Source of the DNA: a virus
Lineage: Duplodnaviria > Caudoviricetes
Strand: one strand, 5' to 3'
Length of the DNA: 64,000 nt
Virus record (IMG/VR): IMGVR_UViG_3300027374_000458
Span: 8,043-72,042 of that record
In this document: positions 1-64,000 of the stretch, piece by piece
Layout of the letters: each line of letters begins with the position of its first letter
Numbering within the stretch: position 1 is the stretch's first letter
The notes under the pieces: generated by a model
Told to the model about the DNA's origin: nothing
The model's input: only the letters and a program-made list of their open reading frames with translations
Databases searched by the model: none
Translations under genes and position numbers: made by a program

Positions 1-259
1 TGACAAAGTTTTCATCAATTTCGGCAAGTTCGGCTTGTAATCCTTCCAATGTACTGACTATACATTCAATCTCTACCCAGCCCAAACTTTTTGCAGCCTC
101 CAAACGGTGCAACCCGGCAATCAGCGTATAGCTGCTGTCAATGATGATGGGATTAAGCAGTCCTATCTCTGCAATGCTTTTTCCAAGTTCCTCTATATGC
201 TCTGGCAACACCTCACGGCGGCCAGGATTTACCTTAATCTTGTCGATTTGGATGCGCAT
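1..259 (-). CDS. ParB/Spo0J-family N-terminal domain protein (3' end runs off window)
   Basis: Manual translation MRIQIDKIKVNPGRRE...SIAEIGLLNPIII...LIAGLHRLEAAKSLGW...AEIDEN; GGAGG RBS before ATG at 259; absent from ORF track because truncated. Confidence 0.85.
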   Translation of the reverse strand, partial: MRIQIDKIKVNPGRREVLPEHIEELGKSIAEIGLLNPIIIDSSYTLIAGLHRLEAAKSLGWVEIECIVSTLEGLQAELAEIDENFV

Positions 260-261
260 AT

Positions 262-995
262 TGCACCTCCCAATTTTGCGGAAATAGCGTAGGCGGCGCC
301 GCAGGACCTTGTTGCATCCGGTTTGCTAGCCCGAATCAATTCCAGCGGCAGACCGCCTGCGCTATTCCATAATGTATAAACTATAAGGTATGTGTGCCGT
401 ATTCACAGACGACAGGATCGCCCGCTTGCTTCCGGCCCCGGCACAGGAGTATATTGTGAGCCGCCGACGGCACCCGGCGCGAAACCGACAGATGGTGATT
501 TGGCAGATGACGAGGCTGCCCAAGCCAATCCCACAGTTCTTTCCCATCTTATCCCTATGATAAGACTTTGCGCACGTCCTGTTATGTTCTCGCCTTGCCC
601 CGCGTATCAACAGCCAGGGGTCCCGCTCGTACCTTTGATGTTATCGCTTTGACGGGCAGAAAACAGATTGCTCTGTTTTCTATCCGCAGGCAGTCTTCGC
701 GTCCATAACTGTACCATAACAGAACATTTCTCACATACTGACGATGAGGAGCATTTAGCTCCTGTTTTTCAAGGTACATTCGGGGTATGTATGCCGTATA
801 CCGATACCACCCCGCACAGAGACACCTACCAGATGTGTCTGTGCCGGCCGGCATCGTTTTCTATCATGCGGCAAGGGGGTAATAAAAAAGGCAGTCAGAA
901 CTTGTGATTTGCGCAGGTGATTAAAGGTATTCTGTCGAAATGAAAAGGCCGCTGCCCTCTTTTCAGGACAACGGCCTTTCATAAGTATCATTTTT
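262..995 (-). ncRNA. Candidate long structured 5' leader upstream of parB
   Basis: No ORF with an RBS; many hairpins, e.g. GCACAG/CTGTGC, AGGAGC-TAAAT-GCTCCT, GAAAACAG/CTGTTTTC, TCTTATC/GATAAGA, and a long-range stem 576-586 with 714-724. Confidence 0.4.
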
Positions 996-999
996 ACCG

Positions 1000-1030
1000 A
1001 TTATATAGCATTTCAACAGCATGGAGACAA
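1000..1030 (-). promoter_or_regulatory. Sigma-A-type promoter reading toward parB
   Basis: TTGTCT-N17-TATATA with TG extension; overlapping TATAAT at N19. Confidence 0.55.
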
Positions 1031-1080
1031 CTTCCTTTCCGCCTTCTGACACAAATGCAATGTATCATCGGTTTACTACA

Positions 1081-1107
1081 ACATTATTTCTGTTATGTTG
1101 TAAACCG
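1081..1107. repeat. Left inverted repeat, putative tyrosine recombinase site
   Basis: ACATTATTTCTGTTATGTTGTAAACCG; 26/27 identical to the reverse complement of 1292-1318. Confidence 0.85.
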
Positions 1108-1291
1108 CCTTCGTCACGGCAAAATCCTCTGACAGGATGATACAGCAATGCCAGTGAAAATAGACAAGATTTGTGTCGATAAGGGTACAAAAATTTAAGG
1201 GGAGCAAGATTTATCTTTTCCCCTTGTAAAAACACGTGAATTTTCAAAAGTCGATTATTTGAAGTATGAATATTGCACTCCTTTTCCGTCC

Positions 1292-1318
1292 CGGTTTACA
1301 ACATAACAGAAATTATGT
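1292..1318. repeat. Right inverted repeat, overlapping the recombinase stop codon
   Basis: CGGTTTACAACATAACAGAAATTATGT. Confidence 0.85.
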
Positions 1319-2170
1319 GATAATCAGTCCCAAACGCTCAATCTGGTGGGCGTGAACAGAACCACTCTCCATCGTGTAAATGCGAGTGGTGTTAATACTG
1401 GAATGGCCCAGAATATCAGCCAACCGGGAAATATCTTTTTCAATACCATAATATGTTATAGCAAACAAGTGCCGGAGATTATGAGGGAAAACCTTATTAG
1501 CCTCAACACCGGCGCTTTCGCATAATGCTTTCATATCACGCCAGATATTAGAGCGATCCAGCGGATTACCATTCCGAGTGGTGAAAATCGCACCATCGGT
1601 TTTGTTCATTTCTTTGATGTATCTGGACAGAACTCTCTGCAATTTCTTTGGCAAAAAAATGGTTCGACGTTTCCCCTTATTGTTAATCTCCGTGCGGCCA
1701 GTATGAACTGCCTCAACAGTTATAAACTGCAGTTCAGATACCCGGATACCTGTTGCGCATATCGTTTGCACCACCAAAGCGAGACGCCGGTTTCCCGCAC
1801 CTTCTGCGGCATGGACTAAACGCTTATATTCAGCATATGTCAATTCGCGGTTCTCATCGCGGAACAGTGGCTGCTGGATTTTTAAGGGTTTAACAGTTAA
1901 ATCAGCCCACCCCATATATTTTAGAAATCCGTTGAGTGACGCCAAAACGGAATTGACAGTTGCAGTAGAATACTTATCGATTAGAGTGTTTTTCCACTCA
2001 ATAAGAGTAGATTTAGTCAGTTCCTTACCGCCAAAATATGTAGCAGCTACTTTGAGATCGTGGACATACTTTAAAACAGTAGCTGAACTTTTTTCATTTT
2101 CCTGCAAATGGGTCGAATAACTGACAATTTCTTCGTGAGTGAGTGCCCTTATGCCTTGTGTCATACGCAT
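1313..2170 (-). CDS. Tyrosine-type site-specific recombinase/integrase (XerC-like)
   Basis: TGIRVSEL, KGK.R, PHNLRHLFA, LADILGHSSINTTRIY catalytic motifs; GGAGG RBS before ATG at 2170. Confidence 0.95.
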   Translation of the reverse strand: MRMTQGIRALTHEEIVSYSTHLQENEKSSATVLKYVHDLKVAATYFGGKELTKSTLIEWKNTLIDKYSTATVNSVLASLNGFLKYMGWADLTVKPLKIQQPLFRDENRELTYAEYKRLVHAAEGAGNRRLALVVQTICATGIRVSELQFITVEAVHTGRTEINNKGKRRTIFLPKKLQRVLSRYIKEMNKTDGAIFTTRNGNPLDRSNIWRDMKALCESAGVEANKVFPHNLRHLFAITYYGIEKDISRLADILGHSSINTTRIYTMESGSVHAHQIERLGLIIT

Positions 2171-2332
2171 GGAAAAAGTCCTCCCTATATTCGATACACA
2201 TAGCGCGCGCTGCATCGAATATAAGGAGAACTATTGATATGCAAATGGCATTGTTTTAATCAAACAGATAAGCAAAAGCAAAATAATAGAAATCCCGTCC
2301 AATACATTCCGGGCTTTATGTGTAATTACTAT

Positions 2333-2361
2333 ATTGTACCATGATTCCATATAAAATGCAA
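2333..2361 (-). promoter_or_regulatory. Promoter of the recombinase gene
   Basis: TTGCAT-N17-TACAAT with extended -10 TG. Confidence 0.65.
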
Positions 2362-2367
2362 ACCATT

Positions 2368-5193
2368 TCATAATCCGTATTTTCTCTTTAGGTGCTTGAA
2401 GAATTCATTGGCTTCCCTTATTGCAGCATTTGGCAACGGACGCTCTACAAGGTACTTTGGGAGCTCCAAACCAGATGTGTTTTCATGTTTCCGGCGAAAA
2501 ACCACTTTCCTCTGTTCCAAGTCAAGATGCTGGATTTCATAGCTCTGCGACTCCCAGCAAAATGAGATTGGAGAATTGCTATGAACAGGTTCATCAAGGG
2601 ATACCGTACCACCCACTGTCTCCATTGATGCCCTATCCGTCCAAAATGTTTCGCTTGTGCTTGCCTCTGTAGGCAATTCTTCCCCAAGCAGCTTCTCAAT
2701 ATCCTTAAAGCGAAATACAACAATATTTTTTTTGCAAAGGCGAAAGTATTCGCGTAACCCATCATATGGCTGCTTCAAAATGGAAATTGGCTCTGATACT
2801 TTTTCGAGCTTTTCAAGAATCGGTATGGGTTCAGCCTCCGCTTCATCTTGAACAAACCCTGCACAGGCTGTATGGACATAAGCATATTTCAGGCTCTTAT
2901 TTGGCGCCTTGGGGTTGACCTCAACTAAAGTAATATCCTGATCCATCAACATGCGCCGTTCACAATAAAAGCACCGGCCCTCCTGTCTTGTCCAGATACC
3001 TTTACGTTCTACGCCGCTCACCTTCTGGTTATCACGCCTACGTTTCAACTGCTCATAATAAGTAATATCCAAATATGGCTGATAACCTGTCTTGATTGGA
3101 ATATGCTGGGCGACATTCATGTCAGAAAGGAAAATAACAGAATGCGTTGGCGTATCCGGTAGAGCAAAAACATGACGTTCTTGAGAGTCTGTTACCCAAT
3201 ACTTATTTACCAGATGTCCCATCTGACGCGCAGGGTGAAGTTCCCTCACCTTTTCCAGCAAAAAGGTTTGAACGCTGCTGTCAATGGTGCGAAAAGCCTC
3301 CCGCGCATCTGTTACACGATGATAGTTTCCCCAACCGGCCAGTTTGCGGTTTAAGCCATCAATCAATTTTAGCTGTGACCCCTTAAAGCCGGAGATATAG
3401 CGTTGCAGCCGCGCTTGGAAATTATCTACGGCTCTTTCCGATGGTTCAGATACCAGCAATGCGCCATGGTACTTTCGCTGATACCATCGGGATAAAAACT
3501 CAAACCCTTCTTCAATATCCACAATGCTGCTTTTGCTCCAATTCAATTCCAGGCCGCGCACAGCAAGAAACTCTTGTATGACCTCCATAATGACTTGGGC
3601 GGATTCAAGGCTTCTTGCGGTAAAAATTAAGTCATCCGCAAATCTCACCATGGAGCCATTGCCATAATCTATAGGCCCATTGCCGTAGAGACGATCAAAT
3701 ACGACACCCTGCAGTCCATCCAAGGTCATGTTTCCCAAAATTGGAGACAGCGATGCTCCCTGTGAAATTCCATACTCCAAAGGCGGAAACAATTCTCCAT
3801 CGTAAATTGAGCCTGCGCTAAGCGTTTCAGCCAAAACTTTCTTATCAAGCGGGATATTTCTTATGAGCCAGTCATGGGATATCCTGTCGTAGCACTTCCT
3901 TACGTCAGCCCGGACAACAAAGCGTGGGGATCTGTCACCGCTGAAATTTCGCTGAATATATGAGTGTGCATCAAAAATCGAACGCCCTTTCCGAAATGCG
4001 TAGGATTGCCTGTCGCCCAGTGATTCAGCAACCGGATCAACGGAATATGCGTAGAGCACCTGCATGGCTTTATCATAGCAGACTGGGATATTGATCCCTC
4101 GCTCTTTCCCATCTGCATTTATGATAATTTTCCTGTATGGCTTTGCATGATACCCCTTCGAGGTGAGCGAAAGGGCCGCCTCCATTTTTTCTGCATCTGT
4201 AGTCCACTTCATACCGTCAATTCCCGGTTCGGAATCCTCTTTCACTACATGGCGAACAGCCAGAACCTTCGCCCACCGGGAGCGTACCAACACCTTTTGG
4301 ACTTCTGTAACCTCGGACATGTTTCTGGCATATGTCAACCGGGAAATGCTTTGCTGGTATTTCAGCAGCTCCCGTTCTGCACGTTCCCAGTCCATTTCCT
4401 GCCATTCTTGGGCCAATTCATTTTGTGATGTTATTCTTTGCGGCGCACGCTCTCGAATGGTCAATTCAATCGGGCAGTGATCAGAGCCGAGCACATCCGT
4501 TAAGTGCCGGATATCACAAACATCATTTACAATATCCTTTGTGACGAGAAAATAATCCAATCGCCAGCCCCGGTTTTCCAATCGTTTGTTCAGGCGATTC
4601 GACCACCATGTATAGGCTCCCGTCCTCTTGGGATACCAGTTGCGGAATACATCGACAAAGCCTGCCTCCAATAGAGCTTCAAAGCCTTCCCGTTCCTCTG
4701 AACGAAATCCGGGAGGGCTTTCTTCATTACGCAAATTTTCCGGGTAGATGTCAATATAATCTCGCGCAACATTGATATCGCCACAAAGTATGACCGGTTT
4801 GGGTAACTGCCGGAGGTAAAACAGCAGTTCCGAATCCCACTCCAAACGATACTCCAGCCGGTCTAAACTATGTTGTGAATTGGGAAAGTACGCATTGACC
4901 AGAAAAAAGCCAGGATATTCTAACGTCACAAGACGGCCCTCATCATCGAATTTTTCAACGTCAAACCCATATCGGACAGAAAGTGGTTCAATCCTTGACA
5001 GTGTAAGCGTACCAGAGTATCCAGGCCGTTTTGCTGCATTCCAATATGCGTGAAATCCGGACAATTCAAAATCCGCCATGCCCTTTGTTTCCTGGAGGCA
5101 GATCACATCAGCATCCGCTTTTTCAAAAAAACGGACAGAATTATGTTTTATATATGCTCGCAACCCGTTAATATTCCAGGATATGATTTTCAT
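2368..5193 (-). CDS. Exonuclease III/AP endonuclease fused to a group II intron-like reverse transcriptase, with maturase, degenerate HNH and C-terminal domains
   Basis: N-term SWNING, LQETK, NAYFPN, CGDIN, WRLDY, SDHCP; then RT motifs YAFRKGRS, DVRKCYDRISHDW, SQGASLSP, RFADD (aa 518-521); LAGWGNYH thumb; CFYC...HTAC. Confidence 0.92.
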   Translation of the reverse strand: MKIISWNINGLRAYIKHNSVRFFEKADADVICLQETKGMADFELSGFHAYWNAAKRPGYSGTLTLSRIEPLSVRYGFDVEKFDDEGRLVTLEYPGFFLVNAYFPNSQHSLDRLEYRLEWDSELLFYLRQLPKPVILCGDINVARDYIDIYPENLRNEESPPGFRSEEREGFEALLEAGFVDVFRNWYPKRTGAYTWWSNRLNKRLENRGWRLDYFLVTKDIVNDVCDIRHLTDVLGSDHCPIELTIRERAPQRITSQNELAQEWQEMDWERAERELLKYQQSISRLTYARNMSEVTEVQKVLVRSRWAKVLAVRHVVKEDSEPGIDGMKWTTDAEKMEAALSLTSKGYHAKPYRKIIINADGKERGINIPVCYDKAMQVLYAYSVDPVAESLGDRQSYAFRKGRSIFDAHSYIQRNFSGDRSPRFVVRADVRKCYDRISHDWLIRNIPLDKKVLAETLSAGSIYDGELFPPLEYGISQGASLSPILGNMTLDGLQGVVFDRLYGNGPIDYGNGSMVRFADDLIFTARSLESAQVIMEVIQEFLAVRGLELNWSKSSIVDIEEGFEFLSRWYQRKYHGALLVSEPSERAVDNFQARLQRYISGFKGSQLKLIDGLNRKLAGWGNYHRVTDAREAFRTIDSSVQTFLLEKVRELHPARQMGHLVNKYWVTDSQERHVFALPDTPTHSVIFLSDMNVAQHIPIKTGYQPYLDITYYEQLKRRRDNQKVSGVERKGIWTRQEGRCFYCERRMLMDQDITLVEVNPKAPNKSLKYAYVHTACAGFVQDEAEAEPIPILEKLEKVSEPISILKQPYDGLREYFRLCKKNIVVFRFKDIEKLLGEELPTEASTSETFWTDRASMETVGGTVSLDEPVHSNSPISFCWESQSYEIQHLDLEQRKVVFRRKHENTSGLELPKYLVERPLPNAAIREANEFFKHLKRKYGL

Positions 5194-5246
5194 GACAATA
5201 CCTCCAGCTGCTGCCTAATTCGTATCTGTCTTTAATCACTTATCTC

Positions 5247-5269
5247 ATTATAACATATACAAACTTTTC
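5247..5269 (-). promoter_or_regulatory. Extended -10 promoter for the ExoIII-RT gene
   Basis: TGT-TATAAT about 55 nt upstream of the ATG, which has a GGAGG RBS. Confidence 0.6.
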
Positions 5270-5359
5270 GCAAAATAAATTTGCATTTGTGCTGTGGCTC
5301 CACGAAAATACAACAGATTTGATAAAAACCGTCCCAATAATCTCGCTTGCGAATCCCCC

Positions 5360-5836
5360 TCAAATCGCAAGGTTTATAATTTTCAAGCCTTGTCCACGGG
5401 CATAATTTACAGTATATGCTGTACCGCCTTCTGATTTTGTCATATAGCAAACGCAGGTTCCGCTATGGTCTACCAGATGCCGGTTTCGTTTGAACATGCA
5501 GCCACGGGTATATTCCTGGGATGTATAGACAATTTTATCCGCCTGCGCTTTAATCCCCTCGTAGATCTCCTGATCCCTGCCGCTCCACTTCTGCGCCTGA
5601 GAAAGACAGGGAAGGACAAGGATCAGCTTAATTTGAGGAATTTCTTCACGCAGCTTGAGAACTACCTTTGATGAGACCGTATCGAATCCTAAAGCTCCGC
5701 CTGCTCCATAGTAAACAATCTTCTGCTCAACAAGCGTTCGGATCAGGGCTTCCAGCTTTTTCTCCAAAATCGAAATTTGCCCCTGTGGAATGTTCCTGTG
5801 ACCTGTAAAACAGCAGGTCATGTCTCTCATTGTCAT
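5360..5836 (-). CDS. SLOG-family (DUF1273/YpsA-like) protein
   Basis: CCFTGHR, GAGGALGFD, RNRHLVD, GGTAYTVNYA. Confidence 0.85.
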   Translation of the reverse strand: MTMRDMTCCFTGHRNIPQGQISILEKKLEALIRTLVEQKIVYYGAGGALGFDTVSSKVVLKLREEIPQIKLILVLPCLSQAQKWSGRDQEIYEGIKAQADKIVYTSQEYTRGCMFKRNRHLVDHSGTCVCYMTKSEGGTAYTVNYARGQGLKIINLAI

Positions 5837-5959
5837 AGCCGCCTCCAAAATGTAATTTATAAAATCGTTCTATTATACCACCATAGGGGAATAATAGCCA
5901 CTATGAGGGATTACAAAAACCGCAAATTCGCTATATTCTTCCCCTATAGGGGAGGTGGT

Positions 5960-6307
5960 ATGATAATGGAGAATCCAAAAACAAAAAATGATGTTCTTGT
6001 CCAGATCGGACGTCGGCTTGCCAAAACGCGCACAGACAGAGGCTGTACCCAGGAACAACTGGCAAATATGACCGGACTTTCCATCAAAATGATTTCCGCC
6101 GCCGAGAATGGACATAAGGCCATGCGGCCAGAAAATATCATAAAAATATGCGACAGTCTTTCAATTTCAGCAGATTACCTTCTGCGTGGAGAATCCCCCT
6201 TTCTCGGCGCTGTGATTGAACGCGAAAAAATCAACGCCCTGACGCAAAAGCAGCGAGAATCGCTCTCAAAAATCATTACTGATTTTCTTTCCGCATTTGA
6301 AGCATGA
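5960..6307 (+). CDS. XRE-family helix-turn-helix repressor
   Basis: IGRRLAKTR...TQEQLANMTGLSIKMISAAENG...ICDSLSISADYLL; GGAGG RBS. Confidence 0.92.
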   Translation: MIMENPKTKNDVLVQIGRRLAKTRTDRGCTQEQLANMTGLSIKMISAAENGHKAMRPENIIKICDSLSISADYLLRGESPFLGAVIEREKINALTQKQRESLSKIITDFLSAFEA

Positions 6308-6323
6308 GGTTCTGCATACCCAT

Positions 6324-6370
6324 AAAAGCAGGGGCCAGACAAGAAAAAAACTGACCCCTGCTTTTGTTTT
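6324..6370 (+). terminator. Intrinsic terminator after the XRE gene
   Basis: AAAAGCAGGGG...CCCCTGCTTTTGTTTT. Confidence 0.7.
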
Positions 6371-6499
6371 TTCATATCAATCGAGCAGATAGAGTAAGCT
6401 GTGATCCTGCATTTTCACAAAGCATACAGCAAAAGCGAGTTTTACAAGGATAATATAATGTATTCGACAATAATATACAAAATGTGCGAATAATCTTCG

Positions 6500-6528
6500 T
6501 TGACATCCACTATATTATGTGGTATGGT
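6500..6528 (+). promoter_or_regulatory. Strong sigma-A promoter of the plus-strand arm
   Basis: TTGACA-N17-TATGGT with extended -10 TG. Confidence 0.75.
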
Positions 6529-6534
6529 TAATGT

Positions 6535-6820
6535 GTAATTGATTGTTTGTGCGTTCCTCACTGAAAGCGTGAGGCTGGGCCGGTGGTCTGGGAACGGGAG
6601 GCACCCGTATTGCACACGTTGTCAGGGTTGTACGTTATACCGGCAGGGTCGTTGCGCAGATAGGCGGACGATTGCCGGTGGATTTTATGGGGGCAGTCTG
6701 CCCCAACGCCTTTGGGCGGGAATGACAGTTTCTCTCCAGATTGGAGGGAGAAAGCGGTTTTGGAACCGCCAGTCTGTCATCCCGCTCTTTTTTTATGCTC
6801 AAACGCCGAAAGGTTTTGAG
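6535..6820 (+). ncRNA. Candidate structured 5' leader ending in a branched terminator-like stem
   Basis: Several hairpins; GCGGGAATGACAG/CTGTCATCCCGC encloses two hairpins and is followed by a T-tract. Confidence 0.5.
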
Positions 6821-6848
6821 AAATACATTTTTGAAAGGAGCACATGAC

Positions 6849-7031
6849 ATGACGAAGAAGTGGAAGCACAAGAGGAATCCCAAGCCCCGCAGCGGCCCTA
6901 CCAGAGGCAAGTACCGCCAGATGTGGAAGGTCCAGATCAGGGACATGATTCCCGGAGAGGAGGAAACGCAGTGTGAACAAGTCGTACCAGCCTTTGGTAC
7001 TGGCGGATACCGCCAATCTCGCGCGGCCTGA
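6849..7031 (+). CDS. Small Lys/Arg-rich protein
   Basis: AAAGGAG RBS; MTKKWKHKRNPKPRSGPTRGKYRQMWK; overlaps the next gene by 59 nt. Confidence 0.5.
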   Translation: MTKKWKHKRNPKPRSGPTRGKYRQMWKVQIRDMIPGEEETQCEQVVPAFGTGGYRQSRAA

Positions 7032-8007
7032 CTGGCTGACTCTGCGCCGGAGAGGTCTTGGTGGCAGCGATGCGGCGGCAGTTCTAAGCATCTCGCCCTT
7101 TCGGACGGCCCGGGATCTGTACTACGACAAACTCGGTATTGTCACGGCAGACGATCAAGCCAACTGGGTCGCATTGGAGGTCGGCAATCTGCTGGAACCT
7201 TTGGTTGCCCGTATCTTTGAGGCAAAGACTGGTCTGAAGGTCTACCAGCGGAAATGTATGTTCCAGCACCCGCTCTACCCCTGGATGCTGGCGGATCTGG
7301 ACTACCTAGTAGATTTACCGGACGGAACTACGGCCATCGTGGAAATCAAGACCACCAACTATAACGCAAAGGACAAATGGTGGTACAACGGAGCAGAAAT
7401 CGTACCAGTGTACTATGAAACCCAAGGCCGGCATTATATGGCGGTCATGAATCTGAACCGCGTCTACTACTGCTGTCTTTATGGCAACAATGAAGACGAG
7501 GCTATTGTCCGGCATATTGACCGGGACATGGCCTACGAGGCGGAGCTGATTGCGTTGGAACATGATTTTTGGCACGAGAATGTACTGGCGCATGTCCCGC
7601 CCCCCTATACAGAGGACGGCGACCTTATTCTGGAGAGCCTGCGGCGGTCATTAGGCCCATCGGATGCGGACGAACCACCGGTGGAGTTTTCAAAAACGCA
7701 GTCTGACCGAATCGCCCGGTATCTGGAGCTTCAAGAGGAAAAGAAACGGTACGACAGCGATACGAAAGCGGTCGATGCAGAAATGCAGCGTCTGAAAGCC
7801 CTCATCGTTGCCGACATGGGCCACAGCAGCACCGCAATTTGTGAAGATGGCTGCACCGTGAGCTGGAAGCCGGTTCGTAAAGTCGGAATATCCAAACACG
7901 ACTTGGAACGTCTGAAAGAGGTGCATCCCGAAATTTACGCAGAGTACGCATCAGTCTCCGAAAGCCGGCGCTTCAATATCAAGCTGCCCAAGCCAGAGGC
8001 TGCGTAA
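6973..8007 (+). CDS. YqaJ-like viral recombinase family exonuclease
   Basis: RRRGLGGSDAA, ADLDY, VEIKT, QGRHYM; GGAGG RBS. Confidence 0.92.
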   Translation: MNKSYQPLVLADTANLARPDWLTLRRRGLGGSDAAAVLSISPFRTARDLYYDKLGIVTADDQANWVALEVGNLLEPLVARIFEAKTGLKVYQRKCMFQHPLYPWMLADLDYLVDLPDGTTAIVEIKTTNYNAKDKWWYNGAEIVPVYYETQGRHYMAVMNLNRVYYCCLYGNNEDEAIVRHIDRDMAYEAELIALEHDFWHENVLAHVPPPYTEDGDLILESLRRSLGPSDADEPPVEFSKTQSDRIARYLELQEEKKRYDSDTKAVDAEMQRLKALIVADMGHSSTAICEDGCTVSWKPVRKVGISKHDLERLKEVHPEIYAEYASVSESRRFNIKLPKPEAA

Positions 8008-8026
8008 AAGCAAGGAGGAAAACGCT

Positions 8027-10303
8027 ATGAGCATCGTAGCGGCGTTTGATAAAACGCTGTTCAGCAATCCTGCCAGCCGGTACGCCGTTCTGCGGCTGAA
8101 GACGGCTGACATCATGATCCCCCAGGAGGCCCGAAGCCCTTACCGCTATCAAGATAATCTGATCCGCTTTACCGCTGTAGGTTATGATCTGCCTCAGACG
8201 GATGCAGTGAAGATGGAGCTGGAGGGAAGCTGGGTTAAGGGGAAATACGGTTGTCAACTCCAGGTGGAGCGTTGGCATGAGATTGTCCCAGCCACCATCG
8301 AGGGCATACGCGGTTATCTTGCCTCCGGTCTTTTGAAAGGCATCGGGGAAAAGACAGCGGACGCTATTGTAGCACGTTTCGGCGTAGATGCCTTGAATGT
8401 ACTGGAAAAGCACCCTGAGCGTCTGCTGGAGATTCGCGGCATTACAGAGGAACGGCTGGAAGAGATCAAGGCCGGCTATGCTGAGAGCAAAGTCATGCGG
8501 GAGTTGATGACTCTGCTGGCTCCGTTCAAGGTGACGCCTACCACGGCTATGAAAATCTACCAGCATTTTGGAGGTGTGGGGGTTGAGCTTTTGCGAAAAA
8601 GCCCTTACCGCCTGTGCCAGGTTCCCGGATTCGGATTCAAGCGTGTAGACGCTATCGTACAGAAGTCCGGCGGTGATCCCCATGACCCCATGCGGATACA
8701 GGGCGCTCTATTCTACGCGTTGGAAAAGTCCCGCAGCGAGGGCGGGCATCTCTACATGGAAGCGGCACAGATGATCCGCTCCGCGATGCAGCTTCTCAAC
8801 GAGAAAATCCCAATGCAGGAAGAACGGCTGCAGCAACCGCAGGTGGAGCAGGAACTGGAAGCCATGATTCTGACCAATGTAGTTGTCTCCAATAAGGGAA
8901 ACATCTACCTGCCCCATGTATTTACCCAGGAGAACGAAACTGCCTGCAAGGTTGTTCAGATGGCGCTGGAGGTTCCCCCTCCTGTGAACCTCTCCTCCGT
9001 GATGGAGCAGATCAAGGAAAAGTTGGGTATCTCTCTGTCCGGGCGGCAGGCGGAAGGTGTGCAGATGGTATTCCGCCATAATCTGTCTATCATCACTGGT
9101 GGACCCGGTACCGGAAAAAGTACCATTTTGAAAGCTGTGGTGGAGGCATACCGCCTGTTATATCCCAGAGGTACGATTTCCCTTGCGGCCCCTACGGGTA
9201 AGGCAAGCCGACGTATGGCGGAAACTACCGGCATCAACAACGCGCAAACCATTCACAGCCTACTTGGACTCCATGGAGAAGGCAGCGGCTGGCGAAAAAA
9301 AGAACCTCTGAAAACCGATCTGCTGATTGTGGACGAATGTTCCATGCTGGATATGTGGCTGGCGCATCAGTTGTTTTCCCGGCTGAGTCCCGGTACCAAA
9401 GTCCTACTGGTAGGTGACGCCGACCAGTTGGAGAGCGTAGGGGCGGGTAACGTGTTCCAAGAGTTGATTGACAGCGGCCTTGTACCCGTAACGGTATTGG
9501 ATGAGATCTTCCGTCAGGCCAAAGGGAGCCTTATTGCCTATAACGCCAGATTTATCAACGAGGGTAACGGTGAGTTGTACTATGGCGCGGACTTTGCCTT
9601 TATCCGGGCGGAATCCCAGCCGGAGGTGGCCGAACTGATCCGCAGTCTGTATAAAAAGGAAGCGGCGACCACCGGCATCGGTCAGGTTCAGATCCTCTCC
9701 CCATTCCGTTCAGAGGGCGAGGCATCCTCGCAGGGAATGAATGAAGCCATCCGGGATGAAATCAATCCGGCAGCGGAGAACAAGCCGGAGGTCATCCGCA
9801 GCGGAAGGCTGTTCCGGTTGAATGACCGGGTTATGCAGATCAGAAACAACTACGATATTACGCTGCATGACAGCACCGGCAAGCAGGTATCCGCAGGCGT
9901 GTTCAACGGTGAAACCGGATACATCTCCAATATTCAATCCGGCACCGTCACCGTAAATTACGATGGGCGCTATGCGGATTATCCGTTGGAGAGCGTGGAT
10001 GAGTTGGAACTGGCCTATGCCATGACCATCCATAAATCCCAGGGCAGCGAATGCGATACCGTTATCATCCCTATGCTGGCGGCGCACAAGATTCTTCTGA
10101 CCCGCAATCTGCTCTATACCGCAGTGACCCGTGCCAAGCGCCGGGTGTTTCTGGTGGGCCAGAGAAAAGCTCTTTACATGGCTGTTGGCAAAACACGGAA
10201 GGGCAAACGTAATACCCTCCTGGCGGAGCGGATGCGGCTGTACCATCAAACACAATCCGGCAAAATTGTCACAAATAAGGCAGAAATGCGCCGGGCAAGC
10301 TAA
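8027..10303 (+). CDS. recD2: RecD2-like SF1B DNA helicase
   Basis: KGIGEKTA HhH, ITGGPGTGKST, LIVDECSM, LAYAMTIHKSQGSE, RNLLYTAVTRA. Confidence 0.93.
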   Translation: MSIVAAFDKTLFSNPASRYAVLRLKTADIMIPQEARSPYRYQDNLIRFTAVGYDLPQTDAVKMELEGSWVKGKYGCQLQVERWHEIVPATIEGIRGYLASGLLKGIGEKTADAIVARFGVDALNVLEKHPERLLEIRGITEERLEEIKAGYAESKVMRELMTLLAPFKVTPTTAMKIYQHFGGVGVELLRKSPYRLCQVPGFGFKRVDAIVQKSGGDPHDPMRIQGALFYALEKSRSEGGHLYMEAAQMIRSAMQLLNEKIPMQEERLQQPQVEQELEAMILTNVVVSNKGNIYLPHVFTQENETACKVVQMALEVPPPVNLSSVMEQIKEKLGISLSGRQAEGVQMVFRHNLSIITGGPGTGKSTILKAVVEAYRLLYPRGTISLAAPTGKASRRMAETTGINNAQTIHSLLGLHGEGSGWRKKEPLKTDLLIVDECSMLDMWLAHQLFSRLSPGTKVLLVGDADQLESVGAGNVFQELIDSGLVPVTVLDEIFRQAKGSLIAYNARFINEGNGELYYGADFAFIRAESQPEVAELIRSLYKKEAATTGIGQVQILSPFRSEGEASSQGMNEAIRDEINPAAENKPEVIRSGRLFRLNDRVMQIRNNYDITLHDSTGKQVSAGVFNGETGYISNIQSGTVTVNYDGRYADYPLESVDELELAYAMTIHKSQGSECDTVIIPMLAAHKILLTRNLLYTAVTRAKRRVFLVGQRKALYMAVGKTRKGKRNTLLAERMRLYHQTQSGKIVTNKAEMRRAS

Positions 10304-10337
10304 ACGCTTTACCTCCGGGTAAGCGTTAAACTTATGG

Positions 10338-10375
10338 AGATGCAAGCACTCGAAAGGGTACTGGCGTCTTTTTTT
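10338..10375 (+). terminator. Intrinsic terminator inside the plus-strand arm
   Basis: AGATGC...ACTC-GAAA-GGGT...GCGTCT followed by a T-tract. Confidence 0.55.
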
Positions 10376-10431
10376 ATTGTCATTTGGCGGTTACACCGCT
10401 ATTTGAATTTTTATTGAAGGGAGCATAACAC

Positions 10432-11577
10432 ATGAACGCGAAAGAAACCACAATTATCCGCACTGTCCCCGCCGCCGGCGCCCTGCATAAGGTCCCCGGC
10501 TTTGATCCGCTCAGGCATTTGCAGCGAATCACCAATGGAAATGGCGATCAGGTGCTTCAGCTGGGGCTTCCCTATAAGCGCCTCTGGTTTCGCCTGGCCT
10601 GCCCCAGCGGGAGACTGCTGTTGAATCCGCTGCGGATCACCGACCAGATTGCGATTTTCGAGGCGCAGGTATTCTTCCAGAGGGAGGACCCCACCCCGGC
10701 CAGCAGCTTTACCTCCACCAAGACGGCGCAGGAAGCCAGAGGCTATATTCGCGCCGCACAGGATGAGGCTTTGAGCATTGCGCTGGACAATGCCGGCTTT
10801 GGCATCCAGCTTTGCGATGTGACGCAGAGCGCGGACGGTGGCAACGCTATCACTGAAGCGTCCAGGCCGCAGATCGATACAACTGCCCGAGTGCAGCCGC
10901 AGCGAAAAGCTCCGGCAGAGACAACTCCGGCCGTTGGCAGCACGGAACAGATTCCCCAGGAACAGGAAGCGGTTGAGGCTGTGACAATTTCTCAGCCAAT
11001 CCAGCAGTCCACAGAAACTGAGGACGCCGCGGTTTCCGCCCAGTCCCAAGAGGCTGTGACGGAGACGCCGCCTGTGGTTCAGCAGTTGCAGGCGGAAGTC
11101 TCTCCCGCTGATGCTGTCCCGGCACACGCCGAGGAGTTGGCAGAGGCAGTCGGTACGGCACAGGCAGAAAGCCAAGTGGCAGAAACCGCTGAACTGCATC
11201 AGGAGCCGTCAAACCAGACTGCGCAGGAGAATTCTCCCATTAAAGTTTTGAATTTCCTTGCTGAAACCGGGGTTGCCTCTGCTCCTGTCGAGGACGCCGC
11301 AGCCGCTGCGATCACCAAGGTGGAAACTGCCGTTACGTCCCCAGTCTACACGGAGGATATGTCTGTCGAGGAAATCGCCGCACGAATGACGGTGGAGGAG
11401 GCCCAGAAAATGATCGTCACCTCCGGTCCCAACAAAGGCTGGACTTTGGCGCAGGTCGCGGAAAGGCGTCCTTCCAGCCTGAAGTTCTTTACGACACCCT
11501 ACTGCGAAGCTGCCAACATCTTTAAGGCCGCCGCCACCCTGATGCTCCAGGAAGTTAACCAGCAGAAGGCCGGATAA
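10432..11577 (+). CDS. Hypothetical protein, possibly a Rad52/Sak-like annealing domain plus acidic linker
   Basis: N-term LWFRL...FEAQVF...ALSIALDNAGFG, Ala/Glu/Gln-rich linker, small C-terminal domain. Confidence 0.4.
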   Translation: MNAKETTIIRTVPAAGALHKVPGFDPLRHLQRITNGNGDQVLQLGLPYKRLWFRLACPSGRLLLNPLRITDQIAIFEAQVFFQREDPTPASSFTSTKTAQEARGYIRAAQDEALSIALDNAGFGIQLCDVTQSADGGNAITEASRPQIDTTARVQPQRKAPAETTPAVGSTEQIPQEQEAVEAVTISQPIQQSTETEDAAVSAQSQEAVTETPPVVQQLQAEVSPADAVPAHAEELAEAVGTAQAESQVAETAELHQEPSNQTAQENSPIKVLNFLAETGVASAPVEDAAAAAITKVETAVTSPVYTEDMSVEEIAARMTVEEAQKMIVTSGPNKGWTLAQVAERRPSSLKFFTTPYCEAANIFKAAATLMLQEVNQQKAG

Positions 11578-11592
11578 AGGCGGGAGGAGTTT

Positions 11593-12687
11593 ATGAAAAG
11601 CATTATCAATGCGGAGAAATTTTACGGTGCATTGAAAAAAGCGTTTCTTTCCTCCGCAAAAAAATCCAAAATTCCAGGCCTGATGAACGCCCAAATCTCA
11701 TTTCAGGGAAGCGAGTGCGTTGTCACCTGTACGGATTTTAACCAATGGTGTCAGGTAACCATTCCTGCCTGCGGCGATACATTCTCTTTCCAGCTTAAAA
11801 ACACGAAACGCACTCTGACAATCTGCAATCACTATTCCGGTGATTTGAGCGTAGAGTACGCGGCCTCCGGGTGTGACAGTCAGCATGGCGCCCTTACCTT
11901 TCGGTGCGGCGGGAAAGCCTGCACGCAGGAAGCTGCGGAGGCGGATGACATCCTGAACCCGCCGGAAATCAAAGAGACGCATACCTATCAGGCTGACGCA
12001 AGCACTCTGTTTCAGAGATATAAAAGGATCAAGTACGCCTTATCTGACAACAGCGCGCGTCCCACCAGCCAATGTGTGCAGTTCCAAGACAGCCGCATGG
12101 TGGCAGTGGATGGATACCGTCTGGCGGTGAGCTGCGATCCAGCGCTTCAGGTTGAAGGTGTCTTTTTTATCCCGCCCGGCGCAATGAATTTACTCCCTGT
12201 TTTGGGAAATACATCCTGCACACTGCTGGTTGGGGAAAAGCACATTGCCTTTGCGGCCAACGGTGTCCGCATTGTGACCCGTGTCCCCAAGGGGGATGGG
12301 CTGAATGTAGACGCTGTTATACCGAAAACGAGCCAGGAAGAGCATACCGTGAATGTTGATTCATTCATCCATGATCTGCAATATCTGAGCGAGTTTATCA
12401 CAGCCCCGGAGAGCCAGGCTGTACGTTTCGCTGAAAAATCCATGAGCCTGTCTACCCCTGTAGGTCAATGCAGCGTGGCCTTGGAGCTGCAGCAGCCGTT
12501 GAAAACCGTCTGCGGCTTTAACGGACGGTATATGCTGGAGAGCTTAAAGCAGTTCAGCGCAAAGAAAGCGCACAGCATCACTATGGGCCTCTCCAGCCCT
12601 ATCGCCCCTATTCTTTTGACAGACGGCGATGAGGACTTGGCAATGGTTTTGCCCATGCGCCTGAAAGACGACGCAAGCGCGGCTTGA
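11593..12687 (+). CDS. Divergent DNA polymerase III beta sliding clamp
   Basis: 364 aa; VTCTDF, MVAVDGYRLAV, GFNGRYMLESL, LAMVLPMRL. Confidence 0.8.
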   Translation: MKSIINAEKFYGALKKAFLSSAKKSKIPGLMNAQISFQGSECVVTCTDFNQWCQVTIPACGDTFSFQLKNTKRTLTICNHYSGDLSVEYAASGCDSQHGALTFRCGGKACTQEAAEADDILNPPEIKETHTYQADASTLFQRYKRIKYALSDNSARPTSQCVQFQDSRMVAVDGYRLAVSCDPALQVEGVFFIPPGAMNLLPVLGNTSCTLLVGEKHIAFAANGVRIVTRVPKGDGLNVDAVIPKTSQEEHTVNVDSFIHDLQYLSEFITAPESQAVRFAEKSMSLSTPVGQCSVALELQQPLKTVCGFNGRYMLESLKQFSAKKAHSITMGLSSPIAPILLTDGDEDLAMVLPMRLKDDASAA

Positions 12688-12730
12688 CCATACGATGATT
12701 CCCGTTTCATACAAGTCCCTCTTATAAAAT

Positions 12731-14446
12731 GTGAAGAAAGGAGTGAGCCACATCTATTCGTCGGATTTCCCGTTTACCATCATGGATGTGGTCTCCCTTC
12801 TCCGCCTGCCAATCAGGCGGAGAGGGGCGGGCCATGTTTATACTGACTGCCCGTTCTGCGGCGACCGCCGCGGCAAGCTGGGTATCAGCCCGGAGAAAAA
12901 TGTATGGCGCTGTAACTACTGCGGCGAGGGCGGCGGTATGCTTACCCTCTATGCCCAAATATACGGTATCAGCAATTCTGAGGCGTACCATGAAATATGG
13001 GATGCCCTGGCGACAGACGGTTTCGCGCAGGCATATGAGGCGCCCGCAAAGGCATCCTCTGCTTCTGCTGCGGAATCTACCCAGGCGGACAGGGTCAGTG
13101 CGGAGACGCTTCACGAAACATACTCTGCGCTTTTGTCAATGCTGATGCTGGACAACGCCCACCGGGAGCATCTGCGCACAGCACGGGGACTGACGGATGA
13201 ACAGATCGAGAGCTTCGGTTTCAAAAGCACGCCGTCCTCCCGTATGTGCCAAACCCTGACGGAACGCCTGATGAAACAAGGCCGCACGATAAAGGGTGTA
13301 CCTGGTTTTTTTGTCAACGACTATGGTAAGTGGACGGTCAAATTCTATGAGCGCACATCCGGCATCATCATCCCTATCCGGGAGATCGACGGTCTGATCC
13401 ACGGGTTACAGATTCGTCTGGACAACCCTATCAAGGATAAGGATGATCCCCCGGAGAAAACAGGGACGAAATATCTTCCGCTGTCGTCTACCGGCAAAAG
13501 CATGGGTTCTAGTGCGGGCAGCCCCGTCCATTTTGTGGGAGACCCGTATGCCCGTGCAGTTTATGTGACAGAGGGCGCATTGAAAGCGGATATTTGTCAT
13601 GCTCTGACGGGCAGGACATTTGCCGCGACCATTGGAGCGAACAATGTGGCTGCTCTGGACGCCCTTTTCGCCCTTCTAAAGAAAAATGGAACCCAGCAAA
13701 TCGTAGAAGCGGACGATATGGACAAGTTTTATAACAAGATGGTACATAGCGGCGCAATGAAAATCCACCGGATGGCAGAGAAAAACGGCCTGCTGTGCCA
13801 CCAGCTGGTCTGGAATCCAAACTACAAGGGGATGGACGACTGGCTGTTGGCGCAGCAGCGCAAGAAAAACACAAATGAGGTGACAACGCGAATGAATTTC
13901 AAAGAGATGTACCTGCACGGCCTGTGCGACCTTCGATATATGGAGGACTGTACGGAGCAGTGGCACAACAGCCCGGACATCAGCGTCAGCCTGCGGGAAT
14001 ACCTGGGCCTGACGGAGCATGAATATGAGGTCTATTTGCAAGGCGATGTCAGCGTTTCTTTTGAGGCTCTGATGAACAGTCAGCGTCAGGAACGGAAATT
14101 CCGTATCTATCAGCTCGATCTCAGCGGCGACAGGGTAATCCCGTTTGCTTTCCAGGGTATTGAGAAAATGCGGGCCGCCGGCTATGACCAGCCGCCTGCC
14201 TCTGAATACCGCCTGATTTACGATGGCTATTTTATGGCGCCGTTGGATCAAACAAACGCAGAGGTTTTGGAACGTGTTTTCGCCTGTTTCAACGACAACC
14301 TGCCCGAGGGCTACCATGGCCGCAGCGTATCCATGTCGGATGTCATTGAGCTATACGACAAAAACGACCGCAGGTATTTTTACTGCGATCATATCGGATT
14401 CGCTCCCGTACAGTTTTCGCCCATGCTGGCAAAGCGCGGCGGATGA
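12731..14446 (+). CDS. Zn-finger/Toprim primase-like protein fused to a YodL-like domain
   Basis: CPFCGD...WRCNYC, VTEGALKAD, ADDMD; C-term FNDNLPEGYHGRSVSMSDVI...YCDHIGF. Confidence 0.8.
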   Translation: MKKGVSHIYSSDFPFTIMDVVSLLRLPIRRRGAGHVYTDCPFCGDRRGKLGISPEKNVWRCNYCGEGGGMLTLYAQIYGISNSEAYHEIWDALATDGFAQAYEAPAKASSASAAESTQADRVSAETLHETYSALLSMLMLDNAHREHLRTARGLTDEQIESFGFKSTPSSRMCQTLTERLMKQGRTIKGVPGFFVNDYGKWTVKFYERTSGIIIPIREIDGLIHGLQIRLDNPIKDKDDPPEKTGTKYLPLSSTGKSMGSSAGSPVHFVGDPYARAVYVTEGALKADICHALTGRTFAATIGANNVAALDALFALLKKNGTQQIVEADDMDKFYNKMVHSGAMKIHRMAEKNGLLCHQLVWNPNYKGMDDWLLAQQRKKNTNEVTTRMNFKEMYLHGLCDLRYMEDCTEQWHNSPDISVSLREYLGLTEHEYEVYLQGDVSVSFEALMNSQRQERKFRIYQLDLSGDRVIPFAFQGIEKMRAAGYDQPPASEYRLIYDGYFMAPLDQTNAEVLERVFACFNDNLPEGYHGRSVSMSDVIELYDKNDRRYFYCDHIGFAPVQFSPMLAKRGG

Positions 14447-14694
14447 CACAGGATGAAAAACTAAGGGAATTGTCTGTTTTCTGCCGCAATTTGGGTGCAG
14501 AGGTTCGCTATCACCCGGAATATGGTCATTTTACGGCAATGCTCTGGGAAGAAGATCAATGGAGCGAAGCACAGGCACGCTCCATCCAGGAAGAAATACA
14601 ACAGCTGACCACCAGCTATCCGGGACTGGTGTGCTATTGCTTCGACGCTTTCAGCACATTGGTCTATACGGTATCGGAACGTCGGTCAGGCTGA
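14443..14694 (+). CDS. Hypothetical protein
   Basis: ATGA overlap with the upstream gene. Confidence 0.65.
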   Translation: MTQDEKLRELSVFCRNLGAEVRYHPEYGHFTAMLWEEDQWSEAQARSIQEEIQQLTTSYPGLVCYCFDAFSTLVYTVSERRSG

Positions 14695-14713
14695 AAAGAA
14701 GGAGAGAGACAAT

Positions 14714-14920
14714 ATGAAATTACTGCTCACATACGTTGGGAGCGACAGTTGGGACAGGCCGGTTTATCAGGACTGCGACGGCACACTGTACGTCGATGTT
14801 GACCCGCGAAAGGGCTGGCAGCCGCATATCTGTACCAAATGCAACAACGAGTTTGACGGGGAACCGGACTGCCCAGTATCCGGCGAAGTCGAATTTGCTC
14901 CGTGCAGGGTCGTCTGGTAA
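14714..14920 (+). CDS. Hypothetical protein
   Basis: AAGGAG RBS, co-directional with operon. Confidence 0.7.
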   Translation: MKLLLTYVGSDSWDRPVYQDCDGTLYVDVDPRKGWQPHICTKCNNEFDGEPDCPVSGEVEFAPCRVVW

Positions 14921-14931
14921 AGGGGCGTCCC

Positions 14932-15153
14932 ATGGACATATTGTTTGACATTTCATTCTTATTGCAGGAAACAAAGGAGATTCACCATGTTCTCCTGCCG
15001 TTTCTCCCCAGAAACGGGGATCAGATTGTACTCAATGGGAGCGTCTACATTGTCAAAAAAATTATGTATGACCTCTCAACATATCAGGGCGGCTGTCCCT
15101 CAGCCATTCCCGCCAAGGTCTTTGTTCGGCGGAAAACCGACAACGATTACTAA
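14932..15153 (+). CDS. Hypothetical protein
   Basis: Fills the operon gap, AAGGGG RBS. Confidence 0.55.
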   Translation: MDILFDISFLLQETKEIHHVLLPFLPRNGDQIVLNGSVYIVKKIMYDLSTYQGGCPSAIPAKVFVRRKTDNDY

Positions 15154-15180
15154 TTTATAAAGAAAAAGGAGAACACGACA

Positions 15181-16059
15181 ATGGGCGTATTTTCTGAACT
15201 CGCTATGGAGCACGACGCTTTTCATTCCCAGGAGGATGTACCCACGGGTTTCTTGATGGAGGACGAACCGGTTTCTTTGGCACCGCAGGATCTTCAAACG
15301 CAGGTATCAGCGGCTGAGTGCCCTGCTCCGGCAGTTCCCTCCGAGACTGTCAGCGGTGATGGCAGTGGAACCGGCGTCAAGGATGTGCCGGAGGAAAAGG
15401 CTGAAACCGCAGAGTCCGAGGACGATAAGCGCAAGGCACATGAGGAGGCTGAAGCCAAGCGCAAGGCCGAATTTGACGCCAAACAGGCGGCAAAAAACGC
15501 GGCCATGCAGGAACAGCTCGCCAAATTGGCCGCTATGAGTGACGAGGAGGTGCTGGCAGCTTCCATGCAGCGGGTCAGCGAGGACACAGAAAAGCTGACC
15601 AGACGCAACATGAAGGAGTGCGTGGCCGAGCATATTCAGACCAAATGCCTGGAAGACCCGGCTTTTGCCCGGCTGACTATGCACCCGAAGAAAAACATGA
15701 TCCACTGTTTCCAATACATCAGCCGGAAAGCGTGGGAGTATGTTCAGGACGAGTTGAAAGCCAACGGTATCAAGCCCGGCCCCGGCCAGCAGGCTTATGG
15801 GTGCGATGTTCCCGACGGCCTGTGCTATCAGTGGGCGGAGGACTATTTCCATGACCCGGATGCCAAAGAGGATCATGCGGATGAGGAAAAGTTTGTTCCG
15901 AAGCCTTACACCGGCGGCACATCCAAGTCCAAGACCACAGGTAAAAAGGATAAGGGCAAGAAAAAGGCGGAAAAGAAACCGCCTGAAACGCCCAAACCCG
16001 AGCCTGACCCGAAGCCCAAGGATAACGAAGGGCAGATGAGCCTGCTGGAAGTGGCCTGA
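15181..16059 (+). CDS. PcfK-like (AcrIIA9-related family) protein with charged N-terminal region
   Basis: KNMIHCFQYI...DVPDGLCYQWAEDYF, ends QMSLLEVA, lies upstream of PcfJ. Confidence 0.65.
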   Translation: MGVFSELAMEHDAFHSQEDVPTGFLMEDEPVSLAPQDLQTQVSAAECPAPAVPSETVSGDGSGTGVKDVPEEKAETAESEDDKRKAHEEAEAKRKAEFDAKQAAKNAAMQEQLAKLAAMSDEEVLAASMQRVSEDTEKLTRRNMKECVAEHIQTKCLEDPAFARLTMHPKKNMIHCFQYISRKAWEYVQDELKANGIKPGPGQQAYGCDVPDGLCYQWAEDYFHDPDAKEDHADEEKFVPKPYTGGTSKSKTTGKKDKGKKKAEKKPPETPKPEPDPKPKDNEGQMSLLEVA

Positions 16060-16601
16060 TGATTGCGTACAAAGGATTTGAACAAGGCCTGATTTGCAGA
16101 GAATATCAGTTCCACATGGGCTTGAATGTGACAGATAAGGCCAACTGTGCCCAAAACGGGTTCCATTGTGCAGAAAATCCGCTGGACTGCCTGAGTTATT
16201 ACTCCAATATGGAGCAATCAGTATATTATCTGGTAATTGCCGGCGGGGATGTGGATGAGGATAACTGCGACTCCAAGATTTCCTGCACGGAACTGACAAT
16301 CGTCAAGCAGTTGAGCAAACCTGATTTTTTTCTCCATGCCCTTGCCTATATGGTGGATCATCCGAGCAGGCAGTGGAATCGTCATGTTCACAGCAACTTC
16401 GCGGAAGCGAACTGCGGCTTTGCGGTGGTCCGCTGGATAGATCCTGTCGCCAGAGGCGGCCTGGGGGATATCCTGGCGTTTGCCAAGGAGTCTGCGGACG
16501 GCAGAAATATCATACAGGTCGCACTGGCACAGGTGGACGGCAAGAAAGTAATGCCGGGCATCTGGTACGGCGTTGACCTGAAACGAAGGGAGGCAGCATA
16601 G
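16059..16601 (+). CDS. Conserved phage/plasmid protein (AYKGF...GFHCAENPLD motif)
   Basis: MIAYKGF, NGFHCAENPLDCLSYY. Confidence 0.7.
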   Translation: MIAYKGFEQGLICREYQFHMGLNVTDKANCAQNGFHCAENPLDCLSYYSNMEQSVYYLVIAGGDVDEDNCDSKISCTELTIVKQLSKPDFFLHALAYMVDHPSRQWNRHVHSNFAEANCGFAVVRWIDPVARGGLGDILAFAKESADGRNIIQVALAQVDGKKVMPGIWYGVDLKRREAA

Positions 16602-16603
16602 TC

Positions 16604-18775
16604 ATGCTCAAAAAAGAGCTGCTGCAAATGCGCTCGTTGAAAGCTACACAAAAGATGATGCGGCTGGCAGAGAACGATACTCCTGCCAAGATAAAGCGGG
16701 AATACTGGCCTGGTCATGTCTATGAAGAGGAGCACCGCCAGTATGGTCTTTATCTGCGATGTGCGCTGCAGAACAATATCCTGAAGGTCGCTTTTTTCCT
16801 CCCGGACGCTATGCGTCTGGGAGGGCGCCGGCCTGCTTACGAACTTTATATTGACCGTGAAAACGACAGGTTCATCACTTTTGACTGCGCCAATCGCAAA
16901 TGGCTGGAATCAAAAGTGGATCGCATCAACTGGCCCAGCTCTCAGTATCACTGTGACGAGAAATGGATTTCTGATTCTGATGACAATATCATCAAGCAGT
17001 ACCTTGGAACCGGCAGCGGATACGATGGAATTCTCTCCTATCAGATGAACATCCGTGAAAAGGAGCTGGAGGCACGTCATAGGAAAGAAACTGACCAATG
17101 GGATGCCGATCTGCTCCAGATTCCTCCGGTTCCAAAGGATTGGGAACGCTGGGTGAGTAAAGTCGGAATCCAGGAAAATTTTATTTTTTACCGTTATGAC
17201 AAGAAGGGCACGCATACAGGACATTGCTCTTTCTGTGATAAAGAGGTTCCCATCAAACGTCCTCACTATAATAAAGTAGGACATTGTCCTTGCTGCCGGC
17301 ACAAGGTTGTCTATAAGTCTATTGGAAAGTTCGGTCGGCTCTGGACAAAGGACGCTTATATGTACCTGATCCAGCGCTGCAAAGACGGCTTCGTGATCCG
17401 AGAATTCATGGGACAGAGGTTCTATTCTAAAGAAACGTATCAGACGCCCAAGCTGTCCATACAGGAAATCCGCAGGGCAGTCTATTCCCCTGACGCGAAA
17501 CCGCTTCGGGCCTATTGCTGGGGACGCTATAAGCTGCACACACTCCGGTGGATACCAACAGGGCTTTGCGTACCATTCCGTTCCTATTATTACAGTGACC
17601 AATCTGGCCGCGTTTATGGGAAAACGATTCCCAGCCTTTCCAAGCTGGAGTTGAGCCGCACGGGGCTGCCTGAAATAGCAATCGGGTCGGTTATCGATCC
17701 GGAACATTATCTTGCTGTCTTTCGGGAAATCCCACTGTTGGAAAAACTGGTAAAAGCAAGGCTACCCCGGCTGGCTGGTGAATGCGTTTCTGACTACCAT
17801 GAGTTCCAACAACGGTTCGGTGCCTCCAAAGCAACCAGCCTGACGGGAATCATGGGCATCGATCAGCAGGAGTTGAAACGGCTTCGCGCCCAAAACGGCG
17901 GTCTTCGTTTTCTGGACTGGCTTCGCTACGAAAAGGCAGCGAAAACCCAGGTTCCCGATGATGTTGTGGCGTGGTTCTGTGCGGAAAAAATCACAGTCAA
18001 TGACTTAAAATTCATCCACGGCAAAATGAGCCTTACCCAGATCCGCAATTACATCCGGCGTCAAATGTCGGAAACCGGCATGACCAGCGGCGAGGTGCTG
18101 AACACCTGGGCGGATTACCTTTCTATGGCAAAGCGGTTTGGCATGGATACGGACGATGCCATCATATATCGTGTTCGCAAGCTGAAAAAGCGGCACGATG
18201 AGCTGGCCCGGAGAGGTGCCGGAAAGCCTGTTGTCCTCCGTGCCGGAAAGCTGCTGCTGCAATTCCCTCATGTGGAGGAGATCATGCAGTCGGTCAGGGA
18301 GAAGTTCGAGTACACCGGGAAAGAGTACAAGATCATCGCGCCAACCTGTGTTGAGGATATCCTGTTGGAGGGCGACACGCTCCACCACTGCATTTCCAAC
18401 GCTGAGCGCTATTGGGATCGGATGGAGCAGCGGGAGAGTTATATTCTGTTCCTGCGAAAGCTAAGCGATCCTGATAAGCCTTACTACACATTAGAGGTAG
18501 AACCCAACGGTACGGTTCGGCAGCTCCGAACGTATTATGACCGGCAAAACGAGAAGGACATCAATGCGGCCCGCTCCTTTTTGCGGACATGGCAGAAAGT
18601 TGTAGCCAAACGGCTCAATGAGGAAGACCGTATGTTGGCGAAAGCCAGCAAGGTACTGCGGGAACAGGAATTTATCCAGATGCGGAACGACCAGGTCATC
18701 ATCCATACGGGAGACCTGGCCGGAAAGCTGCTGGTAGATGTCCTTACCGCAGATTTAATGGAAGCAGCGGCATAG
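16604..18775 (+). CDS. PcfJ domain-containing protein
   Basis: WADYLSMA, LKKRHD, EGDTLHHCI, FLRK...KPYYTLEV. Confidence 0.88.
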   Translation: MLKKELLQMRSLKATQKMMRLAENDTPAKIKREYWPGHVYEEEHRQYGLYLRCALQNNILKVAFFLPDAMRLGGRRPAYELYIDRENDRFITFDCANRKWLESKVDRINWPSSQYHCDEKWISDSDDNIIKQYLGTGSGYDGILSYQMNIREKELEARHRKETDQWDADLLQIPPVPKDWERWVSKVGIQENFIFYRYDKKGTHTGHCSFCDKEVPIKRPHYNKVGHCPCCRHKVVYKSIGKFGRLWTKDAYMYLIQRCKDGFVIREFMGQRFYSKETYQTPKLSIQEIRRAVYSPDAKPLRAYCWGRYKLHTLRWIPTGLCVPFRSYYYSDQSGRVYGKTIPSLSKLELSRTGLPEIAIGSVIDPEHYLAVFREIPLLEKLVKARLPRLAGECVSDYHEFQQRFGASKATSLTGIMGIDQQELKRLRAQNGGLRFLDWLRYEKAAKTQVPDDVVAWFCAEKITVNDLKFIHGKMSLTQIRNYIRRQMSETGMTSGEVLNTWADYLSMAKRFGMDTDDAIIYRVRKLKKRHDELARRGAGKPVVLRAGKLLLQFPHVEEIMQSVREKFEYTGKEYKIIAPTCVEDILLEGDTLHHCISNAERYWDRMEQRESYILFLRKLSDPDKPYYTLEVEPNGTVRQLRTYYDRQNEKDINAARSFLRTWQKVVAKRLNEEDRMLAKASKVLREQEFIQMRNDQVIIHTGDLAGKLLVDVLTADLMEAAA

Positions 18776-18844
18776 CCGCAATATTGACAAGCGGGGTGGA
18801 CGATTCTGTCCACCCTGCTCAATTTAAAAAAGGAGATGTTTGAA

Positions 18845-19192
18845 ATGACAGTATCCCAGCGTAATGATCTTGTAGAGCAGTATCTTTGGTGTATCGACAG
18901 CGTGATTTGGCAAAATCAGACTCTGATTATTGGAGCGCACCTTGACCGGGAGGATGTATACCAATCCCTGGCCGTGCGTCTTATCCAGGCTGTGAGGCGG
19001 TTCAACCCCGATAAGGGCAGAAGTTTGAAAGGCTATATCTTTGACCAGCTGAAGTACGAACTGCTTTCTTGCAGTGGACCGCAGGCAAAGTTTGGCTTCA
19101 TGGACGCACCGTACCATTTGCGTGACGCGGTGGTTTCCATGGACTCATTGGCGGAGGACGACCCATACTGGGAGAGACGGATTGCGGCTTGA
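18845..19192 (+). CDS. Sigma-70 region 2-only protein
   Basis: RNDLVEQYL...EDVYQ...LIQAVRRFNPDKG.SLKGY; no region 4. Confidence 0.7.
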   Translation: MTVSQRNDLVEQYLWCIDSVIWQNQTLIIGAHLDREDVYQSLAVRLIQAVRRFNPDKGRSLKGYIFDQLKYELLSCSGPQAKFGFMDAPYHLRDAVVSMDSLAEDDPYWERRIAA

Positions 19193-19482
19193 CGGAAAGG
19201 TACAGATATGGAACGAATTACTGTCCAGCAAACGTGTTCTCTGATTATCAGACGAGACGAGATTCATGTTGGAGGCCAATATGGGCCCAAAGGAGACTGA
19301 ATATAGGTATGGGTACATGCAAACATATGAAGACAGTTGAGGACATTGCAAAAGACATCAATCGACAATATAACATTCAGCTTGACTATGAATACATAGA
19401 GCGAATTAAAAGGCTCATTTGCAGTTCGCTTTGTCATGGCATTTGCGATCCTAAAAACATTGTGCAAAGGAACCACCAATGA
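19189..19482 (+). CDS. Hypothetical protein
   Basis: Overlaps the upstream stop; start uncertain. Confidence 0.4.
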   Translation: MTERYRYGTNYCPANVFSDYQTRRDSCWRPIWAQRRLNIGMGTCKHMKTVEDIAKDINRQYNIQLDYEYIERIKRLICSSLCHGICDPKNIVQRNHQ

Positions 19483-19674
19483 GCCGGTCATCAAGGCTGC
19501 TCCTGCTGTCACCTGCTCTCATGGGCTATTGTGCATCAGGCGCGAGAGAAAATACCCTGACAAGCGGATATATGGAGCTCAAGCTGGAGCCAAAGAACGC
19601 TCCGCCTGCAGGAAACTGACAGATAGGGAATGAAATCACATACATCCCTGTCAAATAACTATTAGGAGGTCAAT

Positions 19675-20124
19675 ATGAAACAGCTCGGTAATTTGGCTAT
19701 GGTCTGTGCCCAGCGTCCGGAAGTTTTGCTGCAGATCCATAACGGTCAGGCGGCAGTTTATGCCGGCGCAGGTCCTAACAGGGCGGTGCTCGCTGCTGCC
19801 TGGGACAATGATGCGGAAATCAACAGCATCATTCACGAACTGAACTTCGGCAAGTACGCATCCAAAAACCCTGCGGAGAATCCCTCGGAAAGTTGTGTTC
19901 CGCCTAAAAAGTGTGAGGGATCGATTTCCGGCAGCCGGGCCGTAACCCTTATCAACCGGCTGATCGACCGAATGCTCAACGATGAGGGCGGCCATGTCAA
20001 GCCTGTCATTGAAGCTCTTCTGGATATGGACTTCACATCGGATGAACTCATTGAGGAATTCCATTTTTCCTCCAGCGATGTTGACGAGTGTGCAAATGGG
20101 CCGGATGCTCCCGAATTGAATTGA
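19675..20124 (+). CDS. Hypothetical protein
   Basis: AGGAGG RBS. Confidence 0.75.
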   Translation: MKQLGNLAMVCAQRPEVLLQIHNGQAAVYAGAGPNRAVLAAAWDNDAEINSIIHELNFGKYASKNPAENPSESCVPPKKCEGSISGSRAVTLINRLIDRMLNDEGGHVKPVIEALLDMDFTSDELIEEFHFSSSDVDECANGPDAPELN

Positions 20125-20139
20125 AAGAGGTAACGGACT

Positions 20140-20463
20140 ATGGATATTAAAAATCTGAATCAGCTCAAAAAAGCGATGAAAGGCTGTCCTAAATTTGAGA
20201 TCGTTGAGCACTGCCGTCCGGAGTGCATCGGACAGATCCGCCGGGTAACGCTGGCAAACACCCAGGGCTTCTACAGCGGTATGGAGGGACAGCCGGACCA
20301 TGAGATCAACCGTAACAACAACGGCCTTGGTCTTGTCCTCTCGTGGGGCAAGGCCGATGTTTGGGGTTTTCAGGACGGTTTGTGTACCCAGTATTTCAAG
20401 GGAACGGAGCATACAGTGCAAAATGCAGTGATCTCGTTCCGCATTTTGGAGGAGGCAGCCTGA
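20140..20463 (+). CDS. Hypothetical protein
   Basis: GAGG RBS, coupled to ligA. Confidence 0.75.
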   Translation: MDIKNLNQLKKAMKGCPKFEIVEHCRPECIGQIRRVTLANTQGFYSGMEGQPDHEINRNNNGLGLVLSWGKADVWGFQDGLCTQYFKGTEHTVQNAVISFRILEEAA

Positions 20464-22454
20464 TGGAAGAAAAAGCATATGAAAAAGTCGCGGCGTTGAC
20501 GGCCCAGCTCAATCGCTACCGCCATGAGTATTACAATTTGAACGCTCCGACCGTAAGCGATGCGGTCTATGACCGGCGCTTTGATGACCTGAAGGAATTG
20601 GAAACAGCCACAGGCATCCGCATGACCAATTCGCCCACACAGACTGTGGGCTATCCGGCAGTCAGTGCGCTGCCTAAGACAATCCATAATATCCCGCTCC
20701 TGTCGCTGGATAAAACAAAACGTGTGGAGGATTTGATTTCCTTCGCCGGCGACCATCAAATAATGCTGATGCTGAAGCTGGACGGTCTGACGATCAAGCT
20801 GACCTATGAAAATGGGATGCTGATGGAGGCCGCCACCCGCGGCGACGGCAATGAGGGAGAAATTGTCACTCACAACGTACACGGCATCACCGGCATTCCT
20901 GATTTGATCCCCTATAAGGAGCGTCTGGTGGTCACAGGCGAGGCGTTTATCCGTCCGTCGGACTTCAAGGCTATCATTGACGCCCTGCCGGAGGATGAGG
21001 AGAAACCTAAAAATGGCCGCAACCTGGCTGCCGGCTCAATCCGGCTATTGGATGGCGCGGTCAGCAAAGACCGGCAGCTCACCTTTATGCCATTCAGCGT
21101 GCTAGAAGGACTGGATCAGTATGAAACGAAATCTCAGAAGCTGAGCTGCCTGCGGGTGCTGGGCTTCCAGTTCTGCAAGTATATGGTCAGCAAATCGGCG
21201 CTCAAAAAGGAGGAATTGGAGAACGCGATCCAGGCGCTTCAAAAATATGCGGAATCCTGTGACGTTCCCATTGACGGCATTGTGATGTCTTTCAATGATG
21301 TCGCCTACTCTAAATCCTGTGGGCGCACCGGCCACCACTATAAGGATGGCATCGCTTTCAAGTTTGAGGACCCCCCGTATGAAACCAAACTCCAGCAGAT
21401 CGAATGGACGCCCACTCGCACAGGCGAAATCGCTCCGGTGGCAGTCTTCGACCCGGTTGAAATTGACGGCTGCCAGGTGTCCCGGGCCAGTCTGCACAAC
21501 CTCTCCTTTATTGAGGGATTGGAGCTGATGCCCGGAAACCGGGTGCTGGTGACCAAGCGAAATATGATTATCCCCCAGGTGGAGGAAAATCTGGATCGGG
21601 GCGGTTTCGATTTGAATACCGTCATCCCGCCCCGCTGTCCGTGCTGCGGTGAGCCTACGCGCATTCATGTGAGCGACAATGGAACCAAAACTCTGTTTTG
21701 TGACAATGCGGCCTGTGAAACCAGGCGGCTGCGCCAGTTTGTCCATTTTGTCGGAGAAAAGGCTATGGATATTGCGGGACTGTCCGAGTCCACGCTGGAA
21801 AAGTTTATCGGACGGGGCTGGCTGCACAGCTATATGGATGTTTACCGCTTGAACGAGCACCAGGCGGAGATTATCAAAATGGAGGGCTTTGGAGAAAAAT
21901 CATGGCAAAATCTCTGGGACGCGATTCAGCGCAGCCGTGATACCACTTTTGAGCGGTATCTGATTGCGATGGATATCCCCATGATTGGCAACAATGCCAG
22001 CCGTGCCCTTGCCAAAGAATTTCACAGCAGTTTGGACGAGTTTGAGGCTGCCGTCATAGACGGTTATGATTTCACCAAGCTGCCCGATTTTGGCGAGACA
22101 CTCCACAACAACATCCACCAGTGGTTCCACAGTGAAGAAAACTGGTATACCTGGGTGGATCTGAGAACGCTGGTCAATATCCAGGCACCTGTACCTGTCA
22201 CAGTGGCGGGGCCGGCAGATAATCCCTTTGCAGGTCTCACCATTGTAGTGACCGGCAAGGTCGAGCCGTATACCCGGGAGGGCATCAATGCGCTGATCGA
22301 ATCGCTGGGTGCCCGCGCAGGCAGTTCCGTAAGCAGTAAAACCAACTACCTGGTCTGTGGTGAAAAGGCCGGCAGCAAATTGGAAAAGGCCCAGTCGCTG
22401 GGCATTCCTGTCCTGTCGCCTGCGGAATTTTACCGCATGGCCGGTGTGGCATAA
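20463..22454 (+). CDS. ligA: NAD-dependent DNA ligase
   Basis: KLDG adenylation motif, TRGDGNEGE, DGIV, RTG.IAPVA, CPCCG Zn finger, BRCT GSKLEKA. Confidence 0.96.
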   Translation: MEEKAYEKVAALTAQLNRYRHEYYNLNAPTVSDAVYDRRFDDLKELETATGIRMTNSPTQTVGYPAVSALPKTIHNIPLLSLDKTKRVEDLISFAGDHQIMLMLKLDGLTIKLTYENGMLMEAATRGDGNEGEIVTHNVHGITGIPDLIPYKERLVVTGEAFIRPSDFKAIIDALPEDEEKPKNGRNLAAGSIRLLDGAVSKDRQLTFMPFSVLEGLDQYETKSQKLSCLRVLGFQFCKYMVSKSALKKEELENAIQALQKYAESCDVPIDGIVMSFNDVAYSKSCGRTGHHYKDGIAFKFEDPPYETKLQQIEWTPTRTGEIAPVAVFDPVEIDGCQVSRASLHNLSFIEGLELMPGNRVLVTKRNMIIPQVEENLDRGGFDLNTVIPPRCPCCGEPTRIHVSDNGTKTLFCDNAACETRRLRQFVHFVGEKAMDIAGLSESTLEKFIGRGWLHSYMDVYRLNEHQAEIIKMEGFGEKSWQNLWDAIQRSRDTTFERYLIAMDIPMIGNNASRALAKEFHSSLDEFEAAVIDGYDFTKLPDFGETLHNNIHQWFHSEENWYTWVDLRTLVNIQAPVPVTVAGPADNPFAGLTIVVTGKVEPYTREGINALIESLGARAGSSVSSKTNYLVCGEKAGSKLEKAQSLGIPVLSPAEFYRMAGVA

Positions 22455-22459
22455 CAATT

Positions 22460-22493
22460 TTGACGGGGGAAAGCATTTGCTTTCTCCCGTCAA
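22460..22493 (+). terminator. Hairpin after ligA
   Basis: TTGACGGGGGAAAGC-ATTT-GCTTTCTCCCGTCAA; weak T-tract. Confidence 0.5.
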
Positions 22494-22525
22494 TTATCAA
22501 ATGGATACCACAGGAGGAAGCTGTT

Positions 22526-22738
22526 GTGGTCGAAAGGAGGTTTGCACTATTGGAACAATGCAAGATATATACAGGCATCGCTTGTATAGACGGAACCTGC
22601 CCCATAGCCAACCGGGAAGAATATGAGGAGCGGTGCTATCCTGTCATACACAGCTGCGAGGAGTGCCACTTCTACAAAGGCTGTGAGGACTGTTGCTTTG
22701 CAGGCACAGACCTCTGCATAAAGGAACCACTGATTTAA
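22526..22738 (+). CDS. Small Cys-rich hypothetical protein
   Basis: GGAGG RBS plus GTG; CxxGxC, CxxC, CxxCC. Confidence 0.65.
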   Translation: MVERRFALLEQCKIYTGIACIDGTCPIANREEYEERCYPVIHSCEECHFYKGCEDCCFAGTDLCIKEPLI

Positions 22739-22876
22739 TTGCATTGAGCACAGAGTGTAGCGTAAAAAAGTTGGATTATTGCAAAAACAGGGAAGGTTGT
22801 CCCTGCCTTTGCAGTTCAAAAATCACGGAGTTTTTTGAAATCTGATTTAATCAGTGCTTCCTAAAGAAACGAACGG

Positions 22877-23203
22877 ATGCGGATGGATAAAGATAACTGC
22901 GTTCTCGGCAGCCGTGATTGTACGGCGTGCGCTTCCAAAGATGGATGCGTTCACAGCGATGCCATCGGTTTGAATCGCGGCCTATACGCCAAGGAACTCT
23001 GGGGGCGGTTTGGTCTCATGCTGAAGTTGACAGGTGCGGAGTATGCGACCGTCATAAGCGGCGGAGAGGCCACCCACGCCCTTATCCGCGAAAAAATCGA
23101 GCTGGGAGAATTTGCTTTGGATGGTGAGAGTTACTTCCCGGCAACGGAAACCAGCCAACCGGGCAAATGGCCGGTAAAAGAAGACATTCTACTTGAATTT
23201 TAG
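22877..23203 (+). CDS. Hypothetical protein
   Basis: Co-directional ORF with N-terminal Cys cluster. Confidence 0.6.
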   Translation: MRMDKDNCVLGSRDCTACASKDGCVHSDAIGLNRGLYAKELWGRFGLMLKLTGAEYATVISGGEATHALIREKIELGEFALDGESYFPATETSQPGKWPVKEDILLEF

Positions 23204-23216
23204 GAGGAAATTCGCG

Positions 23217-23882
23217 ATGGGATACAGGCAAGTATATTTTCGTATCAACAGCAAATATGCGTATGGCAGTGGATGGTCAAATGACGATGAAGCCACCGAA
23301 GCATTTAAGGAAGAAACCCGCAGATTGTTCCAAGAGGACGGGTGGACGCTCCAGATAAGCAAGAACAGTTCCGTCTGCGACACAGCGGTGAAAGGGCTAC
23401 AGGATCTCTATCTGCACCCCATGAATTTCAGCGGTGTGATTTTGGAGGAGGAGATCCCCAAAATCGAAGCATTGCTGGCAAAAGCCGCTACATTCCAGCA
23501 CCGTGGAACTGATTGCTATGAAGCATATCTGGAACTGAGCGATGAGGACTATTGGACCCTGTTGGAAACCCAAAAAGCTGAAATTACAGCCGTAATTTTG
23601 GAGCAGTTCAAAACAAAACGCAGGAACCTCTATAAGTCCGGGGAAGCTACCATGAACATTGCCCAACGGTTTATGGTTCACCGCCTTTGTGACAAAGAGG
23701 GTAATCGCAATAAAGCCAATCTGTACGTCAGCCAGCTGATCGAATCACTGATTGCGGAGGGACGCTTGATTACTGCACGTACAAAGAGCGGTACAGGTAT
23801 CCGCACCGCAACGAAGGCAGAGTGGCAGGAGCATACGCCGCCCTTGGTGGATAAAGACTACCTCTCCCGCCTTGCGGGTTGA
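23217..23882 (+). CDS. Hypothetical protein
   Basis: AGGAGG RBS. Confidence 0.75.
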   Translation: MGYRQVYFRINSKYAYGSGWSNDDEATEAFKEETRRLFQEDGWTLQISKNSSVCDTAVKGLQDLYLHPMNFSGVILEEEIPKIEALLAKAATFQHRGTDCYEAYLELSDEDYWTLLETQKAEITAVILEQFKTKRRNLYKSGEATMNIAQRFMVHRLCDKEGNRNKANLYVSQLIESLIAEGRLITARTKSGTGIRTATKAEWQEHTPPLVDKDYLSRLAG

Positions 23883-23959
23883 CATTCAAATGGAATGGAC
23901 ATGGGCAAAAGGTACAGAAAGTCACCGAAAATATTATGGATCAAATGGAGGCTCAGGCT

Positions 23960-24148
23960 ATGACAGATATTGTAATCGTTGTAGAAGATGGCCGCGTGAC
24001 CGCTGTGTATGCGTCAGAAGAAGATGCTGTAATGGTTGAGGTCATTGACAGGGACACACAGAATCCGGAGGAGCAGGAGGAAATTGACGAGCAGTGCAGG
24101 CAGTTGGAGTGCCAAATTGCCAATGCGCAGATGTTCCAAATTTATTGA
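23960..24148 (+). CDS. Small acidic hypothetical protein
   Basis: GGAGG RBS; MTDIVIVVEDGRVTAVYAS. Confidence 0.65.
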   Translation: MTDIVIVVEDGRVTAVYASEEDAVMVEVIDRDTQNPEEQEEIDEQCRQLECQIANAQMFQIY

Positions 24149-24162
24149 TTGGAGGAAATGCT

Positions 24163-24498
24163 TTGAGTAAAAAAACATATCGCATTGAGCTGTACTACGG
24201 ATACCAGGAATGTGAGAGCGGTATCTACCATGCTTTTGATGCGGTAGATCCGCACGGGCATCACGATGATGAAAAAATGGCGGTCAAGCTCTCGGATACA
24301 CTGGACACAACGCCTGACGATGCCAATTTTCATTACAATTCCATGCGCATCCTTTTGCCGTCGAGCGTCGTTGCGAGAATCCGGGCAGATGCCGTCAACG
24401 ATTTTCTGATATCCATGACAAAGAATAAAGACGGAGGCGATCATATTCCAGAGGGAACTGGCTGCACAGACCATGACCATCAGGAGGGCAATAAATGA
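24163..24498 (+). CDS. Hypothetical protein
   Basis: GGAGG RBS plus TTG. Confidence 0.65.
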   Translation: MSKKTYRIELYYGYQECESGIYHAFDAVDPHGHHDDEKMAVKLSDTLDTTPDDANFHYNSMRILLPSSVVARIRADAVNDFLISMTKNKDGGDHIPEGTGCTDHDHQEGNK

Positions 24499-24818
24499 AG
24501 AAAAAGGAGCTGGAAAAGCTGGCGGACAGCTTTCAGACGAAGGCCGACACAGCTTACCGGAACTATCAGGAAACCGGAATAAGCCGCTATAGCAGCACAG
24601 CCCGCCGGCACGAGAAGATGGCCGATGCCATCAGAATGGCGGCTCAGGCGGCTGACGAACACTATGCGTACACCAACCTGAAAATGGAGATGTCCAACTT
24701 TGCGAGCAGGGCACAAAAAATAGGGCTTACTGCGGATGAGAAAGAGCGAACCAAATTGGTAGAGGCTCTCGTCCATGATATGATTGTCTGCGGTCGCCTT
24801 TATGGGCTGATTGGATAG
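24495..24818 (+). CDS. Hypothetical helical protein
   Basis: GGAGG RBS, ATGA overlap. Confidence 0.7.
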   Translation: MKKKELEKLADSFQTKADTAYRNYQETGISRYSSTARRHEKMADAIRMAAQAADEHYAYTNLKMEMSNFASRAQKIGLTADEKERTKLVEALVHDMIVCGRLYGLIG

Positions 24819-24833
24819 GGGTGAGATGGCAAC

Positions 24834-25280
24834 GTGAAGAATGACATCTGCTGTGCGACTTGTCCGATGATGAAAATAATCGGTCACGCAAAGTACACCG
24901 GCAATAACAGCCACATGGTTCGGCCTCGCGGGGTCTGTTTTTGCGGACACCCCGATGCTATAGCGGCTTTTGAGCTGCTTTGTCCCTGCGGCCGCCGTAT
25001 GCCAGGATTCATCGCCTATACCGACAGAACCTCCGACCTACCGGCCATTAAGACAGCGCCGAGGTGGTGTCCCCGGAAGATGTATGAGAAGCCTGTGGAG
25101 ATCAACAAACCGCAGGCATCTCAGGTCATTGAAACCCGGATGCCATGCGGCATGTTTTTCTTGGCAGCAGATAATGTAGTCACCGGCATTGACAACCGGA
25201 CTGGCGATGCCTGGACAGAGGTCTTTGCTACGAAGCGTAAGTGTCTGATGTGGCTTAGGGATTACCGGACAGAAGAATAG
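24834..25280 (+). CDS. Cys-containing hypothetical protein
   Basis: GGGGTG RBS, CxxC motifs. Confidence 0.65.
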   Translation: MKNDICCATCPMMKIIGHAKYTGNNSHMVRPRGVCFCGHPDAIAAFELLCPCGRRMPGFIAYTDRTSDLPAIKTAPRWCPRKMYEKPVEINKPQASQVIETRMPCGMFFLAADNVVTGIDNRTGDAWTEVFATKRKCLMWLRDYRTEE

Positions 25281-25330
25281 CATCTTTTCACGGTATATGC
25301 ACACTTAATCAAAAAGGCAATGTGCGCGAA

Positions 25331-25804
25331 ATGGGAAACCAAATACAGATTGGAGGAATTATTTTGGCAAATTATCATTGTGCTATCAGAACGAACTATT
25401 TTCATGTGAAAAACCCGGAGCTGTTTCGTCAATTTATGGCGCGTGTATACGGCGCAGACGGCGCTGTAGAGCTCTGGGAGGAACTGGACACCAACAGCCA
25501 GACCACATTTGCATTTGGCTCCAATGGCGGGATCAGTGGCCTGCGGAACACGGCGGAGGATACATCGAAAGCGGCTGATGAATCGGCCTACGATGAATTT
25601 ATCTGCGGACTCCAGCAGCATATTCAGGAAAACGACGCGGTTATCATTCTGGAATCCGGAAGAGAAAAGCTGTGTTACCTCGTTGGCACCGCTGAAATCA
25701 TCACCTGTACAAGCTACGACCATCTGGATATTTCAGATCTGGCCCAACGTCATGCGGCCGCCATGCTGGGTAACCCTGCATGGCAGACGAAGCTCGACTA
25801 TTGA
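25331..25804 (+). CDS. Hypothetical protein
   Basis: Co-directional ORF; TNYFHVKNPELF. Confidence 0.65.
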   Translation: MGNQIQIGGIILANYHCAIRTNYFHVKNPELFRQFMARVYGADGAVELWEELDTNSQTTFAFGSNGGISGLRNTAEDTSKAADESAYDEFICGLQQHIQENDAVIILESGREKLCYLVGTAEIITCTSYDHLDISDLAQRHAAAMLGNPAWQTKLDY

Positions 25805-25816
25805 CGGAGGTACAGG

Positions 25817-26056
25817 ATGGAATACAAGTATTTTGAAGTCTGCATTGGCGATGGCCCAAAAGAGAGAGTCAACGATACCTGGATGTGCATTCGAGGTGTG
25901 AAAGCGCCATCTGTCCAAGAGGCGGAACAGTTTCTCACTGCAGACATTGCCAAATTTGGCGGACACGTTTTGAATGTATCCCCTATTGACCGGAAGATTG
26001 CCGAAAGCTGCTATGATTTCAGCTATGAGGAGCAATGGCCGGTGTACGGAATTTGA
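25817..26056 (+). CDS. Hypothetical protein
   Basis: GGAGG RBS. Confidence 0.7.
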   Translation: MEYKYFEVCIGDGPKERVNDTWMCIRGVKAPSVQEAEQFLTADIAKFGGHVLNVSPIDRKIAESCYDFSYEEQWPVYGI

Positions 26057-26100
26057 TGCGCCGGCCTGTTGGCGGTGCGGAATAAATCGGAGGATTTCAT

Positions 26101-26727
26101 ATGAGTGAACCTAAAAAGATACCTGTTATGATCTTCCAAGCGCCGTTCGCATCCTTAATGGAGCGCGGACTGTACCTGAAGATGCACGACCACAACCATC
26201 CGTTCTGTGGGACTGTACCCGCCGAATATTATCTGCCGGTTTTTCGTGGCGAGATCGAGTGCCCTCCGCTGCTCCCGGAGAACAATGAACAGCGGACGCA
26301 TACAATTTTGGAGAAGGTCTACACCATCTTCAATACAACCCATCCCGCCGGCTACTGCGGGCGCAGTCTGTCGGTGGGAGATGTGGTCAAGCTGGAGGGG
26401 AACTATTATCTCTGCGCAGCCATCGGTTTTCAGCAGGTTTCATTCCAGTCCAGCCCCAATCACCCGACGGAAAATCCAACGGCCTGTCCCTTGGTGCTCC
26501 CGGATGGAACGGCACTCCGGGTAACAGTCTGCAAGGAAGCCGCTTATCCGTGTGTCAATATTGATCTGGTTGCCGCCGATGGTACGGAAGACCGGGTATG
26601 CTTTGCAGAGTATAATTTGGAGAAGGTGCCGGGGCATGAGTTGTGTGTCGGCGTCTACTGCGCCTCCAAAGACGACACGGTTTACTACAACAGCTATTTT
26701 CGGGATCAGGAAGCTGGAGATAGCTAA
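26101..26727 (+). CDS. YodL-like domain protein
   Basis: LEKVYTIFN..HP.GY.GRSLSVGDVV...IGF. Confidence 0.75.
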   Translation: MSEPKKIPVMIFQAPFASLMERGLYLKMHDHNHPFCGTVPAEYYLPVFRGEIECPPLLPENNEQRTHTILEKVYTIFNTTHPAGYCGRSLSVGDVVKLEGNYYLCAAIGFQQVSFQSSPNHPTENPTACPLVLPDGTALRVTVCKEAAYPCVNIDLVAADGTEDRVCFAEYNLEKVPGHELCVGVYCASKDDTVYYNSYFRDQEAGDS

Positions 26728-26781
26728 GGTTGCAGCAATTATAGAATGACAATCCCCGCGATCCTGCGGGACAAATGAACG

Positions 26782-26828
26782 AAGGAACCGACAGGCTGTG
26801 TAATGAAGCCTGCCGGTTCCTTTTATTT
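26782..26828 (+). terminator. Intrinsic terminator
   Basis: AAGGAACCGACAGGCT...AGCCTGCCGGTTCCTTTT. Confidence 0.7.
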
Positions 26829-26848
26829 TGATGAAAGAATGGTGACTT

Positions 26849-27454
26849 ATGGACTATAAGCAATTAAAAGAACTTCTGTTCCAGCACGAGTGTGAGCACC
26901 CTGAGACCCATCTGACCGCCTATATCACGTTTGCCTCCTTTGGCCCCAACAATAAAAAGGAGTATCCCTGGAACAGCCGCACCTATGTCATTTCCAGCGA
27001 CAACAAGGCGTTCCAGCCCAACAAGGGCGGTTACTCCATCTTTGGGAGCTGTCTGGACGGCACTGACCCCTGCCTCCGCCTGGAAGGGCTGATGGCTGCG
27101 GAGTGCGCCGGAAAAGACGGCTGGGTTGTGGAGGACTGTGGTATCGCTGGCTATCTGCTGATTGAGAGCAGTGAATGCATCATTCCTGCACCGAAGCTGT
27201 TTTACAGCTACAGCGATGCGCTGGGGTGTATGCTGACCCGGCTGGCCGAGGAAACCGGACGGGAAGCTGAGCAGGTGAAGAAAGATTACGATGAAGCAAA
27301 GGCGCTGTTTGATGGCACCTATGATTCCGGTTGGGGCGCCTCCTGTTTGGATGGTTCTGGCGTGAGCTGGATCTGGAAGATTCAACCTGCCTGCATCTAT
27401 GGGGTAATGAACATAGTGTTTCCGCAGCTGAAAAACAAATCATGCCTTATGTAG
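26849..27454 (+). CDS. Hypothetical protein
   Basis: Co-directional ORF; RTYVISSDNKAF...GGYSIFGSCLDGTD. Confidence 0.75.
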   Translation: MDYKQLKELLFQHECEHPETHLTAYITFASFGPNNKKEYPWNSRTYVISSDNKAFQPNKGGYSIFGSCLDGTDPCLRLEGLMAAECAGKDGWVVEDCGIAGYLLIESSECIIPAPKLFYSYSDALGCMLTRLAEETGREAEQVKKDYDEAKALFDGTYDSGWGASCLDGSGVSWIWKIQPACIYGVMNIVFPQLKNKSCLM

Positions 27455-27504
27455 ACAGAGATAATCGTATCTACAGCAATTTTATTGTATAAGGAGCGTG
27501 TACG

Positions 27505-28455
27505 ATGAATTTTGAACGATTTGACAAGCTGGCCCGTACCGACCGAGTGGTTCTGCTCACGGCGCTGGAGTTGTTGTGGCAGAATGGCCGTGCAATGATC
27601 CAGTCTGAGGATGTATCCAAACTGACCGCAGGCTGTGTGTCCAGCCTGGGCGGCTTTTACACAGAAGAAAAACTCCGGGAGATTGTAGATATCTGTAAAG
27701 ATCTGGCCCATTGGGGGACGGCAGACCTGATCCGCTGTCTCCGGTGCGGAGGTATGGAGATAAAGGCCCCTAATGCGGAAAAAGAAGGGATCTGCCCCAT
27801 CTGCAGCGGTGACCTGGAGTATGGAGATGATGAACCTCTGGATGATGGTGGTGTCCGCGACTGGACGTGTCTCAGCTGCGGAGCCACTGGAAAAGAGGGC
27901 TACAGCAAAGTGTTCGACCAGCACTATGATGTACGGGATGGAGATGGAAATCCATATTCTCCCCCATCGAACGACATTGTGTGTGCTATGGACCCTGCGC
28001 CGTCTCCCTGTGCGCCAAAACTGCTGATGATGGGTCAAGAGAGTATCAATGCACTGCCGCAGGGAGACGTTGAGCAGATGAACGTCTATTTCCCCAGAGA
28101 GGATTGGAACCTGTATTTTTGGGGTTTTACCTGCTTCTCCCGCCAGAACTACTCCAAAACTGTTTCGCTGGGCTGCATGGATGAAGTCATGCTGGGCGTC
28201 CAGTGTATTGAGGGCGGCACTCTGGGTGAGTTGGCTATCCGCTGGCACACACTCGGCGGAAAGCCGGTTCCCAGGCTGGAGGTGTACAACGATGCGTGGC
28301 AGATCATGCAGACCCCCACCTTCGCAGCGGTTATGAAGGAGCTGACCCAAATGAGCCGTCATCATGACCCCATGCCGGATGAAGTGTCTGCCCTGCTGAT
28401 CGCTCATGGTTTTACAGATCAGTCTGATTATCCCCTGATAGCAAAGCATGACTGA
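27505..28455 (+). CDS. Multi-module hypothetical protein with Zn ribbon
   Basis: AAGGAG RBS; CPICSG...WTCLSCG. Confidence 0.75.
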   Translation: MNFERFDKLARTDRVVLLTALELLWQNGRAMIQSEDVSKLTAGCVSSLGGFYTEEKLREIVDICKDLAHWGTADLIRCLRCGGMEIKAPNAEKEGICPICSGDLEYGDDEPLDDGGVRDWTCLSCGATGKEGYSKVFDQHYDVRDGDGNPYSPPSNDIVCAMDPAPSPCAPKLLMMGQESINALPQGDVEQMNVYFPREDWNLYFWGFTCFSRQNYSKTVSLGCMDEVMLGVQCIEGGTLGELAIRWHTLGGKPVPRLEVYNDAWQIMQTPTFAAVMKELTQMSRHHDPMPDEVSALLIAHGFTDQSDYPLIAKHD

Positions 28456-28555
28456 TTGCAATCTTTCAAACCCGGTCTGATGCCTGTTCAGACAATCTAT
28501 GGCACAGGCGTTAACAAGTATCTGTGTAATGCGAGTTTGCGAGGAGGTATAAGCA

Positions 28556-28873
28556 ATGCAGAAAGTGTTCAACATTCCGAAAACAGACGTAGATAGGTAT
28601 AACAAGCTGATGCAGGCCAGCCAGGTAGACTATGAAGAAAACGACATCCCCTGTTATACCACAGTAAAAACCTGGTCGGTTGACTTAGGCGATGGCTACG
28701 AAGCAGACCTCAAAGCCTGTTCCTCGAACTACGGTGATCTGTTATGGTGTGAAGGTGTGCTGTTCTTGCACGGAAGTGAGTGCGGCTGTACTGAGGTATC
28801 AGACAACTTGTTGGGAGAATATTGGTTTGGGCATAACGGAAAACAATTTACAATCGTTGTTCAGGCAGAGTAA
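28556..28873 (+). CDS. Hypothetical protein
   Basis: GGAGG RBS. Confidence 0.75.
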   Translation: MQKVFNIPKTDVDRYNKLMQASQVDYEENDIPCYTTVKTWSVDLGDGYEADLKACSSNYGDLLWCEGVLFLHGSECGCTEVSDNLLGEYWFGHNGKQFTIVVQAE

Positions 28874-28905
28874 GAAGAAAGAGAACCATCTCTACTAAAT
28901 TTACA

Positions 28906-29217
28906 TTGGCAGAAGAAATAAGGGGGGCGACGAGCATAAAAGAGGCAAAGCAAATTCTAAGCCGCATAACTGAAGCGCTGGCTACTGGCAGGTCTGCTTT
29001 CATGACAGATGGCACTGTGACACGCAAGATAATCATGGTGGAAATTACCAATCCAGGCCTTGCATACGGCAGTGAAAGTACGCTTGATGTGCAGATTAAA
29101 GATGGAAGCCGGAAACAGCTCCCTATAAAGTGGCCGTGGGATGAATTGGTTGAATATGGTCTGGCTGATTTGAACGATGGACTGTATATCGCGCCAGATT
29201 GGTGGATTGCGCTGTAG
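28906..29217 (+). CDS. Hypothetical protein
   Basis: Co-directional ORF; start uncertain. Confidence 0.5.
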   Translation: MAEEIRGATSIKEAKQILSRITEALATGRSAFMTDGTVTRKIIMVEITNPGLAYGSESTLDVQIKDGSRKQLPIKWPWDELVEYGLADLNDGLYIAPDWWIAL

Positions 29218-29220
29218 GAG

Positions 29221-29499
29221 GTGATATGCGTGTACGCAATTCAAAACATTGAGACTGGAGAGTTTCTGTTTGGCACAGACTTTGGCTACGGCCCCAATTC
29301 ATGCCGACAAAAAACCAGCCTGGAGCAGATGCTGACCTTTGACTGCCTGCGCCGCGCAAAGGTGGACTTTATCCACCGCCAGTGCGGAAACGACTATCGG
29401 ATCGTCAGGATCAAACCGCCCGAAATAGAGTGTGCCATCGCCTTCGACACTTCGGACGGCTATGATTGCAATGTGTGGGAGGAAACTCCCCAGAAATAG
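29221..29499 (+). CDS. Hypothetical protein
   Basis: AGGAGG immediately upstream. Confidence 0.65.
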   Translation: MICVYAIQNIETGEFLFGTDFGYGPNSCRQKTSLEQMLTFDCLRRAKVDFIHRQCGNDYRIVRIKPPEIECAIAFDTSDGYDCNVWEETPQK

Positions 29500-29555
29500 C
29501 GGGCAGCCTGTAAATTAGACGCCTGCCGCACAATAAAATTAAGGAGGATTCCATA

Positions 29556-30101
29556 ATGGAACAGGAACAGATCAAAAAAATGTGTGACGCGACAGATGAC
29601 AAGCCGTTTCAGGCTTTTCTGCGTGACGAGGGATGGAAATACGATACGGAGGACGATATCCTGACGGCATACACCAGAAAGGTAAAGAGTTATCAGGGCA
29701 CTCCTCTTACGGAAGACGAATTTCTGTCAGAATTGGGCATCAAATACACGCTTGAGGGGCGCCAGTTATACGCCAAACTGTATCCGCTTGTGCAAACCGG
29801 TGCGCTAAAGGCTTTCAATCTCTATGAATACGCACGCTTTAAGTGGTGTCTGCGTCACCCGGAGGCTGTTATCGCCTGTGAAACCGGGCCAAAACGCTGG
29901 GTAGTCAATAACTGCGGAGAGGAAATCTCTACAGACCGTGCAAAGCAGATCATCAGCAATCAATGGGGCTTTGATATTGGACGGATTGAGATAGTTGGCA
30001 CACCCTACTATGACGCATCAGACTGGAATTTCATTCGGTTCCGCTGTGCAGGCGTGGATTGGGTCATGCACAACGACTCCCTGGACCAAATTTATCAGTG
30101 A
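29556..30101 (+). CDS. Hypothetical protein
   Basis: AGGAGG RBS. Confidence 0.75.
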   Translation: MEQEQIKKMCDATDDKPFQAFLRDEGWKYDTEDDILTAYTRKVKSYQGTPLTEDEFLSELGIKYTLEGRQLYAKLYPLVQTGALKAFNLYEYARFKWCLRHPEAVIACETGPKRWVVNNCGEEISTDRAKQIISNQWGFDIGRIEIVGTPYYDASDWNFIRFRCAGVDWVMHNDSLDQIYQ

Positions 30102-30115
30102 ACAGGAGGATTCGG

Positions 30116-30544
30116 ATGAAGGAATTAGCGATTAAACGGGAGCTGAACGAGGAAACCCGCAAAGAGTCGGTATGGTGTCAAATGGACGGCGCAATAGAGT
30201 GCTTTTCACTCCACATTACCGAGAAGAAGGAAGTGATTCTTACAGACCATACAGATTACAGTAAGATTTACAGCATTCAAACCCTGGAATTTTATCAGGC
30301 GTTAGAGAGAGCAGGTAACAGCATACAGGTCGATCACATAAAGCCGTATATCCAGAACTACGCAAGGGCCTCAGCCGCCTATATGGAGGCGGTTGCCAAG
30401 TGCCGGGTGGATTCTCCCAACGGCGACAAAGTTATGGAGACCTGTCCGCTTGAGGAGTTTAAGGCCTGCGGCAGAGCCATGAAAGAGCTGCTGCGTGCTG
30501 CACTTGACGCAGAGGGCTTTACTACCACTAAAATCATTCTATAA
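30116..30544 (+). CDS. Hypothetical protein
   Basis: AGGAGG RBS. Confidence 0.7.
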   Translation: MKELAIKRELNEETRKESVWCQMDGAIECFSLHITEKKEVILTDHTDYSKIYSIQTLEFYQALERAGNSIQVDHIKPYIQNYARASAAYMEAVAKCRVDSPNGDKVMETCPLEEFKACGRAMKELLRAALDAEGFTTTKIIL

Positions 30545-30564
30545 AGCAACCAAGATATGATCCT

Positions 30565-30599
30565 GAGAGGCGGGGCGCAGATTCTGTGCCCCGCCTCTT
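30565..30599 (+). terminator. GC-rich hairpin
   Basis: GAGAGGCGGGGCGCAG/CTGTGCCCCGCCTCTT. Confidence 0.5.
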
Positions 30600-30674
30600 G
30601 ATATATCATCTGTTATTGAAACTCGCCATTCCCCGCCTATCTTGTGATTACAATTCAAAAAAAGGAGCCTTACT

Positions 30675-31190
30675 ATGGACATAAAAATCATATGCGATGA
30701 AATGAAGCGGCTGGATCAGATTTCTGGTTTGGACACGAGTGCTATCCCTGTACGCATATCTTCCAGAATGACCTGCGGCTGGGGTAAGTGCAGCTATATC
30801 TGCGAGAGAAAAAAATATAAGATTAAAGAATTGGTTTTTGCTGAGCGCCTGTTGAGGTATGGGACAATGGAGCATATCCTGAACGCGATCCGCCATGAAT
30901 ACGCCCACGCATATGTGATGCTGACATACAACAAAAAGCACGGCCATGATGCGGTCTGGAAGCGGGCGGCGCTGCGGTTTGGTTGTAACGCCCAACGGTG
31001 TGAGAACTTTGATGAGGTGGACAGCATTTATCAATATAAGGTAATCTGTCAAGGTTGCGGAAGCGTCTCCCATTATCGGAGAAAAGTGGGAATTGTGCAG
31101 GAATTGGAGAGAAATCCAAACACGGTGAAATTCTATTGCAAAAAATGCAAGAGCCGCAATTTTCTGTTGGAGTCGGCTGAAAATTTCTGA
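30675..31190 (+). CDS. SprT-like zinc metalloprotease
   Basis: IRHEYAH (HExxH), HGHDAVWK, C-terminal CQGC/CKKC Zn ribbon. Confidence 0.88.
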   Translation: MDIKIICDEMKRLDQISGLDTSAIPVRISSRMTCGWGKCSYICERKKYKIKELVFAERLLRYGTMEHILNAIRHEYAHAYVMLTYNKKHGHDAVWKRAALRFGCNAQRCENFDEVDSIYQYKVICQGCGSVSHYRRKVGIVQELERNPNTVKFYCKKCKSRNFLLESAENF

Positions 31191-31224
31191 TCTGATACAC
31201 TCCTTCTCTTTTCCTCTAATCGAC

Positions 31225-31253
31225 TTGATAAGTAAAAGGGATTGTGGTAAACT
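31225..31253 (+). promoter_or_regulatory. Promoter of the toxin-antitoxin operon
   Basis: TTGATA-N17-TAAACT with extended -10 TG. Confidence 0.6.
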
Positions 31254-31297
31254 ATATAATCAGAGATTAAATGAAGCGCCAGAAAGGAGTGCGTTGT

Positions 31298-31549
31298 ATG
31301 TCCGCATTGGAAAATCAGATTCTTCAGTCTCTTAGCGGCCTGTCTGATGACAGTCTGCACTTCATACTTGATATGATACAAAGGTTTGTTGTTCCTTCGG
31401 AGACCAGAGCCGTCCAGAGAGATACTTTGGCGCGACCGAGCGTTCGCAGGCTTGGAAGTATGAAGGGGCAAAAGTTTGTTTCGGATGGTCATGAGATAGA
31501 TGACTATGACGATGAGATTGCGCAGATGTTTGGAGCTGTGACCGAATGA
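31298..31549 (+). CDS. Putative antitoxin (DUF2281-like)
   Basis: Small ORF with ATGA overlap to the PIN toxin; RRLGSMKG motif. Confidence 0.7.
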   Translation: MSALENQILQSLSGLSDDSLHFILDMIQRFVVPSETRAVQRDTLARPSVRRLGSMKGQKFVSDGHEIDDYDDEIAQMFGAVTE

Positions 31550-31950
31550 GAGTTCTGATTGACACCCACATCGCTATATGGTCTGTGCTGGATGATCCGA
31601 AGCTGTCAAAGACGGCAAGAGACATTCTCCTGAGTAGTGAGAATGAAATATATTATAGTTCCGCCTCTATCTGGGAAATCACGATCAAGCATATGGCGCA
31701 TCCAGAGACATTCCTTTATAGCGGCTATCATCTTGCAAAAGGCTGTGATGAAAACGGATTCATCACACTACCGGTTTTGAATCACCATTCGTTTGCTCTG
31801 GAAACCCTGAAGAGACCGGAAAATGCGCCGCGTCATAACGATCCGTTTGACCGGATTATGCTTGCCCAGGCTAAGGCCGAGGGGATGAAGTTCTTGACAC
31901 ACGACTCGCTAATCCCGTACTATAATGAGCCGTTTGTTATCCTGGTCTGA
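31546..31950 (+). CDS. vapC: PIN-domain (VapC-like) toxin
   Basis: LIDTHIAIW, SSASIWEI, HNDPFDRIMLAQA. Confidence 0.9.
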   Translation: MRVLIDTHIAIWSVLDDPKLSKTARDILLSSENEIYYSSASIWEITIKHMAHPETFLYSGYHLAKGCDENGFITLPVLNHHSFALETLKRPENAPRHNDPFDRIMLAQAKAEGMKFLTHDSLIPYYNEPFVILV

Positions 31951-31989
31951 TATAGAGCAGGCGGTTTTCTTTTGGTTTATCAAGTGTTA

Positions 31990-32027
31990 AAAAAATCTTC
32001 TGTGGCACTCGCCACAGAAGATTTTTT
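31990..32027. terminator. Bidirectional terminator
   Basis: AAAAAATCTTCTGTGGC-ACTC-GCCACAGAAGATTTTTT. Confidence 0.8.
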
Positions 32028-32034
32028 ATTTCTG

Positions 32035-32063
32035 TTGAAGAAAGCGTGTAATTTCCGTATAAA
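32035..32063 (+). promoter_or_regulatory. Promoter of parM
   Basis: TTGAAG-N17-TATAAA. Confidence 0.55.
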
Positions 32064-32086
32064 AGGATATAAGGAGGAATTTAACT

Positions 32087-33001
32087 ATGTTAATTGCAAT
32101 CGACCACGGAAACCGGCTCTGCAAAGGAGCCCATATGGAACCCTTCATCTCAGGACTGACAGAGAGCGAGGTTGAGCCATTCGGCCCGAATGTGTTGAAG
32201 TACCGAAGCAGGTATTATCAGCTCACCGATCAGCGCATCCCCTACCGCCGGGACAAAACGGAAGATGACAGGTTTTTTATCCTGACACTGTTCGGCATCG
32301 CCAAGGAGATTGAGGCCCAGCACAGCTACTATCCCGGCATTATCCGCGTCCAGCTTGCAGTGGGGCTGCCTCCGGCACATTATGGGGCGCAGTACGAGGC
32401 ATTTACCCGGTATTTTTCCGGGCGGGGCGCTGTAACCTTCACCTACAACAGAAAGCCCTACTCTATCAGTATTGATGATGTGGCCTGTTTCCCGCAGTCC
32501 TACGCTGCAGCTGTAACCGTCATGCAGGCCCTCGCGACCGAACCCCTGGCCCTCATTTTGGATGTTGGCGGCATGACTGCGGATTACCTGCGAATCAAGA
32601 GGGGTGAAGGCGATCTATCTGTTTGCGATTCCATGGAAAATGGTGTCATTATGCTTTACAACAAGATCATCACCAAGGTGAGAGCGGAACAGGATCTGCT
32701 GCTGACGGAGGATGTGATCGACGCCATTTTGCTGGATCAGCCTTCCCAAGGGCTGGAGGATGTAAAGCCTGTGGTAAAGAAACTCGCAAAGGAATTTGTG
32801 TCAGACCTGCTTAGCGCCATGCGAGAGCGGCAGCTGGAGTTAAAGGCTGGCCCGGTGGTCTTTGTGGGCGGCGGCTCCATTCTGCTCCGAAAACAGATTG
32901 AAGCATCTGGAAAGGTTGCGCGTCCCATGTTTGTAGACGATATTCGTGCCAACGCCAAAGGCTATGAGCTGCTTTATAAGCTGTCCAGGGACGGCAGGTG
33001 A
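32087..33001 (+). CDS. parM: ParM/StbA-family actin-like partition ATPase
   Basis: IAIDHGN, LAVGLPP, ILDVGGMTAD, FVGGGS, ANAKG. Confidence 0.88.
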   Translation: MLIAIDHGNRLCKGAHMEPFISGLTESEVEPFGPNVLKYRSRYYQLTDQRIPYRRDKTEDDRFFILTLFGIAKEIEAQHSYYPGIIRVQLAVGLPPAHYGAQYEAFTRYFSGRGAVTFTYNRKPYSISIDDVACFPQSYAAAVTVMQALATEPLALILDVGGMTADYLRIKRGEGDLSVCDSMENGVIMLYNKIITKVRAEQDLLLTEDVIDAILLDQPSQGLEDVKPVVKKLAKEFVSDLLSAMRERQLELKAGPVVFVGGGSILLRKQIEASGKVARPMFVDDIRANAKGYELLYKLSRDGR

Positions 33002-33384
33002 TGACCGTGAGGGAACGGAAATATCTGGGCCGCTTCACGCTTCAATTCAATGTAGAAGACCCCCAGCAGCGGACGGCAGCGGAAATTTTGGGGCAGCAAG
33101 GGCGTCGAAAAGCGCAGTTCCTCACCAGTGCAATTTTGCAGTATATCAAGCACCCCAATGGCCCAGATCAACTTACTGCCTCTAACGGCATAGACATGTC
33201 TGTGCTAAAACTTATGATGCTGGAAATCCTGCAGAGCGACCCGCAGTTTTCATCAGGTATTCGCAAAGAGCAAGAAAGAGAGCCGAGCGGTTCTGAAGTT
33301 CAAGCGATTGCCTGGGGCGAACCTGTTTCTGACAGCGTATTGTCTGCTATGTCAAACACGCTGGCTGCCTTTAGAGGAAAATGA
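32998..33384 (+). CDS. Putative ParR-like partition adaptor
   Basis: Coupled to parM; short N-terminal DNA-binding-like segment and acidic tail. Confidence 0.5.
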   Translation: MMTVRERKYLGRFTLQFNVEDPQQRTAAEILGQQGRRKAQFLTSAILQYIKHPNGPDQLTASNGIDMSVLKLMMLEILQSDPQFSSGIRKEQEREPSGSEVQAIAWGEPVSDSVLSAMSNTLAAFRGK

Positions 33385-33418
33385 AAATCAGGAGGGTATG
33401 GCTACCCTCCTGATTTTT
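33384..33418. terminator. Bidirectional terminator where the two arms converge
   Basis: AAAATCAGGAGGGTA-TGGC-TACCCTCCTGATTTT. Confidence 0.85.
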
Positions 33419-33633
33419 TAATTCTTGAATTGGATAACCGGAATCTGTTTGACCTTTTTCCCGACAGTCCGCCGCCCCAGGGTGAAAACCATATCAGATG
33501 TGCGTTCAAAAAAACTTACATCTTTTTTCCAGCTCATGCCGCACTTGCAATGTTGCAGGCCGATAAACTGTTGTTTCATTTTTCTGCCGCAGCTTGGACA
33601 TACCTTATTGCTGAAACCCATAGTTACGGACAA
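33418..33633 (-). CDS. Small Zn-finger protein
   Basis: CPSCG...HCKCG. Confidence 0.65.
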   Translation of the reverse strand: MSVTMGFSNKVCPSCGRKMKQQFIGLQHCKCGMSWKKDVSFFERTSDMVFTLGRRTVGKKVKQIPVIQFKN

Positions 33634-33636
33634 ATA

Positions 33637-33969
33637 TCATTGTCCCAGATCGAGACCCAGAGCCTCCGCAATCTGTTCCGGAGTCTTTCCGGCCTTTTGC
33701 GCCTGCTTCAGGATAGCCTCCATTTTCTGTTTTTTTGTCATGCGGGGCTTGCGGGCAGGTTTGGGAGCGAGAATGGCTGCTTTTTTATCTTCCAGGCCTT
33801 TTATCTTGGTACGAACCGCCTCAATCTTTTCGTCATACTCTTTGGCAGCGGCTTGCTTTTTTCCCTCAAGCTCAGTAATCACTGCTTCCTGTTTGCGGAT
33901 CTGTTCATCTACCGCTTCAGCTAATTGCTCCGGGGTACGGCGAACGCGCTTGGCACTACTTTCTGACAT
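33637..33969 (-). CDS. Basic coiled-coil protein with C-terminal HTH-like tail
   Basis: GGAGG RBS; KRVRRTPEQ...KTPEQIAEALGL. Confidence 0.75.
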   Translation of the reverse strand: MSESSAKRVRRTPEQLAEAVDEQIRKQEAVITELEGKKQAAAKEYDEKIEAVRTKIKGLEDKKAAILAPKPARKPRMTKKQKMEAILKQAQKAGKTPEQIAEALGLDLGQ

Positions 33970-34001
33970 GGCTCCAGCCTCCTGTGTTAAAGAATAATTG
34001 A

Positions 34002-34030
34002 ACTATAGCATATCTCCCAGCACATTTCAA
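34002..34030 (-). promoter_or_regulatory. Promoter of the two small genes
   Basis: TTGAAA-N17-TATAGT with extended -10 TG. Confidence 0.65.
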
Positions 34031-34064
34031 TCAATACTCAAAAATTTTCTCTCTTTCACCTTTT

Positions 34065-34456
34065 GTGTTGATAATTACTTGCAAATATATAGAGCCGGCA
34101 GATAAACAGTTCACCATTATCTTTACAGATGTGACCGCCGGACAGTGGTATACAAACGCTGTGATATGGGCAAATCAAAATGGCATCGTGGGCGGCTATG
34201 GAAACGGAATGTTCGGCCCCAACGACAACATCACCCGTGAGCAGTTGGCCGTCATGCTCTGGCGGTATGCCGGAAGCCCCACCGCCACCGATAAGGAGCT
34301 GCACTTCACCGATGCGGATGAAGCTGGCGGCTGGGCGCTGGACGCCCTGCGCTGGGGAACGGGAAACGGCATTCTCAACGGATATGGCGATCCAGGGGGC
34401 TGGCGACCCGCGCTCAGGTAGCGCAGATGCTGATGAATTTTTTGAAGGACAAATAA
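34065..34456 (+). pseudogene. S-layer homology (SLH) domain remnant with frameshift
   Basis: FTDV...WY..AV.WA...GIV.GY...FGPNDNITREQ; the last repeat continues as LATRAQVAQMLMNFLKDK* in another frame. Confidence 0.8.
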
Positions 34457-34676
34457 AGTGCTGAAACGCGGGGCGGGGCAGCCGCCCCGCGTTCTCTATA
34501 CGCCGCTTTGCAGATTGTGTCGAAAATGCGTCTCAGGTTTGACCTATTGGCAAATCCAGTGAAGTTTTGATCCTTGCAGAATGTGTAGAATGATAAAAAT
34601 GGTTTATTCCAATCCGATCAAGCCATTATAAGGCAAACGGGATGAAATGTGAGATATTGTTGGCTATGCAACGCGC

Positions 34677-34722
34677 AAAAACCGGGGGCACTTCACGTAG
34701 ATATAGTGCCCCCGGTTTTTTT
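34677..34722. terminator. Bidirectional terminator after the methylase-helicase
   Basis: AAAAACCGGGGGCAC...GTGCCCCCGGTTTTT. Confidence 0.8.
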
Positions 34723-37700
34723 ATGCAATTTTTTGTTCGCCCCAACGGATTTCAAAATGTCCGTCCTCGTCCACCTCACGGCGCATCAGCAATGACAGAA
34801 GATCGTAGTCAATGCCAAATTTTTTATAAACTTCATCCAGGTTTGTATCCTGTCCCTTCATAAACAGATTCAGCTTTTCTTTGACTAAAACCATCTGCAT
34901 CAGGTTAGATTCCAGACTGCCAGCATAGGTAAGAAAGTAGATGTCCTTATACGCAGTGGAGTTGTACCGGATAAACCGCATATAGAATTGACTCATAGCC
35001 GCATTGTTGTAATGCAGCTCAGGAATAATAACACGATTGACGTACTCAAAATTAACGCTGCTGGGCAAACTCTGCTGGGTGCAGAGCAGTATGCCGTTTC
35101 CACTGTCCCGGAGCGTTTTTCGGAGTGCTCGGCGCTTTGCAAAAGAGGTGGTGGCACCGGTGACGACAAAGAGCGGTCTATCCGGCATGAACCCTTGGAC
35201 CGCCTCGGCATACTTGTCTAATACAGACTTGTGGCGGACGCCAATGGCAACGGTTTCATTCGGCCATTGGGCGGCCAGTTCCACCGCAGTTAAAATTTTT
35301 GCCGGCACATCTCCATTGTACTCGCTCATGGAATTGGGCGCCGCACTGAAGCGCAGCAGCAGGGTAATTTGCTGGATCAAACGGAGCATGGAATCCTTGC
35401 GGTGGTCGCCAGTGGAGGCAAAGTATCTTCGCTGAATCATATGGAAGTCACTGATAATCTTTTTATAGATGATCTGCTCCTCCGATGTGAAGTCCACAAG
35501 GACCTGATGAAAACGACGAATCTCCTTCCCCACAATCTCCGCAAAGGTTCGTGTAATGACGGTCTTTCCCAAAATATCACTGAGCACATCAGAATTGTAG
35601 ATGTCCTGCGTCCGCTCATTGACGCCAAACACAGTTGCTTTTTCCGGCAAGTGACTGGCGGCGAACAACTTATAGCCCTTTTTATACGCAGGAATTGGCT
35701 CTCCGTAATGGATGTTTGGACTTGCCTCCAAATCGCCTGTTTTCCTGTCATAATGGTAGAGCTCAGTACACCATGAGATCATATTGATAGAATTATTATA
35801 AAGCAATTCCATCTGAGGCGCAAACTCCGAGATGTTATTGCGTGTGCTGGTGCCGGTAGTCAGCAGCTTGAAATGGCTGCGCCGAAAGCAGGTGAGCGAG
35901 GCTTTTGCCCGGATTGTGTCGGGATTGGCGATTTCATCACTTTCATCCAACACCAGCTGTATCTTCTGGTTGTGTTGCTTAATCCACCTCCTGATATGCC
36001 GCTGGAGCTGGCCCAGCTTGTTCAGTGTTACCAGTACAAAGTCACCGGGTTTGATATGTTTCAAATCCGCCAGCCGCTCCACAAATATATACTGGATATT
36101 GTAGTTTTTGAGGACTACATCCCAGTTGTTGCGGATGGAGATAGCGGAGGACACTACCCAGGTGGAATGAACATTTTGCCGCTCCATACGGTATAACCCC
36201 ACGGCAATTCCTGCCAGCGTCTTACCACTGCCTTGCTCCCACTGGAGCATTCCGTATTGCTTTTGCAGGATCAGGTTGATGTCATGACGTTGGATGTCGT
36301 TCAGTCTGATATATTCTTCATTTTCTTCGTCCCACAGGTCAAACTGCCTCAGCCATGCTGCAATATCCGCATCCTCCTCCATCTTGGAGAAGTATTGGTT
36401 TTGAGTGTCATATTCTCGGCGCTTTCTCCGCAGCATTTTTGAAAAGCCGGGATACTCCTCCGAGGCTTCGTCCAATACCGCATGATAGATTGGGACGAGC
36501 CGGCGCATGGAATCGGACATCTGCCGGCGCACCTTGGCGCTGTACCCCTTATAAACAAGACAGCCTTCCTGCTTTACCAGTGCGATCACATCCCGCTCCG
36601 GTTTCTTGTTCTGTTTCCGGAGGGCTGTTCGCAGATAGGCAATCACCTTAGCCTCGGTCAGCCTAACTCGGCACCACTCGTCGTAGGACATATTGGGCGG
36701 CTGCACCTGGGTATAGAAGCGGTGCAGGTACTCACAGCACTTCATGTACTTGCCCCGCACGGCGGGATGTGCCTTGATCTGATACAGCAGCTTTTGCGTC
36801 TGATAGACGAAATCCTGAGAGGACTGATGTTCTTTCGCCAGATCCAGCAGAATACGCGATTTGTTCCGCTCCAGATCTGCTTTGGGGAGCAACAAAATTT
36901 TCTGATAGATCCACTCCGCCGTTTGCTGCGGGTCAAACCCAGCAGCCAATGTTTCCATCGGTTCGATCTCATACCGCTTGGCGGTCCAACCCTCTGCGGT
37001 ACTGCTTTTCTGCCAAAATTGGATCTTAGTCGCAAACGACTTTACCCCCAACTCGGCAAAGGCATCTTCCGGCAGTTTGACCTGACCCAGAAAACTGAAC
37101 CGCTTTTCCATTTCGCGGATCATCTTCTTGTCCATAAATGGGTCGGCCAAAAAGGACTGCGGAACAATAAGCGATAAAATGCCAAGGGGCTTCAAAAGCT
37201 CTGCGGCTTTCACACAATAGAACAGCTGGGACAGCATTTCCTCCCCGCTTTCCGTTCGCCAGCGCAGATGAAAGGGCGGGTTGCCCACCACATAATCAAA
37301 ACGCGGTTCCGGTGTGTAGGCGCGGATATCACCCTGGGTCAGATTTGCTTTGGGATAGAGAAAACGAGCCACCTTATATGCTTTCATATCCAGCTCACAG
37401 CCATAAAGGTTTTCCTCCACCGGAAAAAAATTGAAGAAGCTGCCTTTCCCGCAGGTGAGATCCGCAACCAGTTCGTAATCTGCCGGCCTGATTGCGGCTG
37501 CAACGAGGCGGCATAGTTCAGGCGGCGTAAAAAACTGCCCGTTTTCGATTTCCTTTTTTGCTTCGCTGAAGCTGTGGTAATCGGTATAGTCGCTTCGTTC
37601 CAGCCCATGCAGGCCACCGTCCCCGGTATAAGCATTGTAAATGTCCTCGCCGGTGATGCCGTATTCCTGAAAAGCACCGCTGTCGATCAAATAGAGCACT

Positions 37701-37762
37701 TTTTCGTTCAACGTCCTTCTCTGTTCCACAGTGAATAGGGCTGGTTGACACTGATATTTCAT
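34721..37762 (-). CDS. N6-adenine DNA methylase-SNF2 helicase fusion (DarB-like architecture)
   Basis: GQFFTP, DLTCGKG, VVGNPPF; EQGSGKT, LDESDE, TTGT; GGAGG RBS. Confidence 0.85.
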   Translation of the reverse strand: MKYQCQPALFTVEQRRTLNEKVLYLIDSGAFQEYGITGEDIYNAYTGDGGLHGLERSDYTDYHSFSEAKKEIENGQFFTPPELCRLVAAAIRPADYELVADLTCGKGSFFNFFPVEENLYGCELDMKAYKVARFLYPKANLTQGDIRAYTPEPRFDYVVGNPPFHLRWRTESGEEMLSQLFYCVKAAELLKPLGILSLIVPQSFLADPFMDKKMIREMEKRFSFLGQVKLPEDAFAELGVKSFATKIQFWQKSSTAEGWTAKRYEIEPMETLAAGFDPQQTAEWIYQKILLLPKADLERNKSRILLDLAKEHQSSQDFVYQTQKLLYQIKAHPAVRGKYMKCCEYLHRFYTQVQPPNMSYDEWCRVRLTEAKVIAYLRTALRKQNKKPERDVIALVKQEGCLVYKGYSAKVRRQMSDSMRRLVPIYHAVLDEASEEYPGFSKMLRRKRREYDTQNQYFSKMEEDADIAAWLRQFDLWDEENEEYIRLNDIQRHDINLILQKQYGMLQWEQGSGKTLAGIAVGLYRMERQNVHSTWVVSSAISIRNNWDVVLKNYNIQYIFVERLADLKHIKPGDFVLVTLNKLGQLQRHIRRWIKQHNQKIQLVLDESDEIANPDTIRAKASLTCFRRSHFKLLTTGTSTRNNISEFAPQMELLYNNSINMISWCTELYHYDRKTGDLEASPNIHYGEPIPAYKKGYKLFAASHLPEKATVFGVNERTQDIYNSDVLSDILGKTVITRTFAEIVGKEIRRFHQVLVDFTSEEQIIYKKIISDFHMIQRRYFASTGDHRKDSMLRLIQQITLLLRFSAAPNSMSEYNGDVPAKILTAVELAAQWPNETVAIGVRHKSVLDKYAEAVQGFMPDRPLFVVTGATTSFAKRRALRKTLRDSGNGILLCTQQSLPSSVNFEYVNRVIIPELHYNNAAMSQFYMRFIRYNSTAYKDIYFLTYAGSLESNLMQMVLVKEKLNLFMKGQDTNLDEVYKKFGIDYDLLSLLMRREVDEDGHFEIRWGEQKIA

Positions 37763-37773
37763 ACCCGCCTCCG

Positions 37774-38664
37774 TCAGCACATAGTTCCGAGATATTTATG
37801 AGCAAATTCTCCAGCAAGCTCTCCATTGGAAAATTTCAAATCCACACGGCCATTTTTGAACATTTTCAGGCCCCTGATTTTTTCACCGCTGGGCCAGTCG
37901 ATAAAGTCAACTGTTATGCTTTTCCCATCCAGCAGTTCAGGGACACCCTGGGGGAACGAATGATAGCTCCCCGTTTCAAAATGGACGGCTCCGCGCAAAA
38001 TCTCCCGCATATCCTCTGTCAGTTTCCACCACTCACAAATACCGCACTCATAATTACTGAAATAATTCAAAAAATGGATTGTACCTTTAGCTACTTCAAA
38101 TTTTGGTATCTGTTTCTGGATATTCCAAGCCGCCCTATGGCATCGCTCACATATCTCATGGAACGCTTGTTCAGAGAAACTGCGTCCGTCCAGCCGTAGG
38201 ATGATCTGTTCCATCACCGACTGATATGGAACGGTCAGAGTCTGTATCTGCTCTCGGTAATGCGCCGCTTCTGTTTTGGTGCAGTTTGCTGGTTCCTTCG
38301 GCAGAATGGATTTACATATGTCCTCAGCGTCTACCGTCACATGATAGGCTTCGTTAAAATAGCGAACCAGCATATGGATAAAATCCGTATGCAGATGCTC
38401 AATGTGCGCGTCAATCGCCTCCTGTGATAGATCTGGGCCGTCCGGCGACAAAAGGTAGTCATGGAATTGAGGGTTGTCCTTTTGACCCCCCAACAGTTCC
38501 TCCTGTGCTCTTTTCATGTCGGACACAAAGAAAGCCAGTTCTTTAAACCCCGCAAGCGCCGCTTGATAGGCGGCCTGCTGGGCATCACAGTACTGCCGGT
38601 CGGCTGCGGAGAAGCGATTGTCTGCCCTGATTTCCACTGCTGCAAATTTTTCCAACAGATCCAT
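37774..38664 (-). CDS. Hypothetical protein
   Basis: GGAGG RBS before MDLLEKF; C-term KMFKNGRVDLKF. Confidence 0.75.
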   Translation of the reverse strand: MDLLEKFAAVEIRADNRFSAADRQYCDAQQAAYQAALAGFKELAFFVSDMKRAQEELLGGQKDNPQFHDYLLSPDGPDLSQEAIDAHIEHLHTDFIHMLVRYFNEAYHVTVDAEDICKSILPKEPANCTKTEAAHYREQIQTLTVPYQSVMEQIILRLDGRSFSEQAFHEICERCHRAAWNIQKQIPKFEVAKGTIHFLNYFSNYECGICEWWKLTEDMREILRGAVHFETGSYHSFPQGVPELLDGKSITVDFIDWPSGEKIRGLKMFKNGRVDLKFSNGELAGEFAHKYLGTMC

Positions 38665-38690
38665 TGGTTGCATCCCTCCTGAAATTATTT

Positions 38691-38730
38691 GCCTGGGAGA
38701 CAAAACGGCAATCCGTTTTGTCTCCCAGGC
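38691..38730. repeat. Perfect 18-bp inverted repeat with 4-nt loop
   Basis: GCCTGGGAGACAAAACGG-CAAT-CCGTTTTGTCTCCCAGGC. Confidence 0.9.
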
Positions 38731-38749
38731 GGTTCTTCTGTTCACAGCA

Positions 38750-41332
38750 TTACTCAGAAATATCAGCGCTGCGGACAAGAAATGTGTTAGCTTTATAGCA
38801 GCCCTCGGTATCGACTGTCGCCGCACCGCCTAGGCTGTCCAGATACTGCGCTCCCGCTTTCGTCTTGGAGATATAAATATTGAACTTGGTATAAGTGAAA
38901 CCTTCCGAGCGAGTTCCATGGTAATCGTCACTCAGCACCAGCACCGCACCCAGGGCATTGGCCTTACGGCTGGCGAGCTCGATCATTAGGTCATTGATCT
39001 GGTGCTCCGTCTGGTCATTCACTCCGCCGAAATAAGGACATTCCAGAAACAGCGTTAATTGTTCGCCATACGGAGTTTTCTCCGTTTGCCGCTCCTGGAT
39101 ATTCTCCACATCCACAAATGTGAAGGCCGTTTTTTTCTTACCCTCGTCGGCTTGGCCCATCCGACCCTTTGTCAGCCGCAGGTATGCCCGGCCAACACGT
39201 TCCCCGGCTATCTCCGCATACAGAACCTTTTTATTGGAGTCAAAGCCGGATAGCAGGCATTTTTTGTAGATACCTTGGTCGTAGGCAAGGCAAGTGCGCT
39301 GCGGCTGAATACCGAGAAGCATAGTGGAAAAGAAATCATCATGCTCCTTGATCATAATTTCATCCTGCGATATGCGCGTATTCTCCTTCCAGTACGCTAC
39401 CGCCTGTTCAGAAATATTCAAGTCCAGTTCCTTTTGCAGGTCGCCTTCAAAATACTTCAGCGTATCAAGCTGCCCCATTAGCTCCGCTTTTACAACCCGC
39501 AAAAACGCTTCTTGCTGGGGCGATTCCAAATTGCGCTGGTACAGATTGGCGATATAAGCTCCGTTGTGGCAGACAAACCGGGTGATCCCCTCCATGTACT
39601 TAGCCTTAAAATTATCGGTAAGTTCCATAATCTCGGAGAGTTGGTTCCAGTCAACATCAATCTCAACAATATGTGCTTTCAACGCGAAAACAGTGTCAAA
39701 CTGGGCAAGATGTTCCAGATTTCGCAGAACAAGGATAACATCCTCCCGACTCTCCAGCGTGGGCAGAAGATGCCGCACGGTGTCAAAATGAATCAGCAAC
39801 CGCACCGCATCCAAGGCATTCAAATCTCGAATTGCCTTGAAATCCTCCTGCATCCAGCGGTCTACCGGTTTCGTGTTCAGTTTCTCCGCCAATGCGTCCA
39901 GCTCTGCGCTGTCAGGAGCCTTTTTCAACAGCTTACGCTTTAGGAACTGGCGGATAACCAGCAGCCGATAGTCCTGCTTTGGAGAAGTCAGCCTGTTATA
40001 AAGAGATACATATACCGCGTCGGCGTCATACAGTGTCCGGATCTCCTGAAACGTATAGATGCGTTCCGGCATAAAATTTTCCACATGGAGCCGTCTGCTT
40101 ACCATCCAGGCGCAATCTGACAAATCCTTTTCCGTCAACTCATTGAGATTGAAGTGCTGCTGGTACAAGGTCTCGTTGAACAGAATCGACGTAGACGGCA
40201 CAGTCAAGAACGCTTCTGGGTTACCGTCTACCATGCGGATAAAATGCTTCTTATTTTTGACAATGGCGTGAAGAAGGATGTTTTCCTGCCAGCCGGTAAT
40301 GCAGCCAAAGTCAATGGACTTGAATCGTTTTCCATAGAGAAGATTGACATATCCGGCATAACTGGAAAAAATCTCTGTTAAATCCAGCTCCATATCAGCC
40401 GCAAGCCGCTGCTCCATAGTCTGCAATTCACCCAGCGGGCAGCCGCTCTCATGCCAATAGCGCATAAATGCGTTTGCGGAGCCCGGCTCCAAACAGCCCA
40501 GGATGGAAGGGATCAGCCTGTGGTATTCCGGGGCATTTTGAGAAAACTGCGTATATTCTTTCATCCCCAACTGATCGCGGATATCCATTTCGCTCAAGAA
40601 CTCCACAATACTGTTCAGGAGCGGATAGGAAATCAGCAGCTCGCTCACTTCTGCAAAAGATGCTGATGCAAACAGTTCCCTGTCGCCTGTGGCCTGTTTA
40701 AGTAAAAGCCCCTTTTGAGCCTCACTTAACTCAGAGGGCAGCTCAACGCAGTTTGAAATACTCGCTGCCGCAATTTCCCGATCAGCCTCGGGCAGTTTCA
40801 TCGGCGCAATGAGCCGCAGATAGTCAAGACGCTGCTGATCCGTCAGAGCATCTCTCTCCAGCGTCTCCATCAATTCTTTCAGTGGGCTGTCCGTAATATC
40901 AATACCGGCTGCTCGGCAGATGCCCAGAAACGCTACCAGCCGCTCTGTCAAAATGTCTCTCCGGCTGTGCGGCCGGGGCGGTTCGGGACGGTTGTACCCG
41001 TACCGATTGCCGCTCCGATACGGATGAACCGTCGCAGGCGCAGTGGTTTCTTCCTGCGGCGGTTCCTCGGGGAGAGCCGTCAAAAATGCCGCATAGTACG
41101 CGGCGAACGCAGTGTTCTGGAGCATTTCTTTCTGTAATTCAGGAGAGTATAACCTTACGCCGCTAAGATGCTCTTCCATACGTTCACAGCATGCGGAAAT
41201 TTCCGACAGGCCGAATGTGCGAACCCATTTCCGATCCAGGTGGTGCTTCTCCATTTTCAAAAGTACAGTCACGCGCTCCCGCATGACTGTGCTGAAATCA
41301 TTCGGCAAAACTGCCAAAATCTGCTTTTCCAT
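38750..41332 (-). CDS. Large hypothetical protein (860 aa)
   Basis: Long ORF, GGAGG RBS, coupled to the upstream gene. Confidence 0.85.
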   Translation of the reverse strand: MEKQILAVLPNDFSTVMRERVTVLLKMEKHHLDRKWVRTFGLSEISACCERMEEHLSGVRLYSPELQKEMLQNTAFAAYYAAFLTALPEEPPQEETTAPATVHPYRSGNRYGYNRPEPPRPHSRRDILTERLVAFLGICRAAGIDITDSPLKELMETLERDALTDQQRLDYLRLIAPMKLPEADREIAAASISNCVELPSELSEAQKGLLLKQATGDRELFASASFAEVSELLISYPLLNSIVEFLSEMDIRDQLGMKEYTQFSQNAPEYHRLIPSILGCLEPGSANAFMRYWHESGCPLGELQTMEQRLAADMELDLTEIFSSYAGYVNLLYGKRFKSIDFGCITGWQENILLHAIVKNKKHFIRMVDGNPEAFLTVPSTSILFNETLYQQHFNLNELTEKDLSDCAWMVSRRLHVENFMPERIYTFQEIRTLYDADAVYVSLYNRLTSPKQDYRLLVIRQFLKRKLLKKAPDSAELDALAEKLNTKPVDRWMQEDFKAIRDLNALDAVRLLIHFDTVRHLLPTLESREDVILVLRNLEHLAQFDTVFALKAHIVEIDVDWNQLSEIMELTDNFKAKYMEGITRFVCHNGAYIANLYQRNLESPQQEAFLRVVKAELMGQLDTLKYFEGDLQKELDLNISEQAVAYWKENTRISQDEIMIKEHDDFFSTMLLGIQPQRTCLAYDQGIYKKCLLSGFDSNKKVLYAEIAGERVGRAYLRLTKGRMGQADEGKKKTAFTFVDVENIQERQTEKTPYGEQLTLFLECPYFGGVNDQTEHQINDLMIELASRKANALGAVLVLSDDYHGTRSEGFTYTKFNIYISKTKAGAQYLDSLGGAATVDTEGCYKANTFLVRSADISE

Positions 41333-43439
41333 TATGAGGCGCCTCCTTCATCATAGTAATCAATTTTTGCGCTTCGGCAAAACACATCTTTTCCCTATCG
41401 ACCAATCTTGCGCAGAGTTTCAACAGGCAGACGTATTCGGTTGTGTCCATGGCTCGACTGTCTTCAATACTCAACAGGTATTCGTACACAGCGGTATCGG
41501 CAATCTCCAGTTTGTTAGAATATCTGCTGTAGTTTTCGATGAACAGCAAAAGCGAGGCCATTGTCCCATCTGTGATCTCTGTAAATCTATTTCGCACCTC
41601 TTTTTCAAGCGCAAGCTGTTCCTGCCGCTCACGCTCCAGCCTGAGTGCTGTCTGCTCCGCTTTCTCTGCCTCTTTTTCCTCTGCTGTCAAATACCGCTCT
41701 TTCAGCCGGACAGTAGAATTTTTTACGAGCGAGGAGTGGGCCATTGCCAAGTCAAACAAAGCCCGCTGTTCTTCAGGGGAAAACAGGCGGGCAACAGCTT
41801 CTTTATCCAGTATTTCAGAAATCAGCGGGATATAATACTCCGTCTCAAATGCAAAGAAGTATTCAGACAGCCAATACAGCAGCAGACGCCGCATATCATC
41901 ATCCAGGTATTCCTGGTCAAGTTCAAGTTTCACTTGACTACCTGACCCGTTGTAGCTGGACGAACAGGATGCCACGCTGTCGCGGAAAATGTGGTCGTTG
42001 CTAAAATAGGTGCTCAGTCCCTGAAACCCATACTGGGGCAGAAAATGCTTATAAAATTGGAATGTCTGAACTGTAGTCATGCCCCGCAGATAGGATTTGA
42101 TATGCCCGATCATTTGAGACTTGACAGACATCCCTTCAGCATCTACGCTGCCCTGGAATGTTTGCCAAAGGTCGATCACATCCTTTTTTACCAGCAGGCT
42201 GAAGTTGTGCCAATAGGAATGCTCCGCACTGTATTCCAAGTAGTCCTGGCCTGTCAACTGATTAAACCTGGAGATTCTGGCCTTGATATCCTCTGTACTC
42301 AGTTCATCGTATAGAAGTGTTTCAAAAAACTCCGCATATTTTTGGAGTGTCAGCATGGCCGCCAGACTGTCCCAGTGGGAATCCATGATATCGAACTCCC
42401 GGAAAGCGTCGTGGGTGGGCGGGGCATAAGCACTGAACCACTGGAATGTTTCCAGGCTCCTGATCCTCGCACCACAGCTCAACGCGCAGAGCAGCTTATC
42501 CTGACCGTAGCACTTGATGGGGAATGTCTCATATTTTTTGAGCCATTCCGCAAGTTGGCCGTACACTTCGCTGGGGATCTGTGACTCGGTGCCAAAAACC
42601 TCTTTGAACAGATTGATCAGGATTTTCTCTGTCACAATAGAGTTCCAGCTCAACCGCTCTGCGGCCGGCGTAAGCCAAATTGCTCTCATGTTGGCATAGG
42701 CGATTTCAAGCGGGGTGTATCCGACCTTGGTCAGAAGTTCATGGTTCTTATCCCCTTCTTTGACAAACGATTTGGGCAAGGCACAGAGGGCTCGGAACAG
42801 CGCCATATCCTTTGTGCGGATCGACTTGACCAGTGGGCGAATCCGTGAAATCAGCCAGACGAACAACCGCATATTGCCCATGACTGGGATAGTTCGTTTT
42901 TTTCCGATCAGATGCAGCAGCAGAGGCTTGAAGTGCAGAAAGGATTCTTCGGCATCGGGAAAAAGGCTCATTGCGAAAAGAATATCCTCCGTTTTACCAT
43001 ACTGCGCCTGCCGTAGCGCCGTTTCTAACTCACCGGCGATACTCTGACCCTCATAGAGCAGATAAAGCGCCCCAGTCAAATAGATGTCACTGGCAGAGGC
43101 TCTTTGCACCTTTTTCAGAAAATTGACACGCTGTGCCCCCACGAACATATCATCCGGCGTCAGGTCTTTGGTATAACCGAGCGCCAGAGCTATAGCGCGA
43201 AACTCCGGAAGTGTCATACCAAACCGCTCTTCATACCGCTCCAACAGCTCTCCGAGATACATAAAACCATACTTCTTTTGAAACTCGCCGTTTTCCTTGA
43301 TGGAGAACGGGAAAATACAGTGCTCACGGATGGCACATATCTGAGCGTTATTCGCTTTGGTGGTATCCATAATAAAGGACATCAGATCTTGGAAAACTGT
43401 AAAGTTGACCTGCTTCTCCAGCGCATTCATTTCTTCCAT
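41298..43439 (-). CDS. Large hypothetical protein (713 aa)
   Basis: Long ORF, GAGGAG RBS. Confidence 0.85.
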   Translation of the reverse strand: MEEMNALEKQVNFTVFQDLMSFIMDTTKANNAQICAIREHCIFPFSIKENGEFQKKYGFMYLGELLERYEERFGMTLPEFRAIALALGYTKDLTPDDMFVGAQRVNFLKKVQRASASDIYLTGALYLLYEGQSIAGELETALRQAQYGKTEDILFAMSLFPDAEESFLHFKPLLLHLIGKKRTIPVMGNMRLFVWLISRIRPLVKSIRTKDMALFRALCALPKSFVKEGDKNHELLTKVGYTPLEIAYANMRAIWLTPAAERLSWNSIVTEKILINLFKEVFGTESQIPSEVYGQLAEWLKKYETFPIKCYGQDKLLCALSCGARIRSLETFQWFSAYAPPTHDAFREFDIMDSHWDSLAAMLTLQKYAEFFETLLYDELSTEDIKARISRFNQLTGQDYLEYSAEHSYWHNFSLLVKKDVIDLWQTFQGSVDAEGMSVKSQMIGHIKSYLRGMTTVQTFQFYKHFLPQYGFQGLSTYFSNDHIFRDSVASCSSSYNGSGSQVKLELDQEYLDDDMRRLLLYWLSEYFFAFETEYYIPLISEILDKEAVARLFSPEEQRALFDLAMAHSSLVKNSTVRLKERYLTAEEKEAEKAEQTALRLERERQEQLALEKEVRNRFTEITDGTMASLLLFIENYSRYSNKLEIADTAVYEYLLSIEDSRAMDTTEYVCLLKLCARLVDREKMCFAEAQKLITMMKEAPHNGKADFGSFAE

Positions 43440-43570
43440 TGCGTATTCTCCTCGCTTTCATTAAAATAGCCCGGAGAAATGGGCAGAATGCTCCATTTCC
43501 CCGGGGCTTCCAATCAAATTGCTGCCTATGCTAGGAAATGCAGCAGCTCACAATCAGCGTTCTTCTCCAA

Positions 43571-43756
43571 TCAGAATACATTGATGTCAATGGTTCCAGT
43601 AACACCATCAACGGCTTCCATCGGCGATGCAGGGTCGGGCCAAACGGTACACTTATCCCAGTCAACGCCGTCTTCGACATGCCTGAACAAAATATCGAGG
43701 TCACCGTGCTCAGATACCGCTTTTTGCAATTCGGCAATCAGTTCGCTTGCTTTCAT
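43571..43756 (-). CDS. Small acidic hypothetical protein
   Basis: ATGA overlap; MKASELIAELQ. Confidence 0.65.
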   Translation of the reverse strand: MKASELIAELQKAVSEHGDLDILFRHVEDGVDWDKCTVWPDPASPMEAVDGVTGTIDINVF

Positions 43757-44133
43757 CCAAACACCAGCTTTCCAAACAGCGCATACTGCACGATGCAGTC
43801 GGCGTCTGCGGCATCCAGCGCTCCATAGTCTGCGAGCTGGAAATCCTCGATCCTTACCCGGCCGTCTTCCTTGATGTAGAGTTCAATGCCCTTCAGGAAT
43901 TTCTCCAATGTCAGCTCCCACTTGTCCGGACTTTCGGCGTCATGCAGAACCAGGGTTCCGCCACGGGAGATATGCTCATGGGTGCAGCTTCCAAGCATTT
44001 CGCCAACGACCTCAGCATGGCCGCACCAGTAACAGATGCCGCCATTCAAAGCAGTACACATGAGATTGTCAATGTCCTGCTGAATGATGCTTGTGTCCAT
44101 CTCAATATGGACAGGATATTTTTTGTCATTCAT
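43753..44133 (-). CDS. Conserved phage/plasmid hypothetical protein
   Basis: GGICYW...DAADADCIVQYALFGKLVFG; AAGGAG RBS. Confidence 0.75.
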   Translation of the reverse strand: MNDKKYPVHIEMDTSIIQQDIDNLMCTALNGGICYWCGHAEVVGEMLGSCTHEHISRGGTLVLHDAESPDKWELTLEKFLKGIELYIKEDGRVRIEDFQLADYGALDAADADCIVQYALFGKLVFG

Positions 44134-44152
44134 CGGGCTGCTCCTTCCATTC

Positions 44153-44530
44153 TTACTCCGCAAATCTGAACTTCGGCTCTTTGCGCCGCTCCTCACAATG
44201 GCTGAGCCATGTCTTCATCGAATCGCTCCAGTGCTTTTGCCCCGCAGTGAACGTGCCGTCCGAGAAGATGATGCCTTGCTCGTTCTCAATCTGCCTGATC
44301 CAGAACGACTCTCCACCCCACTTGGGCTTAAACTCGATACGCCACGGCCCGGTTTCACCAATACGCTTGGCAGCTTCCGGCGTGGGAAAGGACATTACGA
44401 ACTGCTTGGTATAGTCCTGTTCCATCTGGTCAAACATCCAATTCTCAACGTCCTCCAGATCCCGGAATGTCCTCTGTTCATTTTTGCGGGCAAAGTCGTT
44501 CCAGTACCGCTCATATTTAACTGTAATCAT
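44153..44530 (-). CDS. Hypothetical protein
   Basis: GGAGG RBS. Confidence 0.75.
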   Translation of the reverse strand: MITVKYERYWNDFARKNEQRTFRDLEDVENWMFDQMEQDYTKQFVMSFPTPEAAKRIGETGPWRIEFKPKWGGESFWIRQIENEQGIIFSDGTFTAGQKHWSDSMKTWLSHCEERRKEPKFRFAE

Positions 44531-44598
44531 TTAGTATGCCTCCGTATAGATGGTGTTTTGTGCATGCCTAAGCGGCATTCTGCAACCAAATCATCTGC

Positions 44599-45036
44599 TC
44601 AGCCGCTGTTTTCTACCTCCTGATAGTCTATTTCAATGGGGTCATCGGTCAGGATGTCGATATAATGGCGGAGAATCCCGGCCAATCTTTCCTCGGTCAT
44701 CCCACAATCAATATCGCCCATCTTCCAAGGGTACATGGGCTGATACAGTAGATAAGCCTTGCCCTCATAATCATCACAGGCAGTCAGGTCGATGCCCTCT
44801 GCCTCCGCAATGACTTCCTTGAGGATCGTGGCGAGGCCCAGGTAGAAGTCCTGGTCGAACTCCATGTAATTGTCCCAGGAGGGTTCTTCGATTTCCTGTT
44901 CGGAAAGCCAGCCATCAATTTTGGTCTTGAGCCGCGGCGCCAGTTCCAAAAGCGCCTGCAGCCGTGCCATATCTTGGGTGCCGATGTCATCCACACAGAC
45001 GCCATAGCCATAGTTATGCCATGTAGAATAGCTCAT
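44599..45036 (-). CDS. Acidic hypothetical protein
   Basis: ATGA overlap; MSYSTWHNYGYG. Confidence 0.75.
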   Translation of the reverse strand: MSYSTWHNYGYGVCVDDIGTQDMARLQALLELAPRLKTKIDGWLSEQEIEEPSWDNYMEFDQDFYLGLATILKEVIAEAEGIDLTACDDYEGKAYLLYQPMYPWKMGDIDCGMTEERLAGILRHYIDILTDDPIEIDYQEVENSG

Positions 45037-45653
45037 TTGTCTGTACCCCCTTCATGCTTCTTATGCTTTTCCCGAATTGCTCTGGCCAGCAGTTCCCGGT
45101 CTGAAAGGAACCGGTCACTGTGTTCCCAAAGAAACTTGCTGGCAAAGTAGGTCAGAGTACCGCCCCATTCACCAAGGATCTGCATGGCACTCAGGGAGGT
45201 ATCCAGGGTCTTGTAGGTCCCCAGGTGCCAAATGCCCTTTTCACCATCCGTCTGAATCCTGCCCTCGGCGTAACAGTCGAGATAAATGCCTTCACTGCCG
45301 CCAAAGGCCACTTTTGTGACAAACATGAAGTCATCACAGTTGACCTTGATGGGAGAACCCAGGGTGTCCGGCAGGAAATAGTCCAGGATAGCTTCCGTTT
45401 TGGCATAATGGCCGCTGTCCACTGCCATCTGGTGGATACCCCGCATCAGCGTTTCCCTGCTCTCACGGGTAATCTGAACTTTGACGCGAGGGTCATCTTC
45501 CAGGTACTCTTTACAGGTCTCCGCACTGGAGCAGCCATTGAACTGCCGCTGCACCTTTATAGATGAATGTCCACAGTTGATAGTGGGGTCGTTCCCAGGG
45601 TCGGTAATGTGCCGCCATACACAGCGCCAACACGTTGGTTTTTCACATTTCAT
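45033..45653 (-). CDS. Hypothetical protein with N-terminal Cys cluster
   Basis: CWRCVW...C; operon coupling. Confidence 0.7.
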   Translation of the reverse strand: MKCEKPTCWRCVWRHITDPGNDPTINCGHSSIKVQRQFNGCSSAETCKEYLEDDPRVKVQITRESRETLMRGIHQMAVDSGHYAKTEAILDYFLPDTLGSPIKVNCDDFMFVTKVAFGGSEGIYLDCYAEGRIQTDGEKGIWHLGTYKTLDTSLSAMQILGEWGGTLTYFASKFLWEHSDRFLSDRELLARAIREKHKKHEGGTDK

Positions 45654-46087
45654 TTTAATTCCCTCTCTCCAAAGTCCATGTTGGACAAAATCTCGCTGCC
45701 CTTTTCATAGAGAAGCTGCTGAAAACGTCTCCCGTTTCGCTTCCACCATGCGGTGGCCTGGCTTATGGAGATCGTTACGCCCTGCCCCGCTGCAGCTGCC
45801 ACAGCATCTTCCGGCGCCCATCTGGTGACTGCAAACCATAAGGGTTCCTTGTTCTCCTCAGCCTCTATCTTTTTGTAGCTGTAAATGGTGGTGAGCCTGT
45901 CCAGACGTTCGCTGACAACACACTCCTGCATCAGCTTACGTCCGCTGTCCATCCGTACCATGTACTCGGTACGCTGCTCCGGATGAAACAGCGTGATTTT
46001 TTCAACGCTGTCACCCAGGGTAAAAACCCGCATCTTCCAATCAAACTGTCTCATCAGGCTGCGGGCTTGTCTATATCCGATTGCCAT
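45650..46087 (-). CDS. Hypothetical protein
   Basis: AAGGAGG RBS. Confidence 0.7.
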   Translation of the reverse strand: MAIGYRQARSLMRQFDWKMRVFTLGDSVEKITLFHPEQRTEYMVRMDSGRKLMQECVVSERLDRLTTIYSYKKIEAEENKEPLWFAVTRWAPEDAVAAAAGQGVTISISQATAWWKRNGRRFQQLLYEKGSEILSNMDFGERELK

Positions 46088-46091
46088 ATTG

Positions 46092-46361
46092 TCATTCCTC
46101 CTTGTCACCGTCAAAACCGCAGACCATGCCCCACTCGTTCAAGGGGAGCGGAGGACTGCCGGCCATATCGCGCAGAGCCTCATCCATTCCACAGACATTA
46201 CAGATGTGAACATCCGCTCTCCGGCTGAGAGAGTTCTCAACGAGCCTATCCCTCATGCGCGGATAACCACAGCGGGGACACGGAATGCCTGCCGCCAATC
46301 CTTTCTCTTGCATTCTGCCCAGCTCTTCCAATATTTGCTTGGCTTGTTCAATCGTTCGCAT
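46092..46361 (-). CDS. Small Zn-ribbon protein
   Basis: CPRCG...SLSRRADVHICNVCG; GAGGAG RBS. Confidence 0.7.
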   Translation of the reverse strand: MRTIEQAKQILEELGRMQEKGLAAGIPCPRCGYPRMRDRLVENSLSRRADVHICNVCGMDEALRDMAGSPPLPLNEWGMVCGFDGDKEE

Positions 46362-46374
46362 ACGCTTATTCTCC

Positions 46375-46764
46375 TCACGCTTTCCGGGCCTTGTCAGCCC
46401 ATTCATCCGCCTCATGGCGGGTATCGAAGTAGTCGTTGTACTCATCGAAAGTCTTGCCCTCGACCACCGTACTTTCGGGCTTTTCGGCTGCCTTCACGGT
46501 GTAGATGCTCACAGCTACTCTGCCGTCGTCGAAATATTTCTGACAGACCCGCCAGAAGGTTTTCTTCTCATCGCCCTCGCGGATCAGCAGATCTTGGATG
46601 AAATACTCACTGCCCTCACCGTCTTGGTAACGCATCTCCCGGATTTTCCTCGGACAGGGGCTCCGATTTTCAATGAACCGCTGGGCTGCCTCCAGGCTGC
46701 TATACGCTTCCGGGGAGACGTTACAGATCCCGTTGGCGCAAAATAACACCGCGTAAACCCTCAT
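46375..46764 (-). CDS. Hypothetical protein
   Basis: GAGGGTGG RBS. Confidence 0.65.
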   Translation of the reverse strand: MRVYAVLFCANGICNVSPEAYSSLEAAQRFIENRSPCPRKIREMRYQDGEGSEYFIQDLLIREGDEKKTFWRVCQKYFDDGRVAVSIYTVKAAEKPESTVVEGKTFDEYNDYFDTRHEADEWADKARKA

Positions 46765-46970
46765 AACATATCCACCCTCATTTTGTGAAGTGCTCTGGAT
46801 ACATCGCACTCCTTCTTTTCATCTATGAAATAATACGCCGAAGAGCACATGAGGATAAAACGAGCGGTTTTAGCGGTGTGTGTTTTGCACAGGCGTTTGA
46901 AATCCGCCATTGTGTATAGCCGTTTATACGGCTGAATCCAGCCGTTTTCCTGGACATTCTTGAATGTCAT
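46761..46970 (-). CDS. Hypothetical protein
   Basis: AGGGAG RBS, overlap. Confidence 0.55.
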   Translation of the reverse strand: MTFKNVQENGWIQPYKRLYTMADFKRLCKTHTAKTARFILMCSSAYYFIDEKKECDVSRALHKMRVDML

Positions 46971-47145
46971 TGGCATTTCTCCCTTCATTTTGTGGACGTT
47001 GTACCGTCATGCCGGGGATACAGAAATTTTCACCCTGCTCAAACCGCCCCTCTACGGCAATATGCCGCAGAGGGGCGCTCACCGTCAGGACGCTTTTGCG
47101 GAAGAGAATGTTCAAGCAACTGCCAGATACCCGGCAGCACACCCA

Positions 47146-47637
47146 TTATTCTTCTCCTTCCTGATAGTCGTAGTCGATGCACCCGTCACTGTCATTGATT
47201 CGGGGCTTGCGTTCATGTACCATGGCAAACCGACACTCGCCGCCGTGATTGAACTGGCAGGTACGGGATTCGCACTCAACACAAAGCTGCTTCAGATAGA
47301 CCAGCTTAGCAAGGCCCTCTGTCCGATCAATTCCATCGGAGTACAGTAGATAGCCGATGCCCTTGCTGTGACGCCGGTCGAACCAATGCCAGATTTCTTC
47401 TTTATCGGTTCCGCTCCCCCAGCCCATGAATGGTTCCAACAGGTGCTTACCGTCCGAGTCCACCGGGATATCCTCCAGCTGTGCCCAAAGTTCTTCCAGA
47501 GCCTCATCCCGGTCGCGCAGTGTCTCGATCTCCGTGAGTCCATCATGAATTGCCGAGTAGTCACCGAAGTCGATTCGGTTCTCTTGATGAAGTTTGTCAA
47601 CACGGCTTATTGCCTCGGTTTTCAGATAGTTGCTCAT
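47146..47637 (-). CDS. Hypothetical protein with C-terminal Cys cluster
   Basis: GGAGG RBS; CVECESRTC. Confidence 0.75.
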   Translation of the reverse strand: MSNYLKTEAISRVDKLHQENRIDFGDYSAIHDGLTEIETLRDRDEALEELWAQLEDIPVDSDGKHLLEPFMGWGSGTDKEEIWHWFDRRHSKGIGYLLYSDGIDRTEGLAKLVYLKQLCVECESRTCQFNHGGECRFAMVHERKPRINDSDGCIDYDYQEGEE

Positions 47638-47639
47638 GT

Positions 47640-47993
47640 CTATTCCTCCTTTATTTCAGCTTTGGCGGCCGCAATCTGATTGCGGATGCCATTGATCCAG
47701 TCAGCCATATCCTCCTGGGTCATGCAGGATACCCGTTCGTCCGGTGCGTTCGCGTTCAGATGCCGAATAGTGATGTGAAGTTCATCCTTCACATTGTAAT
47801 CGCCATCAACACAGAACCAAAACCGCTTGCCCAATATGGCACTTTCCGCTACGATATTCATTTTGTGGAACCGATTCACACTTCCAGCCTGACAGAACTC
47901 ATCAAAACCAGCCTCATGAATCGCTTTCCTGATTTTCAGGTACTTCCCGTTATAATCTGCATACGTTTCATTCATTACATGTTCACATCCCAT
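47640..47993 (-). CDS. Hypothetical protein
   Basis: Operon position; start uncertain. Confidence 0.6.
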   Translation of the reverse strand: MGCEHVMNETYADYNGKYLKIRKAIHEAGFDEFCQAGSVNRFHKMNIVAESAILGKRFWFCVDGDYNVKDELHITIRHLNANAPDERVSCMTQEDMADWINGIRNQIAAAKAEIKEE

Positions 47994-48003
47994 CGTGTTT
48001 TTG

Positions 48004-48888
48004 TCAAAAACCGTTCCATATCTGACGTCCGCGATACATAAACCACTCGGCGTCATTGCAATCCTCCGGGGTCAGATCTGCGATCCGTTTCCGGCTGCGG
48101 GAGATAAACAGGTCGGAGTCCATTGGGGGCTTTGGGGTCTTGTCCCGGAGCAGTTCATCAACTGCAAGCAGCTGCGCATACTCTCCAGGCATACACTCCC
48201 TCAGATGTTGGAAAAAATAATTTCTGTGGAATGGACAGAACGTACAGGCCGAAGCCCTTGTTTCCAGTCCCCAGACATCCCGTATGTAGGCATAGTTGTC
48301 TGCCCGCACCAGTTTCATCTCAACCAAAGGGAAGCGATTGACGAACATCGGATTTGTACTTTCCTTACATCGCTGCTTTTCCTCATAGCTGAACCCCATG
48401 TGCATTTCATGGGCTTTGCTGTCCTCCGGGCGGAGCCGTTGGCCCTTTTTGTAGCCGAGGACTTCCCAGCGCACATACTTTGAGATTGTCTCGATCTTAT
48501 AATCAATCGTGCAATTTCTAGGCATTTTTGACTTGTGCCCATCATCTCGCAGCGTCCACCAGGGAATGCTGATTGTCCGCCGTTCCCCAAAGTTCTCCAT
48601 AAAATCCTGATAGAGCGGGGATTCAATGACCTTAAAAAAGATGTCGGCTTCTTTGCAGGCCTGATGGGTAAATTCCACCTGTTTCATCACCCAGGAGGGT
48701 TCCAACCCCAAATCGCAGAATACAACCAGATCATAAACAGGGACCCAGGGGTGTGGCGATGGGAGACCGTGCTTCTTCGCTGCGGCGTTTTCGCAGGACA
48801 TCAGGGCAAGCGTCGTGGACTGCATCCCCGCTCCAAACGACAGAATTTTCAGACCTCGACGCCTCTGCGCGGTCAAAATTCCCTCCAT
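48004..48888 (-). CDS. PAPS-reductase-like (PP-loop) protein
   Basis: ILSFGAGMQST, VFCDLGLE, RNCTIDYK, FPLV, SACTFCPF. Confidence 0.8.
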   Translation of the reverse strand: MEGILTAQRRRGLKILSFGAGMQSTTLALMSCENAAAKKHGLPSPHPWVPVYDLVVFCDLGLEPSWVMKQVEFTHQACKEADIFFKVIESPLYQDFMENFGERRTISIPWWTLRDDGHKSKMPRNCTIDYKIETISKYVRWEVLGYKKGQRLRPEDSKAHEMHMGFSYEEKQRCKESTNPMFVNRFPLVEMKLVRADNYAYIRDVWGLETRASACTFCPFHRNYFFQHLRECMPGEYAQLLAVDELLRDKTPKPPMDSDLFISRSRKRIADLTPEDCNDAEWFMYRGRQIWNGF

Positions 48889-49655
48889 TCGGTTTCCTCA
48901 CCGCCGTTCACTTCCTGCGCCATCATAAGGCGGGCTGCAGGCTGGGATAGTTGTACCACCAGTGATCCGCCATAATACTGCTTTTCAGCCGCTTCCATCG
49001 CGGCGGAAATATCACCGGCGGTTACAGGGAACGCCTGAGATATGTGTTCCTCTATCGTCACAACATACTGCCGAAGTTCGTTTTCCGGCAGACTGCAAGG
49101 GCGGGTATCCGCCCCGTCCTGTTCTGACGCAGCCAGGTGAGAAGTCATACTGCGATTCTCCTGTGCAGCAGCACACTGCGTAACGGGGCAGGCCTGCATC
49201 GTATGTTCCATATCGCGCAAAGCAGACAGCAGGCCATCCGTATAAGCCCTGCACTCCTTTTGGAGTGTGCGGACGTCCTCTGCGCTTAAAAGCTCAGCGC
49301 CGCGAAGTTGATACCGGGCGCCTCCATGCTCAAACACACAGTTATACGGAAGAAACAGGAATCCCTCTTGAATGGGAACGATTATGCCGCCGCCCTGCAT
49401 AGAGTCAGAAAAGGGATATTTCCAGATCAGCTGATTGCCAAACCGCTCTGCATAGGCATCACGCACCTTGTCCAGGGTTGAATCCAAGCCTCCGTATGTG
49501 TCCAGTAGCTTTACAAGCGCATCCTTACTGTACAGATTACTTCTGTTGATTGTAAAACCCATGTAGTGGAGTGTGGAATCCGTATTGCCAGAGGGTGTAG
49601 TCAACTCCATAGCGTCTACACTGTCCGGTATCTGTCTATTCTTGATCTCACCCAT
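48873..49655 (-). CDS. Hypothetical protein with C-terminal DpnD/PcfM-like module
   Basis: YVVTIEEHISQAFPVTA...AAEKQYYGGSLVV; AAGGAG RBS. Confidence 0.6.
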   Translation of the reverse strand: MGEIKNRQIPDSVDAMELTTPSGNTDSTLHYMGFTINRSNLYSKDALVKLLDTYGGLDSTLDKVRDAYAERFGNQLIWKYPFSDSMQGGGIIVPIQEGFLFLPYNCVFEHGGARYQLRGAELLSAEDVRTLQKECRAYTDGLLSALRDMEHTMQACPVTQCAAAQENRSMTSHLAASEQDGADTRPCSLPENELRQYVVTIEEHISQAFPVTAGDISAAMEAAEKQYYGGSLVVQLSQPAARLMMAQEVNGGEETEWREF

Positions 49656-50409
49656 TTGCAGTCTCCTTATCACAAATGCACTGCCCTAAAAGTTCATCCT
49701 GATTGACCAGGATACCGGCCGTACCACAGCAAAGGAATTTGTCGGCATCAGAGCCGCTACTGCAGTGAGTTACACCATAGGTGGAGAAAAACTCATCGGG
49801 GATCTCCGTCTCTACATCACCCCAGTTGAAATCCTCGCAGGTATCCTCATAGGCTCGTTTCCCGGCCTCGGTCTGGAGGAAATCGCAGATAACTTTCCGC
49901 AGGTAGGCTTCACAGGCTGCCTCACTTAGCTCCGGAAGCCGATCCTGTGCAATCAGAAAGGTAGAATAGTACAACTCGTTATTCGGCCCTTCTTGCCGCT
50001 GGCGAATGACCGTAACAGCATACATCGCTTTGCTTCCTGTAAACCAGACGCCATCGTCCGCAGCGTGGGATGCCTCCACAACGAAGGGCAACGTCAACGA
50101 CACGAGCTTCCGGCCCAGAGATTGAGAAAGTTCCCAGACCGGGTATTCACCAAAATCATTTACATCCCGCTCATAGTCATCAGCTTGGAGGGCCGTGAAG
50201 ATGACCTCCAAGGCTTCACGGGATAAAGGTGTCTCCAGGAGCTTCAAGCTCCAGCTGTCGCAGTTGGTCTCTCCAACGGCCTGGGCCAGGGTGAACCGGC
50301 CGAAAAAGGCAGTCAAAAGGGCAGAACACATTTCACTTAATTGTGCCCAAGTGAAGAAGTGGGCCTGGCAGGGAGTTCCTGTCAGACTTGGCTTTGGGAA
50401 CGTGAACAT
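49648..50409 (-). CDS. Acidic hypothetical protein
   Basis: AAGGAG RBS. Confidence 0.7.
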   Translation of the reverse strand: MFTFPKPSLTGTPCQAHFFTWAQLSEMCSALLTAFFGRFTLAQAVGETNCDSWSLKLLETPLSREALEVIFTALQADDYERDVNDFGEYPVWELSQSLGRKLVSLTLPFVVEASHAADDGVWFTGSKAMYAVTVIRQRQEGPNNELYYSTFLIAQDRLPELSEAACEAYLRKVICDFLQTEAGKRAYEDTCEDFNWGDVETEIPDEFFSTYGVTHCSSGSDADKFLCCGTAGILVNQDELLGQCICDKETANG

Positions 50410-50458
50410 AAAATCTCTCCTTCTTGTTGTAATTCGCTTCACGCACCGGACATTTCGT

Positions 50459-51298
50459 TCAGCTTGCATAGAATACCCAGCGCAGTTTATCTCCCACCGG
50501 ATACTGCTTTGTGTTCCGGGGCCTGGAGGGGGAATCCCACCCGGTTCCTGTACTTTTCACAATGCCATCCGGTTGAAAGCCCACTGCCCGCAGGCTGCTT
50601 CCACTTTCTGCCGGCAGCGTGTAGGTAAGAAACCGGCGATAGCCCATCTCGCGCCCGATACGGATCGCGCGGGCATAGAGGTTGCTGCATACATCGGCAT
50701 AGCGCGGATCGGTGCAGCAGCGGTTGATTTCCAGCGTCTCGCCATCCATCTGATGCCGGGCCTTTGGTATGCTTGCTACAGCCACGCCTACGGGCTCCGG
50801 CTCCCCAGCCACCCGCAGGCAGATGGAGAATTTATGGAACTTCGGCCCGGCATTGTGCCGGTGGTGCCGGTCAATATAAGCACCGGCCTCGCTCAGTGTG
50901 ATAGGTTCTGCCTCCAGCTTTGTAATCAGGCTGGAAGTGGAACCATCCACGCAGTACAGACGGCCATAGCCGTCCTCCGTATCCGCAATCACATAATTTC
51001 CGCATTTGTGCAGCACAGGTAAGGTCTGCTGGCGCCGCTTGTCTTTCAGGTGCATCTTCTGTGCCGGTATTTCTGATAAAATGTGTTCTACCGGCTCCGG
51101 CAACATCGGAAACGTCTGCAAGACCGGATTTTCCAACGCCTGCCCGGGATTGCCGCAGTGGAACGCACGCAGGTTATAGGGCATCCGCCATTGGAGACTA
51201 TCCATCAGCCGATCAAAAGCGGCATCGTCCATCGGCGATGAAGCGCGGTAAGACCGGCCGTTCAGCTGCACAAGGAAAACGTGGTATGTGTCCCACAT
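50459..51298 (-). CDS. XF1762-family (GNAT/Mom-like fold) protein with N-terminal extension
   Basis: HHRHN...HKFSI...VGVAV...LEINRCC...CSNLY...MGYRRFLTYTL..ESGSSLRAVGF. Confidence 0.75.
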   Translation of the reverse strand: MWDTYHVFLVQLNGRSYRASSPMDDAAFDRLMDSLQWRMPYNLRAFHCGNPGQALENPVLQTFPMLPEPVEHILSEIPAQKMHLKDKRRQQTLPVLHKCGNYVIADTEDGYGRLYCVDGSTSSLITKLEAEPITLSEAGAYIDRHHRHNAGPKFHKFSICLRVAGEPEPVGVAVASIPKARHQMDGETLEINRCCTDPRYADVCSNLYARAIRIGREMGYRRFLTYTLPAESGSSLRAVGFQPDGIVKSTGTGWDSPSRPRNTKQYPVGDKLRWVFYAS

Positions 51299-51594
51299 AG
51301 CTCACCCTCCTGTTCGCATCTGTAGAAATCCTCATCACAGGCAAAGCACTGATATTTGTACTGGGGAATCAGGCTCTTGAACAGCGGACTGCCACAGCGC
51401 AGGCAGGTGCCGCAGCTCTCCAGAAATAGCATGTGCCGCAGTTCCTCATCGACACAACCAACATCCCGTAGTTCCTTTTCGGCCTGCTCCCTGTTGTCAA
51501 AGATTCTGACGCCACACTCGGCATCCAGAAGATACTCCATCGCACCGTTGATGGGAATGTTGTTCACTGGCCGGCACACAACGACTTGCTTCAT
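51262..51594 (-). CDS. Zn-ribbon hypothetical protein
   Basis: CLRCGSPL...YQCFACDEDF; GGAGG RBS. Confidence 0.7.
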   Translation of the reverse strand: MKQVVVCRPVNNIPINGAMEYLLDAECGVRIFDNREQAEKELRDVGCVDEELRHMLFLESCGTCLRCGSPLFKSLIPQYKYQCFACDEDFYRCEQEGELCGTHTTFSLCS

Positions 51595-51739
51595 GAATAC
51601 ATACCTCCATTCGTCGTCTCAAAAATACAGTCCTGCATGTAATGCCCTCGATCTGACGGCTATCATACCTCCCTTATGGACGCGCAGAGGATGGAGACAA
51701 TCTATCCCCATCCTCTGCCGATCAATCAACAACTCATGC

Positions 51740-52282
51740 TCACTCGGTACACGGACCGGCCTCTCCCTGGACTTCCCCGCGTCTGGAGGAGGGCAGCTCG
51801 CCCCACCGCACAGAAAAATAATGCGGGTTGTTCCGGATAATAAAGTGGTAGAGGTTGTCCCTGAACTCTCCCATCGCCAGCCGCAGCGGATTACTGCGCG
51901 TCGCACTCTCCGAAGTTTGATAAAGCCAAAAATCGAGGAGCTGGGCAAGCTGGTAATGCCATGGGCATACGGCATAACCATGCTCCCGGTACTTCGGGCC
52001 ATGATGGACAACGTACCTGCTCCCGTCAATGGTGGGGGCCTCCTCGTCACCGGGTTCCTGCTGGTTCCTGTACCGGCTGTTGTAGGCCCTGACATTGAGC
52101 GCATAGAGCCGGCGGTAAATGTCCTCGGCGGAAAAAAGGCCGGCGCTTTGGCAGTCTTTCAGTTCACGGCGGAGACTGTCCGGGGCCTCAAATCCCCAAA
52201 AGTCAAAGTCGCAGTTGAGCTTGTCCTCGACAGCATTTGCCAATGCCGCCAGCGGCTCCAGATTCATCACCGTGCATGACAT
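51740..52282 (-). CDS. Hypothetical protein
   Basis: GAGGAG RBS; LYALNVRAYNSRY...WLYQTSE. Confidence 0.7.
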   Translation of the reverse strand: MSCTVMNLEPLAALANAVEDKLNCDFDFWGFEAPDSLRRELKDCQSAGLFSAEDIYRRLYALNVRAYNSRYRNQQEPGDEEAPTIDGSRYVVHHGPKYREHGYAVCPWHYQLAQLLDFWLYQTSESATRSNPLRLAMGEFRDNLYHFIIRNNPHYFSVRWGELPSSRRGEVQGEAGPCTE

Positions 52283-52314
52283 AATAACTCGTATATCTCC
52301 TCTCAAACATAGAA

Positions 52315-53100
52315 TCAGATACCATAGGCTTCCCTTCGCGCGGCGGCAAAAGCCATTCGGTTCAGCCCGGTGGACTTTCCACAGACCACATACTCGCGAT
52401 CCCGGTAGTCCGTAGGCTCTGTGTAGCCGTCCCGACGCATTTCTGCCTCATCCCTGTAAACCCGCTCGATCTGCACGCTGCAAAACCGGGGCGTATTCAC
52501 ATAATCGCCGGCATGGAGTTTCATAGCCAAGAGATCTTCGATCTTCTGACCGTGCTCCATAGCGTGATGCCCCTCTGGCTTCAGTTCCTCCGCGCCTTGG
52601 TATAACTCCCGGCGGCGTTCCTCGGTAATGAAATTCATCTGCCGGGCCATGTCCACAGCGCCGATGTAGCTCCAGTACCATGCAGCATGAGCTTCCGGTG
52701 TCAGGGCCTCCTTGCGGATTTCCCACGCGGCTTCCTGACGTATGGACGCCAGCCGCTTCTCAACGCTGTTCTCCATGTCTCTCCAGTCATTCCCGCAGTT
52801 GGGGCAATAATCGAAGGGCGGAAGCATCCGTCCGCAGACCGGGCATTCACTCTCCGACTCCAGCGGGTAGAGTTCGACAGAATCACCTGCTGGATTGTCC
52901 ATGAACAGCCCATTGCCTCCAAGAGTACCTTCCGAGCAGTTCAGATGGATTACATAATGACCGTTCCAGTTGCCACCGTCCTCATGCTGCAGAATATCCT
53001 CGATCTCCTCCAAGGACAGATGTCCACGCCGCTTTTGAATCACGACAATGGATTTATCATGAAGATCTCTGTCCCACCTGATTGTTGTTCCTTTTTTCAT
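52315..53100 (-). CDS. Multi-module hypothetical protein with double Zn ribbon
   Basis: CPVCG...CPNCG; ATGA overlap. Confidence 0.75.
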   Translation of the reverse strand: MKKGTTIRWDRDLHDKSIVVIQKRRGHLSLEEIEDILQHEDGGNWNGHYVIHLNCSEGTLGGNGLFMDNPAGDSVELYPLESESECPVCGRMLPPFDYCPNCGNDWRDMENSVEKRLASIRQEAAWEIRKEALTPEAHAAWYWSYIGAVDMARQMNFITEERRRELYQGAEELKPEGHHAMEHGQKIEDLLAMKLHAGDYVNTPRFCSVQIERVYRDEAEMRRDGYTEPTDYRDREYVVCGKSTGLNRMAFAAARREAYGI

Positions 53101-53432
53101 ACTGCCTCCTGTTCCAAAGTGAATGTCACTCCGCCAACCTGCTCCTCGGCCAAACCGTCAGCAGAACACGGCCGGCAGGCATCGCACATCTCGTCTACGA
53201 CATCGAGCAGACGCAGATGGTTCACATCTGCGTCATATGCGGCGCACTCATCACCAAAGAGATAATGCCGCAGCGTCAGCGTCACATCATCAGCCGTGAT
53301 GTTTTCCCGCAGAAAATCCCTTACCTCCGAATTCTTTTTTGCCTCCTCTACCGAGGAGACGAATCCGGGCAGCAATACTTTCAACTCGTCATCGTTTGCC
53401 TCCAGGCAGGCCCTTGTATAACGTATGCTCAT
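53097..53432 (-). CDS. Acidic hypothetical protein
   Basis: GGGAGG RBS. Confidence 0.7.
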   Translation of the reverse strand: MSIRYTRACLEANDDELKVLLPGFVSSVEEAKKNSEVRDFLRENITADDVTLTLRHYLFGDECAAYDADVNHLRLLDVVDEMCDACRPCSADGLAEEQVGGVTFTLEQEAV

Positions 53433-53541
53433 ACAGTTTCCTCCCGGCCATCAGGCCATTGTTATAATGTTTTACCCCGACTGTTCAGGCGGAGCATTCG
53501 GCTTCCGCACAGTCTGTCTGCAATCTTGGAATGGGGAAAGT

Positions 53542-53919
53542 TCACTTCTCTTCTGTAGTCAGACGGATGAAGTCCCCGGCATACTCCTCGATTCGCGTCG
53601 GATGAAGCCCATCATTGATGCAGGCCACCAGGATATCCTGCGGGCGGTTTGTCCAAAGCTTCAGGACTTCCCGCGCCCATTTCACGGCATACTCATTCAG
53701 CCTGTCCTGCCGCTCCAAAATCGTGACCGCTGTACAGACAGCCACAGGAATGCGGCCAAACTCTTTCAGTGCCGCACTGTATACGGTTTGTACCTGGGTA
53801 GTGGAGAGTGCCTTTTGCGCTGCTTTGACGCGCTTCAGGAATGCAAATTTCGCATCCCGACTCCCATCCCCGTTTGCCTGCTTTTTAATGTCATTGGCAA
53901 GTGTTCGGTCAAGTTTCAT
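53542..53919 (-). CDS. Hypothetical protein
   Basis: AAGGAG RBS. Confidence 0.75.
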   Translation of the reverse strand: MKLDRTLANDIKKQANGDGSRDAKFAFLKRVKAAQKALSTTQVQTVYSAALKEFGRIPVAVCTAVTILERQDRLNEYAVKWAREVLKLWTNRPQDILVACINDGLHPTRIEEYAGDFIRLTTEEK

Positions 53920-53988
53920 GTTCTACTCCTTTGTCAAGTCTGGGAGGATATCTCAAAATATGATCTCTCTCCCGATACTCCAGTAACC

Positions 53989-54840
53989 CTACTGCTCTAT
54001 GCCCAGGGCCCGAAAAATTGCTTCCCGGTTTTGTCGGCACTCCTCTTGGGTGGCGCCGCCCTGGGTGATGGTAGCGCGGTCTAAATTCCAAATTTCCTCG
54101 GCACTGACCCGGCCGAAAGCGCACCCGTCCATTGTGGCGCAGTTGAAATTGATGTGGTCGAGCAAGTTGTCGATGATATTGCAGGACTTCATGCTGGCCC
54201 TGTTGAAATTCGAGTGCCGCAAAGTGCAGTCGTGGAAATGCGTGTGGGCCATCGAAGCTAAAACGAAGCTCGCACTGCATAAGACGGAGGAGTGAAATTC
54301 AGAATCCCAGATGGAGGAACAGAAAAAAGATGCTTCCCTGATCCTGCAAACAGCAAAGGTGCAATTCCGAAATTCAGAAAAGGAACAGTCCGTCCTGTCC
54401 GGCATACAGTAAATCGTCACATGATCAAAATAAGAGTTTCGGAAAAAGCAAGGAGGGAACCCTTTCTCAACCGCGCGGTCAAAAGATTCTTGGTTGATGA
54501 CCTTCCGCGGAGACCGCCCCATACGGGACAAGGAATCATACTCAATGTCCCGGCTCATTCCACAGCTTTTCGTCAGAAGCTCTTTCTGATGCAAAAAATC
54601 TTGAACATCCTGCCGGAGTACGGCTATCTCTTTGGCATGGCCGTCACCACCCTTTTGCGCCAACTCGGCCAGCAGTTCCTCGGCGGACTTTTCCGAGCGG
54701 CCCTGCAGAATATCATTGATACCCTTTATGCTCCCGGCCCGGTCAATCGGCCGGAAAGCAGCAGGATCGAACAGTTCCAGACAGGATACAATGCTTTTGC
54801 TGATGTCCAGGCTGCTGCGAACAGCCTTGTAGCGATTCAT
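53989..54840 (-). CDS. Pentapeptide-repeat protein
   Basis: SEFRNCTFAVC...SFVLASMAHTHFHDCTLRHSNFNRASMKSC...NFNCATMDGCAF. Confidence 0.8.
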   Translation of the reverse strand: MNRYKAVRSSLDISKSIVSCLELFDPAAFRPIDRAGSIKGINDILQGRSEKSAEELLAELAQKGGDGHAKEIAVLRQDVQDFLHQKELLTKSCGMSRDIEYDSLSRMGRSPRKVINQESFDRAVEKGFPPCFFRNSYFDHVTIYCMPDRTDCSFSEFRNCTFAVCRIREASFFCSSIWDSEFHSSVLCSASFVLASMAHTHFHDCTLRHSNFNRASMKSCNIIDNLLDHINFNCATMDGCAFGRVSAEEIWNLDRATITQGGATQEECRQNREAIFRALGIEQ

Positions 54841-55307
54841 GAAAGCACATCCTCCTCCAGAAGAATTTCCGCGACAGTGATGGAAGCCGCACTGTCCAGA
54901 TTCACCTTCTCTGCCAGCTTTTTGATGACGCTGCCAGTGCCCTGGCTGCATTCCACAGATACGATATAGCCGCGCTGTCCGCCGTTCACGTTCTGCACGA
55001 TCACAGCGTAGCGGCTGGGTCGGTATTCATTCTCAAAATCCTCCCGCGTCAGACCTTCCACTACATCCTTGCCACAGGCAGGGCAGGCGGTGAAGGAATG
55101 TCCACAGATCACCTCATCGTGAAGCACATCTGCGGTGAAGGATTCTCCGCAGGCGCCGCATTGAATGATTTTGCCGTTGTTACATGCTTCGTCTGTGCAG
55201 CTGGTGCAGATACGAAGCTCTTTTCCCACGACGCCACGATTGATAAGCCTTGTGTCCCAGACGTCAAACGCCGCATGGCAATACGCACAAACATGCTCTT
55301 TTTCCAT
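54837..55307 (-). CDS. Multi-Zn-ribbon hypothetical protein
   Basis: Four CxxC pairs; AAGGAG RBS. Confidence 0.7.
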   Translation of the reverse strand: MEKEHVCAYCHAAFDVWDTRLINRGVVGKELRICTSCTDEACNNGKIIQCGACGESFTADVLHDEVICGHSFTACPACGKDVVEGLTREDFENEYRPSRYAVIVQNVNGGQRGYIVSVECSQGTGSVIKKLAEKVNLDSAASITVAEILLEEDVLS

Positions 55308-55382
55308 GATGAACTCCTTTTTAATCAAGATAGCCCCTATTTTCATCGAACAAGCGTTAACAGGAGCCTCGCATAGTTAGAT

Positions 55383-55850
55383 TTACGGTTCCTCGCCGCA
55401 GGACTTCATTTGCCGCAGCCGCTCTTTCCACGCCTCGGCAGCCTTGGCCCTGCGATTCAATTCCGCTGCCCGCTGCTCTGGAGTCAAGGCGGACAGCCTC
55501 CATTCATCCTGATCTGCTGTGAGAGCCCCGCAAAATCGCTGCAAGATGCTCAAAGCCAATTCTGTACGGGTAGGCGTGTGATTTTCCAATGCTGCCTGCC
55601 CCTGCCGGAACAGGTCGATGTATCTGTCATACTGCTTTTCAGTGATGATTTCCCATCCGTAGGCATCGAGAATATCCTGCTCAGTTTGAAAGCCCAAAGC
55701 GGTTTCCAATTCTTTCTTGCGGGCGTCTGCCTCACGATTGATTTTCCGCTGGAATTTCTCAATCAGGCGGTTTACCTCTTTGATGACTACGCCGCTGGCT
55801 TCTGCCTCCAGCAAATAACCGGCAGCCTCCGGGTTTGTGTACCTGCTCAT
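55383..55850 (-). CDS. Helical hypothetical protein
   Basis: Co-directional ORF. Confidence 0.7.
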   Translation of the reverse strand: MSRYTNPEAAGYLLEAEASGVVIKEVNRLIEKFQRKINREADARKKELETALGFQTEQDILDAYGWEIITEKQYDRYIDLFRQGQAALENHTPTRTELALSILQRFCGALTADQDEWRLSALTPEQRAAELNRRAKAAEAWKERLRQMKSCGEEP

Positions 55851-55939
55851 ATTGCACCTGCTTCCTTATCGCTCGTTGGGGGCTTCGGCAAAGCCAACGC
55901 CCCCAACGAATATGTGTCGGAATGTGGTACTCCGCATCC

Positions 55940-56386
55940 TCACTTCTGTTTCTCGCTCTTTATGATCTTTGCCTCGGCCTTTTCAATGCCGTGCTTGAGC
56001 CTCGGATCACCCAAAACATCCTGGATTGTGTAGCCGAGTATGGTGAGCGCATCTTCAGTGTCCCTTGTATAGCCGTATTCGTGGTCTTCCAGCTCACAGA
56101 GGAACATCTGATAGATGTAGCCGTCACCGGTCTGATCTGCTGCAATCGCCGCTTCCCGTTCCTCCTGATGCCTGTGGCACATATCACGATAGGCTGGAAT
56201 GTCTTTTTTCAAGATATACGCACCGCCAAACAGGCTGGAAACCTGCGCGAGATCTTCTTTCTTGTCGGCGTCAAGACCCCACTTGCTCATCAGCTCCTTG
56301 AACTGCTGGTTGCCAAACGCATAGCCAAGGGGAAATGCGTGTACTTCCTGCTGGTGCCGTTTTTTCATGGCCCTGTATTCGTTCAT
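55940..56386 (-). CDS. Conserved hypothetical protein
   Basis: GGAGG RBS; YAFGNQQF...MFLCELEDHEYGYT. Confidence 0.75.
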   Translation of the reverse strand: MNEYRAMKKRHQQEVHAFPLGYAFGNQQFKELMSKWGLDADKKEDLAQVSSLFGGAYILKKDIPAYRDMCHRHQEEREAAIAADQTGDGYIYQMFLCELEDHEYGYTRDTEDALTILGYTIQDVLGDPRLKHGIEKAEAKIIKSEKQK

Positions 56387-57066
56387 TTATTGACCTCCTC
56401 AATCCACTGCTCCGGCTGAATGCCGAGTTTTCTGCATACTATGTCGCTGTAGTGATAGTTGTAGTCGAAAGGGTGCCAAATCAGGCCCAGGACAAAGGCG
56501 CTGTCCGGGGTATCACTCCGCCAGCCGCCGATATTGTCTCCATAGTAGTCCTCCGGGGCGCTGCCTTTTGGGGGCAGGACAATACTGTCGCCAAAATTGA
56601 GAATGTATGTCCCATTGATGAATACACGAACCTCTCCCTGGGTTGCGCTCTGCCTGACACGTTCCGTTGTGATAGTAAGGCCACGGATTACATTTCTAAC
56701 CCGCAGGGCTTCTTCCCAGGAGCGAAAATATCGGGTTCTAAACTGCGTTTCCTGCATATCTCCCTTCGCGTCCTCGGGCCGCTGTACCGATCTAACTGCA
56801 TTGCCGGAAGAGGCCCACAGGCCACCGCCGTGCTTACGTGAGATGACAGTGACCGGATACCAAAACACTCCCTCGGGAGTAAGTTCCCAGCGTTTAGCAT
56901 CATTTCCGGAGAGCGGCCGTTCATATTCGATGTAGCCCCAAGCTGTCCGGCTAATTTCCTTGCATTCGGTAGGACTGTCGTAGTTGACGATCTCCACAAC
57001 GGCATTCCCCTCCGGCTTCGGAAAACTGCCCGGCGTGATGGGGCGCTGGGTGCTATAATACTTCAT
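56383..57066 (-). CDS. Defence-against-restriction DarA C-terminal-like domain protein
   Basis: YYSTQRPITPGSFPK...AWGYIEYERPL...WEL; GAGGAGG RBS. Confidence 0.6.
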   Translation of the reverse strand: MKYYSTQRPITPGSFPKPEGNAVVEIVNYDSPTECKEISRTAWGYIEYERPLSGNDAKRWELTPEGVFWYPVTVISRKHGGGLWASSGNAVRSVQRPEDAKGDMQETQFRTRYFRSWEEALRVRNVIRGLTITTERVRQSATQGEVRVFINGTYILNFGDSIVLPPKGSAPEDYYGDNIGGWRSDTPDSAFVLGLIWHPFDYNYHYSDIVCRKLGIQPEQWIEEVNK

Positions 57067-57134
57067 ATGATTTCCTCCTCGCTGCCGGGCCTGGCCGTAG
57101 TGGCGCAAAGCCAGGCGATAGCCTACATACCTGC

Positions 57135-57677
57135 TTACGGTACGTCTGGCCCCTCATATAGATTTTTAAGGGCGGCTTCCTTGTTAAAGCGCAGCAATAC
57201 TTCTACCTTTTTGTCAGTGATATGAAAAAAACAAGGCCGCAGGCCATCGTCAATTTCGATGACATCATCCGCATGGACGGTAATCCCGATGATCTTCGAC
57301 AGAGATTGAGCCTTCAGCGCCTTTTGGAACGCAGCCGGCTCCATGTCGATAGTTCCTTTGACCCTCGGAGCGTATTCGAAGCCGCTGGGGGACATGGGAG
57401 TTCCATTCCGTCTGAGCAGGTCGCGGTAATATCGTACCGTTGCGTTCATGTAGCTATAAACACGGTATTCCGCCGGCCTCTTTCGCCTGGGACACCAGGA
57501 AGGCGGGTACACCTTTGGATCGCTTGACCGGAAACGCCGGGCTTTTTTACAGCCTTTGCAATATCTGCTGCCAAAAATGAGATGAGTGTCATCGGGCTCA
57601 GATGGAGGCGGCCCCATGTAGGTAAAATTGTCCGGACAGTCCGCACAACGAAACCGGTGGATTCTCCCATTTGACAA
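57135..57677 (-). CDS. Hypothetical protein with Cys motifs
   Basis: CADC, CKGC, WCPRR. Confidence 0.65.
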   Translation of the reverse strand: MSNGRIHRFRCADCPDNFTYMGPPPSEPDDTHLIFGSRYCKGCKKARRFRSSDPKVYPPSWCPRRKRPAEYRVYSYMNATVRYYRDLLRRNGTPMSPSGFEYAPRVKGTIDMEPAAFQKALKAQSLSKIIGITVHADDVIEIDDGLRPCFFHITDKKVEVLLRFNKEAALKNLYEGPDVP

Positions 57678-58058
57678 TCACATCAGGCCTCCTTCCATAT
57701 CCGATGAAAGGATCTCCCCATAATATCTCTGTTGCGCCCGGTCGGTAGAAAAGGACGTGTACGGAATGCACACGCCTCTGTCAATCAGCAGCTTGCAAAA
57801 CTCAAAATCGCAGGTCTCGGGATAGACACGCTTATTTGGAACATAGTCCTCATTGCTTGCAACAGGCCGCTCCACCGGTTCCTTGCCGTAATCATACATC
57901 ACCGTATGGATCACTCCAGCCTCCAAATAGACATGCCAGGAGGTGCGCGACGTAGTATAGCCCCACAGCAATGTCCGGTTATCCTGATTTTTCAGATCGT
58001 TTCCGCAAATAAGCGGCGCCTTCCGGTCACAAAGAGATTCATACTCCTGCTTTGTCAT
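57678..58058 (-). CDS. Hypothetical protein
   Basis: GGAGG RBS; RTLLWGY. Confidence 0.75.
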   Translation of the reverse strand: MTKQEYESLCDRKAPLICGNDLKNQDNRTLLWGYTTSRTSWHVYLEAGVIHTVMYDYGKEPVERPVASNEDYVPNKRVYPETCDFEFCKLLIDRGVCIPYTSFSTDRAQQRYYGEILSSDMEGGLM

Positions 58059-58071
58059 ATAGATTCCTCCG

Positions 58072-58491
58072 TCAGCTTCCCGATCTGGGAGCGTGGCCCA
58101 TACCTGCCATGACCATCATCATGGCTGTGCGATAGCCTGCGGCAAACGCCTGTTCCCGCTGCCCATCGCCTCGTTTGTTCATCAGGGAAAACGTGTGGTC
58201 AATCTGTACCCAGATGTCCGGCGGAACGGCGGCACGAAGTGCGGTCTCATTTGCCAGTATCTCGGCGGAGCAGCGGGAAATCTCATCAGTATCCGGTTCA
58301 TCGCTGGGATCATAATTGCCCTGATATAACTGCGATAGAAAGTCCGCAGGAACTTCACAGGCAAAGGGAAGTCCGACGGCAGGGGCTGGCTTATTCGATT
58401 TTGCAATCAGTTCCAGGGCGTTGGCGATTCTTGGGACTGTTTTGCCATAGAATTCGTGGCCCATTTGTGTATCATGGAAATTCATTGACAT
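58072..58491 (-). CDS. Hypothetical protein
   Basis: GAGGAGG RBS; FHDTQMGHEFY. Confidence 0.7.
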   Translation of the reverse strand: MSMNFHDTQMGHEFYGKTVPRIANALELIAKSNKPAPAVGLPFACEVPADFLSQLYQGNYDPSDEPDTDEISRCSAEILANETALRAAVPPDIWVQIDHTFSLMNKRGDGQREQAFAAGYRTAMMMVMAGMGHAPRSGS

Positions 58492-58496
58492 CCTCC

Positions 58497-58712
58497 TCAT
58501 GTTTTCATTCGCACAGGCAAACACTGGTCGAGATAGATGCGCCGCCCATAGGGTTGTACAAACTGCCGCCCGTTCCTGGTTTGGCGCACTTTATAGCTTT
58601 TTGCAGTCTGTTCCCGCTGCGTCCCGACATATAAGACCATCAGATGATCAGGAATATCGGGGTCGCTCCAGAGTTCATAGCCCGTAATACCAAGAGAATA
58701 GGTGATGTGCAT
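58497..58712 (-). CDS. Hypothetical protein
   Basis: GAGGGG RBS. Confidence 0.6.
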   Translation of the reverse strand: MHITYSLGITGYELWSDPDIPDHLMVLYVGTQREQTAKSYKVRQTRNGRQFVQPYGRRIYLDQCLPVRMKT

Positions 58713-58728
58713 GTTCGCCGTTTCCCCC

Positions 58729-59265
58729 TCACGAAGCAATTTCCTCAATGATAGGCTGTGTGCAGCGCATACCGCCATGAATATCCTTCAACATATTCTC
58801 CACGCAGACATCAAACGAGTATTTGCCGATGCCCGGACCGGTCAAGGCGTAGTGCATCATGGTCTCCCGGTAGACGAACCGGATACCGCAATTCGTAGAC
58901 AGCACAATCACGGCATAGACCGCCAGGAAGTTGCAAGCCTCACGGGGCATGATGTCCACAGCGGCGTCAGCGAACGGCGTGTCATTTGACAGCACTGCGG
59001 CTCTGACCTTTTCGGTATATTCGACCTGGTGGTCGCGGAAATAGCGGATGCTCTCCAGCCGCTCACGCAGCCCCTGGATATAGTTGCGGCGGTCGATCCC
59101 GATATACAGCGTCCGCCCGCTGCCAAATACCAAGGAGTAGTCGTTGTGTCCCCGGTACTTGCCGCGGCACGCCTTTTTCTCTACCCGGTATGTGGTCTCA
59201 CCGAACAGACGGGTCAACTCCGTCTCCAGTTTCTTTGCCTCCTGGGCAGCTTTCATATTTGCCAT
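58729..59265 (-). CDS. Hypothetical protein
   Basis: AAAGGGG RBS. Confidence 0.7.
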   Translation of the reverse strand: MANMKAAQEAKKLETELTRLFGETTYRVEKKACRGKYRGHNDYSLVFGSGRTLYIGIDRRNYIQGLRERLESIRYFRDHQVEYTEKVRAAVLSNDTPFADAAVDIMPREACNFLAVYAVIVLSTNCGIRFVYRETMMHYALTGPGIGKYSFDVCVENMLKDIHGGMRCTQPIIEEIAS

Positions 59266-59280
59266 AGTCAACCCCTTTCT

Positions 59281-59547
59281 CTATTTGACAAACAGATCCT
59301 GCAGGTCATGCTCTTCAATGGTCCACGAATAGTAGTCCATTCCATCCTCAATGCCGGCGGATCGCTTTGTGCATATGCAGCGGTGGTCATCGCTCTGCTC
59401 GGACACATCGAAAGAGATTTCCTGAAGTTTTTCCGCGTAAGCGGTCTCCATTTCTTCTCTTGCCGGGTCTTCACTGGAATAAGGGGACACCTTTGTCTCA
59501 TAGCAGCCGTCGGTATCCTCCTTATAAATCAGAATATAAACTTTCAT
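59281..59547 (-). CDS. Small acidic hypothetical protein
   Basis: AAGGAG RBS. Confidence 0.7.
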   Translation of the reverse strand: MKVYILIYKEDTDGCYETKVSPYSSEDPAREEMETAYAEKLQEISFDVSEQSDDHRCICTKRSAGIEDGMDYYSWTIEEHDLQDLFVK

Positions 59548-59557
59548 AACAATCTCC

Positions 59558-59752
59558 TTACCCGGCTTTGCGCCGGGACGCTGCGGATTTGTAAAAGCCG
59601 CTCAGACCGATATCGGTCACGCGCCATTCCTCCGGGTGTTCCTGACCGGCGCGGATCTTCTCCAACAGGCGGCGGTTGCTGCAGATGCCGTAAATCACAT
59701 GCCGGTGCCAGCCGTTTGTGCTTTGCCGCGTCAGCCTCACCAATGCGTACAC
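59558..59752 (-). CDS. Small basic hypothetical protein
   Basis: AAAGGGG RBS. Confidence 0.55.
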   Translation of the reverse strand: MYALVRLTRQSTNGWHRHVIYGICSNRRLLEKIRAGQEHPEEWRVTDIGLSGFYKSAASRRKAG

Positions 59753-59757
59753 AGATT

Positions 59758-60429
59758 TCAGCCCCCTTTCGCTGCCTCCACCGCCAGTTTTTTTAGCTCC
59801 TCGGTATTGCGGATGAACTGCGGCAGGAAAGGCTGATCCAAATCGTAGTTGTAGTAGCGGTAGAACAGGAATTGGAACATCATGCTCTTAAACCGCGCTG
59901 CCCCCATTTCCCGGACAGCTCTGCCCAGAATAGGAAGAGCGTCATAGTCCGCTTTCATAAACTGCCGGGCGTCTTTGGAAAAATTCTGATTGAACCAATC
60001 TTTAACAGACACACGGCCGCCGGTAAAGTGATGGGGCCGCTCCGTGCAGAGACAATAAAGAAAATCCTTCCCGCAGTCGCCCGGCGCAACGCTGAATGGG
60101 TACAGGCGGCAAATCCGCGGCCGGGCCTCATAGACATCGCACCTGCCATCCTTCAGGAAAACACAGGAATGCTCCTGCCCCACCGTGTTCAGCAGGAAGA
60201 TAGGCAGGCAGTCCATCAGCAGGTCGGCATGGGCGTACTCTGCCAACACATCCTCCAGGCCCTCAATGGGCTCGCCCCGTTTCCGCAGGAATCTGCCCAG
60301 ATGGTAAATATCCATCGGCTCCAGCATCAGGCTGTTCTCCGCATCACGGCAGCAGGCCCCGCACAGCTGGCAGCGAAATACCACTTGTTCCCCTGGATGT
60401 ACAGGCTTTATGCTGCTTATTTGGTTCAT
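59758..60429 (-). CDS. YkgJ-family cysteine cluster (CxxCxxCC) protein
   Basis: FRCQLCGACC, CVFLKDGRCDVYEARPRICRLYPF. Confidence 0.88.
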   Translation of the reverse strand: MNQISSIKPVHPGEQVVFRCQLCGACCRDAENSLMLEPMDIYHLGRFLRKRGEPIEGLEDVLAEYAHADLLMDCLPIFLLNTVGQEHSCVFLKDGRCDVYEARPRICRLYPFSVAPGDCGKDFLYCLCTERPHHFTGGRVSVKDWFNQNFSKDARQFMKADYDALPILGRAVREMGAARFKSMMFQFLFYRYYNYDLDQPFLPQFIRNTEELKKLAVEAAKGG

Positions 60430-60502
60430 AAAGCTCTCCTCTCAATAAAAAAGGTGCGCCGTGGATTCGTCCACAGCGCACCCCTTTTGGGTTCAGGTTC
60501 AG

Positions 60503-60745
60503 TTACGCGGCCATGCACAGCACCTGCTGCTCAGCTGCCTGCGGAGCAGGGTCCGGCAACAGCAGCCGATAGATGGTGTTCATGGTCTCAAACCGCACCT
60601 CATCATATTCGGCCTCATGGATCTCCACCACACGGGACGTGCGGGTGAAGTGTCCGTTATGCAGAATGAGGGCGCATTGCCCTACCGCAAGAGGATACAT
60701 CAGAATCCCGTTCAGCGTAGTGGTTCTCTTGGCTTTCATGTTCAA
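60503..60745 (-). CDS. Hypothetical protein
   Basis: GGAGG RBS; RTSRVV...FETMNTIY. Confidence 0.7.
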   Translation of the reverse strand: MNMKAKRTTTLNGILMYPLAVGQCALILHNGHFTRTSRVVEIHEAEYDEVRFETMNTIYRLLLPDPAPQAAEQQVLCMAA

Positions 60746-60755
60746 AACCTCCGTT

Positions 60756-61280
60756 TCAATTCATGTGTAGCTGCAAATATACGCGATATAACTCCCGCAG
60801 AAGCTTTCGTACCCGCCGGGTATCCATTCCCAGCGAGCGGGCCGTCTCCGCAATAGAACAGCCTTGCGCCCGCAGAGACGCCATCTCGTATTGCTCTGGA
60901 CTGGAGATGGCGGCCAGATCGTGTAAAATCAGCCTGGCTTCCATCTCCTCCATAGGGTCTGGCGGCGCCGACCAAACAGTTTCCATGTAGCGGCGCTCTG
61001 TTTCCTGCCGTCTGGTTTCGGCCCGGTGGAAAGAAGCGATGCTTTGTTCCATAGAGCGCCATGCGACAGTAGAGAACGCATATTGACGCAGTTCGGGCAT
61101 TGTGTGATACCGCCAGACAGCGGAAAGGTAGCCGAGGGCGGCAATATCGTAATATTCGCCCACGGCACAGCCTTTCCAATGTAAAAAGCGGTATATCAGC
61201 TCATGGTTCTCAGCTGCAAAGCTGCGCTGGTCTTCCGTCAGTGCGACAGGCCTATCGGCCGAATCACAACGGCAGTTCGT
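60756..61280 (-). CDS. Sigma-70-family (ECF-like) factor; start codon non-canonical or lost
   Basis: LTEDQRSFAAENHELIYRFL...EYYDIAALGYL...FSTVA...GCSIAETARSLG; conserved-looking N-terminus lies upstream of the ORF-track start at 61163. Confidence 0.7.
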   Translation of the reverse strand, partial: TNCRCDSADRPVALTEDQRSFAAENHELIYRFLHWKGCAVGEYYDIAALGYLSAVWRYHTMPELRQYAFSTVAWRSMEQSIASFHRAETRRQETERRYMETVWSAPPDPMEEMEARLILHDLAAISSPEQYEMASLRAQGCSIAETARSLGMDTRRVRKLLRELYRVYLQLHMN

Positions 61281-62109
61281 CGCCTTCGCCGCTCACGACA
61301 GCGGCGCCTACTCCGACAGCAAAATGCCCCTCGTTGTCAGGCATAGTGCGAACCGGACGGCTCACCTCGATTTCGCTGCCGGCGCTTGTCTCACGCTCGG
61401 CCATGCGCTGATCCAGGATCAGCTTGACCTGCTCCTTGAAGCTGTCCGCATAGGCCCGGACCCTCGCCAGATCATCGCCGGTAAAGTCGTAGAGCCGCTT
61501 GAAGGTAGCGACGCTGTAGTCGTCCTTCCCATTGTTCATCTTCTTCAGGCCGATCTGTACTACGCTGCCGCAGACGCCGCGACGGCGGGCCATGAATGCG
61601 GTATTCACAAACTCCCTGTAGGGGCGGATGCTAGTGGGCGGCAGGGAAATCTGGATCGGGAGGAAGCCTCCGCTCTGAAGCAGGTAGATGACCCGCATGT
61701 TTTTGCAGGCTTTGCCTTTTCCGTTGGGGCCGGAGCCAAAGATGTTGTGCTCGCAGTGAGCGCACAGGCCGCCAGGGCAGCCGGCACCCAGCTTGCCGTC
61801 CATGGACTGGCACTGCGGCGAGACATTCTTCTCCTCATCCTCATGGCCGCCGGGCCAGTAGGCGTTGGAGTTGTGGCTGTGGACGATCACGCCTTCCAGC
61901 GTCTTGGAGTAGTCCGGGTTGTCCGGGTCATCGGTGGGAATCTCAAACTGCAACTGTCCGCCGCTGGGGATCTTGATCCGCTGGAAGCCAAGGTCCAGGC
62001 CCTCCATATCCTCGGCCAGCTCCTCCTGGGAGAAGTCGCTGCCGGTCACCACATCGGGCAGCAGGAAAGGGGTACGCTCCGCCAGGGCAGTGTTCATCTG
62101 AGTGTTCAT
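61264..62109 (-). CDS. Phage-type protein, possibly a Zn-binding ssDNA-binding protein
   Basis: RIKIPSGG, C.S.DG..G...CAHC..N.FGS...KACKN, acidic C-terminus ending ELPL. Confidence 0.45.
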   Translation of the reverse strand: MNTQMNTALAERTPFLLPDVVTGSDFSQEELAEDMEGLDLGFQRIKIPSGGQLQFEIPTDDPDNPDYSKTLEGVIVHSHNSNAYWPGGHEDEEKNVSPQCQSMDGKLGAGCPGGLCAHCEHNIFGSGPNGKGKACKNMRVIYLLQSGGFLPIQISLPPTSIRPYREFVNTAFMARRRGVCGSVVQIGLKKMNNGKDDYSVATFKRLYDFTGDDLARVRAYADSFKEQVKLILDQRMAERETSAGSEIEVSRPVRTMPDNEGHFAVGVGAAVVSGEGDELPL

Positions 62110-62151
62110 GTAGTAGTCCTCCTATAAAAAAATGATATTTTAGCAGAGCCG

Positions 62152-63234
62152 TCAGGCGGCCATGCTGCTAACTTGGTTGATCCGCCGGAAAATCTCCGGG
62201 TTCATGGTCATGACCGAATAGCCGATACTCTCAAGCTGGGTGGCTCGGTCATAGCTTTCCACGTCCTGGCTGTGCCGCGTGACGGCGTTTGCCAGACCGT
62301 AAACAGTATAGTCAGCGTCCTCAATCAGGCGCTGAAGTACGCCGCCGCTCTCCGCTTCCGTGATGCCAAAGCTGGAGCTTGCCAGCTTGACCACGCCGGG
62401 GAGATCTGCGGTATTCAGGTGCATCTGTGTACTTTCCCGCATTTTGCCCAGAACCTGAGTAAAGCGGGCCTCGTCCACCGCCGACCGCACCGTGTCCCGA
62501 ATCTTCAGGACAAATGCCTTATCATCGGCGGCCAGTGTCTCCTGGGAATAGAGGTAGAAGTTTTCATCCGTGGTGTTGACACGACCAATATGGGTGCGCC
62601 GCGTCCTCGCCTCGTTGACCACCATTCCGTTTGAGCAGACCAGACGGTAAATCAGCGGCTGAATGCTCACAGCACCCAGTCCGGTTTCGCTGTTGGAGAT
62701 TATCACGCCTGCCTGCACAATGTCACCGGGCCTCACCTCGGCGGTAAGCCGGGGATTGACTACTTTAATATAAAGGAAATCCTCGGTGAGCTGACAGCTT
62801 TCATAGTAGGCATCCTGCATCTCCTCGATGACAGGAAGTGTGATGTTGGCGATGTCCAGGTTATCAATGCGGCGGTAACGGTCGCTGAGAAACGCCCTGG
62901 CCCGGCCATCCATAGTGCGGATCAAGCGGGTCTCGGCGCTCCGGCTGAGCCAGCTGTTGACATTATCCGCCAAAAGGCCCATATTCTCCGTCAGCATCTT
63001 CTCGTAATACTTCTGGGGGATTCCCAGATACGCACCGAGTTGCCGGTGGGCCGTCTGCTGGATATCCAGTGGTTCCACACGGTCTATGCCATCGTTGCCC
63101 AGGAGCCGTAGCACCGGAGCACTGCCGCTTGTTTCCATGTGCATGTTGGCTGTGTTGACCGCATAGTCTTGTTTTGCCTTGCTTTGGCGCAGGATCTCCC
63201 GCGCCATGTCCTGAATGGTCAGTCCTGCTTTCAC
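62152..63234 (-). CDS. DUF932 domain-containing protein
   Basis: RAFLSDRY, ISNSETGLGA, YRLVCSNGM, YGLANAVT; AGGAGG RBS plus GTG. Confidence 0.85.
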   Translation of the reverse strand: MKAGLTIQDMAREILRQSKAKQDYAVNTANMHMETSGSAPVLRLLGNDGIDRVEPLDIQQTAHRQLGAYLGIPQKYYEKMLTENMGLLADNVNSWLSRSAETRLIRTMDGRARAFLSDRYRRIDNLDIANITLPVIEEMQDAYYESCQLTEDFLYIKVVNPRLTAEVRPGDIVQAGVIISNSETGLGAVSIQPLIYRLVCSNGMVVNEARTRRTHIGRVNTTDENFYLYSQETLAADDKAFVLKIRDTVRSAVDEARFTQVLGKMRESTQMHLNTADLPGVVKLASSSFGITEAESGGVLQRLIEDADYTVYGLANAVTRHSQDVESYDRATQLESIGYSVMTMNPEIFRRINQVSSMAA

Positions 63235-63247
63235 ATTGCTCCTCCTT

Positions 63248-64000
63248 TCACCAAGCGACAATAATGCCCGCATCGGTGGCTGTGGCGGCAAGTCCGTTAT
63301 TCTCCAGCACCTTCACCAGACTAGGCCAGTAGACCTTATCAGGGAAGGAGGGGAACATGCCGTGGGAGACTTCCTCACTGCCGTCTACCGGCTTAATGCA
63401 GATATTGCCATCCTCTTTCAACGTCAGGCTATGGTGCCCACGGGATGCCAGATCTGCCACCAGCGTTTCCAGGATGTCGCTGCCCTGCGTTTCATACCAG
63501 ATGCGCGGGTCCAGTGACTCCTGACCCGGCGCCGCAGGTTTCTCCTTCGTCCCGTTGATGGGGGCAATCTGAACAAGGGAACAGGCCAGTTTTCCATTCC
63601 GATCCAGGGTGACATCCGCATAATCATAGTCAGGAACGCCGGATACGCGGATACGTCCGGTGCCGCCCACAGCCACAAAGGCTGCGGGATCTTGCATGAC
63701 CCATTCCCAAGTGGCCTCCGGGAAAGCCGATTTCAGGCAGCCGGAAATCCGGTAATTGACGTGATGCAGAAGCGTTCGCATGAGCGCCGTGTCGGGATTG
63801 GATATCCGTTCTGTCTGTCGGAATGTCCGCACGGTGCGTTTGGCAGGAAGCACCTGAGTCAAGATGACCCAGAGGCCCCATACGGCGAACACGGCAATCA
63901 GCAGGGCGTTGCGCAGGATACCGTTGGTGAGGGCCAGAATGGCGATTACTACGCCAATCAGGATGGAAATGCTGCCCCACAGGGGGGTGTTTCTTTTCAT
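63248..64000 (-). CDS. Hypothetical membrane-anchored protein
   Basis: Two N-terminal hydrophobic helices; ATG at the window edge. Confidence 0.75.
   Translation of the reverse strand: MKRNTPLWGSISILIGVVIAILALTNGILRNALLIAVFAVWGLWVILTQVLPAKRTVRTFRQTERISNPDTALMRTLLHHVNYRISGCLKSAFPEATWEWVMQDPAAFVAVGGTGRIRVSGVPDYDYADVTLDRNGKLACSLVQIAPINGTKEKPAAPGQESLDPRIWYETQGSDILETLVADLASRGHHSLTLKEDGNICIKPVDGSEEVSHGMFPSFPDKVYWPSLVKVLENNGLAATATDAGIIVAW

What the first reader, a model, noticed from the sequence alone, without database searches (positions are those of the whole stretch)
2368..5193. Intact AP endonuclease (ExoIII) fused in frame to a group II intron-like RT: LINE-like architecture in a bacterial element
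Seen: one uninterrupted 941-aa ORF. Its first ~245 aa keep the ExoIII/APE catalytic motifs (WNING, LQETK, NAYFPN, GDIN, RLDY, SDH at aa 237-239). A full group II intron-type RT follows, with a FADD active site (nt 3631-3642) and a maturase/thumb. Established: APE plus RT is the domain order of LINE-1-type ORF2p, whereas bacterial group II intron proteins use a C-terminal HNH. Some stand-alone group II-like RTs (G2L4) act in DNA repair. Inference: this is either a single-protein abasic-site cut-and-fill repair enzyme (the element also encodes LigA and a clamp), a bacterial target-primed retrotransposition enzyme, or a conflict effector.
Basis: partly seen in the sequence, partly recalled or inferred. 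Interest (0 to 1): 0.9.

Follow-up and report, generated by a model that had tools for sequence, protein, structure and literature searches.

The report
AP-endonuclease fused to intron-less reverse transcriptase
A mobile element of a gut Clostridia-type bacterium carries an intact gene that joins a DNA-repair nuclease (ExoA/APE1 type) to a reverse transcriptase descended from group II introns but without any intron, and this pairing, fused or as two coupled genes, defines a large undescribed family that probably cuts or cleans damaged DNA and then copies from the new end.

Summary
Window 2368-5193 (minus strand) is one 941-aa ORF: an ExoA/APE1-type nuclease with all catalytic residues, a group II intron-type RT with FADD, a thumb, a dead HNH that keeps its zinc ligands, and a winged-helix-like DUF7662 tail.

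It is not an artefact or a one-off. More than 1000 homologues share the architecture. In many relatives the nuclease and the RT are two translationally coupled genes (ATGA overlap), and fused and split forms interchange at least six times on the tree.

It is not an intron. The nearest relatives (40-42% identity) are true group II introns with detectable ribozymes; family loci have none, and no room for one. I found no sign of retrotransposition: single copy, and one context per variant.

The gene is rare in species genomes and sits as cargo on integrative, plasmid-like or prophage elements. Frequent neighbours are XRE regulators, YpsA-SLOG proteins, YolD plus Y-family polymerase operons, and restriction/BREX genes.

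My best reading (0.42) is a DNA-damage processing module on mobile elements: the nuclease incises or cleans a 3' end and the RT extends it. The main rival is a conflict (defence or anti-defence) system (0.30). The LINE ORF2p likeness is convergent. I found no published description, and the scan has not met this family on other DNA.

The parts
2368..5193 (-). Whole 941-aa ORF (P0001): ExoA-type nuclease, group II-type RT, thumb, D/dead HNH, DUF7662
   Evidence: full-length AF2 model with mean pLDDT 80.6
4456..5193 (-). ExoIII/ExoA/APE1-type AP endonuclease domain (aa 1-246) with an intact catalytic set
   Evidence: xth TIGR00633 264 bits. PDB 5cfe, B. subtilis ExoA: 1.5e-76; TM 0.90 and 48% identity. 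Invariant Y102, D139, N141, D213, D238, H239
4405..4455 (-). Linker (aa 247-263). In split relatives this is where the nuclease gene stops and the RT gene starts
   Evidence: pLDDT below 50 at aa 249-254; ATGA/GTGA stop-start overlaps in relatives
3493..4404 (-). RT N-terminal extension (RVT_N, aa 264-343) plus fingers and palm (RVT_1, aa 360-567)
   Evidence: Best PDB match is the T.el4h group II intron maturase-RT 6me0_C, 6.4e-87; TM 0.85-0.91
3631..3642 (-). FADD polymerase active-site motif (aa 518-521); [F/Y]ADD across the family
3196..3423 (-). Thumb / maturase X domain (GIIM, aa 591-666)
2824..3195 (-). D region and degenerate HNH. The Zn ligands C741, C744, H774 and C777 (nt 2863-2973) are invariant; the catalytic His is absent
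   Evidence: weak HNH fold matches, Z 4.7 to IscB and Cap5 HNH
2371..2772 (-). DUF7662 winged-helix-like domain plus a conserved C-terminal helix ending KKYGL (aa 808-941)
   Evidence: PF24698 in homologue P0004. AF2 of the tail, then VIA-align Z 5.7 RepE, 5.1 Pi, 5.0 CtsR; conserved across the family
5194..5359 (-). Spacer upstream of the ORF, with an extended -10 box (TGTTATAAT, about 5246-5254) and SD GGAGG (5201-5205). Only these two elements are conserved among the 80% relatives
5360..5848 (-). YpsA-family SLOG gene directly upstream (probable start ATG 5836). The same neighbour recurs in at least six family lineages
   Evidence: PF06908 1.3e-17
5966..6307 (+). XRE-type HTH regulator, divergent from the SLOG and Exo-RT genes
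   Evidence: HTH_19/HTH_3; start read from the sequence; recurrent neighbour
1313..2215 (-). Tyrosine recombinase directly downstream, with its own conserved promoter. It is a neighbour only in the 80% clade
   Evidence: Phage_integrase 9e-27

Best explanation
The gene encodes a domesticated, intron-less group II intron-type reverse transcriptase that works as a fixed pair with an ExoA/APE1-type nuclease. The two are fused here and are two translationally coupled genes in many relatives. The pair is carried as cargo on mobile elements. Most likely it is a DNA-damage processing enzyme. Step 1: the nuclease incises abasic sites or trims 3'-blocked or 3'-mismatched ends and leaves a 3'-OH. Step 2: the RT, which keeps the N-terminal extension, palm and thumb that let group II RTs act on DNA ends, extends that end on a DNA or RNA template, giving gap filling, lesion bypass or microhomology end joining. 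Step 3: the zinc-binding dead HNH and the winged-helix DUF7662 tail hold the DNA. Expression comes from the gene's own promoter beside an XRE regulator. What is shown: the domain make-up, conserved catalytic residues, absence of an intron, conservation and repeated fusion/fission of the pair, and the gene neighbourhoods. What is inferred: all enzymatic steps and the biological role.
For: Both active sites are intact and invariant across 27 relatives. The nuclease is canonical: 48% identical to B. subtilis ExoA, 43% to APE1, and 43-53% to the hosts' own Xth. The pairing is ancient and selected. RT-tail sequences of 37 fused and 23 split representatives form one clade (SH-aLRT 100), with at least 6 fused/split changes. 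Split forms have ATGA/GTGA overlaps with an internal SD. The Exo domains group together apart from housekeeping Xth. The neighbours point to damage tolerance. YolD-like plus Y-family polymerase genes occur in 8 loci, and in L156, L137 and L043 they form a co-directional string of Y-pol, YolD, Exo, RT with short gaps. YpsA-SLOG lies directly upstream in at least 6 lineages, and B. subtilis YpsA protects against oxidative stress (PMC6459960). There is precedent: G2L4 RT repairs double-strand breaks, a mobile group II RT has basal repair activity (PMC12337344), and the PrimPol-RT hybrid PPRT acts in oxidative damage response (PMC12439943).
Against: No activity was measured. The family is rare: 1 of 401 species genomes in the order and 1 of 401 in the phylum sample. 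Hosts already have Xth, so a repair role would be redundant. Neither YolD/Y-pol nor SLOG is an obligatory neighbour (4 and 5 of 28 dereplicated loci within four genes), and Y-family polymerases are common cargo of mobile elements anyway. Several loci sit next to defence genes, which fits a conflict role equally well. My neighbourhood sample is about 30 lineages, with no background statistics.
Confidence: 0.42

Rival explanations
1. It is a conflict system, either anti-phage defence or an element's counter-defence or establishment function. The nuclease-RT pair senses or attacks foreign nucleic acid and makes a DNA product, as DRT systems and retrons do. The SLOG protein or other neighbours act as effector or sensor, and the XRE regulator keeps the system off.
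For: The family is rare and patchy, and it rides on mobile elements. In the window it lies between the recombinase and the divergent XRE regulator, which from general knowledge is a usual slot for prophage accessory genes. Known defence genes lie within 10 kb in several lineages. These are type III restriction with methylase and SNF2 (L133, L206, L202), BrxC (L156, L129), ZacC (L010, E=0), a GajB/RTasHel-like helicase (L043) and PDC-S02 (L133). An MBL protein with a PADLOC 'RT-associated MBL' hit shares the operon in L206. YpsA-clade SLOG proteins are linked to nucleotide-centred conflict systems (PMC6459960). About 25% of G2L RTs lie near defence genes (PMC8632793).
Against: No defence model matches the protein beyond its generic RT domain: Drt models score 13-30 bits against cutoffs of 200-550, and the PADLOC hits cover the RT region only. 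There is no conserved adjacent non-coding RNA or spacer. The nuclease looks like an unmodified housekeeping-type AP endonuclease. The SLOG gene itself has no PADLOC hit. Defence genes are common cargo on the same elements, so adjacency is weak evidence.
Confidence: 0.3
2. It is an autonomous bacterial retrotransposon that moves by target-primed reverse transcription, as LINE ORF2p does. The nuclease nicks the target and the RT copies its own mRNA into the nick.
For: The domain order (APE, RT, then a Cys/His zinc motif) parallels L1 ORF2p, a comparison made from general knowledge. Both activities look intact. The RT keeps the N-terminal extension shared with non-LTR RTs.
Against: There is one copy in the 72-kb record and one in the Oscillibacter MAG, and no extra copy of the 3' end. 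Identical proteins found on many contigs always sit in one context: P0120 on 24 contigs read, P0108 on 24, also P0014 and P0025. Flanks are not conserved beyond a promoter and SD. In some loci neighbouring genes abut or overlap the ORF. Many members are two genes inside longer operons. The element relies on serine and tyrosine recombinases.
Confidence: 0.05
3. It is a working group II intron protein whose intron swapped its HNH endonuclease for an APE domain, with a ribozyme too divergent to detect.
For: The RT, thumb and D regions are 40-42% identical to true intron proteins. The best PDB match is the T.el4h intron RT.
Against: Rfam finds D1-D4 and D5/D6 ribozyme parts around six of the nearest outgroup RTs. 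It finds nothing around the window at E<=1, and nothing in six family loci at Rfam gathering thresholds. The space is missing: 166 nt upstream in the window, 79 nt in L010 and a 4-nt gene overlap in L004. The nuclease domain or gene occupies the place where intron domains I-III would lie.
Confidence: 0.02
4. The fusion is an assembly artefact or a private accident in this one record.
For: None was found. Note that the window comes from a metagenome-derived provirus record.
Against: An identical protein cluster has 12 member sequences. The 120 best of more than 1000 hits are nearly all full length with the same domains, from ENA, JGI, Logan and NCBI assemblies. The architecture is conserved at 42-88% identity.
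Confidence: 0.01

Closest known systems
G2L4 group II intron-like RT (Pseudomonas aeruginosa; PMC12337344, bioRxiv 10.1101/2022.03.14.484287)
   Same: Both are free-standing RTs descended from group II intron RTs, without a ribozyme, and put to a cellular DNA transaction (break repair by microhomology end joining). Both keep the N-terminal extension, palm and thumb.
   Different: G2L4 has YIDD and an RT3a plug insertion, and no nuclease partner is described for it. This family has [F/Y]ADD, keeps the D region and a dead HNH, adds a DUF7662 tail, and is always paired with an ExoA-type nuclease. G2L4 was not among the 60 listed PDB sequence matches (69 in all).
LINE-1 ORF2p and other APE-type non-LTR retrotransposon proteins
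   Same: The order of parts is the same: N-terminal APE-fold nuclease, RT with N-terminal extension, then a C-terminal Cys/His zinc motif. In principle the nuclease could supply the primer 3'-OH.
   Different: The nearest relatives of this RT are bacterial group II intron proteins, not LINE RTs. The nuclease is close to housekeeping ExoA/Xth (48-53% identity). There is no sign of multicopy spread. Split two-gene forms are common. The likeness is convergent.
Mobile group II intron proteins with D/En domains, such as T.el4h (PDB 6me0, 8fli)
   Same: They give the best sequence and fold match for aa 252-762 (6.4e-87; TM 0.85-0.91). The nearest metagenomic relatives (40-42% identity) are introns carrying the group-II-D1D4-7 ribozyme.
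   Different: There is no ribozyme. The HNH has lost its catalytic His. N-terminal nuclease and C-terminal DUF7662 were added. The protein is below the NCBIfam group_II_RT_mat cutoff (217.6 against 300).
PPRT / DRT7 (UG10) PrimPol-RT hybrid (PMC12439943)
   Same: An N-terminal DNA-repair-type enzyme domain is fused to an RT and followed by a long C-terminal domain. PPRT is reported to act in both oxidative damage response and phage defence, the same two roles debated here.
   Different: PPRT belongs to a different RT lineage (UG/Abi) and has a different partner domain (PrimPol). Protein-primed synthesis is not indicated here.
RT-Cas1 fusions (formerly G2L1/G2L2; PMC2602772)
   Same: A group II-like RT occurs either fused to its partner enzyme or encoded next to it, depending on lineage.
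   Different: The partner there is Cas1 in a CRISPR array context. No cas genes or arrays were seen here.

Membership tests
ExoIII/ExoA/APE1 AP endonucleases (xth, TIGR00633; PF03372) | Profile match above the curated cutoff over the whole domain | tested here: met
   TIGR00633 264 bits against 99.05; TIGR00195 244 against 182.55; PF03372 89 against 24.5
ExoIII/ExoA/APE1 AP endonucleases (xth, TIGR00633; PF03372) | Catalytic and metal-binding residues (N7, E35, Y102, D139, N141, D213, D238, H239) present | tested here: met
   Present in P0001, and invariant or at least 90% conserved in 27 relatives
ExoIII/ExoA/APE1 AP endonucleases (xth, TIGR00633; PF03372) | Four-layer alpha/beta sandwich fold that superposes on solved members | tested here: met
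   AF2 model against 5cfe ExoA, TM 0.90, rmsd 2.3, 48% identity; APE1 TM about 0.81
ExoIII/ExoA/APE1 AP endonucleases (xth, TIGR00633; PF03372) | AP-site incision and 3'-5' exonuclease activity | not testable with these tools
   Needs an enzyme assay
Mobile group II intron-encoded protein | RT with RVT_N, RVT_1 and maturase/thumb (GIIM) domains | tested here: met
Mobile group II intron-encoded protein | ORF embedded in a group II ribozyme (D1-D4 upstream, D5/D6 downstream) | tested here: not met
   No Rfam match at E<=1 in window 1-8000, and none at gathering thresholds in six family loci. Six outgroup loci served as positive control and all have it. The upstream space is too short
Mobile group II intron-encoded protein | NCBIfam group_II_RT_mat equivalog cutoff | tested here: not met
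   217.6 bits against a cutoff of 300
Mobile group II intron-encoded protein | Catalytic HNH endonuclease (in En-plus lineages) | tested here: not met
   The CxxC...HxxC zinc ligands are invariant, but the catalytic His position reads V/I-E across the family. The fold match to HNH is weak only
G2L4 repair RT | YIDD at the active site | tested here: not met
   FADD here; R[F/Y]ADD in all 27 aligned relatives. The feature is as given in PMC12337344
G2L4 repair RT | RT3a 9-aa insertion forming an active-site plug | not tested
   No G2L4 sequence was available by reference for alignment
APE-type non-LTR (LINE) retrotransposon | N-terminal APE domain followed by RT in one protein | tested here: met
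APE-type non-LTR (LINE) retrotransposon | RT belongs to the non-LTR clade | tested here: not met
   The nearest relatives are bacterial group II intron proteins. There is no ORF2p among the top 50 fold matches, though that list is crowded with APE1 entries
APE-type non-LTR (LINE) retrotransposon | Dispersed multicopy insertions, 5' truncations, target-site duplications | tested here: not met
   Single copy in G000 and G001; one context per protein variant over dozens of contigs. The sample is limited
Defence-associated RTs (DRT/UG-Abi) and retrons | Match to a family-specific model at its cutoff, or the characteristic partner or ncRNA | tested here: not met
   Drt3a 30.4 against 200, Drt2 22.7 against 390, retron St85 26.3 against 235. 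The PADLOC hits are generic RT hits. No ncRNA was found

The most novel reading that the evidence does not exclude
The pair is a prokaryotic nick-primed reverse transcription machine. The AP-endonuclease makes a nick at a lesion or in foreign DNA, and the group II-type RT copies an RNA into DNA from that 3'-OH. That would mean target-primed reverse transcription, the LINE mechanism, evolved independently in bacteria for RNA-templated repair or immunity rather than for mobility.
Probability: 0.2. Interest if true: 0.9.

Novelty: new variant of a known kind. Interest (0 to 1): 0.68.

Why it matters
Bacterial RTs that left their introns have turned out to do unexpected jobs, including CRISPR spacer capture, break repair and antiviral DNA synthesis. 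This family adds a pairing that I found in no paper: a canonical AP endonuclease locked to a group II-type RT. The pairing is kept through repeated gene fusion and fission, which is strong genomic evidence that the two enzymes act on the same substrate.

It is also a natural, independent re-invention of the LINE ORF2p layout, from the very lineage thought to be ancestral to LINEs. That makes the step from nuclease acquisition to priming experimentally approachable in a bacterial protein.

A compact nickase-plus-RT enzyme is the kind of activity that genome-writing methods assemble artificially, so its biochemistry would have practical interest. If instead it is simply a repair accessory of mobile elements, it still extends the small set of RTs linked to DNA repair.

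Tried and rejected
- Rfam at E<=1 on window 1-8000 gave only two chance eukaryotic hits.
- A megablast of window 1-6400 against INPHARED phages gave nothing. tblastn there found only separate RT or Xth genes and no fused form.
- The C-terminal 261 aa has no match in PLSDB plasmids.
- The genome-contig scan returned one relative, the Oscillibacter MAG.
- Order- and phylum-level genome samples found the family only in that MAG. This is 'not found in those searched', using a single-protein query.
- IMG/VR gave only about five family members among 80 loci; the rest were Xth genes.
- Foldseek of the C-terminal model against PDB gave no hit at E<=0.001. VIA-align gave only middling Z (5-5.7) to winged-helix domains, so that fold assignment is tentative.
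- The 949-aa ORF next to the gene in L043 is unrelated to it.
- The listing of cluster members gave almost no names or taxa.
- Seven full-text searches and three papers read for this purpose turned up no description of an ExoIII-RT pair or of DUF7662.
- Complex prediction was not used: the repeated fusions already argue that the two parts act together.
- I could not place the RT on a reference tree with named G2L, CRISPR or UG classes, because no reference sequences were available by id.
Full report
**1. The observation**

The ORF lies on the minus strand at 2368-5193 and encodes 941 aa. Its ATG at 5193 sits 8 nt downstream of GGAGG. An extended -10 box, TGTTATAAT, lies in the 166-nt spacer upstream.

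Pfam finds Exo_endo_phos (aa 4-239), RVT_N (264-343), RVT_1 (360-567) and GIIM (591-666). NCBIfam places aa 1-246 in xth well above cutoff (264 against 99 bits). It scores aa 309-648 against group_II_RT_mat below cutoff (217.6 against 300).

**2. Not an artefact, not a one-off**

A search of the 5.8-billion-protein set gave more than 1000 hits. The best 120 are nearly all 908-979 aa with the same four Pfam domains, from four data sources. An identical cluster has 12 members.

In an alignment of 27 members at 42-88% identity, these are invariant or nearly so:
- the nuclease catalytic residues;
- the RT motifs, including R-[F/Y]-A-D-D;
- four zinc ligands, C741, C744, H774 and C777.

The HNH catalytic histidine position is not kept. 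The last ~135 aa match DUF7662 (PF24698) in relatives and are conserved to the final KKYGL.

**3. Fused and split forms**

In loci fetched from metagenomes and IMG/VR, tblastn showed the nuclease and the RT in different frames in many members. Reading the junctions showed two genes. The nuclease gene ends ...SDHCPIxLEVxL-stop. The RT gene starts at an ATG or GTG overlapping that stop (ATGA/GTGA), with GGAGG about 8 nt upstream inside the nuclease gene. Two loci have a short spacer with its own ribosome-binding site.

A profile search of 1.84 billion representatives with the C-terminal region found both size classes, about 666-716 aa (RT plus tail) and about 920-980 aa (fused).

On a tree of the RT-to-end region, 37 fused and 23 split representatives form one clade (SH-aLRT 100, stem length 0.7), sister to true intron proteins. 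The fused/split state changes about 10 times, and well-supported branches force at least 6 of those. 'Split' was scored from protein length and absence of the nuclease domain. In every split locus I could inspect, the nuclease gene was adjacent.

The nuclease domains of fused and split members fall on one side of a branch (SH-aLRT 70, weak). They are apart from 28 housekeeping Xth of the same bacterial order and from 16 viral Xth. This fits one old recruitment followed by co-evolution.

**4. Origin of the RT, and no intron**

The nearest non-family RTs (40-42% identity over the RT, 26-30% over the HNH region, with no nuclease and no DUF7662) are real group II introns. In six such loci Rfam finds group-II-D1D4-7 about 460-570 nt upstream and the D5/D6 model just downstream. 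The same search finds nothing in six family loci. A permissive search finds nothing in window 1-8000.

There is also no room for a ribozyme. The upstream spacer is 166 nt here and 79 nt in L010, and in L004 the upstream gene overlaps the start by 4 nt.

The best solved relative of aa 252-762 is the T.el4h intron RT (6.4e-87; TM 0.85-0.91 to the AF2 model).

**5. The nuclease**

- It is 48% identical to B. subtilis ExoA (TM 0.90).
- It is about 43% identical to human APE1.
- It is 43-53% identical to the chromosomal Xth of related bacteria.
- The Oscillibacter MAG that carries an 82% relative also has its own separate xth.

So the domain looks like an ordinary AP endonuclease/3'-exonuclease, not a diverged, sequence-specific LINE-type nickase.

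**6. The tail**

AF2 of aa 681-941 (pLDDT 71) gives two parts. One is a small HNH-like zinc module (Z 4.7 to IscB and Cap5 HNH). The other is an alpha/beta module whose best matches are winged-helix DNA-binding domains (RepE Z 5.7, Pi 5.1, CtsR 5.0). These scores are middling, so the fold call is tentative.

DUF7662 also occurs as 7-10 tandem copies in other proteins and as small proteins of about 125-180 aa.

**7. No sign of mobility of the gene itself**

- There is one copy in the 72-kb record and one in the MAG.
- There is no second copy of the 3' end.
- Identical proteins seen on many contigs always lie in one gene context.
- Among the 80% relatives, only a promoter and SD are conserved upstream, and only the recombinase promoter downstream.

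**8. Where it lives**

The window is part of an IMG/VR 'provirus' record. That record carries these genes:
- replication and partition: YqaJ, a RecD2-like helicase, a primase with YodL, LigA, a ParM-like actin and ParB-like genes;
- plasmid- or ICE-like: PcfJ, PcfK, DUF932 and a methylase-helicase;
- recombination: a tyrosine recombinase and three large serine recombinases.

I found no capsid, terminase or tail gene among the ORFs I scanned, so it may be an integrative plasmid-like element rather than a phage.

The first 6 kb, which hold the recombinase, Exo-RT and SLOG genes, have 44-46% GC. The rest has 50-58%.

The family was found in 1 of 401 species genomes of the order and 1 of 401 of the phylum sample. 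Atlas clusters name Bacillota and tailed viruses, and one member is from a Rikenellaceae MAG.

**9. Neighbours**

I called ORFs in 47 family loci and clustered them. I then scanned 142 neighbours, within four genes on either side, from 28 dereplicated loci. The commonest families were:

| Family | Neighbours matched |
|---|---|
| XRE-type HTH (HTH_3) | 8 |
| YpsA-SLOG | 5 |
| Resolvase | 4 |
| Y-family polymerase IMS | 4 |
| SNF2 | 3 |
| Sigma70_r4 | 3 |

- **SLOG.** It lies directly upstream in the window's clade and in L010, L044, L045/L148, L134 and L202.
- **YolD and Y-family polymerase.** A YolD-like protein (PF08863) and a Y-family polymerase occur in 8 loci. In L156, L137 and L043 the order is Y-pol, YolD, Exo, RT, co-directional with short gaps.
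- **Mobility genes.** Relaxase and MobC genes and serine recombinases are frequent.
- **Defence genes within 10 kb.** These are type III restriction with methylase and SNF2 (L133, L206, L202), BrxC (L156, L129), ZacC (L010), a GajB-like helicase (L043) and PDC-S02 (L133).

**10. Reading**

The firm part is the anatomy. This is a domesticated group II-type RT whose constant partner is an ExoA-type nuclease, with the ancestral HNH reduced to a zinc module and a DNA-binding-like tail added.

The function is inferred. The most specific associations all concern oxidative or abasic DNA damage:
- the canonical AP endonuclease itself;
- operons with YolD and a Y-family polymerase;
- YpsA-SLOG, whose B. 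subtilis member protects against oxidative stress (PMC6459960).

Group II-type RTs are known to repair breaks (PMC12337344). A PrimPol-RT hybrid acts in oxidative damage response as well as in defence (PMC12439943). I therefore favour a cut-or-clean-then-copy damage-processing module carried by mobile elements (0.42).

A conflict role (0.30) is the serious rival, on three grounds: the family's rarity, its slot beside recombinase and regulator, and its defence-gene neighbours. Retrotransposition (0.05), a cryptic intron (0.02) and an artefact (0.01) are disfavoured. The remainder is left for roles not considered.

**11. Novelty**

Seven full-text searches and targeted reading of RT surveys and reviews found no mention of an ExoIII/APE-RT pair in bacteria or of DUF7662. 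Sources annotate members only as 'exodeoxyribonuclease III' or 'group II intron RT'. The library is incomplete, so prior description elsewhere cannot be excluded.

I rate it a new variant of a known kind, namely domesticated group II-like RTs with a partner enzyme. Its layout converges on LINE ORF2p.

Noticed in passing
L124:2638-2640 and L125:10187-10189: Two closely related family members each carry a single in-frame TAG, at different places, where relatives have CAG or CAA (Gln). This could be independent nonsense mutations, or TAG read as Gln in a recoded phage.
   Followed up: partly
L153, L155, L140 (RT genes): In these loci the RT gene is broken into two or three ORFs, so some family members are decaying.
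   Followed up: no
P0122, P0123, P0124, P0146: Proteins of 770-1314 aa hold 7-10 tandem copies of the DUF7662 module and have no RT. Small proteins of about 125-180 aa made of DUF7662 alone were also listed; some may be fragments.
   Followed up: no
window 1-6000 against 6000-64000: The recombinase, Exo-RT and SLOG block has 44-46% GC while the rest of the element has 50-58%. That suggests the block is a later acquisition.
   Followed up: no
window 6973-33001 and 62152-63291; L003:276-8301: The IMG/VR 'provirus' carries plasmid- or ICE-like genes: PcfJ, PcfK, YodL-primase, ParM-like actin, DUF932, ParB-like genes and three large serine recombinases with DUF4368. No capsid, terminase or tail gene was found among the ORFs scanned. 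It may not be a phage.
   Followed up: partly
L206:2497-4257: In the Rikenellaceae locus the SLOG gene is replaced. An MBL-fold protein (PADLOC RTasMBL 5e-15, LmuA 7e-17) and a 176-aa protein of no known family sit upstream in the same orientation, and a type III restriction enzyme abuts the 3' end.
   Followed up: partly
window 2216-2367: The spacer between the RT gene and the recombinase gene has about 100 nt that the three 80% relatives lack. Only the recombinase promoter is shared.
   Followed up: no
window 34721-37780 (-): A 1019-aa protein has an N-terminal DNA methyltransferase-like region and a helicase (PHROG 24008). It gives weak DarB-like antirestriction hits.
   Followed up: no
   Followed up: no
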